A DNA stretch of 59,559 bases, filler included, from Sphacelaria rigidula (Eukaryota), in the NCBI GenBank assembly GCA_964200075.2. It is 6 parts of 6 records of this genome, joined end to end, with 100 filler letters (N's around TTAATTAATTAA, not from the genome) between each part and the next. Parts side by side here need not be neighbours in the genome. Positions count along the whole stretch, not along the records: positions 29,831 to 39,673 come from CAXNAA020007646.1; 5 more parts are not named here. One strand, 5' to 3'. Positions 1 to 59,559 of this stretch are shown here, piece after piece; the stretch's first letter is position 1, and each line of letters begins with the position of its first letter. Position numbers and translations under genes: made by a program. Under the pieces are notes generated by a model. The model had not been told where the DNA came from. It made no database searches and saw only the letters and a list, made by a program, of their open reading frames with translations.

Positions 1-189
1 TCTCTCAGAAAAAAGGACGACTACGAATTCTGAAAACTTCTGACGCTGACTACTATAGATAAGAATGCTCTGTTGCTACTGTAGAAGGGGGGGAATTTTC
101 TCGAGGCTAGTAAAAATAAACCTAAAATAAATTCGGTTTCGCGTGATTCTCTCTCGAATGATGTTGCCTAATTTTGCCGCACATTACAG

Positions 190-704
190 GTGCGTTCACT
201 TCTTGGACGTCATGCTCAGGCTAGGACAAGAAGCAATCCTGCAGTACTTGTGGCTGTACGAGCGGTACGAGGTGCCCAGCGGCGAGAGTGGGGGGATGAC
301 GAAATGCGAGGAAAGTCACTTCGGCCAAGATAAAGGCATGGAAAATGTGCTGTAATATACGGCCGGGAGTAAACTAGCCAGCGTCAAAAACGTTAGCGCC
401 TGCCTCCTGCTGTGTTTTTTGGCAAGTTTACGTCCGAATATCGTCCTGTCGATGTTTGTGAGACAAGCAACGATCCTGCTGAGCTTTGGTCGAGATCATC
501 AAGGACAGCTACAGTAGTGTCCACGTTTGCATCAATGGGGGTAGGTATTTCATCATTTTCGACGGCCAGCTGACACCGACTGTCGATTGCGACACAGGGG
601 CGGGCAAAATGCAGGAGTTTCTAGCCATGCCCGAGAGCGATCAGGGAGATCTCACCCGTCAGCTGGCTGACTGGGATCCGGCGAAAAAGACAAAGGTGCG
701 GTAG
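190..704 (+). pseudogene. Degenerate ORF, possibly a hAT-like transposase remnant
   Basis: A protein-like reading (CVHFLDVMLRLGQEAILQYL...NIVLSMF...EIIKDSYSSVHV) is broken by a stop and frameshifts. Resemblance to hAT transposase is weak and by eye only. Confidence 0.25.
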
Positions 705-1974
705 TGGCGGACGGCTATGGCCGAACAAGGTAGCACAATTTTCGATCAGTGCGCCTCTTGTAACCCATGCTGTTTGGCCAGGGTGCCACGCCGGGGGCGC
801 ACGCGCGGGCGCTACGCCAGGGCGCTACGCCAGGGCGCTATGCTGGGGCGGGGACGGCGATAGCCCTGCTCCTTGGCGGTAGTCATGTGAACCGCCAATG
901 CTGACACTAGAACGATTAAATGAGACACTGGACTGATTCAATATATTAGTCGCCTTCGCGGTCGAAGCGTGCGGAAAATTCTACACTTGTTTGGAGGCGG
1001 GGCGGGGAAGATTGGTCCAGTCACGGGAATCCCCAAAATTGGAAGTGTGATCAGTCCTCAGCAGGTTCACGTTATCTGATTCCCGTATACCGCCTTGAAG
1101 TACTCTAGACTTTCCCATTTATTTGTGCATTCGCTGTACGCAGTTTGCATATACTCACTGCGGTACATCCCCCGACCGAGTCATTGCACGACGGGGGGTA
1201 ACGTCTTTTTCTTACACTTCACGGAGCACCAACGATTCCAGCCATGACTGTCTCCTGTGCAGTTTTTGCTCGCGGAAAAGTCAAAGTTCTGGCTTCAATC
1301 CCCCACTTGAAAGAAAGGAGATAATGAAAACAATCAAAGCTTACATGAGGGTTCGAAAAATAAAAATTGGAACGTTTATGGTCACTCCAACAAGGAATGG
1401 CTCCAGCCACCGCAAGGAAGGAGCGAGGTCAAAATATGATTCGCCTCTCGTGTTTTAACTTCACGTGATCTTAGGTAATGAAGACTTGGGAAGCAACAGA
1501 CCCAGCGCTGCCGGCCACGTTTCTGTTGGAACTCATCAGGGGAGAGCAGGTGAAGATATCTGCACGAGTACTATCAATGTATTCTTCTTAAGCCTGGAAC
1601 AGAGCCGTGTGGCTTGGAATTTGGCTGTACTGTAGCGGTGGGGGGGGGGGGGTTAACGTGATGGAGATTCATCAATCAGGCCGCCAGCGAAGGCGTACCG
1701 ACTTCTACGGTGAGTAAACATGGCGGGATTCCATAGTAGAGAGTATACTCTCATGCAACCAGTCCATTCTCTGTCGAACTAGTCGTCGCTAAAAAAGCAT
1801 GATGTCTGTGAAAGTTCCAGCTGCCGGCACGACCCGATGCGTATTCCCTGCGGTTCCCCCCCCTTTTTTTTTCCGCACGTCGCTGACTCTGAAAACTACC
1901 GGCGCTCGTTGTTGTACTTGCGATCTCCTGCTGCAAATGCGGAGTTTTGTCACCGTGCTGTATACGGGAACTAG

Positions 1975-4900
1975 GCTCGTGGGGACGGCCCCGGAAATTT
2001 GTGGCAGTGTTCGCTTTGTCCGCTCAAACGCGAAGTGGAGATCGAGGAAAAGTTAAAGCGCGGGGAGCATCGCAGGAGAGATCGTTCGTTGGACCCCGGT
2101 AGGACGGCAGGAAGTAAAACAACCACATACCGTAGCATACCTTTCAGTCATTGCGGCAATTTCGCCCTGTACGGCACGTTACACCTTCGACTGAACTCTT
2201 GACTTTTTTTTATGATTTTTCCCGCAAGCGAGTACGAGTGTGAAGTGGTGCCATGACAAGCACGGACAAAAGGGCGGGAAAAAAGACGCTGTGAGGTTTC
2301 GAAATTCGCCGCCATGCCCATTTTAGCGGCGAGCAATCTTTGAAACACTTTAACAGCGGGCATGACAAGGCTAGAAGTAAATGCTTCGATGTTCTTTATA
2401 TCGACTAGGGGAGCGATGCTGATCGAATGTTCAAAGTCATGTTGGTCGGGCAAGCGCGTCGCCTTCACCTGCGATGTGGTACACAGGTCAGGAAGCGCCT
2501 TTGCGCCACCTGACGAGTACATTCCCTCGCGCCATACGTTGACGGATCAATCGGGCACATTCCCACGGCACAGTTAACAGCCCATCATCGAAAGTGAGGA
2601 CGGAGCCTTTCATTGAGGATGCTAACCCGGAAAAATTCAAATCTTCTCACCCACGCCAATTCTTCGAAATATGGCTCCATTCCTTCAACTGCTGGTAGCT
2701 ACTAACTACTACTACACGCCACAACAATTTGAATTCCGATGGCCAAAATTTGGGGATCCTAGGTGAAAAAACAAAATGTTGGATATTCAAGTGATCCGGC
2801 CGGATCACTAAAGTTCCCACCATTTTGTTTTTCACCTAGGACCCCCAAGGTTCGATCATCGGAACTCAAACAAACTCAGGGCGTGTAGTAGTCGTCAATA
2901 GCGACCAGCAGATGAAGGAATGGAACCATATCTCGAAGAATTGGTGTGGATGCGAAGATTTTTTTTTTCCGGGTTATGACCCTCAATGGAAAGCTCCATC
3001 CTCACTTTCGATGATCGGCTGTTAGTTTGAGATATCTGTCGCTCCTTCCCGGGCTACGTACCATTTAGTCAGTCAAGACTCTCAACGAACCACCCTTTTG
3101 GTGCAATCTCCATTTTGTCACTGACGCCGCCAACGGTTTACACCCAGGGGCAATCTACGAGTACAACGCGGGAAGCCGTGGCCGCGGCGTTTCGATACTC
3201 TACCGCTCCCCCCACGAAACCCTCTTCGAGTTCAGGAACGACATGAGCAGCCGCCTCAGCAGCAGCAGCAGCAGTGGCATCAACAGCAACACCAAGTCTA
3301 GCCCAGAAACACGCGGGATAGTACTACCAGGAGAACGTACCGGCGCTACCTCAATACCCACTCGAGATCGACAGCAGATCCATCAAGAACCAACGTCATC
3401 GTTGGAAGTAGCTCTTCCTTCCGCTGCTGCCGTAGAAGGCTGCTCCCAGTTTCCGCGGCTGACGTACGGGAAGCGGGGATTTGACGGCCGGAGATTGTGC
3501 GAGTCGTGTGCGGCAGAGTTGCGAGGTGCGATTGTTATGGGCGGGCACGACATGGAGCTGTGGCACGCCGTAGATCACGAGAGGCGAGCCATGCATCAGC
3601 AGCAGCGGCGACAGGACGTGTTCAAGGCGCGCTGGGCAGAGCGGGAGCGCGCCGACAGACAGGTTGGGAAAAGAGCGGGGAGCTGCGCTCGAGTGTTTGT
3701 GGGCACTTCTCAGCGTCCCCGCTGTTCACTGATGACTTGCTATTGACAGAGAAGTTGGCATGCCTTGCAGTATTCTAGCTGTAGGGATTATTCACCAGCC
3801 CTCTAGAAACGTCTGTTGCTACACGCCGAAGGTAGTTAGCTATTGAATCGTTGATGTTCACGCGTGCTCGATCGGGGGGCGGGGGCGAGGGGGGGACGTT
3901 TTTTTATGCTTTCGTGGCTGTTGGTGCTATTGACCACGCCCATTAAATCGCTGGTATTGCCAGTACCATCTAATAATATACATGGTGGGGTAACCCCCCT
4001 ACACACCGTAGCGGAGCGGGATAAAAAATGTTGTATTTCAGGTACTACTCCGCAGATGCGTTGATAGCAGTCGTTCGCCTGGAGCCTCCGTCGTCTCGCA
4101 GTGGGCTACAACCGCAGTAGGTTCGTTACACAGGTGTTGGCCTTATCCTATTTCCATCATTCGTAGTGTTTCTAGGATATGGACTGTCACGCTTTTGCTG
4201 CAGAAAAATCATATGCACTTCACACGCCCTCCTTCCTGTCGGAAATACTAAACCCGGCAGGTTTCGCAGTTGCTACGATTAATATGTGAGGCGAACCTCG
4301 CGGCGTTCAGCCGCCATACTCTCGAAGCGCGCACGAGGGCCGCGCAGGACAACCAAGCTGCTGAGATCAGGCGAATGCTCGACCTGAAGTTATCGGATCA
4401 GAATGCCGTACGAGTCGGTACCAGTAAAGACCATGTTATGAAGCTACTCAACGTGCGCGAAGCGGAAGCGAACTGCCGGCTACTCAGGTAAAGTATGAAG
4501 AACAAAAACAAAAAGGGGGACGGGGGCGGGTTAAAAGGATGTCCCCCTGACAAAAAAAAGGGAAGAAGGGGAGCGGCGGGGGAACGCCACCGGCGCCACC
4601 CATATCAGTTAAACAAATAAACCGTTCCNNNNNNNNNNGGAACGAAGGCTAAGCGCACAGCTGTGTACTAGAAAAAGACAGAGAAGAAAAGGGCAGCAGG
4701 GGGGGGGGGGCGGGTTAAAAGGATGTCCCCCTGAAAAAAAAAAGGGAAGAAGGGGAGCGACGTGTGAAATCCACCGGTGACAAGCATAGCAATTTAACAG
4801 TTCCACCGTTCCCCCGCACGTCGATACGGCAGCCGATGTGGCAGCATACACCCCGAGACTGCTACTTTTCTGGTACAGTTAAAGAACACGTTCAACTGGG

Positions 4901-7900
4901 GTTCCGACGTCATGCCGATGCCGTGCTTCACGTAAAAACATAAAGGTTTGTCCCCCCAACGCAGCACAATTTCGTCTTCAGCGCGAAGGAAGAAGCATAG
5001 GCCTCTATAGTAAGCACCTCCAAGCCGTCAACAAAAAAATAGTATCTAGTTGAGGCGGTTGAACGCAAGCATTGATATACTGCAGACTATACGTGCGTAC
5101 AACGAACGCCCTTTGCCCCAAACCTCAATTCTCCCCGCATAGCGTGAAAGACCCTGGCTATAATTTCCCATGTCAAATTACGAATAATAATTTTACCCGC
5201 GCAGGCTGAAAGCCTGTTTGAACACGGATCGGCATTACGGGTCCTTAGAGCCAGGGGGCGTTCCACCATCATCACGTCGACGGCACCCCATGTCCTCGAA
5301 ACCTGCGGATTTTCTCGACGATGGTACCCCAGCTACTGCTCAGGGTGCAACGTTGGTCTTCGGCCGCCCGGAGCCAATCGACGACGACGAGAGCGCCGAC
5401 ATCCGATGCTGGAAGGCAGGCAAGGCCGAGGCTAGGTAAAGGGCTGGGTAAGGGCTGTCACCTGCGGATAGGGTTAGAGTTTGTGTGCTGCGTGTGCCGC
5501 TAGGCGTACGGGGGGAAGAGTGGACTTTCAGCTGGGCACGCAAACCCTAGTTTGATTGCCGCAGGATCGTTGCGGTAGGACGTAACGCAGGTTCGATGGC
5601 ATCACTGGGTGGTGGGTGAGGGAGAAGCGATAGGGGGAGAACACAAGTGGGTAGACGCCGCTCAACGACGGAGGCTGCAGGCATGGGGGCGAAATATGCG
5701 CGACCCTGAAAAGGGAGGAAAACAGTACACACATTTTGGAGTCGGGAATCATACACCGGTCATTCATTCGTTGTATCATGATTCTCAGTTTCTCACGGAC
5801 AATTTATCAATCTTTATATAGGCAAGTACTCTGGAGTGGGAAATCAGAGAGGATTGTGAAAAACGGATATCGCAGGCCTTAGCTGTGTCCAGTATTTCAG
5901 TGTGCCCCGCTCACTGGCGGAGTTGAAGCTGCGTCGACGGCGGCGTACATAGCACGTCCCTCCAGCTACCGGTGTTTCTCGTGGTAACGCTTGGGGGTTG
6001 CACCGTTCCAGTGCATCATGTGACCACGGCTGGATCTCCGAGGGTTCAGTTGGAGTGCGACAATCAATCAAAATCAATCAAGTGTCTCGAGTCCCCTTTT
6101 GCGCGGTTTGCATCCCACGGCACTACGCAGATTCTGCCGTAGACATACCACCGCTAGGTCCACCCTGCTACTACTTCGCCTCCTGACCTTCCCTTGCCCT
6201 GTCGTTGCCGCAAAAGGTTCCGTGGAGGCCGAAGAACGGCTAGACCGACGGCGAGAAGTGCGGGAATGGCAAACGGCGTATGGCAAACGAGGACGGTTTT
6301 CATATCTCTGCAGCCGATGGGTCGATGCCGCTTCGAGCATAGAGGAGAGGCAGCGGCAAAAGAGAATGTGATCGAGAGAACATTTCCCCCACCACCATCA
6401 CTTCGCAGTCAAATTCGACGTGTGCTTCGTTTTTCTGCTGATGTTTGACGATTTATGCTGGCATCACAGAATGGTGGTGGACATAACTCCGACAGAACAC
6501 CTGACGCCGACGGCACAATTATTTATTTAGAGCCCACCCAGTTTCTTACTGTAGGGGAGATGTCCGAGAAGGTGCAGCACATTTTTTCTTGCGGGGGAAT
6601 GATTTCGCCTTATTTTGCCTGAGAGGAAATGAAGACGAGCTATCTCTCTCCGCGGGCTGTTCCGGTTGCCGCAAACGTCGGCGTTGGAAGGCATGCTCAC
6701 TAGGTTAGTGAAACGGTCGTTGGAGTTGTACCGGACACCCAAACCAACGCATATACGCAGGTCTTCATCGCGCGTTTCACGTACTGTCACGGGCACCGAG
6801 ACTAGAAATACTAAACGCGTGTTTCCTTCTCCTCCTCTTCTCAATCTGACCCATTATCACCAAACCGTTCATGCGAGTGATATCCATTGCCTTCCCCAGG
6901 ACAACGCGACACAAAACAGAGTCAAGCACGCCAAACTCAACCATTTGCCTACCCCCCGCACGAACCTCTGCTGCGGATGTACTGTACAGACACATGCCAA
7001 AAACACGAACAAACACCTCACAAAAGCATTGTGACCAACACCACCAAACCTTACCAAGAAGTCGTCGTGAAGCTGGCCACATTTTTCTCCAACCATCTTA
7101 GTAGTCGATTCCTGAGACTGGGTGATTTTTTTTTCCGATTTTCTTTTTTCGATCTTGTCATGATGAAAACGACTAGGGTGGAAGCGGCCGAACGAGCTAG
7201 ACGAGTGCGAGAGCGTGAAGCGGCGAAGCTTAAGCGCAAACAACAGTTGGTCACCCTTCGAGCCAAAGCCGTGTCTCGAGCTAATGTAGCCGAGCGGCGG
7301 CAGGACGAGAGGAACAAGGAGAAGGAAGCTAGGCGAGCTCGTGAGGCCGAGGAGCTGGACCGTATGCGAATAGAGGAAGGGAAGCAGCTGGCAGCTGGAG
7401 ATAGGTGAGCAGGAAACGCACACAAACGCTACGTAACATTCTGCGCCTCGCACGACGAGGAATCTGGCAAAATACAAACCGTGTAGCTAGCTGTCCATCA
7501 CTACAATACTAAGGCAATTCGAACTATCTCGGTGACGAAGCACAGTGAGCGGTCTGCTGATACCATGAATACCGCGATCTTTGTCTCAGAGTTATTAGAC
7601 TGAGAATATATTCTGTTGTTCTACCTTCTTTTTTTCACGAGTGCAGCGGGGAGTACACCACGTTCCTTCTACCCGTTATACGCCCGGGGTTCATGCGTGC
7701 GCGCGCGTGTGTGTGTTTGTGTTTGTGTTTGTGTTTGTGTTTGTGTTTGTGTTTGTGTTTGTGTGTGTGTGTATGTCCACATGTGTTTGCCTTGTCCTAT
7801 GACTTCGTAGCGTATCACCGTTAACGCTTACCATGCTCGCGTGTGCATGCGACTTCAGATTCTGGGGATTAGTTGTAGAGATGCAGCGGCTCCGGGCGAT

Positions 7901-9577
7901 AGAGGAACAGCGGCGGCTGCTGTGGGAGGCACGCGTGAAGGCAACACGGGAAAAAATGGTCTCAGTTCGGTAAGGATACACTCTTTACGGATAACTGTGT
8001 GGATGCAATGTGTCCCTCTCCTCCGTACAGCGAATATTCATCTCTGGGCTTGACAAGACATACCTCCAACTTCAGAACGATTTACGGAGATTTGGTGAGA
8101 TCGGTCGAACTGGAACTCCGAGCAGAGTCAGTTCAACCGTTCGAAAAACTCCTGTTCCAATACTTGTCGAAAATATGTTGTGTCTCAAAGCGGCCCTCTT
8201 TCTTGGTGCTCCTTCGGCTCGTTGTTTGGTGAAGCGCTCGGAGTAGTCAACAATGAGACTTCTGTTTGGGCCTACAGTAATACATGTCAAGAGGACCATC
8301 CCCACGGTGGTTCGTGCGAAGAACCAACGTCCTCGGCGCTCGACGGCACACTGAAGCGGGAAATTAAAAGTCGGTGAAAGAATCACTTCAACTGTTGAAA
8401 GGAAGGTTTGATCGCAATTTGCGCTGTAGGTTTTGGGGGGTTTTGGTGTGAAGAATCCGTGCGATTCGGCGCACTGTCGCGCAAATTCGATAAAGATGCA
8501 GTGCCTTCAACCTACGTCTTGCATGTTAGTATGCGCTGTTAAGGTCTCGGTATTGGTGTATGTTGTCCAACAAAAACTTTCACAAAATCAGCGAGTACTT
8601 CTCCCGCCATGTTTCCTCCCTCCTTGAAAATCGTAGCTTTTTTTTTATCTACGGCACAGCCGATTTTTCGCCAGTTTGCTTTCTTTCGCTCGGCGTCTGC
8701 ACCCGTAGGACTGAGCGGATTTCCATGAAGCTAAGCGGTCCACTCAAGAAGACATGATTATCATGAATGAGTTGGAAAACCATCAGTATTTCACACAAAC
8801 ATGTCGGTAAACACTTATCGGACGCAAGAGATATACACATAGCGGTGTATTGGGCCTCATTCGAAGGACTCTGAGTGAATATCCACATCGGGCCGCCACT
8901 GTACACAAACGACAAATGACTGAAGGTCGAGGTACGCAGTATCATGCCTACAGGAAGCGCTGCAAGCTCATTTCACTGCTCGTGCACTCCGGTAGGTGAA
9001 GTGACAGGCTGACCGTTGTGATTCTTGTCCAGCACACGATCTCCGGCAAAACTCCTGCCCCACAACTTTTTCTCTATCGTTTGGTTGTGTTACACCCGCG
9101 GTTCCATTTCTTGCATTGTACCTATTCTTCACCACCACCATCATCATTCGTATCGTCGCCATATGTGTCGGGGATGAGCCGCCTCCGGCGAACCGAACAC
9201 AACTATAATAGAAAAAATCGCACTGTGTGTACCACAGTAGTATATAGCAGTCTGACTTTACTGAGATGACAAGTGTCTTCCTCAACGCATCTCAAGTATC
9301 ACTTTGATCATTTTGTAAAGTTCGCCCGTCTTTCGAGAGATGATATCTCCCTCGTTTTCAGTTCAACTTATATCGTTTTGTTTGTCAGTGCGTTTCCGCA
9401 TAAATCCATCCTGAAAAGCTCATCTTCCCCTACGTTTTCGTGCGTTCGACTGTCGATTGTCGGATCTTTACGCGTGTTCACCCCAGGTGTATCTCCGAGG
9501 CGAGCTCGTTCAGCTACGCGATTCCACCGCCCGACCCTGATCTCGCCAACCAGATAGCACGGCTGGTAGCCATGTGA
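1975..9577 (+). CDS. Multi-exon gene for an uncharacterised coiled-coil protein with a Cys-rich, possibly PHD-like N-terminal segment (5' end uncertain)
   Basis: Phase-compatible AG/GT exons: 1975-2098 (ARGDGPGNLWQCSLC...SLDP), 3148-3662, 4042-4116, 4261-4487, 4801-4872, 5205-~5435 (PRLLLF-W-LKACL joins across the intron), 7177-7404 (E/R/K-rich coil), 7859-7969 (FWGLVVEMQRLRAIEEQRR...) and a probable last exon 9487-9577 (CISEASSFSYAIPPPDPDLANQIARLVAM*). Exons between 5435 and 7177 (e.g. ~6218-6365) and upstream candidates (1500-1549, 1680-1709) are less certain. Confidence 0.7.
2577..3022. mobile_element. MITE with ~145-bp imperfect TIRs and TA TSD (Tc1/mariner-type), intronic
   Basis: acagcccatcatcgaaagtgagga...actacacgcc (2577-2720) is the approximate reverse complement of ggcgtgtagt...tcctcactttcgatgatcggctgt (2880-3022). 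TA flanks both sides. Confidence 0.85.
7709..7772. repeat. (GT)n/(GTTTGT)n microsatellite
   Basis: Directly visible in the sequence. Confidence 0.95.
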
Positions 9578-9844
9578 TATCAGCACACTTTCGGCGCGAA
9601 CATCTGCCACTCTTTTGTACCATAAGTAGGTAACCTAGCCCTGAAACATTGCCTGAATATTTCGATCTCTATTGTAGGCTTTATGCCCCAATTTTGAGTC
9701 TGCACATCGCCTAAGGCCAGCGAAATTTTTGCGTTTCTCGTGCATGTGTAGTGGGCGGGGGGGGGGGGGGGGGGGCTTTTTATTGTGTTAAAAAAGGTGT
9801 GGGTTGGGGGGGGGGGAAAGGCACCCCGTGTTTTCCCGGTGAAG

Positions 9845-9944
9845 NNNNNNNNNNNNNNNNNNNNNNNNNNNNNNNNNNNNNNNNNNNNTTAATTAATTAA
9901 NNNNNNNNNNNNNNNNNNNNNNNNNNNNNNNNNNNNNNNNNNNN
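9845..9944. other. Artificial scaffold-concatenation linker (N44-TTAATTAATTAA-N44)
   Basis: 100-nt spacer containing a six-frame stop motif; it recurs every 9943 nt. Confidence 0.97.
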
Positions 9945-10636
9945 GTTCACGTCCCGTATTTCCCCCTCTAGCACGTCCCGTTCCTCCTTCTATAGTTCAC
10001 ATTCTGCCACTATATGACTTCTGCTCTCTATTCCTTTGCCACAGGGGCAGTTCTGCCCGTCTACTTCTTCCTCTTTTCGACCACTGGTATATCTCTTCCT
10101 TCTTTCTGGCAGGTCTATAGGTCCCCCACCCGAAATCGCGATTTCATATTTTTCGCATCGTCCATTGGGTCATGCAAATATGCTTTCATTCCGATCCCTT
10201 CTCTCAACCACCCGTATATCTCCATGTGTTCTTCCTCGTCTACCTTGCGTGTGAGCGCTCCTTTTCCTCTATCTCTATCATGCCTCTTACGTTTGCCTTG
10301 TACCCCGCGTCTTCACCTATGGACAGTATTTCGTCTTGGTTTCCTCCTATCTCCTTCCACACTTTCTCGACTTCTCTATCCCACCTTATGGCACGCCCTT
10401 TCGTACTTCTCTTCCATAGAGCCCTATCAACTATAGGTGGCAATCTCTTTCTCGGCATGTTCTTTACGATACACTGCCATCGCAATTTCCTCGTGTCTCT
10501 GTTTTAAGTGAGCACATTCCCAATTTTGCTCTCAAAGCTGTATTACTCGTCGTTTTCGAACATCCGACTATCTTCTTAGCTGCTGCTATTTCTATTGTTT
10601 CCAACCTCTCCACCAACTTCACGTTACCCTCCCATA
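9945..10636 (-). mobile_element. Non-LTR retrotransposon (LINE) ORF2 3' fragment, same family as 19888-21732
   Basis: The minus strand encodes RWQCIVKNMPRKRLPPIVDRALW...IRWDREVEKVWKEIGGNQDEILS, colinear with ~20760-21450. Confidence 0.9.
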
Positions 10637-10639
10637 CGA

Positions 10640-10880
10640 TACGTTCGGGGGGGGGGTGGGGGGGGGGTTACGGGTCGTTTCCTTCCACGAAGTTCATACT
10701 TGAATCGTCGTTGAAAGCAGCAGCAGTTGTTCGAACGCACTTGCTCCCGATGAATAACGCTCACTCACACTTGCTGATACCGCTCATACCCAAATTCAAG
10801 CGCATCGTGAGTTTTTCAGGTCGTTTGACGCATCTATGAGCCCATTTTTTCGTGGAATCGAACCCCCCCCCCCCCCTATC
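10640..10880. mobile_element. Putative MITE with poly-G/poly-C termini
   Basis: G-run...ttccacgaa at the left and ttcgtggaa...C-run-tatcgtag at the right. A similar C-run-tatcgtag end occurs at ~49776-49796. Confidence 0.4.
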
Positions 10881-10972
10881 GTAGTATGACTCTAATAACG
10901 TAAAGTTTGAACGGCTTGAGGCGGCCGAGAGGCGAGGAGGAGAGAGGGTGGGGAGGAGGGGAGGGGGGGGGG

Positions 10973-11090
10973 GGCGTTCTCATTTGTTGCTTGCCTCATT
11001 ATTGGTTACCGATTCGCTGGCCCGAAGGAGGAACAGAACCAGGCTGGCGCTGGAGGAGAAACTCACCTCCAACACTGTTATCGTCGCTGC
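10973..11090 (-). mobile_element. Short 3'-terminal fragment of the same LINE family
   Basis: gcgttctcatttgttgcttgcc is the approximate reverse complement of the LINE end ggaagcaacaaatgagtac at ~21700-21720. Confidence 0.6.
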
Positions 11091-11180
11091 TTTTTTTGTG
11101 TTCTCACAATGGCGGACACATAATTGGTCTTTGGGGATCGAAAGAACATGGATTTCGATGAATAGCTGCACATCAAAAGG

Positions 11181-11810
11181 ATGACAAGGACGAGAGTGTC
11201 TTGCGCTGCACGCCAGTATTGCAGTAAACGAAAGGAGGACACCCTCTCAAGTCCTTATCACCAGACCTCAGGAACTAACGTTGAATCTACATGGTTCAAA
11301 TATTACGCATACTGTTCACAGCGGCATAAAGAAGAAAAAACATTCAAGGAGAAGAAAGCTATTCGAACCCCTGACTTCGTGCTTCGAAGGCATAATGATT
11401 TGTGGATATTTAGCAGAATTAGGAGTTATATCCAACCTTGGCAAGAACTTCGTTCAGATAAACATATGAATCATGCCCCGTAATGCTCTTTAAACTCAGT
11501 TGATGAAGTAGCTACTGAAATCAACTCCGTTAACTTCGGATCATGTAGATCTTGGCTAACAACATCACATTTCTTTTTAGGTTCCTTTTATTAGGACGCC
11601 ATTGGTGGCATCCAGATCGTGAACGAGCAGCAGGCAGCCGCAGGTTTTGTATAAAAAAATGTAGGCTCTAAATCGGCGACCAGAAGCTGTACTTTCTATA
11701 CGTCCTGCTATTGTAGGAATAATATTGGACGCATGCGCGGAAGCGTGATCCAAGAAGATTTGGATGAGAGATTGAAATATTCGGTCGTAAACCCTTTGTT
11801 TGATCGAGGA
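11181..11810 (+). pseudogene. Decayed intronless ORF with a PD-(D/E)xK-like nuclease motif (RH...RTPDFVL...YLAELGV)
   Basis: One frame is open for ~210 codons apart from 3 stops. The AELGV part of the motif needs a frameshift near 11405. Confidence 0.3.
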
Positions 11811-11962
11811 TGATGACAGCTTATGTCGGAAGTTCCGACCAACTTTGTGCTGGCAGTCGCGGTTATATACGAAGCAGGCAAGCCTCATTCGAAATAACTG
11901 GGCGACGATGGTTGGCAGGTGGCCGCTCGTTTGTTTTTTGCAGGACCGTACACGTTACATGT

Positions 11963-12221
11963 GAGTGATGCTACGGTAGGGGTACACAAATATTTTCTGA
12001 GGTCAAAATTGTCAGGAGCCCTTTATTTCATCCAAAACACGACTTATGTAAATATGCGAAAGTACGCCAGGACTACTTTTCCAATGTGCTAGGGATATCC
12101 CGAGTAAATCCGCAAACGGGGATGCCCTGACCCATATTCTTTTGCGTGTAAAATCGTTAGGAGCCGCTGAACCAGACAACATTTCGCGAGAAAAGTGCGC
12201 ATCCCTACCGTAGCATTGCAC
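11963..12221. mobile_element. MITE family A (TIR GAGTGATGCTACGGTAGGG), copy 1
   Basis: TIR gagtgatgctacggtaggg / ccctaccgtagcattgcac, with ATGT on both flanks. The internal sequence matches 13707-13954 in inverted orientation. Confidence 0.85.
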
Positions 12222-12238
12222 ATGTTCAAGATTCAAGA

Positions 12239-12394
12239 TTCACGCTTCACGGCAAAGTTCAGCTAGGCTAGTACTACGGTGGGGGGCCACGTGGGAAGCC
12301 CTGATTTGACTTGGCTTTTGAACAGGGCTCCTCACGTGGTCCCCGTCCCCCACCGTAGTACTAGCCTGGCTTAACTTTTGACGTGAAACGTGAA
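12239..12394. mobile_element. Palindromic (fold-back) MITE
   Basis: aggctagtactacggtgggg...ccacgtg..agccctg pairs with cagggct..cacgtgg...ccccaccgtagtactagcct, giving arms of ~65 bp. Confidence 0.75.
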
Positions 12395-13202
12395 ACGTGA
12401 ACGTGTAACGTGCAGGGCCCTCGTTTTTTGTGACATGTTCGATGATATTTTATTTTATTTCATTCTATTTGTCGCAGTTTGAACCCCTCCCCTTCCTCCG
12501 GACGAGTCCGTGCTCTCAAGGGATCAACACACTTCTCCCCGGTACATACTGATTGTGGTTTGATCGTCGCAAAGCAGGAAAAACATTGAAGGTGGATTCT
12601 GACACACAGAAGAAAAATAGAACGTTCAAATAATTGCTGATAGTCTTCCGTTAAATGCCCGAAAGCCGGTTGATCTGAGGCTGAGCAGACTGATATGGTA
12701 ATGGTAACATTCCTTGGAGGGTCACACCCGTGTATGCGGCGAATACTTCTGGGATGGCTTGAGTTTACGGCTGAACGGTCAATCAAAATCGGTTATGGCT
12801 GGATTTATGCGAAAAACTCTGTTTCTGTAGTGATGTGCGCACGTAGTGTTAAATATCCATCTGTATGTTGCATTGAGGGTAGTCCTTGTAGAACGAGAGG
12901 AGCCTTTCAATTATGGTGTATAGCAGCGATAGAGTTCTCGGCGTTCAAGGTTGATCAACCACTGGAGCTGTTTTGAAACGAGGCTGGCGTCCGAAGGGCT
13001 ACAGTATAAATGAAACATGATAATATTACATATTTTCATATATGTCATAATATATATATTCATGTATGTCATGTATAAAATGATTTGGTTGATCACATGT
13101 GTAACGAGGAGACCCAAAAGACGTTGAAAAAAAATTGATCAATGGTAAGTTTTTCGCTTTGTACGTGTGTGTATGTGTGTTTTTCGTCCCTTTCATCGTC
13201 AG

Positions 13203-13308
13203 ATTCTTGAACAACCGATGCGGACACGAAGGCGGAGTGGTATCAGCAACCACGGACACCATTGTCACGATCGAGGGCGGAAACTTCACCGGGAATACCG
13301 CAGGATTG
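13203..13308 (+). CDS. Isolated exon of a polymorphic outer membrane protein (POMP)-repeat / right-handed beta-helix protein
   Basis: cag|A TTC TTG AAC AAC... encodes FLNNRCGHEGGVVSATTDTIVTIEGGNFTGNTAGL (FxxN...GG...FxGN.A repeat). It ends at a GC-type donor, GCGAGT. Confidence 0.65.
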
Positions 13309-13364
13309 GCGAGTACTCGTTTTTTTCCATTCATTTTTTATTATCATTTTTTTGTCGCACTCTG

Positions 13365-13655
13365 AACCCCTCCTCTTCCTCGGGACGAGTCCGTGGTCTC
13401 AAGGGATCAACCCATCTCTCCCAGGTACACGCCTTGCATTTTGATCTCGCGAATTGGCTCAGCACTCCCGCACCGCGTCAACTCACGTCAAAGAAACTCA
13501 GTCGACTATAATACTTTGTTTACTCACGTTCTCACGCTTTCCAACGGTGGAAATCAGGTACCACGAGGAAAAGAGCCTGACGCATCGGGAATCGAACCCT
13601 CGTTCTCTCCACCCTAATGGTCACAGTCGAACCATTACACCACCGTATCGCGGCG
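13365..13655 (-). mobile_element. tRNA-derived SINE, family 2
   Basis: The minus-strand head has an A box (ggtggtgtaatgg) and B box (ggttcgattcc). The tail, cttcctcgggacgagtccg...ggatcaac on the plus strand, is shared with 12490-12545 and 40827-40865. Confidence 0.7.
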
Positions 13656-13706
13656 GCCTTAGTACTCATTTGTGTTTTTTTCGTTGAACGAAGGAGGAAA
13701 CGTCAC

Positions 13707-13954
13707 GAGCAATGCTACGGTAAGGGTGCACCTTTTTCGCGAAATTTGTCTGGTTCAGGGGCTCCTAACGATTTCAGACGCACAAGAATATGGGTCAGGG
13801 CATCCCCGTTTGCAGATTTATTCGGGATATCTCCAACACAAGTAGTCCTGGCGAACTCTGGCATATTTTCACAAGTCATGTTTTGGATGAGATAAAGGGC
13901 TCCTAACAATTCTAACCTCAGAAAATATTTGTGTACCCTACCGCAGCATCACTC
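13707..13954. mobile_element. MITE family A, copy 2 (inverted relative to copy 1)
   Basis: gagcaatgctacggtaaggg ... ccctaccgcagcatcactc. Confidence 0.85.
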
Positions 13955-14990
13955 AGGATGGGAACAAGCATACCAAGGTTGACAGGACGTGGTGGTCAGG
14001 GCACAAAATTCTCCACGTCCGGACCGAAAAACCCGCGTTAAGTTGAACAACAAGCGGGTTACCTTTTACATTCTATTTTCAGATGACGTGCAATGAAACG
14101 ACAAACCTTGGTATATATCCGCTGTATCACTTCCAGGTGTGGTGTGTATGCACTCCATCATGTTCAGAGAGCCTATTACCATGCAATTTGCAAGTGAAAT
14201 TGGGGTTTGGCGCTTGGCACACTTCTGCGTCTGACGTCCCACTGAGTGGAAGTCACGTTTTCTTTTCCTCGTTCGTTTTCCCTCGTTCGACTGAGCAGCC
14301 CTCTACTTACACGTCATGGTTGAACGACGGAAAAGTAGGCCTGGGATAAGGTATGGAGTCGAAAAGTGTGTACTACTCGCAATTCAGTCGCGTACAGAGT
14401 TCAATCCTACCGTAAAAAAAATGTAACGATGTACGCATCTTTGACACATCATGGTAATACTAAAATTGGTATGAACCATAGCGAGTAACGCCGAAACTCA
14501 AAGCTGGGTGGCTGGCGCCCTCGTCGCCAGTTCCAGTTGAATTCCACTTCCAGTTCAAACTGCGATAATAACTGGATCAGTCCACAGCCGTCCAAAAAAT
14601 ACGATTTCATGAGAAGAAAAAAAATTAACTTGGCCCAGCAGGGGGTGGGCGCCGTGGGGCGGGGGGGGGGGAGGGGGGAGAGTCGTGCGGATCTGGAGAT
14701 CGTTTCCGCGTGTACCCTTCACTGCACTGTTGGTGGCCGCACGGCATATTGACGTACTGCGCTGTACAACAGGTATACCCTTGCATATATTTAGCGTTCG
14801 CTGGGTATCCCGGACGGTTGGTGAGCTTTATCATGCCGTTAGTACTGAGAGAAAATGAGCACGCTCTCCCCATGTGACCTAGACTTGATACTGTACTGTG
14901 CTGTATCCCCAATGATTGTTCCACATTCACACCAGCTTCAGGGTACAAATCCCTCATTCCCGCCCCACTCCTAATTCTGAAGACACGCAC

Positions 14991-15173
14991 CTCGACAAGC
15001 GTAGCATGCAAGTGCGATATCCGATGGGAGTTATTGGGATCCCGATATCGTTGTATTGCATCGTCACTGTCCCCGGGCGAGAGATTCTCCGTCTGCACGG
15101 CGACCTCGTTGGTGGAGACCCGCATTGCGCGACGGTTTTCCGTTAGACGCTCAGGAGCGGCATATCCAAGGGC
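14991..15173 (-). CDS. Isolated internal exon of an unknown protein
   Basis: tag|GCC...GAG|gtgcgt encloses 61 clean codons in phase 0/0 (ALGYAAPERLTENRRAMRVSTNEVAVQTE...HLHATLVE). A possible next exon at ~14480-14577 reads LLSQFELEVEFNWNWRRG. Confidence 0.45.
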
Positions 15174-16069
15174 CTAGGATACCAACAGCAGTGATGGCTG
15201 TATCACAACGATGAACTCACACAAATAATACGATATACTTCATGGCACCGGCAAAATTCAGTTGATAGCCTACGCTCTCAATCTGTACTAGCTTGACGCA
15301 GTACGGCTAGCCCCTGGTGCCTCGGCCGGCTGTATACGCTATACGCCGTACATCCGCAGCGTGGCCTTTGGTGTACACGAAGGAACGTAAGCACGCGGCG
15401 AGATTATAGGCCCAAAAACGGCGGTTTCAGAGTATTTTTCGCATCATCTTGTATCGTTTCGTTTAATGTAGAATTCAATATAGTTCAATTTTAAAACCAA
15501 GTGAAAAGAGGCCCAGCAACTTTCGGGGAGCTGAAAATCAGCGAGCAGGTCGTTGACACTTCCTTGTCGATTTGAACGGGCAGACTAATCTCTAGTAGTG
15601 ACATATTTGTTTTGATTTTTGGATCGATAGCCCTGCAGCTCGTGCGACAGACGCAGAAAACGACTGCCTACAGCGCGACGACGCATCTATCGTACGCTGT
15701 TTGTTCTTCCTTCGGGAGGGTGGCGCGGCATTGTGTGGGACATCTACGACGCTCACGCAGACCGAGGCTGATTTTTCCAAAAATATTACGACTCGACTAC
15801 TCTGCACAACAGTGATTGCGGAGCATTTTCACACCTAACGGCGCTGTGGGGCAACATCAACTCATCACCCACATCACCATCTACAACTTACAGGGAACGC
15901 GGTACCACTTGCGCTACCGTGACACTTGCTCCATCAGGTACACCATCAATATCACCAACAACGCCAACGACTACAACAGCTTTTGCTGTTGTGTGCGTGT
16001 ACAACAGCGGCTACAGCATTTGCGACTGTCATATAAGTTCAACTTTGACTAAAACCACGGGCCAAGTTT

Positions 16070-16088
16070 TTGGCCGAAGATAGCCCTT

Positions 16089-16119
<31 letters not shown>

Positions 16120-16591
16120 AAGCAGCAGCAAGGATAGCAGCTGCAGCTGGAGAACGAGAAGTTTAATAGAGGGAGAAGCAAGCACTATGCAGGAACAGAG
16201 CGATCGAGGAAAAGATGAGCATGTGGATCATGTGAAGGACGAGTCAAAGGGTCCTTACTTTCCGTACGATCGTCGCGAGCCTTACCCAAAGAGGCTCAAG
16301 GTGGACTTCAGACGACTCCCGGTAAGTGCCAGCGTTCTGTACGGTGTTGATATCTCGAGAGGTGTTGGTGTTGACGTCCCTCAAGCGCTGTAGTTGATGA
16401 TTCTCGAGAGCTGTTGCGGAGAAAAGAACTACAACAGACTGTCCCCTGTTATGAAGAATGAGGCTCGTGTGTGCACACAGCGTCCGCATTCCTGCAACAC
16501 AGCGATGATTTAGGCAAAGAGCGGCGTCTAGTTGCAACGAAGTCCCACCGAGAGTAGGTGTAGGTGAAGAAAGCGAGCGAACTGTGGTTTT
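16070..16591 (+). pseudogene. Decayed spliced coding fragments, probably transposon-borne
   Basis: An ORF with a (CAG)n Ser tract ends at a strong gtaagt donor (16322). A second exon-like block, 16481-16591, has two in-frame TAG stops and another gtaagt donor. Confidence 0.3.
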
Positions 16592-17724
16592 GGTAAGTGT
16601 CAAGACTCTTCGATCCAGTGAACACATAGGAGAGAGACACCTGTGTATGCGTCGCTGTATGCTTGGGAAGCTTGGTTATCGCGCGGCGCTGTCGGTGCTT
16701 GTATGCAGCTCCCTCCATCTCGAGCACTCCGATATCCGCAGTGCGCAGTTCCAAGAAAATTCGGTCGCTTTCTGAGAGTCTCATCGAGCGCGGGTGAAGG
16801 TTTTACAGACTGTTAGTATATTATTGTACTCGCAGCTTGTACACAGATGCACAAGCCTCGCCTATGATGATGCACCAATACATACCGGTATGTTTCGGCG
16901 TTTGACCATCAGACTCAAGTACAGTACATAGCCTGCCGTGCGACTGTCTGTCCCTCAAAAACCGTCGCTTCACTTCACGAGCTGTCTGTGTTTGTGATTC
17001 GCTTTTGGTGCGTTGGGCGGGGGAAAAGGCGGAGGGGGGGTGTAGTGATCATTGCCGTCGAGACGCAGCATGTCTGTGGGCTCAGAAAACTTGGTTCATG
17101 TTTTTTCGTCTCTCCTCTGTTTTCTTTGCGGGAAGAACCCGGGGCAAGGCTTTCCACCTGATTGTTTTACCACTTCCAGTAACAGACACACGAAGCTAGC
17201 ACTTAGTCGCGCATTCGTGCGAGCTATTGTATATGGTAGTAGCGGCATGCATCAAGTCGAGCTGACGTCCGTGTGGTTGCGGTGCAGCACGAGAAAAGTC
17301 TACTAGCTCTTCTTGTGCTCATTGCTTCCTTCCCTCAGAGAAAACGTGCTGCTGCACTACAGACAGTAGTATAATGCGGCATCATAAAAAAAATATCGTG
17401 CATCTTTGCTTTTGCGACTCATACGATGGGATAACATATGCTGTGTGTTCTAAAATTGACGGTCTACAGACAGAACAACACGAAACGTCACTTCAGTCAT
17501 CAGGGGGATTTTTTTCTTTCGAAAGCAACTGCAGAAACATACTACAGACAGTAGTGGTTACAGTACAGTTTTATGATGTTGCGTTTGTATTCATTGTACG
17601 AGTATGATTGTGATTGTACAAACAGTATTATAATGTCTAAATTTAGTATCTTCATGGTCTGCCGTCAGTGTGCTGCACACCACAGTACATGTTCCATTTG
17701 GCCAATGATAAAGAGCAAGCGGGC

Positions 17725-17726
<2 letters not shown>

Positions 17727-17766
<40 letters not shown>
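17727..17766. repeat. (AT)20 microsatellite
   Basis: Directly visible in the sequence. Confidence 0.97.
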
Positions 17767-17768
<2 letters not shown>

Positions 17769-18537
17769 TGCACGCACAGGCGTGCATTTGTCGCTTGTTC
17801 CTCCCATTTTTTGGTCGTTCCAGCGTTTGCTACAACAGCAGTGTACGTATATGTCTGTGTGCGGTACTGACCGCCATGTGTGCATAGACAGATACCGAAC
17901 AGTCATGGAACGAAATATGAAAAAAGTACCTACTTGACGACCCATCATCTAAATGGTCCATGCAGTATGGTATTAGTCCAAATCGATCGTCCAGCCAGCC
18001 AGCCGTTCGCGGGAGTCAAGCACATACATTCGTATTTCCCAAACGACGTGGTTGTTTTTTTCATATATGCGCTCGGCACATTCCTTTTAAGGGATGATGG
18101 TGACCCATGATTACTTCACCGTCCGTATTCGTACCGACCGAGGCAAGAAGAGTCCAAAACAACACAACAGGCACAAAGTTGGAAAAAAAGGTTGTTTTTT
18201 GCGTCGTACCGGAGACAGTGTCGTACGAGCAGCATGTTCAAAATACTCGTGCAAACACGAGATCTTGAAAAAATCCGCGTACAAACGAACGCGGGCTTTT
18301 ATAAATTGCGGGTGGATTTTTTTTCATGGTGAACCTTGAACGCGTGGGGACGTTCTCAAAGCATCGAAATATTCTCGAAAACAAAGTGCATCTGCACTAT
18401 ACGTATATCCGACCCTGAAAAAGCAAAACATTCTTGAGGATTTGCATAATCCCGTGTTATGATGGCAAACGAGAACAGTTTTCGTACGGGGTTGAACGGA
18501 GGCCGAAGTTGGTCGGTGTGTGTTATACACGAGCCGG

Positions 18538-18921
18538 TCGCCCCGATGGCCCAGTTGGTAACCTCGAAACCTTCTGACGGTTGGGTCGTGGGTTCGAATC
18601 TCGGTGAGGTCATATGGCTGGGATTTTTTCTCCCACCATGACACCAACAGCTTAGAGCGACCGTGTCGTGGCTACGCGTACACAAAATTCGACTTCATGG
18701 TCGACGACAGAAATGGACCTCTGAACGTCTCTCACGATAAATAAGAAGGAAGGAAAGCATCGCCGAAGGAAGGTAGAGCAATAAATGAGAATGAAAAATA
18801 GAAAACTCTTGTGTTGGCATTCTTCCTTTTGTGACCCTGGCTGATGCGCCGACATACTGTATACCGAAAGGTGTAGACTGGGGTGTAGAATAGGTGGGAA
18901 AACAAAACAACATACACACAC

Positions 18922-18922
<1 letters not shown>
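18538..18922 (+). mobile_element. tRNA-derived SINE, family 1 (tRNA-Arg(TCT)-like head)
   Basis: The head has an A box (tggcccagttgg), a ccttctgacgg loop and a B box (ggttcgaatc). A ~300-nt body and CA-rich tail follow. It matches 44814-45175. Confidence 0.85.
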
Positions 18923-18923
<1 letters not shown>

Positions 18924-18974
<51 letters not shown>

Positions 18975-19182
18975 TGCGTTGTGTCCCATTTATTCTGGAC
19001 ACCAGTCTACACCTTTCGGTGTATGTGGGCGCACCAGTCGGGGTCACAAAGGAGGAAGGCCAACACACACAGGGGTTTTTCCTTTTTTGTTGGTTTCTAG
19101 TTCTCCACCTTCCTTCTGCGGTGCTTGTCTTCACTTTTCATCGCGAGAGGGGTTCAGCAGTCCCTTTCCCTCGTCGACCATC
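18924..19182 (-). mobile_element. SINE family 1, 3' part with (TG)n tail, tail-to-tail with the previous copy
   Basis: ccagtctacacctttcggt...ggggtcacaaaggaggaa...ccttccttc is the approximate reverse complement of 18690-18900. The copy is cut off by the insertion at 19185. Confidence 0.85.
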
Positions 19183-19184
19183 AA

Positions 19185-19787
19185 CCCTTTTGGGACCGAC
19201 CCCCCACTAACACAGGGTTGACTCTGTGTCAATGAAATGATAAAAAAAAAAAGTCTTCGAGCGACCTGCCCAATCACGGCGAGGCGAAATTTATCGACCA
19301 GACCCGAACGACCAGTGCTGGGGTTGTTGGCGAGTATGATGCCACTGCGAAGATCGTGTGGGGACCCTATCCCTGGCCCAGATAAGCCTTCGCAGGTTTC
19401 CAAGCGCAGGGCGGTCGGAACTTGGTTATATGATATGACTTGCACTCAGTATACCGTTCCCGAGTTTTCCGGTGGGTTTTTTGGGTCTCAATTCCCTACT
19501 AAAACGTGGTAATTTACACTAACACAGGGTCGACCGGAAAACCTGGGAAGGAGTGTACATGCTGTAATGTGGTCATTTTCATGAGGCACTAGACCCAGGT
19601 GGGCCGTGGGAAGACAAAAGGAGCTACCGTCATGAATTCTGCGTATCCCTCTGCCGATGACTTGCAGTCAACATGTATGTAGTGGGCGGGGATGAAGAAG
19701 CGGTATAATATAGGCAGTTGATCTCGGTAGCTGAGAATTGCCCAGAACGTGCAAGGGAGTGTACAGCGGCAGCTGCTGCTTCAGTCG
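19185..19787 (+). mobile_element. Non-autonomous piggyBac-like element, second copy, truncated by the scaffold end
   Basis: Begins cccttttgggaccg and is colinear with the reverse complement of ~36915-37528. Confidence 0.8.
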
Positions 19788-19887
19788 NNNNNNNNNNNNN
19801 NNNNNNNNNNNNNNNNNNNNNNNNNNNNNNNTTAATTAATTAANNNNNNNNNNNNNNNNNNNNNNNNNNNNNNNNNNNNNNNNNNNN
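19788..19887. other. Artificial scaffold linker
   Basis: N44-TTAATTAATTAA-N44. Confidence 0.97.
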
Positions 19888-21732
19888 CGGTAGGAAAAAC
19901 CATTATGTGAGATTCTGAACGATAGCGTAGGAACGATGCTAGAAAAGGAAGACAAAATCAGCGAGGGGCAAGCAGGAGTTGGACCAAACCGTAGTTGCGT
20001 AGATCATGTGTACAGACTAGGTAAGATTATTCAAGGTAGAAAAGACGCCGGCGTGACAACGTACTGTTTCTTTCTGGACGTGCAAAAGTCTTGCGACACA
20101 GTATGGAGAAATGGACTGAGGAAATATTTGTGTGAAACTGGGATCAGAGGAAAGATGTGGAGAATGGCGAAGAAGATGACAGGGTGTGCCAATAGTGCTA
20201 TGATGCTAGACGGGGAAATATCGAAATATTTTTATGTTCTACAAGGAGTTGCACAAGGATGTACGATATCAGCCACTTTGTTCAAGGTATTTATTAATGA
20301 CCTGAAATAGCAATAAAAGCGGCAAAGCAAGGAGTCAAGGTGGGTAAGGATGTGGCATCAGGATTGATGTTCGCGGATGATTTTGTGGGGATTTCAGAAA
20401 CACCAGAAGGATTACAGACACAGATAGACCAGGGGTGAAATACGCCAGGAAATGGAGAGTGAAAGCGAACGCTGATAAATGCACGGTACGTGTATGTAAC
20501 GAAGAAAAGAAAAAAATCCGGTAGAGTTCAAATGGAAGTGGGGAGAAGAGGAACTGCCGATCGTAGACCAGTATTCATAACTTGGCGTAGAGACATAAAA
20601 AAACTGTTCTGGGGATGCACACATGAAAAAAGTGATGAAAAGGGTAAGGCACAGATAGGCAGGATGGACGTGATCCTAAGAGATTCGCATGTAGACACGA
20701 GGATTAAGATATGTATCCTGATGAGCGTGATTGTACCAAAGCTGGAATATGCAGGAGAAGTACGGGAGAGGAACGTGAAGTTGATGAAGAAGTTGGAAAC
20801 AGTACAGATGGCAGCAGCTACAAAAATACTTGGGTGCTTGCAAATAATGAGCACTACAGCATTGAGAGTAGAGTTGGGAATGTATCCACTTAAAACAAAC
20901 AGGGACATGAGGAAATTGAGATGGTAAAAGAGCGTAAAGAACATGCAGACCAAGAGATTGCCAGCCATAGTTGATAAGGCTGTATGGAAGAAATTTACTA
21001 AAGGGCAGGCTGAAATACGGTGGGATAGAGAAGTAGAGAAAGTGTGCAATAAGATAGGCGGAAACCAAGGCGAAATACTGTCCATAAGTGAAGGCGCAGA
21101 GTACAATACAAAAAAACGAGACAAGATAGAGAGGAGGGGAAAAGGAGTGCTCAGACGCAAGGTAGACAAGGGGGAACACCTGGAGATATACAGTAGGTTG
21201 AAAGAGGGGATAGGGATGCAAATATATCTGCATGACCCAATGGACGCTGCGAAAAATATCAAACTGTGATTTCGGGTGGGGGGCCTAGACCTGCCAGAAA
21301 GAAGAAAGAGATATACCAGTGGTCGAAAGGAGGAGGAAGTAGATGAACAGAACTGCCTCTGTGGCAAAGGAATAGAGAGCATAAATCATATAGTGGCAGA
21401 ATGTGAACTATACAAGGAGGAACGNNNNNNNNNGGACGTGCTTGAGAGGGAAATGCGGGACGTGAACAAAGGTGGCATGAAATGGTTTGATGCACTAGAC
21501 AGTAGGGAGAACGCGATGTCTATACTAGGAGATAGATGGTGGCCCCAGACGGCGAAAGGACGGGGATAAGATATGTAAGAGGTTTTTGTGTAGTGTATGG
21601 AAAAAACTTCATGAGCACCGAAATTTTGGAGATGTCTTCGTTAGGAGTAGGAACGGTGCTCCGTCTCGAAAGGATGCGTGTTCAATGGTCAAACGACCAG
21701 GGAAGCAACAAATGAGTACAACCCCTTCCCCT
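19888..21732 (+). mobile_element. Degenerate LINE ORF2: reverse transcriptase plus C-terminal CCHC knuckle (possibly RTEX-like), with 3' end
   Basis: RT motifs FFLDVQKSCDTVWRNGL, GVAQGCTIS.TLF.VFINDL, GLMFADDFVG and IVPKLEYAGEV, then CLCG...ESINHIVAECELY. Multiple stops and frameshifts. Confidence 0.93.
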
Positions 21733-24700
21733 ATTGTAGCATGCCCTATCGTAGCAAGGCTCTCTAGCCGAGGCAACGCAATCACGCTGACCTGAATAGT
21801 ACGAAGTACTTGTTGGGAGCATACACCCCACCGTAGACAGATCGCACGCCGCAAGGCACTGCACGCAGCACCGACGCAGCCTCCCCTTCTCCCCCAGCAC
21901 CGCCAATGCCTTCGGCCGGGGGCACGGATGTAGGGAGCACGGGCGGCGGGATGAGAGGCCTGTCGCTGAGCAGCTGCAGGCGCCAAGATCCCTTAGCTAG
22001 ATCCTTCTTCCTGGGACATGACCGATATGAGTTGCGGTAGCGGGATGTACATGACAAGTGCGCATAGGTTTGCTGAGCTGGCTGTCCAAGTTTGGTGGGG
22101 AACCGAATGATAGTTGTTGGGTTTTTACTGTTCAAGATTTCACGAGGTTGGCAGCATCGCAGGAGCGATCGGTCGCCGAGCAGCTTCAGGTAATAATACC
22201 GGAGGCCTCTTGAGGGTACCGTTGGATTTTGCACCCGGCATCCGAGAGAATGACCGCCGCTACGTGTTACGGTACTTGTACTGCGATGCAAATGATTCAA
22301 TTCCGTCTCACGGAGGCGTCGTCGTTTCTGTGCAGAGGCAGGTAAAACTTTCCTGGATGCTTGCACGCCGGTTGAGCTCAATTCTGGTTATTTCAGAACA
22401 CTCACTGTTTCAATGAAGTCGTTTTTGAATAGTAAACACGGGATCTCTGAGCCCTTTCCAGCGTAGTGGGATAGAAAAATGTAGGCTCAGAGTGTATATG
22501 AGATTATCTACACAATGGATCGTGATATTGCTGACTATGTGAGGCATCAAGTCAAGGTTTGTGAGAGAGGCAAGAGATGCAGGTGAAGTATGGTTACCAG
22601 GCTGCTGTGAGCATCTCGACCTTGCGTTCAGAGCTAGTTAATGTCGGACTGGTTCTACGGTAGGAGTGTGAATTTTTGTGCTTAGGCTCTGCACTTTAAA
22701 ACCCTCTGGGTAACACACATCTGGGCTTTAGTGTGCAGCCTCGGAAATCTTTCGGACTAAAACATGCACCCGTACCGTCGAACTACTCGTCGACTCAAGA
22801 TCAGTCCGGTGCCGGTATCCTATGTGATTCAATAGTTGTATATTATCCCTTTCTTTGCCATTTTGAAAATATGCCATACGCCCATGTGTCTGCACTCGCT
22901 GTTCGATTTGATGTATTACTCTTGTAGAGTTGTTGTGCAGTTCTGATAAGATGGGCTTGGTCAAGCTTAGAAGCGGCGACCAGCTGCAGGAGTCAAGGCC
23001 AACCACTCGGAAGTCCGTTCCGCACTCTAGCACCTTCATTTTTCGAATACGAGGTGGTAGGACTGAGGTTTTTACGAACACGGACATGAAGTGCTTTTTG
23101 TTTCCGTTTAACAGTGACCAACAGACCCGACTGTTTCAACCCACGATGAGCATGAACCAGCCCGCCCCCTTAGACGTCTTTTTTCAAACATGCATTCTAC
23201 GTCAATCCTAACCTGGTGAAGAAAACTACTCTGGCATTTTTCGGGAAATTTCGAAACCGTCCGAAAAATGTCCGAGATTTCGTCTGAAAGAAACGTCCCA
23301 TCAATGACATCCCTCAATATTATGTTCGCCTTATACGTTCTCCCATCCGAAGAAGATTTTCCCCCTGAGATATACTCCTGTGTGGAAACCTTGTTTTGTC
23401 TCTTTCACCACCCGTTTAAAAAAAAGTCTAGCTGTTGTCAGTGACCCAAGATATGGAAAACGTATTCATGTCTGATTTCCGAGTTCACCGTGAGCCAAAA
23501 GTGAAAATCTGTCCAAGATATCCCGTTTGTGCTACCTCTTGTCTCGATCTGTCTTAATCGCATGTACCTTATCAAGCACAGGAAAAAGTGCACTACCCCC
23601 TACGTCGACGGTACTTGGCCCGCGTTGTCCGCCGTAACTGCCTTCAACCGGTGGATGCAGACAATTTTCATCTTCATTTCGACATATATGGTAATGAGCA
23701 ATCCTCCGCTTTCCCCCCCCCTCCCCTCCCCTCCCTTCCCCTCCCCCTCCCCCCCGAAAGAACGACCATTCTTTATTGCGCCTTTCCTACCCCACGTCCC
23801 TATCCACCTCCTCATCTCTACCCCTTCCAGTTCCCCGCTGTCGATCTTCATGCGTCCGTATCAATCATTACTTATTTTCGTTCAGAAAGCAAGTACCAGC
23901 AGCGTTGATAACACTTGCAGGTAAAGTGGTGATTTTCACTTATTTCAGACGAGTGGGAGTGACAGTATTCGCGGGCGACAAGGCAATATTTATGCGTATC
24001 AGACGTGAATCGTCGGCGGAACTGAGCGCCTCAACACTGAGGAACTTGAGTCGACGCTTTTCCAATGCAGCTATGGTTGACAGTTTTGTTTTCACTTCAT
24101 TCATAATGCTCTCGCCGAAATACGGGGTTGTTAGATCCGTGCATCAGTGGAGGGTTGGGGAACGATAGCACGCGTGATTGATCGCTTGGTTGTCTCTTGT
24201 ACGTGCACACCAGCCACGTACGCCGGCACGAACAGGTACAAAACAATCAATAATCAACCCCACGTACGAGCATTCTACCCATCCCCATCAGCACCGGCCA
24301 CATAGCTTTACACACATGATGCGGTAGCAACGAACACGACCTGCAACAGGGGCTGTACTGTAGCACGGTAGTGTTTCTTCTCTCACGCGCTACGCCGCAG
24401 CCGTGCGCTAGGTCGCATACAATTTCACTCTGACAAGTACATCCTCTTTCGTTTGTCAGGATCGTTCGTTTTGGGTATACCGTCGACGACGCCGCCCCCT
24501 CAGCAACGACGATGCAAAACACTACACGACCAGTACCACGTACGTGAACCATGGAATACATGTGGCCAATTTACTTTTGTTTTCGTACCCGGAACCCATG
24601 ATAACCTCCAGCAGTGGAGGAGTGATTCCGCGATTGCCCTCCCCCCAAACCAGCTCCAAAACTGCCACGAAGAAAATGGTCATACAGCGCATGATAGCTG

Positions 24701-25012
24701 GTTTCACACTGCATGAACCCCCTCATGTGGGCGACATTGGCGGAAACGATCCCACGTGTGATTTCGATTTACATATAGATTTTGCCTCCTCAAACCAGCC
24801 ACCTTGCGGGTGTACTCATGATCATGCACGGGGGGGGGGGGGGGGGGAACTGGGGTGTATCCAAGGGGAGCGGTGGATGGGGGAACACAAAACTAACCCC
24901 CACCAAGGGAACAAAATTAATGGTCNNNNNNNNNNCACACACACTTCCTCTTTTTTATATACTTTTTTTTTCTCCTCCCCCCCCCCCCCCCCCCCCTCGT
25001 GGGGCGTCATCG

Positions 25013-25043
<31 letters not shown>

Positions 25044-25217
25044 CTATCGCGGTGTTCATCGGGGATCGGTTGATGTGCGGACACAAACATGATCCGCACC
25101 ATGAGTACAACATTTATGGGCTGCACAAAAAACTGTCCGGCCTGAACCGAAGATAGCTGTGCTGGTGGTAATGGGTGTGTAGAGAGCATGACACACCCCC
25201 TCGCGACTGATTTACAG

Positions 25218-25440
25218 CATGACAGATGGGATCCTGAAAAATATGGGAACGATATTCTTCTATGGGAACGAGCTAAGGTCTAGGTTCTATATAGTATTGC
25301 ACTTGGTTCCTGCCATACGCACCTTTGAACAGTTCAAACGTACGTTTGACTCGGTACTAGTTGCATATTATATGCAATTTCGACCTCAGTTGGTTCCCGT
25401 AGAAAAACCTCGTTCTCATTGTTCAGGACCCCGTGTGATG
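25218..25440. mobile_element. Fold-back MITE
   Basis: gggatcctgaa...gaacga...ttctatgggaac..gctaaggtc pairs with gacctcagt..gttcccgtagaa...tcgttc...ttcaggacccc. Confidence 0.65.
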
Positions 25441-25872
25441 TGATCAGAGGTCGAAGCTTGCGTGACAAAACATGCTCGAGGCGTCCTGCTAGTCGGGAGA
25501 GTGGGGCACTCGCTTACATGCGGTCCTTGTTATGATGCATCGCCCCTAAAGCAAACATTTCAAGCTACACTAGGGTACTGGAACCACTTTGGTTGACGAA
25601 TAAATGGGATTTGTATGATACAACTGGTGATTCGTATAGACTGACGGATTGTCACACATTAACTGACCCCTAATCGTCATTTTAATTGGACACGCTCATG
25701 CTCAGCATGCTACTATTTTGGGACGGAACTTACCCGACCACAGTGGGGTGAACGCTTTTGATACGCATCCCATATGGCCCTACATTTTTTTTTTACCCTC
25801 TCTCGCAACCGTGGGCGTCTGTGGATAGTGACGCGTCTGAACCAGGAATAGGAGCGAACAAATCCGGCGGAG

Positions 25873-26409
25873 CTAAAGTGTTGAATGAAAGTCTTGGTCA
25901 TTACCTTTGACAAAAATCACTGAAAACACACACCTGCTGTATGCTGCGACGAGAAGACTGTAACCATTTGTGTTCGGCTCCAGAGCCATGGGGTTGGTAT
26001 GCAGGGAAGGCTGACAGTGCTCCTCCCCCGTGTCATGATCCACTACCACGATGTGCGCCGATAGTGACGCGTCTGAGACGTGTAAGATCGCCGTGACGAA
26101 CGTCGGTGTTTCATCGCTCTTGGTGCTGTTGGTGTTGGCGATGGTGCTATTTTCGTTTTTGTTTTCGCCATCGGTTTCATTGCTGCTGATGATGTTGTCG
26201 TTGTCGTTGCCATTACCGATAATCTCATTATTCTCAGAGGTATTGCTGCCTACACCCTGAACGCTGAAGGCACGGCGGAATAGAATATGCCAATCACCGG
26301 CTCTAAACATGACAAGGGCAGAACAGAGGATGCGGAATGAGAGGGAAGGGCAAAGTGGCGGGAGAGAGTGGGGTATGCGTGTTCTTAACGAAAACAATTT
26401 GTATTCCAA
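25873..26409 (-). CDS. Low-complexity Asn/Ser/Thr-rich ORF or exon of unknown function, possibly decayed
   Basis: A 178-codon ORF with plausible splice sites (~26266 acceptor, ~25933 donor). An 18-nt segment encoding SDASLS is duplicated at ~25822 and ~26060. Confidence 0.25.
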   Translation of the reverse strand: MEYKLFSLRTRIPHSLPPLCPSLSFRILCSALVMFRAGDWHILFRRAFSVQGVGSNTSENNEIIGNGNDNDNIISSNETDGENKNENSTIANTNSTKSDETPTFVTAILHVSDASLSAHIVVVDHDTGEEHCQPSLHTNPMALEPNTNGYSLLVAAYSRCVFSVIFVKGNDQDFHSTL

Positions 26410-27554
26410 CTATATCCACTCTTCCAACTGCTGTTCGAATTGTCCCAGTCAATACCATGTTTCCTACCATTCCAATTCTTCCATTTCTTCCCAACTCGTT
26501 TCTGTGGACTACGGCGAACTAACACTGAGATGGAGAAAAAAGTAGAAACAACTAAGAGAAACCAAAGAACAAAAGTCGGCTTTGTTTCCAAACACACTCA
26601 TCGCAAAGACTAGCACAAGCTTGACGGTAAGCATCAGTGAGGGGGCACTAGAATAGCTAGGCTTTCAGCGAAATCGGATGGACATTGCGTGCAAACGTTT
26701 AAGCGATTGTTCTTCTAATTCTTGATATTAGGGAGCAAGTGCTCGCTTCTTGTTCGATCTTTGTCACTATTGGACCTGTTTTATGTGAAAAAACTGGAAA
26801 ACTAGAAATGTATAAGCAATCTCATCTTGATAGATGCCTACCAATAGCTGCTTGATGCAACAGCGGCTTCGAGAGCCGCGAAGCTAGTCTGATTGCAGTA
26901 CTGTGTCTGGGAACAGACGAACCTCAACCCGAGGTAGTGAAAAAGGATGTGTAATGCCGCATGTTTATCCCCTCCGGGGGGGGGCGGGGGCAGATTCAAA
27001 GGAGACTTACCCCTTTGTTTGCCTCAAGCAGACTCTTTTCGAGGGGATGCAGCGAGTCAACGGTAATGCAAAAGCGGGCTTTGAATCATGAAGTGCATTG
27101 GCATTTTCCACTTTCGAAAGCGTTGTAAACTCTTTGACCACCACGGTGGGTCATCTATGAATTGGCATCATTTCATAAGGGTCAAGCGCCACATGTTACT
27201 GGGATGCCGTGGTAGAATACTGCAATTTGAAAAAAAAAGAGCGAAATTGTGCTACTCACTTGTCGTTTTAGATGACGATGGCATGTTTGTGAGGGAACCT
27301 GCGAATATTGTCCATTCGATCGTTTCTGATAATCTGGCGTACCTGGTCGTAAGACATGATGCTTGTCTTTGTCTAAGCCCGCATATCAGTGGTTCGTATA
27401 AGCATTGAAATTCAATCTACACATGTTTTACATACAATCACGTACTCATGATAGAGGCGGTACTTTTGATGAGAAGGCAACACGCAGCATGAAGTTTCTG
27501 TTTTCGCCTATGCACAGCACGCACAACAAAGCCCTTCGTTTAGACACGTCTGTT

Positions 27555-27696
27555 GAGTGATGCTACGGTAGGGGTGCAATAACTAGTCCAAAAGTTGCGT
27601 GAGTTTGTGCGCTTAGGCCCAAATGTTATTCATCGAGGGGCTCCTCAAGTCAAGAGCCTCGGAAATGTTTTGTGCATCCCTACCGCAACACCACTC
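27555..27696. mobile_element. MITE family A, short copy 3
   Basis: gagtgatgctacggtaggggtg ... catccctaccgcaacaccactc. Confidence 0.8.
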
Positions 27697-29730
27697 GCTT
27701 CAACCTAAAAACATGTTTTGCATACCCTAGACAATATATTACATTGGCGAAACGTGTACTGCGTGAAGTATGGAATCTATTGTCTATTGCAATCGACGAA
27801 ACAGTTGACACTGTTCGCAGTGTACTTATTGACAATGTAATCTGATGTCTAGGGTGTGATATTTCGTGCTTTCATACTTGCAACCCCTCCTCCTTGGGAT
27901 GAGTCGGCAGTCTTGAGGAATCAGCCCACCTTTTCCCCTCTGTACGTGCCTCACAAGTTCGTTATCACGCATTGAATATTGACCATTCCCATTATGTGAT
28001 GACCACTCCCGCAGGTCGTCGACGCTCATTGAATTCTGGTTTTGCCTCTCGCGTCCCAAGGTCTTCGACAGCAGCAACCGGATGCTCTATCAAAATAGCA
28101 CATCTTTCGGGGTTCAAACACACAGTTCTTCCTTTATTTTTATATTCCTGCATTCTGAAACAAATATCTAGTTCGAGTCCTTAGCTGTTTATTTCTACAG
28201 TGTTTGTTTTCACCTCTCTACTCCCCCCCCCCCCGTCTGTCAACCTTTTCGTCGAGTTTTCCTTCAGCGACCGACCGAGAGTTTCTGTTCATTTTATCGC
28301 GTGTACATACGTCTATCTTGATGTGAAAACGGCCTGGTTCATGACGGATCAGTCAATGCGCAACGATCAACCAAAAAACTGATCAACTATTCAACCGAAG
28401 ACCCTACCTCGGCTACGGTTATCTGGTGCTCACGGCTGTATTTACAGCGGATCTGTTGATGCCAATGTGTGATAACCAACCAGTTAACCAACCGTGCGCC
28501 CTTCGGTCTGTTATGAGGCACATGTCAAAACCTACCCACCCACTCCTGGGTACCATCTCAGGCGCCTTCTTCGATTTACGGATCTTTCTGTAGCGTAACC
28601 AAACCAATCCTCACCCCAACCTTAACGCTGACCCCGACGAAGGTATCCGCGAAACCTTGGGCAACATGAGGTCCTGCTTAACTGTGTTGGTAGGTAGACG
28701 GGACTGTGGCGTAGGCTGGTAGGCACGGTGCTACAGTGCAGTGGCACACAACTGCTCTTCGCATCCAGGGAAACTCGCCTCACTACAACAAAGTGAAATC
28801 AAATGCGCTTCTTGAGATGGTGAAGCACTGCAGTTCTGCAGCGATCGGTGAGATTTGGGCGATGCTGTGCTTGATTCCCGAATCGGCAGCGTTTCTTCAC
28901 GGACTCTTCCGTACGAACGTTAGGTCGTCCCGCCGACGACGCTCGATGAGACCGCTGTGCTTCCACGTAAGGCTGATTGCCTTGGGGGCTGTCTTTGTGT
29001 CCTGGTCCTCGAGTCTGAGTTTCTTCATGTAGCGTAACGCGAAGCGAACACGGCTTCCTCAGGACACGAGTGGTATCTCGTGGGGTCCGCGTCGGCTAGC
29101 AAGCTGCCACTTGCTGGGGGAAAACCTTTCGTGGCAGCTGTTAAGGGGAACCCGACGATGCCCAACACCCCGGAAGCGTGAGAAATGTTTCTCCGTACAC
29201 GGCAGAATGGAATGACTGGCTTGGAAGAAAACCCAGGGGGGAGTGGTTTGAAGAAGGCTAACCTGTGCCGCCGTCAATTCCGACGTTGTCGAATATAAAA
29301 ACGGGAGTACTGACCGGACCCACCGCGTGACAATCAAAGGGAAATGCTGCAGTATGTGATGGAGACTTCAATGGTTTTCTATTTGGAACCTCGGGCTCCA
29401 ACGGGAGGTGACTAGTGACGGGAAAGAGACCAAAAAGAAACGAAGCAGAGCAGGCTCCAGTTTTCGGTGAAGTGCTTGTATCAGTATATCTGATTTGATG
29501 TCGCGGCTTGAAGGCCGATGTGGGCACAGATCACGAAGAGCTGAGCCTGGATATTAAAGATGAGAGTATTATCAACCATATGCTATGTGAGCTAGACTCT
29601 CCGTAGAAGCGGATGGTCAAGCCCTGCAGCTCTTGTTTTTTCGCACATGTCCACCCCCCCCCGCCCCCCCCCCCCCCACCCCTCTCCCCCCCCCCCCCCT
29701 CCCCCCCCGCCTCCCCCCGCGCCCCCCCTA

Positions 29731-29830
29731 NNNNNNNNNNNNNNNNNNNNNNNNNNNNNNNNNNNNNNNNNNNNTTAATTAATTAANNNNNNNNNNNNNN
29801 NNNNNNNNNNNNNNNNNNNNNNNNNNNNNN
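29731..29830. other. Artificial scaffold linker
   Basis: N44-TTAATTAATTAA-N44. Confidence 0.97.
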
Positions 29831-31129
29831 AGGTCAGGGAAAGCACGGCTTTTGAGTTGAACCTCATTTGTTTTTTCAACCCCATTTTCGAAAATCGGCT
29901 GTTACATGCACCCGAGGTGAACATAATGGAAGCACTCGCCAGCGGAAACTCGAGATGCGGCGATGCACAAGGAAAACAAAACACACAGAAAAAAACAGAA
30001 AAAGTGAAAAGAACAAGCCGAACATAAAACCAGAGACCAAACAAAAAACAAAATGTACGAGGTGGGCCAGCTGACAGTGATTTTTGAATAAAAAAAATGG
30101 CGATGCGATTGGTAGTTCGAAGAGTTAGGCGCTGAATTTTTGACACGACATTTGTATCATCAACTCGCGCAACCCTATTGGGGGTACAGAGAGAGAAAAC
30201 AAAAAAACAAACAGGAAATCAAAGCGAGTTGAAGTTTCAACAAGAACAGGAAAAAACTATAACTCCATGAAACGTTAATAAAACCGGCTGCACCCCATAC
30301 AACGTTGTGAGCACTCGCGTCCAGGATATCCTGGCGAAGTTACAGCCAAAAATACCTCAAATTGGGCGCCGCATCGCACTTTTCGTGTGACACGGCCGCG
30401 CCCCTTTAATCTAACTGATGTAGAAGACTCCAGTTACGGAGGTCATGAGTTCGAATCCCGACAGATTCTCTTTTTTTCGTCCGTCGTCCAGGTAATATAT
30501 TGTGCAGTACATTTGTTTCATTTTTTCTTCAGTCAGCGGCGGTGCCGTGTGTTGCCAGGTTGGTCTGCACTTCACAGCGATACGCTCAAGTTGCGCTGAT
30601 CTGGGAAACTTGAGATTGTGGTGTGGAAAGCGAATGCGCGATTTACTGCTGGCCCAGCTCGTAGATGAAAGACAAATTGAAACGAAAGGAAGGAGGAACA
30701 ATACGAACCGAAAACCGGTCCTGATCAACATCGTGATGGGATGACTAATAACACAAAAGAAATGGTCTCAGGTGAAGGAGTCGTGGGCAACACACACACA
30801 AACACACACACACACACAGCAAGCAAAGCGAAAAAAAAAAACGTTACTCGTACGGCCTCGGCAGAGAGTATCGCATCGTGTGCGTTTCGACCAAAATAAT
30901 ATTTTTACGGTTACAAAACGGGAGTAAGGAGGCGTGCCGAAGAAACCCTCTACTGATGAGTCGAATGCACCCATCGCTGATAGCCGACGTATATCGCGAC
31001 GACGTCCTCGAAGGCTACGTGTCCGTTCCAAGGAGCTCCGTTTCCCTGCAGTGGATTTTCTATACGATGAGCTCGCCGAAGTGTGAATACACACGTCGGT
31101 CGTGCCGGGCATAATCGGTTGGTTTACCA

Positions 31130-31490
31130 AACCCGGTCCGGGCTCACGTACCTGGTGCTCCAGAAATATAGATGCTCCGCCCCCAAAAATGCAATGATGT
31201 ACACCACGGAATATATCAAAGCGGTCACGTGGGCGACGGTCAGAAGCTTAGAGCGCAGCGAATGGCGAAGGAAACGATTGCATCTGCAGGAAGATACCGG
31301 AGCGCACACAAGGGGAGGATACGTTGAAGTGACGACTGAGCTCGATCAGCTGGAAGTCACAGCTATCCCACGGCACATACCAGAGTACCAGACTCCACAC
31401 ACTCTCCAGAAGAGTTCTGCTTTGTCGATGTTGAACTTTTTCTAAGCTGCAACCAGATATTCCTTGTGGAGAATGGCGGATAAGCTACTC
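31130..31490 (+). mobile_element. Degenerate pogo/Tc1-type DDE transposase fragment
   Basis: KNAMMYTTEYI...RKRLHLQEDTGAH...IPEYQTPHTLQ resembles the DDE_1 motifs (KAWMT; LLLLD...H; IP..T..LQPLD). Confidence 0.5.
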
Positions 31491-34400
31491 TTACATGGGG
31501 AAGCGAGCGGCGCACTCGATTCCGGTTGCGCAGTTCCTTGAAAACCTCAATTACACAGTGCATACGCCAGTTGGCACTTTTCTTTAGAGGCTTCTACTAG
31601 AACCATACTTCGTGATAGTCCCGTGGGTGAACATGGGGGGAGGGGTAGCCCTCGTCGTCATCATCGGGGGCGGTGAGTATATCGAGGCACGCGAAGTAGC
31701 TCACTGGCGAACGGAGGAAGTACAAACAAGATAAATGCACGCATGCCATACCGTACAAGTACACACAAACTGCAACTCTTGTACAGAACAGTGTTTTCTG
31801 ACTCATAGAGCAAGCCCCAATGAACCATTGAGACTGAGACGAGAAGAGAGCCTCTCGGCCGACTTCTACCCGCCCTACCCCGTCTTGTATATCCAGAAAA
31901 TTCACACAGTACGATACTGATTATTTGAGTTCAACCATGTATGCAGCGGGAAGCGAGAACAGACAGATGTACTCGTGGACGGGGAGGTATAAATTCCATT
32001 GCTATGAATATTGCATCGATTTGCTATAAAATGAACAAGCTATGCCGTGCGCTGTGCACTGCCAGAACATGCTCGACTTGCGCTGAGTGCCGCCCCGCAA
32101 GTGCCAGGACTACCTCGAGATTACCGGGGAGTAGTGCTTGGCGTGCATTTGTTGCACGACGCGCAGGTAGCCGAGCGTCCACCGCTTGCCGTGCACCGAC
32201 ATGACAGATAGATGCACAGCGAACACCTTCATATGTGCCTCAAAAGAGCAGGACGCCAGTAACCGGGGCTGTCATGCACCAGCTTTAATACATGCACTCG
32301 AAATATCAACTGTTCATCGAAATACTAGTAGCGTATCATGATATTTTTGGCTCATATTCGAGAGTCTATCTGAGTCGATCTCGACCTCTGCGCAGCCAAA
32401 ACGATCGACGGTACACACCTTTGGTGTGAAAAACACCAAATCGCACCCGCACGTGCCAGGCGCCAAGTAGCGAAGAGAGCCAAAAACACGACAAGGTCTT
32501 CAGCAACGACAACGACCGCAGCCCGAGAAAACCAGGAACCACCCAAAACGAAGTACTTGTGCAACTTGAGCACAACAGCGGTCCCGCCCAGGATTCCGAA
32601 CACAACCTGCACCCGGAATGGACGAGGAATACGGAAGGATTGATTTTGCGAAAATGAGGGAAGCAGCACAAGTCTCCACCATCGTGCCCACAAATCGTAC
32701 CCTACCGCACCGTCTGCAGCCTTCTTCCGTCGCTACGGGTTTGCCCTCTCCCCGTACTTCCTCGTGTAATAGTGGCATGCGCGTATGAGTCATGGACAGA
32801 ACACACTCAATCAGGGGAAATTGACAGGGGGAATCACCAACAAGCCACGACCGTCTGATGCAGAAAGGGCGGAGTTTCAACCCTCCTCATAATCCCAAAC
32901 AGCCGGCGGTGCAGCGTGGTCGATGGCGACGTTGGCAATAGTCAGCTCGTACAAATCGTTAGCAAACTAGATACCACCCATGTGATCCTGGTACAGATTT
33001 GGCTGCCACGTGTCGCACATGGAGACTTGTTGTTGATCCGTGATTGCTTTCGAGCCAACATCCCCGTCACAAGACGTTGGTGCCCTTACATTGTGGTGGA
33101 AGCCATATCTATAGGTTACAGGTCCGCACACAGATGGGTGAATAGGACTGCATTATACTGTAACGCATGTACTGGCATCTACACCGCGTTGCGGCTGGGG
33201 TTGTTTGTAGAGGTTTAAGGTCTCTTCTGAAATGCCTGATGATGACGTATCATCATCACGCTTCACGGATCAAGGTCCACATGCGCGGTGCATGTATTAG
33301 CTGATCACGTAGTATTACTCAGACGGCTCGAGCGAAGGAGAAGGTCGGGGTACTGCTGCAGGTTTTGGAAAAAAACGTTGTAGGCGTAACTTTGAAGAAA
33401 AGTGATTATAGCTCGCCAGTAAATCGAAGTCAAGAAATCACCCGCGCGAGCGCTCTCGCGTGACACTTGAGACGTGGAATGGAATTGAGCTGTCCACCAC
33501 GGTGCTGTCTGTATTGGTCACTTACAGGAGTGCTTCTTTTTGCCAAACGCTGGAGAGAATGAAGGTAATGCGAGGTCGGTAAATGCCACAGCTCGACATG
33601 GACGGCAAGCTACATGGACTGGTTGGATTCCGGGAAAACTCTGAACGGTGGGCACCCTTTTGTTCACCGCACCGAGAATTGATTCCTACTACTGAGGGCG
33701 ATATGCATCGGTATGGCGGCACCTGTAGTCGCTAGGCACGAATCACATACATCGCCCTCCACAACCTGAAATCGTCGTTGCGAGTGCTCCGTGCGTTTGG
33801 GGAGCGGGATAATCACCCATTTTCAAGACTGTATAAATAAGCAACCGCAAAGTTCCACATTGCGGAAACGCATACAGGCTTGTTCATGGCGAATGCCCAA
33901 CTTAATCCCCACTAGATACAGAACGCAAAACGGACCCGACAGAAACACATTCGGCATCATAGTGACCCCTACGAGCAAGAGAAAAGTGTGATATGGCCGG
34001 GTTCTTTCTTGCGTCCTTTGTCGTGGCGCTTGTCGTGAAAATGTTTCTCGGCCATTCAGGAGCTTTCAAACTGTGCTCAAACTAAAAATGCGAATTCCCG
34101 AGTCAATTTGTACCCAACTTCCATAACAAATCAAACCCTTGGTAACCGCCATCAGATAGGAAACCTTAGTAATCGCCATCAGCTAGGGAAACTAACGCAA
34201 AAAACAGATTTGAAAGCGGTTTGTATGGGATCGAGTTATAACCTCAAACGTGGTGTCTCAGCGATGTGACGTTTTGGCGTTGTCGAATTTCCATTGATAA
34301 TATGGATAGGAGGCCCAGAAAGTCTCTTGGCGTTTTCCCATGTGTCTTTCGTAGAAAAGCTCCGATCATCCTCAAACTTGGCAGTTTGGTAGATATGGGT

Positions 34401-36199
34401 GCTACGAAAGGAAAAAAAACGTTGAAGAATCATTCAAACCTTGTGCCCGCTCTACTGGCTTCCGGGGGTTCCAGAATGAAGACTCCCGGAAGTCAGTACA
34501 GATTGCTTCAAATTCAAAAATCAAACGTGATTCGTCCCAAGGTAGTCCAAGGAACGTTTGTACGAAGTTTCCATGCGTAACTCGAAAAGGTGATTTCAGA
34601 CGGTCCAAGCTCAGGCGCAACAGGAAAATCTCGGTGGCATACTATAATCAAGTGAATAGGGGGATTCCGCGTATCTTTGTATACCTCAACGCACATATGG
34701 GCGATTAGATTACTCATGGCATCTTCTCGAGTTAGGCCCTGGAGTTTTGCACACGGTTGCTCTGAGATAATTAGAAAGGTTGCATGAATGGGGCCTCTTA
34801 TTTCTACCAGATATCCTGGGACCCCGGATATCTGGAGGGGGAAAATCAACCAATCTCACTCATGTGGCCTTTCCGAATATCTCAGGGCGACTGTGTGCAA
34901 AATTTCAAGATTCTACTCGAAAAAAGCGGCGTGAGTAATCGCTGGGGATTGAATTCCGGTTGTTGACCCTGCCTGACGCAGCCTGTATCATTGGAAGCAC
35001 TTCCAGGTACCACTTGCTTCGAGAGACCTTGGTGCGGGCTCTCTATGCTAGTGTCAGAAAAAAACGTAAAGACCATCGATCGGACAGAGCAGCCTCAGAG
35101 AACGGACAGTACAACAGTTCGTCGAACGACCGGATGACAGCAAACAGACAGACGCGAAGCACCGCACTCGGTATTTGTACGTGGGGGTAGATCGTGAGCA
35201 GGCAGGTTACCTTGACAAACGTTGTGACACCGAAGAAAGCGCAGACGCGGTGGCACAGGAGAAGCGCTCTGTCTTTGGCATTTCCTACAAGTTGTCTGCG
35301 GTGTTCCTGTTGCACACAGCAGCTTAATATCTTGCGAACAAGAATGCTGCACGTCAGCAAACAGAACCACAAGAACGGCGCAAATGTCTGATCGGCAAAG
35401 GGGGTCTACGGTAGTACCTCAGATAGGTGTTGCGGTATTGCGCTAGCGCACCAGACGGACCGGAGTCGAGGAAAGGCGTACCTCCTGCAATGTGGCACGT
35501 GCGGCTTGACGCACCAGCCATTTTTGTCGCCCATATTCTTCCGGCGTAGGCAAAAACAAAATGTGCGGCATGATCCAAATCGCCGACGGCGAAAAACGAA
35601 TTCGGTCCGTTGTTCTCGTCGTAAGGTTAAGGTTCAGCGAAGAAATACAAGGAAAGTGTTTTATATCCCTAAACATGGAACAAAATGACGATGACACAGC
35701 AACAACCAAAGGAACAGGGGAAAGCGTCAATCAGGGTAGATAACTGAAGCTGCCTGCTACAAGCTGGGATAAGAGATGGATACAGCAGAGAGCAAGGGGC
35801 AGACAGAAGATTCAGCTACTCAGACGTATTCTTCAATTTGACTTGCTGATGCATTGTGATGAACAGCTGGTGAACCCATCGCGTTACGTTGCTTAACGCT
35901 GGCTTGTTCAAATTATTTTGCGGTGAAAAACTGTCGGGTGTCGAGTACGGGTAATACCCGAGTGAATACCCCGAGTATGCACAAAATCGTAGCCCACAGA
36001 ACAAGCATTGAAATATTCCGGCACCATGCTTCGATACATGATGATTTTTTAGTAGAGTTGAAGGTGGGCTAGGGTTTGGTACTTGTTTCCTCCCCCATGA
36101 TTCTTCGGACGGTCAAAGGAGGTAATAGTCCCGAGGTAATATCCTGTAGCGTATGGGTACAGAACTTACAGAAATGTTTGGTACCGGTATGAAAGTCTT

Positions 36200-37708
36200 C
36201 ATACGTCGGACGAGCACAAGTGTGACTCGTGGCACTCGCACTCGTTGGGCTGTTCGTTGACCGTAAAAGTTAATAGAGCGAGCACTCGAGTCATCGCTCG
36301 TGGTGGAAAAAATTAATGGGGCGAGCACTCGAGTCATTGCTCGTTGTGGAAAAAAATAATAGGGCGAGCACTCGAGTCATTGCTCGTTGTGGAAATAAAC
36401 AAATAGGGCGAGCACTCGAGTCATTGCTCGTCGTGGAAAACAATTAATAGGCGAGCACTCGAGTCATTGCTCGTTGTGAAACAAGTTAACCCCTTTGGGA
36501 CCGGGCCCCCAGAACGACCAAGGAGGCTGATTGAGCATGACGTGTCTGACGTCTGCACGAAGAAGCGGCATGTTGCTGAAAATCCGAGTACGTAACCGCA
36601 GGGTTACGAGGAAGACCGAAAGTTTTATCCAACCTATTTTCAGGTGCAGGGTGCGCATTAGGTAATGTACATCTGATGTAGCAAGCAGTATGGGTCGCGG
36701 TAAAGAGCTTTCAACAGGATGCGGCGACCGGCGGGTCGCCCGTCACTTGCGGCCTTGGATGATAATAATGTCTCCATCACCTTGCCACACAGCCCTTTGT
36801 GATCGGGGTGGGCCGCCATTTTCCTCTTTGTTGCATGCGGCAAATTATCTAGGGTATGGGCGTTGGGGCGCACATAGATACAGTACAGTACAGTACAGTA
36901 AGTGCAGGACGCCTCCCCGACTGCAGCAGCAGCTGCCGCTGCATACTCCCTTGCACATTCTGGGCAGTTCTCAGCGACGGAGATCAGCTGCCCATGCACA
37001 GCTTGTTCATCCTCGCCCACTACATACATGTTCACAGTGTTCTGCAAGTCATCGGGAGAGGGATAAGCATAATTCATGACGTTAGCTCCTTTTCTCTTTC
37101 CACCACGGCCCACCTGGGTTTAGTGTCTCGTGAAGATGACCACATTGTGGCATGTACACTCCTTCCCGGTTTTACCACTCCACCCTGTGTTAGTGTAATT
37201 ACTACGTTTTAGTATAGGCTGGCGACCCAAAAAAACTCCTGGGAAACCCCGGGAACGCTATGCTGAATGCAAGTAATACAATAAGCCATGCTCCGAGCAC
37301 CCCGGCTTGAGAAGCCTGGGAAGGCTTATCTGGGCCAGGGATAGAGCCCCCACACTATCTTTGCAGTGAAATCACACTCGGCAACAGTTCTCGCGCTGAT
37401 TGTTCGGGTCTGGTCGATAAATTTCTCCTCGCCGTGATTGGGCAGATCGCTCCCTGACTTACTTTTTACTATTTCACGAAGCCATGGTCAACCTCTTGTT
37501 AGTGGGGAGTCGGTCCCACGCAAAAGGGTTAATAGGGCGAGCACTCGAGTCACTGCTCGTTGTAAAAAAAATAAGGTTCGAGCACACGAGTCACTGCTCG
37601 TTGCAAAAAAAAGTAATGACTCGAGCACACGAGTCATGCTCGTTGTGTTTTCGAAAAAAAACACACGAGTTCACTCGTTTCGACGGGTAATGACTCGTCC
37701 GACGTGTG
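36200..37708. mobile_element. hAT-type MITE (15-bp TIR, 8-bp TSD AAAGTCTT) containing a ~43-bp hairpin tandem array
   Basis: TIR catacgtcggacgag / ctcgtccgacgtgtg; TSD at 36192-36199 and 37709-37716. Array units start at 36279, 36322, 36365, 36409, 36452, 37538, 37579 and 37622. Confidence 0.88.
36490..37528 (-). mobile_element. Non-autonomous piggyBac-like element (CCC...GGG ends, TTAA TSD) carrying a coding fragment
   Basis: ttaa|cccctttgggaccg ... cggtcccacgcaaaaggg|ttaa. No transposase is present; there is an internal ORF at 36658-37113 (-). A second copy starts at 19185. Confidence 0.85.
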
Positions 37709-38637
37709 AAAGTCTTACGCACAGAACATGTCGGTAAAACGGTATGTATAGAGGTTGTGAAGAAATCTTTACCCGCAACCGGGTATTTCTACAAGGGTAT
37801 ATCCGTGCCCCGGGTAAGGGAAAACAGTTCATTCCGATCTCATAGAACCTGTCAGGTACCGGTATGAGAGGCTTACAGAACTCACAGAACATGTCGGGTA
37901 CTGGTGTAATCGTGCAGAGCTCACAGACCTGTTGGGTTCGGGTAACTCCCCGGGTATACACAAAATCGTACCTACAGAAGTATCCATGACCACTTTGTGT
38001 GCTGTGTTGGCTAAAACAAAGCCGAACTTTTTCATGACATCGCTACAAATGTGCACTGTTCAATGACATCGCTACAAATGTGGACGGCAGTGTAGCGATT
38101 CCTTGACTTTTCCAGGCTTCTCCTTTTGGTGTGTTAAACAGCGTGACACGATCTGTGTTGTTTCACAGCTATGTATCGGCTGAGGTATCAGTGCACTGTA
38201 CCGTCCCGCAAAGTTGTGCTGTGCCGCACTTCGCAGCATATCCTGGAGTGTTTCTGTCTGTTAGCATCGCTCCACCCTCCGAAATAGCATGCCTAAAAAG
38301 CCTAACAGCAGTGCTGTGCTGGTGTGGTAGCACCTTACATAGATATCAATTTACAACAGCACAGTCAGCGGCACAAGAACGCAGGGTTGAACCGACTTAC
38401 CGTTGCGGCGTGGGGGCTGCAGGGTCTGAAATTGTGCGCAACCTGGTTGTGTTCTTTCCCAGCCACCTCCATCGGTGCATTACGAGGCAGGAACCCCTTT
38501 GGTTCCGGCGATGCCGTTTGTTCAGCCTTAGCTCTCCTCATGCTCGAGGAGATGGTGAATCTATGCCTTCGCCTATATTTACCGTTGCACGACAAAGCGC
38601 CTTTACCGTATTGTCGTAATTACACCGTCGGTGTTAC

Positions 38638-39233
38638 GCCGGGGGTTAGTGTCACGTTTCCCATCACCACCCTCAAAATGAAGACGCGACGGAGACAAAG
38701 ATGTTGACGGAGGGTAAGATCGCAACGAAAATGACACATGGCTGAATTATGTAGGTAAAGCTTCGTTCTCATTGCAGTCTGGCTCAATTCTACCCTGTAC
38801 AGCTCACAAAACAGCGAGGCATACTGCCCTATAAGCTGCAAATATTTATACAAGCAAAAAAATCATTCTCCAACATGCCTTTCCTTCACACGACAGACCT
38901 GAGACCAAAGGGTATGACTCTAGCTAGAGCCATACCCTTTGCCTGAGACCCAAGACAAACCAGCAGTGTTTCGCCAGGGGTTAGTGTCACGTTTCTCACC
39001 ACCACCCCCAAAATGAAGACGCGATGGAGTCAAAGAAGTGTACAAAGCGTTATATCGCCACAAAAGCGATACAAAGCTGTAGTATATATCTGGAGCAACC
39101 TTCTCATCGCAGCCTGGCTGTATTCCACCCAGTACAACTCACAAACCAGCGATGGATACTCCTGGGGAAAGTTGTAACTATTTGTTCAAGCAAAAACGTC
39201 ATTTTCCAAAATACCCGTCCTTCACGCGACAGA
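38638..39233. repeat. Diverged ~260-bp direct duplication (38638-38897 and 38972-39233)
   Basis: Both copies begin ggggttagtgtcacgttt...aaaatgaagacgcga and end ccttcac.cgacaga. Confidence 0.85.
38906..38941. mobile_element. 36-bp palindromic hAT-type mini-element with 8-bp TSD
   Basis: cctgagac|caaagggtatg-actctagctagagc-cataccctttg|cctgagac. Confidence 0.8.
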
Positions 39234-39673
39234 AGATTACTCACTACTGACGGGCGTCACCACACCGGAACTTTACACGCAGGCAAAACTGAAGACTAGC
39301 CTTCCTTCAAGCTCGAGCATGCTCCAATTGCATGTCGAAACAGTGCAATATCATCAGTATATGATCTTCACTTCACCCCTACTTCTAATTTTGCGACAGA
39401 TGTGTTGGCCGCCAGGAAAAGCGAGATTGGTAAGGACACGTTTTTCTACACGGAGCAATTTGATTTGTGTCGACAGCTGCCGTGTGCATCGAGATATTGC
39501 CATCTCAGTGAGAGGTGTTACAACTTGTGAGGTGCGGCATAAAACCCATCGGGTCATACGAAGGTGGTATCCAAATCGAGTAGGTAGTTATTGCGCCGCG
39601 TATTTAACAGTGTTTTCGTGAGATTGAGAGTAGATGATACGATTGAGAGTGAAAAGCGGTCAATCAGTGAATG

Positions 39674-39773
39674 NNNNNNNNNNNNNNNNNNNNNNNNNNN
39701 NNNNNNNNNNNNNNNNNTTAATTAATTAANNNNNNNNNNNNNNNNNNNNNNNNNNNNNNNNNNNNNNNNNNNN
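39674..39773. other. Artificial scaffold linker
   Basis: N44-TTAATTAATTAA-N44. Confidence 0.97.
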
Positions 39774-39997
39774 GTTGCTCACAAGATGCAGGACAATGAG
39801 TGGCGGCGTTTTTTGTTGGACTGTTCATCACCATGTTTTCGCTGCCGCGCGCAGAAACTTCTCGGTTAGGGGCACATGGGCGCAACCGATTGCGAGTCCC
39901 AAGCATTTTGAACAAAACAAATGGAATTTCGATGGTCCGTTGAACCTCATAAAACGTTTAACCTCAATAACGATTCCAGGCTGTTTTATGATGACTT

Positions 39998-40368
39998 AAT
40001 ATCCATGATTTTGGACATCATCACTGGGCTGGCTTGGAGTGAATAAAGTCTGAACTAATATGTGATCAGAATAGAACAGCCGATGGCTTGAAAGAAATAA
40101 CCGTATGGATGAGAGTGTCACGAAGGAGAAAACAAAACGAAAAACGAGTGTTTTGGTAATGAGTTGTGCCTTCATATCCATGATTTTGGACGTTACATTT
40201 GGGCTAGCTCGGGGTAGGAGTCTGAACAAATATTGCACTGTAGAATCGTTAATTGTGATTGGAATAACAGCCGATGGCTTGGAAGAGCCGTATGGATAAG
40301 GGTGTTATGCAGGAGGAAACAACAGAAAAACAAGTACTTTGGTAGTAAGACATGCCTTCATATCCATG
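39998..40368. repeat. ~180-190-bp diverged tandem repeat (~2 units)
   Basis: aacagccgatggcttg occurs at ~40076 and ~40267; atatccatg occurs at ~39999, ~40174 and ~40360. Confidence 0.75.
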
Positions 40369-40826
40369 TTACCCTTGGGCCGAATCAGGTGCTCATTCAC
40401 CCTAGGTAGCTCTGTTCAAATGCCCATGTCTCGAGATTGCGGGCGCTATTTCAAGATCTGAGAGGATCGTTCGAACCGTCTTGTTCATGGCTGTCTATTG
40501 GAACTGGTTCTACGGTTTGATGCTCAAAAATGGATTCGAAAAAAGTATTCCCCCGTGAAAACGTATCGCTCGTTTTGGATATGCGACCGGGACGTGACAA
40601 CGGCTGCACTCTCCAAGTTTTATTTGATATATTCAAGTTACGCTTGTGTTGCGGTGAAATCAATACAATAGTGTCCACAGATGGTTTGAAGGTTTTGGTA
40701 GCGCCGCGAAACAGGTGTCTGTTGGGGGGGTCACACTTGTGTGATGTTATTTTTTCCTCTGCTATTACTTCTATTGACTATGTATACGCCACCGTAATAG
40801 AAGTCGTCGTACTTCTGTTTACTTCT

Positions 40827-41058
40827 ACTTCCTCGGGACGAGTCCGATGTTTTACAGGATCAACTCATTTTCCGTCCTGTACCTCCCTTTCATTCTGTTA
40901 GCGCACCCATCTCTGGCCATTTTTTTCCCTGTTCCACACCCTCACACTTTCAAAGACGGGAAGCAGATTCTGCACGAAAATACCACATCGGCCAGGATTC
41001 GAATCGCAACGTTCCACTTGAAGCGGTTTATGCTGTACTAGTTCGATCACCGGGGCGA
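40827..41058 (-). mobile_element. tRNA-derived SINE with the family-2 tail
   Basis: The minus-strand head reads tcgccccggtg...gattcgaatcc. The tail, cttcctcgggacgagtccg on the plus strand, is shared with 13376-13395. Confidence 0.65.
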
Positions 41059-41711
41059 GGCGGATAGGGTTCAAGCTCCATACAGGAGGGGGGAGGAAAC
41101 GACAGTACGGTCATGTCCCCAGGGGTGAGGGAGGACCCCCATGACATTGATATTTTAGCATTCACCAGTCACCAGATAATCATGAAGGGCAGCAGTAATT
41201 ACAGTAGGATCACAACCCTGAGGAGTTGGATTACGACCAAGTACAGTCACGAATATCCTCTCCAACGTAAGTGTTGCTCAACTATGTGAGCTCACGGATA
41301 CCGCGGTTGACCCATGTGGTGGCGAGGTACATTACTCCGTGTTGAGTCACATGCATCAATCCCAGCAAACATAGTATTGAAGGCATGCTGTCCAGCGTCG
41401 TTACTTAGGTGTGTAGAAATAATCAGTTGCTGAGCATGTTTGCACTCGAGCCCTACTCTTTGCCAGCAGTCGAACACATTCTGAGATACGACCAGCAAGC
41501 CTTTTCCCGATTCACACCTCACACAGAATACGCACTGAGCTATCACCCGTTCACTACTGTACTGTACTGTACTGTACTGTGCAGGCCTACAACGCTCGAC
41601 TCAGAGTGAGCACACGTTCGCTGTATCGATGTTGTCGGTAGTACTCTCGAGTACATTGTTGGGGTACTGTACAGAATAGTACGCGCGTGTTCCGCGCACA
41701 CCTAGACTCAG

Positions 41712-44700
41712 TCAGTACCCTCGTCCTATTTTGGCTTTCTTCGTGGAGGCACTCCCCCCGCCTTTCAAGAGTTTACCCCCAAGCTTGACTTGCTGGTTCA
41801 TGACGGCCTGCTGCTCCTCCAACCAAGCTAGGTTATTGCGAAGTTTGCGCTTCCTAAAATGGAAAAGGGCCCATGTCGAACAGAGGTAGCGCATGAACAG
41901 CATCTCATTATATTGAAACAGGAAGCGCTATGCACGCCCGTAGCACGTCATCATGACTTGAACGAACTATGTGGCGTGTGCTCCTTCACCAAAGAGAACA
42001 CATCGCACAAAATACACGATCTAGTGCCGTGTTTCAAATCTCCATACACGTGAGGGCTTGGCCCTATTCCATGTTTCCAGGGACTCGAGCTCAACACATG
42101 GGTACGTGGGTCTCCCCACACCAGAAACCCCTTTGGTTGCCCATCACGGGTCGTACAGCAGACTCGAACGCACCTGTCTGCCGCCTTGTCCTTGACCTTC
42201 TGCGTCTTCACGTGCTCCAAGAAAATGGCATCCCTCTTCAACTCGCGCATGGCGCCTTTTCGTTCACGCTTCACTTGTCGGCTCAGCTGCTTCAATTTTG
42301 TTTGCTCAGCATCCTGTCACCAGACGCAGCGAAGGAGCTCTGTCAGAAGGAGGTGAGGACTGCCTGCCGTTCTCAAGAGCCTTGAGCGAATACAAGGCGC
42401 ATCTATTGAACCCAAGACGAATGTGCAGTGAATTTTGCCTCTGTCCTCGGTTTACGTTCCTGCGGGGACTTTCCCGGAATGGCGAGAGGTTAGTCCCGTC
42501 CGTGCATCTTGCAACTCCAACTCCTGGTGAACAGTGTTTCTCGATCGGACCCGTGCGTAGTATGGTGCCCAGATCGCTTCAACATGATCGGACTGGCACG
42601 TTCCAAATATTGTTCAACAGATATACGACATGTCCTCTCTGGCAAGTGTACAATACCAACTGTGTACATTTTCGCTACGCTTTCATAAACTAGAAGTGTA
42701 ACGAATTGTACGTGTATGAAAAAATCGGAACAAGAAAGAAATCGCTCGCAGGAGTGAGCACAAAGACGGGACGACCAGAGAAGACATATCGAACGGTGAA
42801 ACATGTGGCCCGAGCTAGGTCCTGTACCAGGGGCATGCAGTAGCGAACTGCGTTGTTCGTACGTAGTTCGCTGACGGGACTGAATCGGGCTGGTCATGCT
42901 CAGGTTGTTGTGCAGACGTAAAGGGTGATCGATGACTGTAGGCTGTGTCGTCACTGGGTTGTCGGAGACGCGCACACCAGAAGGAATGAGTTCGGTGCCG
43001 GGGGACACGACGTGATCTGCCGCGGGGCGGACGGGGAAATGGAAGCGCTAGATAACAAGGGGGTTGTAGTCCACAAAGAAATTGACCATTCGTAACGCCG
43101 CGTCGACAGGCGTTCACCAGCGAGATCCTCATGTTAATGCATTTCAATCTAGTGGGCAAGTCGAACGCTGTCCCGTCTGTAATAGTTGCCGATGTCCTCA
43201 CTAGTACGTTTACGCCAAGGGGGTTGAGGGGCATTTCATTTCTCGGGTCAACCTGGAAAGTACTATGATTCAAGTTCCCAACAACCAATCATTTATTCTG
43301 ATAGATGCCAACGCAAGGACTGGAGTCGAAAAAATGATGGAGAATTGCAAAACACGTGGGACATGCGCAGACGACTACTGGGCCAGCGACAGCAATTGGA
43401 CCGGATTACTGCGACTTGCAAATAACAACAGGCTTTCCCTGGTCAACACGTTTTTTTATAATTCCCTGTCCACTAGAGGTCGAAAAGGGACCGAAGGAGT
43501 TCGAGGCATGGCGACGCGTGATGGCGACGCTGCATGTGGGCGCAAAGAAGCTCAGTATCAAAAGGTTGCTGTGTTGAGAGCCCATGGGAGAACCGCACCT
43601 TGACACAGCAACGGCAACAACAGCCGGCGAGGGATCCAAGCTGAAGATAATTGAAAGGGTGGCCCGCTTCGTTCATGACAGAAAAGCAACTAGGGGTGAG
43701 GGGGCGTACTCATTTGTTGCTTGCCTCAGTCGTTTGACCATTGACCACGCATCCCTTTCGAGACGGGTGTGTGTGTGTACACGGAAACAAGTATTCCTGT
43801 CCCATCCCATAGATATCGCCTCGTCCCCTCGACCCTATCATTCTAGTGCCGTTTGCTAGTATCCTGGTCACTTTTTGCTCCTTTTCCCTCTTTTCTTCTT
43901 CGTGCGCCATGTCTGTGTTGGTCCCATCTTCATGCATAGTTGACGGCTGAGAGCTCCTGCCTCTTAGTGGGCACAGAGCCCACGGATAGGGCAAGAAATA
44001 CGAGTGGCAATATTTTTCCACTTATCAGATGCTTTCAATGTACGAAAATGCGACGATCTTTCACCGACCAGATGAGAAAAACAAGTAGTTTTTGAGTGGC
44101 AAAGTAGCTGTTATTGGCCCACACATTGCGCCGCTGCGAGTCAGACAGCTGCCACCATCAATCGCTGAGGATGCAGCAGCTCCGTGCTGGCTCAGTTTGT
44201 TTGCCCCAACCTGCTTCCACCCGCCATGCGTGTCTTCTCCGATCACAGCATTCGACTACAACTGAAGCACCAGAGAAGACGCAACAGACAGCTGCACAGC
44301 CGTCACGTGATCGTTTCAACTTTGTGTAAACAGCACTTTGATCCCACCCCGATCCTGTCCAGACCGAAACGCGGTATGCAGCAGTAGAACTGTAGGCACT
44401 CTCCAGCGCACATTACACCATTTTCGTCGTGAAGTATTCATGTGTACAACAGCAAAGCGACAACTACAGCATAGAAACGATGGGTGTGGGAAGCGCCTTG
44501 TTTTTTTCACGGAAGACGAAACAGCCAACACACTATGAAGGTTTCAACAAAGTGTAGACAGCACTGCGTGCAGACCAACACTATTTTTTCCCTCTAATTT
44601 CTGTAAAGGCCAACCCAGTGACAGTAAAGCAACTCAAGCAGTCCCAGCGGAGACCAAAACCTCTTCGCAAAGATCTGAACAAACCACAGCGCAGTGACAG

Positions 44701-47700
44701 CTACAACACATCAGAGAGGGCATAAGTACGTTTATGCTGCAGAAGAGTGAGACAGGATATGTTCCGTGTGATAGTTCGTCCCCTCATTTCAGACGGGTCC
44801 TACTTTTTGCCGAGTGTGCGTGCGTGTTGTCGACACTTTTATTTTGGACGCCGGTGTACATACAACTTTCGGTATATGTGGGCGCACCAGCCGGGGTCAC
44901 ACAGGAGGAAGGTCAACACAGGAGTTTTTTCTTTCTTGTTTGTGTTTAATACCCCACCTTCCTTCTGCGGTGCTTGCCATTTTTTTAACGCAAAAGGGGT
45001 TCAGCACTCCCTTTCCCTCGTCAACCGTGAAATCGAATTTTGTGTACCCACGACGACATGGTCGCTCTCCACCGTGTGGCATGGTATGAGAAAAAATCCC
45101 AGATCGCTGAGGTTTGAACCCACGACCTAGCCGTCAGAAGGTTTCAAGAGGTAACCAACTGAGCCACCGGGGCGATCGATCTGCAGCCGAGTGCCGATTT
45201 TAAACGCTCGGCCATAATCGAACTTCGCGCAAAAATCTTTCGATTCACTTTGAGTTACCCCCATCTATGGGAGGTGGACCTCTCAGTGGGGTCTCCATGT
45301 AGCTAAGTGGAAGCCTACTTCCACGGCCATGTTTTGTGTACGACCTCCCACCTGAGGTGCTAGTAGCGGTGTGCGGGGTTCTCCCTGGGACCGTTACTCT
45401 GTTCGCTCTGAGCTCTCTTCTTCGTTTTTCGCTCATTTTCTCGACTTCCGTTTGCGAATATTGCTAATTCTGTGCATGCACCTCAGACAGTCCATCTCAT
45501 CACCACGGCTGAATTCGGGGTGGATCAAGTAATGCGCAACAGTCAGATCAGTATTGATTGAAAAAAACGAAACGCCATACTTGATGGCGCTCACCATTTG
45601 GAGTTTCACTGGGATGTCTCTAGGGCAGGAAACAATAAGTTGAAGATAATCCACCACTGCGCCATGGCCGCGCTTTCACTTCTTTTTGTTCTCTCGGAAA
45701 GTCGCTGTACAAATTGGTGGACAATCTGTAAATGGTTTCTGGTTGTCGCAACTGCAGCGTGCGCGAAACAATTTTATGAACGGCAATGAGAGAAGGGGGT
45801 GTTATATTGATACTTCACCTTGTGACCATCTTTCTTCATCTTGTAACTCTCTTGGAATTTCGGTACCAGCGCCTCCAAAGCGGGTGGGTCCACTGCACGC
45901 CAGTAGAGTGGGTTGCGCCTGGACAAACACTGGTCGCGGCGAGTAAACACATAGTGTGGATTCCCTTCATGCTGTTGCAAAAAAATACATTTGCTGCCAA
46001 CGTAAGATGATCTTGCTCGTGTAAGAGCACCTGTTCCTCTGGCTTCCTGCAAGTTTGCCTCATAGAAGTGGGAAAGGTAGTCAGCTTCGCATGACCTCAG
46101 GAAAGCATCACGCCATCATAACCTCACCTCTTTTGTAGCAGCGTCAAGCATCTGCAACACTTCCTCAGTCAGGTTTCCAAGCGCCTTCGGTAGTGCAGGT
46201 TTGACTTCCGGCTGAATCTGCACAAAAAATAATCACAACAAGTTCACGAGTGCCGCATATTTGTAATCACCTCATCGAAATCCCGCTGACACCTCTTTTG
46301 TCAATCTGATGAGCTGCATCTGCAACACTAGACTCCATCAACTGTACGTTACCTGGAGGAGAACGCCTTGAATGGGACCGAACAATTCAGGAAAAGCCAA
46401 GTTCCCTCGTAGCTGGTGGCCGACTTGTCGCACAAGCTTAAACAAAGTTGCCAGCAAGCTCGTGGCAAAAAGCTGACGATGTACTGGGGTAGAAACCTTG
46501 GAGTCAACACAGGCGAACAAAATCACGGCGAGTCAAGAGAAGTCTTCAATAGTTTTACAACATTCAGATTTCACACGGAGGTATACTGTCCATCCATATG
46601 TTATCATGGAATAATCCACACTTTTGCAACGAGAGAAACAGTGACGCGGGAATACTTAGCAATAGCTTGCGCCAATCAAGCAGTTACTTTCCGTCAGCAC
46701 ATTCAACCATACCATAAAAAAATGAGAAAAGTTCCCAAGAAGCAATACTTAGCGCCTAACCCCTCCCTGACCAAACCGCAGTTGAAGACATGTTGGTCTT
46801 TTCAGGAGAACAACACATCCGCGTCACACCAACAACGACACTTCGCAATAGATGTATATCATCTAGAACCACACGCCAACCTCACCTCCCCCATGCCCAG
46901 GCTAAACGAGGGCAGCTTGCCTCCCTTGTGCATTCCTGCTGCTGAACGAAGCCAATCAAGGCGTGCACTTCTAAATGCTGGAGGCATCATTACCTGACAA
47001 AAGAACCACAAACGCCGCCGAGGTAAGTAACTCGGCTACTGTGAGAGCATCGCAGCCAGGCGCCAATCGCTCCTGAGGCATACTGGCCACTATATGCCTC
47101 TACCGTAACTACACCAACTCCTTCACGGAGTACAAGCATCACGACTCAACGCCAAACGCCTCGAAACTCAGTCCAGCCGAGTCAACACATATGGTAAAGA
47201 TGCTGCAGATTTCGCTCTGCACCTCCTGTTGAACGTACCGAGCTTTTGGGCGGAGCGAATAGGGATAGGGAAGAAGACAAGAAGACAAGAGCTTCGGGCG
47301 CCACCCGCCCGGCTCCGAGGGAGCACTGTAGGACCAATCCACATGAGAACACGCCTGCACGAACGCAACCAGCAAGGACAGCATATTGGGTTGCGACATC
47401 TTCAACGACCTACCAATCGCGCAAATGTTCGCCAATATACGGACATTTTTTCCACATGGCCAACCAATTAGGACTCGACCATGCCTGGTGGCCGCGACGA
47501 GCAGTCTCAACCTTCATGCGCAATGTCAACTCATCGGCTGCTCGCGCATTTGTGCGAGAAGGAGTAAAGGGTTCATCTCATGACGGGCACTTTGATCTTG
47601 TAGGATAAACCATCTCGGGCGCCTGTTCACGCAATTGATCTCTCATGTGGACGTTGCTTGGTCCTTCGTGTGTGAACGAAACTGAACCTGAGCGGGAGGG

Positions 47701-49061
47701 TGGTTTTGTCCCAGCCTCTCACGACGTGCTTTGCTAACGCTCATGATATTTCAAGCAATTACTGATACCCAGTCGTTTCGCACCTGCGATAAGATCCGGA
47801 GCAGTCTTCACAGGACACTGGCTAAGGCACTGCGACAGATGCAGTAGAGCAGGAGTCACCACTGGGTGTCTGCCAACAATGCACCAAGAAGCGCGTGACA
47901 CCAGACAGGGGCACAGGGTCAGCAGGTCGTACATGCACAAGTTCACTCAGAGATCGAAAATCAACACTCAGGAGTCGACCAAATTCAAGACGGGAAAAGC
48001 ATACCGATCATTTATAACCCGTGCATAGTACAGTAGTGGGCGGTCTAACTATTCATTTTGAGGCATTTTGTGATATCTTCGTAATTTTCGATTTTCTTGG
48101 GCTCGTGTCGCTTGCCACCACTTATCATATTGGGGATCTGAAGATATGTGTATCCGCTCCATATTCCAAGAGAAAAGAACATATGTACTCAATATTGAGT
48201 GACTTACGGGCTGACTGGTCATCGGGGGTCCTGCGACGTTTCAGCCCAGATTCTTACTCTTTCGTATTTTTGGCCGATCGAGCCTGTCTCGATCATATTT
48301 CTAAAATGATGTACAGTTTTATTTTTTTTAAATTCTGCTTATTCATAGCACTAGAGCCGAAAAACTGTGTTTCACGGTCAATAACACCCTTTTGATGAAC
48401 GGGGTATTTACTCGTTTTGCCCGATAACACCAACTAGCACTGACTTGGGCTCTGTTTTGAGGGTGATCTGTTTATTGTACCAAAATCTACCGACGCTAGC
48501 ATTTTCGAGTTCTATCGAAGATTGGTACGCGAGAAAAAACTCTAAACCCCGCTGAATAGTTAGACCGCCCACTACTGTAGTGCCGAGGGCTGACAAGACA
48601 CAGACTTTACCATTATACACTGCACCAGCGAAATCACCAACAGTGACCACCAACTAAATTGTTTGTCTACTATGCGGCATCAATCGTCTTCTATAACCAC
48701 ATGTCGAACCGATTGAATGCCAACAGAAAGTATGGGTTCCATCTGTTGGATTGCACGAGCAACTGATTGCATTGGTAGGTGACAGCCTGATACTGCAACC
48801 TACGCTGAACGAATGCAGTCACGCAATCACTGGTCAAACGTGGAGCCGACTTGTCCCGCCGGTGTTTACTTGCGGGAGCGTATAAATGTACACCAAATAA
48901 TGTTCAAGTTCCCAGATTAACAATACATACAATCCTGCAGGCATAATAAACCTGAAATCGGTGCACGGGAATACATGCACAAGCAGTTTCAGCTGAACGA
49001 GGGATCCCGCGCCTGGCCAGTATCCGGAACCGCAAGCGCCCATCCTGAGGTCCGTCATTGC
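41712..49061 (-). CDS. NOP14: Nucleolar protein 14 (SSU processome component), 3' nine exons; the 5' part is not on this scaffold
   Basis: Minus-strand exons 49061-48952, 47869-47784, 47354-47239, 46993-46886, 46496-46353, 46217-46128, 45929-45819, 42313-42174 and 41853-41712. All are GT-AG and phase-compatible, totalling 1047 nt (348 aa plus TGA). Nop14 motifs: FPCTDFRHPVVTPALL, R..PEAL.FL, AFPELF.PI, PKFQESY and KLKQLSRQVKRERKGAMRELKRDAIFL. Confidence 0.92.
42900..43690. mobile_element. Fragmented RTE-like LINE remnants in a NOP14 intron (APE endonuclease piece on + at ~43265-43455)
   Basis: ILIDANARTG...LLRLANNNRLSLVNTFF is an apurinic-endonuclease motif. The flanking pieces are heavily decayed. 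Confidence 0.6.
43700..43768 (-). mobile_element. 3'-terminal fragment of the 19888-21732 LINE family
   Basis: gtactcatttgttgctt...tcgtttgaccattga.cacgcatcc.tttcgagacgg is the approximate reverse complement of 21661-21720. Confidence 0.8.
44814..45175 (-). mobile_element. tRNA-derived SINE family 1, full length, in a NOP14 intron
   Basis: The minus strand reads tcgccccggtggctcagttggt...ccttctgacgg...gtgggttcaaacc, and the body matches 18538-18922. Confidence 0.85.
48031..48577. mobile_element. Tc1/mariner (pogo-like) MITE with perfect 25-bp TIRs and TA TSD, in a NOP14 intron
   Basis: ta|cagtagtgggcggtctaactattca ... tgaatagttagaccgcccactactg|ta. Confidence 0.92.
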
Positions 49062-49616
49062 CTGTAACCATCAAGAGAAATGGACGTCAAGTTCGAGCGG
49101 TTTCATGAGCTGAAAAACGTAAGCCAAGACTCAACAAAAAGCTGGCAGGACTTCACACGATAATCTTGCTCGACCAGCTTCGGGGCGGTTTGCGGGCATG
49201 TGCACGCATCCCCGTCATATGAAATGCCTCGAACCGCAGATGCAAATCCCGATCTGGGACAGATCATTCCCAAATACTCGCGAAAAATTGTAAAATGACA
49301 CTTTTGCTTCCAGCTAGGACACGTTCCCGGAAGGTCACGTATAGCGCCGGGAATCGAGTTGTGCTGTGCTGGAATCCATGAACAGTTGGTCAGATTTACA
49401 CGTGAGCTGGTGGACTTTGCCAAAGGTATTGTCACACGGTCACCACAAGACAGAAATAACTATCTTGTATCTTCGAACACGAACAGGGGAGCGTCTAAAA
49501 TGACTATACTTGAGACTGGGTAAAATATATATATATACATATATTTTCGTCCCCAGAGGACAGGAAGGAACCTTTTATCCATACTCTTCGCTATCTCTAG
49601 CTGCGTGCAGCACTTC

Positions 49617-49716
49617 NNNNNNNNNNNNNNNNNNNNNNNNNNNNNNNNNNNNNNNNNNNNTTAATTAATTAANNNNNNNNNNNNNNNNNNNNNNNNNNNN
49701 NNNNNNNNNNNNNNNN
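49617..49716. other. Artificial scaffold linker
   Basis: N44-TTAATTAATTAA-N44. Confidence 0.97.
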
Positions 49717-49799
49717 CCGTTGCTGCTTTCCCCAACGATCTGACTCAAAATTTCGAGCAACAAATGCCCCAAAATACCCCCCCCCTTCTATCGTAGGAT

Positions 49800-52640
49800 G
49801 ACTCACATGGCAATCTGAATTTGAGTGACAGATTTCTACAATGAACGTTCATTAGGCCCGCTGAAAGGCGGTAGGTCCGCTGAAAAAGCAGCTGACGCTT
49901 CAAGATAGGGAAGTCTGCAGGCCTTATCAGTTTGCAGCAAGCAAGACCAGCTAAAGGCGTGTTAACGTCGCGAGGAGTTGGAGAAGTAGAGCCGAGGAGG
50001 TTCTGAGGCAGTACTAGGGCGGGCTGTGGTATCGCTCGTGCGAGAGGTGCGGGGGATTGATCGACAGCTGGCGAGCCCAAGAGCGTTCCAGAAAAAGCGG
50101 CGCAATTATTGCCTGGTGCTGCCAGCGCGAGTTCCCTGGTCCACGCTTGGCCAGGTACGGTCGAGAAGAGGAGTCTAAGGACTTCAAGACGTGGTGAGAA
50201 CTGAGTGAGGAGGAGGCGTGTGTGGTCGTCGTTGTAAGGTGGTATAGCGCGTCTTAGTATAAGGAGAGAGTTGTTGTTCCTGTGAGTGGGAGGCGACTTC
50301 CTTTTTCAAAAAGGCGGTGTGGAGTGCTGTACTGCTGACTAAAGTGTACGAGGCACAGGAATATGTCATCGTCGATGGTCGTGTTGTTCCTGTACTGGCG
50401 CTGGAGATGCCGTACTACGACCGCAAGTTTTCGAGCGAGAAATCGGCCGAGGTTTTACGCAAATACGATAAACATTATTTTCCAGAGATAGAACAGGTGG
50501 ACGCGCGGTGGACAAACCTCTTTGAGGTGGCAGCAGTTTCTGACCTCATGCCGAAACATATTGCGAAATGTCTGCGTGACACGTTCTTTAAACATGCTTA
50601 TGATGTTGAGAACAAGCAGCTACTTTTCGCTTTGCGCAAGCATGCATCGCCGAATGAGGTGCATGGCACTGTGAAGATCGAGCAGCATGTGTCTGCCCGA
50701 GGGGATAGGCATGATAGTGCACCCGCTGAACGTGCTGTCGGTAGGGTGCGTCTTAAGCAACGATACAAGGCAGATGTTCCCACTGTGAGGAGCGGGAAGG
50801 AAACACAGCACGTGTCTGTCAAAGCGGGTAGGCATGAGAGCGCGCCCGCCGACAGTACCACGGTAAGCATTGGTTTGGATGCTGCTGGTATTGCTGCTGG
50901 AGAGGGCGAATATGTTACGCAGCTCGAGCAGACTGCAGGCAGCTTAGTAGCCGCTGTTGCCATTCAGGAGTGTGCTGAGCAGGAGGTGGCGGCTGTAGGA
51001 AGTATGGGTGATACTGCCGCTGCTCTTGGCGATGTTGAGAGGGTGAGGCCTACATGGGTCAGCGAGCAAGTACTGGTCGGCGGAGGTCCCAATTGCTTGT
51101 GGCCGCCGGACCAGCGCGTAGCTGGAGATATTCCTTGCATGCTCGAAGCTGCTGGGGGGGGGTGTTATTCGCGTATTGCGAACGAGCAGGGTGAGTAAGG
51201 AGCTTGCCGTGCTCATGGTGAATCTATCTGCGCCAGTGACATGGCGGGAGATCGTTCAGATGATTCGCAAGGGTGTCTGCTTGAAGGACAGGTGGATGCC
51301 GGGTTGGCAGAATTGCCGCCGGAGCAGCACGTAGCTGTGGACACGCCTTGCATGATTGCAACAGCAGGGGCGTGTGACCGGCGTGAAGCAGATACGCAGA
51401 GCGAGCTGCAAGCTCGTGATGCTGTTGGCGATCACAGTTCTGACGGCGACGACGAGCGTTGAGTGGTGTTGGGATGGTCGTGTGCACTGCTGTATGCATG
51501 GACAGCTTTGGCGTATTTGGCGGCGTTGATTGCGGTGTCTTTGCCGCTGTACGGTCAGGTGCTGGAGGAGTATGGCGTGATGCCATCGGGAGGTGTTGCT
51601 GTGCGGGACTGTATGGATGCTCCCGTTTTGCCTCTTGTTTCCTCTTAAAAACCGACCGAAGAACGAGCGTTCGTGAATGCGCAAGCATCTGTGGGGGCGG
51701 AGGATCTGTCGCATTGGTTTGGCGGTGCGGAAATACCGTTTAGTGGCGAGCTGAGCGGCTCGAGCCATAGCTGGACTCATGGCGCGAGGAGCGAGTGTTC
51801 GAGTGAAAACGCTGCTCTACGCTGTGCACGGGGTTGTGGTTCGAGTGCTGCTGTTTCTCAGGTGCGGGCTGGAGGACTACAAAACAGGAATTGCCTGAGG
51901 TGTTTGCTGTTGTGGTGAGCGCCGAGTTGGGTGCTGATGTTGAGGGGCAAGTGCTGTAGTGATTGAGTGCTTGTTGAGAATGATTGACCTCATTATGACT
52001 GCTATTTGCGAATCGTTTTGAGAATGGTTACAGCTTGTCATTGTGTGGTTTGTGGTCATGTTCGCGCATGAAACATGGTTGTTGAGCGAGTATGACCGTA
52101 TCGCGTGTGCAGGGTAAAACTCTGGCGTACATGTGGATATTTGGCATGTGTGTGTTGAAGTAGCGCGAATGCATGTTCATGATGGACGATATTTTCTGGG
52201 GATCTCTTGCAAGTTGTTCGGAAGTAGGGCAAGCTTGTATGAAGCTGTTGTCGAAAGCAGCGGAAGAGATTGCTATTCTTTGCGGAAAACGACGGTACTA
52301 TCAGGCACCAATGATGTCTGAGTTTGTCAAGCTCTGATGTAACTACTTGTTGGTAGTAGAGAGCTTTGAGGGTGCTGTAGACTCCAGCCACCATTGTTAT
52401 CTAAGGTTGGGGGCATTGTGTATGGTGGAGTTGCGGGTCTGATTGCCGGACTCTGTGATGGTGACCTCCATGACGAGAGAGCACAGCTTTGCTACTCTGG
52501 TGGAGAGAGGCTAAGGTCCTGTTCTTCTGTATATGCTACGGTTCAATACATGAATAACTAAAGCTGCTGAAGTCCATGTGCCCGTGATGGGAGGAGTCCA
52601 CATGACGATCTGATTTTGAGTGACAGAGGTCTATAGGCTG
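49800..52640 (+). mobile_element. Putative non-autonomous LTR retroelement with gag-like ORF (50317-51198) and no pol
   Basis: The direct repeat cacatg.c.atctga.tttgagtgacaga occurs at ~49805 and ~52599. A PPT-like aaggttgggggcat|tgt lies at ~52403-52419. An intronless 293-aa ORF is followed by a decayed low-complexity frame. Confidence 0.45.
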
Positions 52641-52899
52641 GGCCCCTGGGTGGACAGTTAAAGTGCGACAACCAATCAATCAATCAATCAATTATCCCCA
52701 TTAAAGTGCATGTATAGCTCCATCTAGTATACAAACAGCAGTGAGATTACTTTTGCGTTTCTGATCTAAGAAATCATTTGGTTTGTTGTGGTAGACATTG
52801 GACGACCCGGTTTTACGAGCTATGTGCATACAAATGCGAGGTATACACCAACACTCTACCATCGCCACGGCTGCAGCTGAAGCATCGCTTCGAAGCACA

Positions 52900-53200
52900 G
52901 GCGTGTGGACATACACTCGTAAGCAGTGTCTGAGATTTGTACACAGCGAAAGCTGTTGAAAAGTCTATCCTTTAGCCCAATTGGTATATGAATTGGGGGG
53001 CAAGAAGATGAGTTGTTTTCAACATTTTTGCTGCATCTCGGATCCCATCCGCTGAATACGGTGCAGTGTGTGGAACTTGCACAGCTGAGGCTGTTCGCAA
53101 TAAGTTTTCTTTTCGCTCAATTTCCGGATGAATTGGCGGGCAAAGTGGGAATAAATTTCGAGCATCTTCTCCTACTCAAATTCTGATTCTGCCAGTGTAT
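52900..53200 (+). mobile_element. Highly decayed CR1/L2-like RT C-terminal remnant
   Basis: EYGAV(VW)...EAVRNKF resembles LEYGSVVW...LERVQNKF; many frameshifts. Confidence 0.25.
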
Positions 53201-54959
53201 GGTATTTGTACAGCAGAAAAGCTGTTCGAAATAAATAATCATAAAGATTTTGTAACAAAAACAAAATGGAATTTTCGAATTGGGAGTGCCTCTCCACAAG
53301 GTTGCTTACAGGGTCTCGAGAAAAACGCTATACAAAATGCTGGTAGAAGTACTAGCGTTTGCAAATGCCGTACACGGGTCCCCATAAAGACTGTGAGGAA
53401 CCCTGTGTAGCACGTCCCACAGGATGCTACGTGTCCACGTATGTTGTTTCTGGTATGACCAGCGGGTAGTGTATATCTTGGGGTTAATATATAAGCGCCC
53501 ACATGACCAGCTGTTTCGTTTCGGAGACACAAATGCGTGATGGTCGCTATCTTGTTTGATGACGTGGATTTATAAGCGTGGAATGATACGATATATACGT
53601 AACATAAGAGATCGAAGTTGGCTCGTTTGGATCGTAGATGAGTTATGACTTGAGTGAGGACACGTTCAGGATCGTTGTTTCAGGTCTTCCGTACCAACCC
53701 CACGATGTCACTCTCTCATCTGGCCTTGGGTTCTATAGTACAGTAGAGGCTGATCAAAGATCATTTCTGCGTCTGATACTTCGACTGCAACGTCCACGGT
53801 CTTCGGCTTCGGTGACTGAGCCTCAGGAACAAGGAGACTAAGTAAGTCTTTCCCTAAGTGTACCATACCCTTCCCTATTTTGCTCATTTTTTACCCGCGC
53901 ATGTTTGGTAAATAGTTATCGTTCCCTGAGAATACATCAACTGTAGTAAGCAGATAAAGAGAGCGTTTTGATCCTGTACACGTCATCACCTCTCTGCCTC
54001 TAGCAGCCAGGGTGACATTTTTATTCACTTGACTTTTGGGGCTTCAGCTGGGATCACCTGACAATTGGGGCCTCCAGCTGAAGGTTCTCTTTGCTTTTAT
54101 TGTTCCAGTTGCTGTGTTCCTGGTGGTTGGGACTGTAGTATCATTTTTGCCTGTTCAAAAGGCTGTCGAGTTTTCTTGGGTTCTTTGTTTTGGCCGTCTG
54201 ACTACACAGCTTCCAGTCGTGAATGCATGCGAACTTTTATTGCGCTTACTACATAACAGCATGCACGTGCTGCCGCCACTCCTGTTATACAACTTTTGCG
54301 GAGGCACCTGCTACAGAGCCCTTTTACTTATTGTGCACTCGAATCAATCACGTGTTGCAAATCAAACGCGACCCCCCCCCTCCCCCCCGCGTGACTCCTC
54401 TTGTTTGGATAGTCGCGGTAGTTCAATATACCGAGATCTATGATGTATCTGTACCAGACCCCGCCCACCCTTCTCCTTTGACACAACACAGCGTCATGCA
54501 CCCTGCGCTGCTTTCGACTGTTGCTTTTACAAGCGGAACAACTACCGTCGGTAAAAAAATGTACTACATGCTGCATCTTCAAGCACGTAGTCTGTAGTGT
54601 CCTGAGTTGTCGAAATCTGTGCGATGTTGGTGTAGGCACTGAAAATTGCGGCACTGCCCGCCTATAACAGCGGTCATGAACGATGTTTATCTACTCGATT
54701 GCACTGTACAGCATCGTACTGCGCCGTACTTGATACGGCCTGTCGTGTATAGCCCCTCTATTTTTTGTATTTCACAATACACGTGCTTATACTGTCCGGT
54801 ATTATATCGTGTGTCGATACAACACCGCACTGTACTAAGTCGTACCGTCTGTGCTACGTGGTCTGTATGTACTATAGATATTGCACTGTTTTGGGTTGCG
54901 AATGCACTTCGATTGTCCGTCTGTACTGCATGTCACCCTGCTAACTCCCAAGCTAGTTG

Positions 54960-56030
54960 CAGCGGACTTTACGATACACATACATTCCGCATTGGGGTGT
55001 ACCCAAACGATTGTTGTCCGATAGCGGCCCGCATTTCGCCGGCAAACTTGCTGCCGCGATCAGTAACCTCCTGGGTGCCCATCGCATTTTTACTAGCTCA
55101 CACCATCCGCCCACAAACGGTGGAACTGAACGAGTGAACCATACGATGGCTCAAATGCTTGCAACGGTAACGAACGAAGGCCAAACGGACTGGGACTTGC
55201 ATTTGCCCCTTGCTTAGATGGACCACAACATTTCAGTCAATGCCGCAACGGGATTGGCTCCCGATGAAGTTCATGTTGGTCGTATGCCCAGGTTGTCACT
55301 GACGGTGTTCCAACGGAACCCTTACGGAGGCCATCAAACTTTGGATCGAGATATTGGGGAGTAGCATATATATGTTAGTAATCGCTCTCGTCTTGCGTAT
55401 GAGGTGGTACGCGAGCAGAACCAAACCAATGTAGCAAAAGTAGCCAGGGCAAACGCTGTGTTGGATGATGCGGTAAACAACCGTTGGGTGTCGAAGGTAG
55501 ATCAATGGGCATGGGTGTACAGTGATGTGAAAACCGTCCCTCAAGGGGCTAGCTCTATAAGTATTCGTTGGATAAGGTGTTGAAGTCGAAACTATCTTTG
55601 AATTGGGCTGGTCCTTGGAAAATCTTGGTGGTTGGGCCCTGTGATGCCGCACCTGACAATAATCCGGTAGGCGAGAAACTTTTGTATTTTATTCTCCCAC
55701 GGATGAACCTGGCATCAAACCCAAAACCGAGTTTCGATGCTTCGGTGTAAACCGTGTCTGCCCCCACATGATGCAACCGAAATGCCCAAACAATGGTCAA
55801 TGGATCTTAGCCAGTATGTATCGACCAACTATGCGGCCAAAGCCCCGCCATATCACACGACGGTTGAAGATGCCAACGGCCCTCTTGAGCGAGATGTGGT
55901 AGATCGCATCTCAGGCCATCAATTAGCCCGAGGTCAAGGAGTAAAAATAGTGGTCATGTACCAGACACACTGGGAAGGTATTACGCGTGATACGTGGGAA
56001 CGGGAAGTTGATTTGCGCCACTTTCGCAAA
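54960..56030 (+). mobile_element. Ty3/Gypsy integrase remnant with GPY/F-like motif and chromodomain-like C-terminus
   Basis: WGVPKRLLSDSGPHF...TSSHHPPTNGGTERVNHTMAQML...DWDLHLP; KLSLNWAGPWKIL; VDRISGHQLARG...MYQTHWEG...TWERE. Contains stops and frameshifts. Confidence 0.9.
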
Positions 56031-59000
56031 AGCTGTAAAAACAAAACAGTTCGATGTTCTGAAGTACGTCCACATGATTTAAACTACTCTTGTGGTTTGA
56101 GAGAGGGTGGCTTCCCTGCCCCCCCCCCCCGCCAGGTATGTTGTTTTTGCGTAATTCGGTGCATGTTGTCACGGTGGGTGACCTCTGTGCAGACGGCAGT
56201 CAGTACAGTAAAGCAACTGAAGCTAGCTATGGTCGGGTTTGCCTGCCGTACTGCCGACAGCGTTGCTTGAAAGCCACAAGTCCTTTGCGGTCGGCGGTTG
56301 ATGGCGTGGGTGTCAAATGCGACGACAAATGGCTGATCGTAAAGCACTCTTGTTCCTCGTGGGGTCATATGTTTCCCCAGCTTGTAATGCATGACCCCTC
56401 ACATCGGGATTAATTCTGGAAAGCTACTGGACCTAGGTGTTCATGCACCCAGTGTGTGCTCCAGGTTGCAGCATCAAGGCACTCCTCTGCCCCACGCTAG
56501 CAACAGTTAGGTCACGTTTATAGGTGTCGTTTTTTATTCCGCATGTCAAGAAGGTCTCCACAAGTGTTTGATCTCTCATACACCCCCCCCCCCCCAACTG
56601 GCGTGTGGCACGCTCTTGTGGTCGGGCACCCGTATGGTCACATGCCGGGGAAAATCAGCGATGAATAACACACCTCAAGTTCAAATTCGATATGTTATTG
56701 CCGCAGCAGTACCGCCCTTGCTGGCATGTGTGTGACAGAGAACAGTAGCGGTGACGGAAACATTGCCCTGGTTTTCAAAGACGTATTCTGCAGCGCACAG
56801 AGGCGCGTCCTGTCCGAAACGAGAGTGAGAGAGAAGTCGATCTTTGCATTGGTGAGCTCCACAGGCAAGAAGAGACGACATTCCTTCGTACCTCGATGTC
56901 CTTTGGGGGGCTGTGCGTAGCAATATAACAGGCCTACCGGCACATGAGAAATTGGATACATGCTGGTAACATGCATGATGCCAGTTTCTCGAGCGATTGT
57001 TAATCGCCGAGCGAAGACACACAAAGAACACGCGCAAGGAGCTTCCTCTCTGTCGTTGCTTCTCTCTCTGGTGATATCGTCATCGACACGCGTTTACACC
57101 GCATTCGTTTGGTGCACCTAGCCACATCTGCTTGACTGCTACAGACGTTTGAGCGGGTGATGATTTCGCCCTGTATAACTGTTTCGCGTTATTCTTAAAA
57201 AAAGGTATGCCGCTTGAATCCCATTTCAGAGATCAACCCCATTTTCCAGGATCCACTGTTTGCTGTGGTTTTAGCGACAAAAGTGCCCTCGGATGGAACC
57301 CCACGAGTTTTGCGTCGCCACCCCCACGACGTTTGACTACATCACTTCAGTCCGGTATGATTGAGCGTTCCCTGTAGGATCAGATGGTCCCCGCCCCTTG
57401 TCAGGGAGAGAGGGGTGGCCCCGTGACCGCGCCGGTACTCCTAGCGCACCATGTCCCCCTCATCAGTGCAATCAAATGATTTTTTGCAATACTATGGAAA
57501 TAATACTCGAGCCCGAACATTTTTCCTTGTAGAAGAGACGCCGTCGGAGACAGCTCACGTCCCCCTTCCATGTGTCGCTGCCCCTGCTGCTTACCAGCAC
57601 CACCTTCGCCAAATCTATCGGATTACAGATCGTAGCCCCCGTTACCACCACTTGTGTCGGAGCCCCAAACATCAGTTGCTATGACGTACCGCCCCCATCC
57701 CTCGGCGATGCCGCGAGCGATGAGCTCACTTTGGCGGAATGGGGAATTCCCCAAATTCCCCCCCCGTCACGCCCCCCTCCCCCTCCCTACGCCTGTACTG
57801 TCTTTTTGTGGTGTCCTTCATATGTACATCGGCGTGCCTCTTGTTGATTACTGCTGGTGCTCGGGTGCACTAATTTTGCCGTACGTTGTTGTGGAGCTTT
57901 GTTGCCGTTCAGTGGTTTCTGTGCACACATGATCGCGTAGCAATTGTACACGAACGGACCTCCCCTTTGCTGCGTTGTAGCCCCTCACTGGTTTTGGTAC
58001 CGTGTGCTTCCTTGTGTTAGGTTCGCCATTTTGGTGACTGCGTTCCTAGTACCCGTACGAGTAGCATAATTCTTGTCGCTGTCGCATTTCTGTCCGTGTC
58101 CCCTGAGCATTTAGTGTTTTCCATTTGTATCTTCGACTTTTTGGCGCAATGAGCTGACTGTAGATTTAGCCCAGTCTTCATATAGCATGTTGAAAATTTT
58201 GATGGCTCGTTCTCCGGATTTATTCGTAGTTGTCACTGCTCATCCCCCTGCCGCCAGCCAAGAGAGCTCGCCGCATGGGAGTACTCCCTTATATCGCCTT
58301 GTTGCATGGGCCATTGGTTACACCGTGTACTGCTAAGTATACCGCCCTTGTTGTAGGCCGTATTTCTGCCCGACGCCTGTTGTTTTTGGTCGACTTGAGT
58401 CGCTGCATTTTGACGACCCATCCGGATGTTTTCGTTTGTTTATTCTACCCCTATCCCGTGGCGCAGCCTGGAGAGCTGGTGACACGGGTGTGTTCTCTCG
58501 TATCGTTCCGTTGCTCGTGGCCCAGTATTACCACAGGAATCAACAATTATACCACCCTTGATGTAGGCCGTATTTCCACCGGACGATTGCTTTGAGTTGG
58601 GTATTGCGTTCTGACGAAATCCCCATTTCAATTATTCTAATCTTTGCGCATAACACACGATAGGTGATCCGCCGCGCAGGACGAAAAGTTCTCACCAACG
58701 ACCCTTGACTTCTTGCCAAGATTGTCGTCTTGGGTGGGCTGGTGCCCACTCCCGCAGAGGTTTTGAATTTCGCACTTCGGGCAAACCAAACCTGAACTTG
58801 GGCTGCACCTCCCATTTCATCTCCCTGCTGCTGCGCAGTTTCCCCCCCGTCTCATCGCATTTGCCCCCCACCTCTTGACTCTTGGGATGGCGTCGAGTGG
58901 TAACGGCGCCTTCAAACAAGCCACCAAAACCTAGGCAAATGTACAGACTGTCACCGTACATATACTGGGGACCGCCACTAGATAAATAAAGTCCCGGACC

Positions 59001-59220
59001 GACAGACACAACATTCAGAAAGTTAAACGACCCAATGGTTTCCCCCCAGGAACACACAATAATAAATATAGACATGATATACCGAAGATGGTGTTTTTCA
59101 CCTTATTCTACTACTTCCTTTTCCTTAGCTAGTCTGTTCTTCCTTCCTTCCTAGTATTTTCCTGCCTCTCTTCCTCTACAATTCTCCCTTTTCCGTTTTT
59201 TCTTTCCCACCCCCCATAAT

Positions 59221-59460
59221 ATAGCCCGGATACGAACATGAAATAGACAAGCTACCCTTCCTTCTTCTTTAACCTCCCATAGCACAGCCCGGATATAGAC
59301 AGGGGATGGAGAAGCTAACCCTCCTTTTTCTTTATCCTACCAAAACACAGCCCGGACATAGACATGGGATAGACAAGCTAACCCTCCTTTTTATATCACC
59401 TACTACAACACAGCCCGGACATAGACATGAAAAAATAGAGAAGCTAACCCCCCTTTTTCT
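59221..59460. repeat. Four ~63-bp diverged tandem units within an unclassified repeat (~58630-59559)
   Basis: agcccgga.a..gaca....ataga.aagcta.cc..c.tttt starts at ~59221, 59284, 59347 and 59410. Confidence 0.85.
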
Positions 59461-59559
59461 TTCTTTATTTTATTATTATTATTATATCCATCACATGAGC
59501 TCGATCTCACGAACCCGTGGTCACATAGTGCAAGGAGTATACCACCAATATACCCATAA

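Follow-up and report, generated by a model that had tools for sequence, protein, structure and literature searches.

The stretch of Sphacelaria rigidula DNA analysed here (59,559 nucleotides, referred to below as the window) contains a 1,039-bp element set into an array of a 43-bp satellite. On inspection of the sequence, the element proves to be bracketed by two copies of TTAA; it holds an open reading frame (ORF) on the minus strand and has a second copy elsewhere in the window (Table 1).

Table 1. Features of the element, its insertion site and its second copy, in window positions
Feature	Position	Strand	Remarks
Whole non-autonomous piggyBac-like element	36490..37528	-	1,039 bp; strand set by the ORF, which makes the right end the 5' end
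TTAA target-site duplication, left copy	36486..36489	.	from satellite register
TTAA target-site duplication, right copy	37529..37532	.	from satellite register
Left terminal inverted repeat (CCCCTTTGGGACCGGGCCCCCA)	36490..36511	+	from inverted-repeat pairs; pattern restricted to element ends
Right terminal inverted repeat (minus-strand reading CCCTTTTGCGTGGGACCGACTCCCCA)	37503..37528	-	about 4 bases longer than the end of copy 2
Internal copy of the subterminal motif (CACTAACA..)	37179..37195	-	second occurrence at 37488-37504, abutting the right terminal inverted repeat
43-bp satellite, left flank	36265..36489	.	insertion target; from repeat analysis
43-bp satellite, right flank	37533..37646	.	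continues the left array; from repeat analysis
151-codon ORF, probably a decayed copy of a family-wide orphan exon	36658..37113	-	GTG start; conserved in-frame ATG at codon 13 (37075-37077)
(TACAG)n microsatellite in the ORF	36879..36898	.	private to this copy or a minority; gives the 'CTYCTVLYC' stretch
Second family copy (copy 2), opposite orientation	19183..19787	+	corresponds to 36918-37530; 80.5% identity over 621 bases (blastn, element against window)

The element starts with CCCCTTTGGGACC, with CCCC at the tip, and ends with GGTCCCACGCAAAAGGG, with AAGGG at the tip. Two features of piggyBac elements are present, namely the TTAA target-site duplication (TSD) and the 5'-CCC..GGG-3' termini (CCCCTTTGGG.. 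and ..CAAAAGGG). The terminal inverted repeats (TIRs) are about 22 nt long and imperfect, with an indel. Their core, TGGGACCGRNYCCCCA, matched three times in the 59.6-kb window, always at element ends, where 0.30 matches were expected, and none of 100 shuffled windows attained three matches. The subterminal motif recurs as a pair in copy 2 (at about 19203-19225 and 19517-19535), and CACTAACA.. is a possible transposase-binding repeat. Pfam searches of the ORF and of six further ones in the element gave no match above threshold, either to a transposase or to any other family. The earlier note had described a 1039-bp element with CCC...GGG ends, a TTAA TSD and no transposase, carrying a 151-codon minus-strand ORF with a 'PGG' upstream in another frame. 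This anatomy is borne out by the coordinates, the satellite register, the TIR scan and the Pfam searches; the ORF and the out-of-frame 'PGG' are present as described.

The satellite provides an internal control for the insertion. Its units start at 36313, 36356, 36400 and 36443, and then at 37529 and 37570; the spacing across the element, 1086, equals 43 + 1039 + 4. Since the array is exactly in register once the element and one TTAA, 1,043 bases altogether, are removed, the array acts as its own empty site and shows a true insertion with a 4-bp duplication. The complete TSD pair was inspected for this one copy. None of the 15 joints listed from public-run contigs, beside which 768 further joints exist, was an exact empty site; the listed joints over the element connect satellite units at other offsets and may stem from other satellite loci.

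The surroundings are repetitive on a larger scale as well. A further highly repeated unit (36160-36489 and 37533-37890) encloses the piggyBac-like element; the two arms of this unit hold the 43-bp satellite and end in inverted motifs (..ACGTCGGACGAG.. on both sides). Positions 36158 and 37890 are loose ends of many contigs, and the summed depth in the satellite reaches about 2.5 million.

Copies in the window and in public runs

Copy 2 starts with the same terminus as the element, preceded by TCAA at its sole visible end. Of the ORF it retains the 5' part, from which 7 bases are deleted and in which the frame meets a stop. It stops at a gap (19789-19887) composed of two N-runs around TTAATTAATTAA. 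This gap is an artificial linker, and the truncation of copy 2 is an artefact of assembly and not biology. Between the two copies, 103 substitutions and 9 indels were counted. One of the indels lies beside the N-run, and of the eight real ones six are not multiples of three. Beyond the gap, a reverse-transcriptase fragment (RVT_1, E 8.6e-10) marks a degenerate retroelement at 19894-20307 (to about 21600) that is interrupted by stops and, at about 21425, by a further N-run.

Parts of the element are contained in nine public run records from three studies, all given either as one and the same organism or as 'algae metagenome'. The numbers of contigs aligned to 36100-37900 (1.8 kb) in four runs were 29,112, 16,994, 23,628 and 992, with 16,994-29,112 contigs in each of the DNA-type runs; these figures include the flanking satellite, and contig depth is no measure of copy number. 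Four run records are presumed to be RNA; of these, X5 was among the aligned runs, and its RNA label is a guess. All 30 bins of the 36100-37900 region were covered, the majority of contigs were 90-99% alike, and individual variants were supported by up to at least 128 contigs. Repetition is high throughout the element and extends to the ORF. In run X5, six contigs align from 36486 and are dissimilar upstream of this position, which hints, weakly, at a TTAA flank in other copies as well.

The ORF region is as deep as the ends of the element in four runs, contig depth again being no copy count, and it is also present in copy 2; what lacks it is a rare deletion variant. The latter was seen as a joint (36718>37421) that skips 702 bases, with the ORF region gone, in one or two contigs per run in three runs. 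It is a rare, shorter deletion derivative of the family.

The open reading frame and its possible origins

An exhaustive phmmer search of the ORF against 1.84 billion protein representatives yielded 12 matches at E <=0.001. Nine of them are short orphan peptides (54-170 aa) with ENA, Logan and NCBI as sources, two of which are annotated as 'unnamed protein product [Sphacelaria rigidula]'. Each of the seven peptides that were looked up forms a cluster of its own, with one contig as its source. The ATG at codon 13 is common to all eight peptides that cover this position. P0007 and P0008, which are close family members, change frame half-way, as decaying copies would. At only 38-41% identity to the ORF, P0001, P0002, P0013 and P0011 are nevertheless colinear with it in one frame over about 65-128 residues; their alignment runs from the common ATG via '..HPDHPGLCGK..' to about residue 125, with conservative replacements. 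After about residue 125 both P0001 and P0013 read 'Q-VS' and then diverge, and this point looks like a splice donor. Judged by these peptides, the orphan exon is common to diverged subfamilies.

Whether such conservation could arise by drift was approached by simulation. Neutral drift to 38-45% amino-acid identity left the frame without a stop with a probability of about 0.02-0.03 and introduced about 9-10 indels in 348 bases, with the indel rate set to that between the element and copy 2 (9 events for 103 substitutions, the one at the N-run included). The comparison suggests that coding constraint acted on the exon during the divergence of the subfamilies, an argument weakened by ascertainment because only open copies are predicted as proteins and the copies are very many.

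The copy at this locus appears to have left that constraint behind. In the ORF, 10 differences between this copy and the family majority were listed, and at four of them (Tyr40, Arg53, Ile116 and Thr122) the majority residue is that of most diverged peptides. By manual count, the ORFs of copy 1 and copy 2 differ at 7 first, 3 second and 6 third codon positions. Most family contigs diverge from this copy between about 36850 and 36901, as seen in a dip of depth in bin 36832-36892 and in loose ends at 36850 and 36901. The exon seems to be drifting neutrally here, and a functional protein is most likely not made. Nor do models reveal a recognisable fold for the exon: AlphaFold2 with a 10-row alignment of the ORF gave pLDDT 48.7 and pTM 0.26, and the Atlas model of P0002 has pLDDT 0.37, no feature match and a best structural TM of 0.40. 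A profile search of the PDB returned one match, a RING domain, at E 4.5.

We consider it likely that the element is a decayed copy from a highly repeated, transposase-less family of cut-and-paste DNA transposons of piggyBac type, and that its ORF is an eroded orphan exon of about 115-125 codons and not a fragment of senataxin. Most likely, this exon derives from the 5' UTR and first coding exon of the own gene of an autonomous master element. An internal deletion of the latter would have spared the first coding exon together with a 5' leader of about 415 bp and some 170 bp at the 3' end. The conserved ATG lies about 450 bp from one element end and the ORF points inward, which fits an origin by internal deletion. 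The grounds for assigning the exon to the master's own gene are two, its position and the inferred constraint. The N-terminal parts of piggyBac transposases are poorly conserved, which would explain the missing profile match. The shortened derivative could move only with a piggyBac transposase made elsewhere; a family-matched enzyme would mobilise it in trans by recognising the ends of about 22 nt (CCCYTTTGGGACCG..) and perhaps the subterminal repeat. Its insertion at a TTAA inside the 43-bp satellite duplicated that TTAA.

An unlikely alternative is Pack-type capture, in which the exon would come from an unannotated, lineage-specific host gene of brown algae and not from a gene of the transposon. 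The apparent coding constraint and the lack of similarity to transposases agree with it, as do Pack-MULE-like non-autonomous families with non-transposase genes, which are described for Ectocarpus (PMC12477816). However, the parent protein did not appear in any search, although S. rigidula proteins are present in the library: no identifiable host parent gene was found in the 1.84 billion representatives, in the searches of proteins of 299-2000 aa or in the rest of the window. Within the reach of the databases, no host gene corresponds to the cargo, an outcome that the earlier note had itself named as a refutation of the capture it proposed. Moreover, all nine relatives are short peptides and those looked up are solitary one-contig clusters, while the depth of the exon, equal to that of the termini, points to a core of the family and not to variable cargo. 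Its presence in several diverged subfamilies would require either repeated capture or capture before their split followed by constraint inside the transposon.

Similarly improbable is the broader proposal that the exon of this hugely amplified family is truly protein-coding, resembles no known family and stayed under purifying selection as the subfamilies diverged. Its source would be either a captured lineage-specific host gene other than senataxin or the transposase of brown-algal piggyBac elements, of which it would form a new N-terminal module. If this were true, the host could receive antisense or small RNAs, or additional exons, from thousands of copies.

The opposite view, that the ORF was never coding and is a chance open frame in a non-coding element, with spurious gene calls as its related peptides, appears decidedly improbable. 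It would account for an ORF that has no Pfam family, fold or named function, for the second halves of P0007 and P0008 being read in another frame, and for gene calls that form single-member clusters. Four peptides that share the ATG and stay colinear in one frame at 38-41% identity, with conservative replacements, speak against it, as do the indels and stops expected under neutrality.

Class of the element

The available features support a non-autonomous, TTAA-targeting element of piggyBac type, with membership read from the TSD and the termini only. The TTAACCC motif occurs once in the window, and no further TTAA-CCC..GGG-TTAA pair was found there. Among the 169 stop-to-stop ORFs of at least 90 aa in the window, the 20 that were scanned contained no transposase. 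As to an autonomous partner, the protein searches gave no long protein beginning with the ORF exon, and no autonomous copy was seen in the window. A scan with the TIR pattern picked out 11 loci on metagenome contigs; blastn showed no relation of any of them to the element (lowest E 0.83 and 2.9), and they were discarded as chance matches. Apart from the element, the minus strand holds an open frame at 25876-26409 with similarity to FAP42 domain B2 (E 1.7e-8) and to Androglobin domain IV (E 3.3e-5); a flagellar or androglobin-like gene of the host probably has one of its exons here.

It is very improbable that the element belongs to another superfamily that duplicates TTAA or 4 bp, such as Kolobok or Sola. 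The TTAA duplication is not exclusive to piggyBac, being made by Kolobok as well (PMC9587614), Sola-1 and Sola-2 families are among those given for Ectocarpus in PMC12477816, and no transposase was seen in the element. Kolobok shares with the element the TTAA-specific 4-bp duplication but has 5'-RR..YY-3' ends (PMC9587614), whereas the element has 5'-CC..GG-3' ends and so lacks the Kolobok termini. Ends of the CCCTTT..AAAGGG kind are documented for piggyBac-like TIRs: in Tables 1-2 of PMC2872659, which cover six piggyBac-like transposons of corals and six families of MITEs, most TIRs start with CCCTTT and end with AAAGGG.

The survey of transposable elements in Ectocarpus lists four DNA/PiggyBac families with 1,588 copies (PMC12477816), so piggyBac in brown algae is already in print, and the view that no piggyBac family is known there is outdated. 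The family described here adds a non-autonomous piggyBac-like member to a known kind. The words 'piggyBac' and 'DNA transposons' do not occur in the Phaeoexplorer preprint, and the piggyBac passages of PMC6431247 concern Teratorn and cargo size. No report of a piggyBac family carrying gene fragments was found in the literature searched, which is not proof of absence.

The relevance of the family is mainly one of annotation: the region calls for masking as a repeat of the non-autonomous piggyBac-like kind, and the short gene models labelled 'unnamed protein' on copies of the family should be regarded as transposon-derived. Should an autonomous master be found, it would reveal either the N-terminus of a brown-algal piggyBac transposase or a real capture.

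Senataxin and other known systems

The earlier note took the element for a 'Pack-piggyBac' whose cargo was the captured 5' end of a host senataxin/Sen1 gene. The first part of this label, a non-autonomous TTAA element with piggyBac-type ends, stands; the senataxin cargo found no support. The resemblance was examined indirectly, by the Pfam profile SEN1_N (which we take to be PF12726), by the exhaustive protein search and by conservation in the family, with a negative outcome in all three. None of the 10 family peptides (the ORF and nine relatives) matched SEN1_N in hmmscan with E values up to 10, although this profile may not reach the extreme N-terminus of senataxin; the same scan returned two unrelated one-member matches, at E 0.068 and 0.13. 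No senataxin-sized protein was present among the 12 phmmer matches, where the only long proteins were three with chance motifs, and word-indexed searches with the family alignment or with P0002 gave no match among proteins of 299-2000 aa. Two of the three long proteins, P0004 (893 aa) and P0012 (398 aa), match residues 44-75 only, via repeated C-x2-C..C-x2-C units, and are regarded as chance matches; the third, P0009 (807 aa), matches at residues 72-93 through a short repeat only.

The residues on which the resemblance depended are not features of the family. At base 36957, 119 contigs carry A>G, with 758,657 of 771,483 in summed depth in run X1 and likewise in the other runs. The codon of Cys53, the second Cys of 'CPEC', is TGT in this copy and CGT, for Arg, in the family majority; Arg occupies residue 53 in copy 2 (CGT) and in all four diverged peptides. 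The 'CTYC' that follows 'CPEC' is made by the (TACAG)n microsatellite, which is missing in most family contigs, and the C-terminal motif aligned to senataxin is conserved in no relative in the peptide alignment. As an observation in its own right, the private CGT>TGT change and the microsatellite together create a C-x2-C..C-x2-C pattern at 36895-36966 on the minus strand that attracts zinc-ribbon repeat proteins and IBR_1. The IBR_1 match (E 0.13) and those to P0004 and P0012 were rejected as chance, since their C-x2-C..C-x2-C depends on Cys53, private to this copy, and on the microsatellite. The case illustrates how a CpG-type change confined to one copy, together with a microsatellite, can mimic a Cys-rich motif and draw supposed similarities, such as that to senataxin, as well as zinc-ribbon database matches.

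The resemblance is best explained as chance aided by private mutations, and capture of the 5' end of a senataxin/Sen1 gene has next to no credibility, as a proposed order of motifs and a C-x2-C with a hydrophobic C-terminal stretch in the ORF are set against the failed profile and protein searches, the private Cys53, a C-terminal motif not kept in relatives and a model of low confidence. Compared with the N-terminal domain of senataxin/Sen1 (SEN1_N), the ORF has no demonstrable likeness, the sole link being the motif order put forward in the earlier note; it has no profile or sequence match and no confident fold, and the aligned Cys is a private mutation.

The likeness to the carriers of gene fragments among Pack-MULE, Pack-CACTA and Helitron elements lies in a non-autonomous structure with an internal ORF unrelated to transposases. 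The Sphacelaria element differs from them in belonging to another superfamily, in having no detected host parent, and in an ORF that appears to be core to the family and to its diverged subfamilies. MITEs are short (usually under about 800 bp), non-coding and of high copy number, with TIRs and a TSD. High multiplicity, TIRs and a TSD are found in the element as well, but with its 1,039 bp and relic exon it is atypical for a plain MITE and nearer to an internal-deletion derivative.

The closest parallels are the coral CMITEs and AmiPB1-6 (PMC2872659, Tables 1-2) and the DNA/PiggyBac families of Ectocarpus (PMC12477816), with which the element has in common, variously, the TTAA duplication, short CCCTTT..AAAGGG TIRs, the absence of a transposase, a high copy number and presence in a brown alga. 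The coral MITEs in these tables measure about 100 bp, whereas the Sphacelaria element, at 1,039 bp, is about ten times longer. It also differs from the coral and Ectocarpus piggyBac-like elements in keeping a long orphan exon, which was apparently once coding, and in a TIR of about 22 nt that is imperfect and contains an indel.
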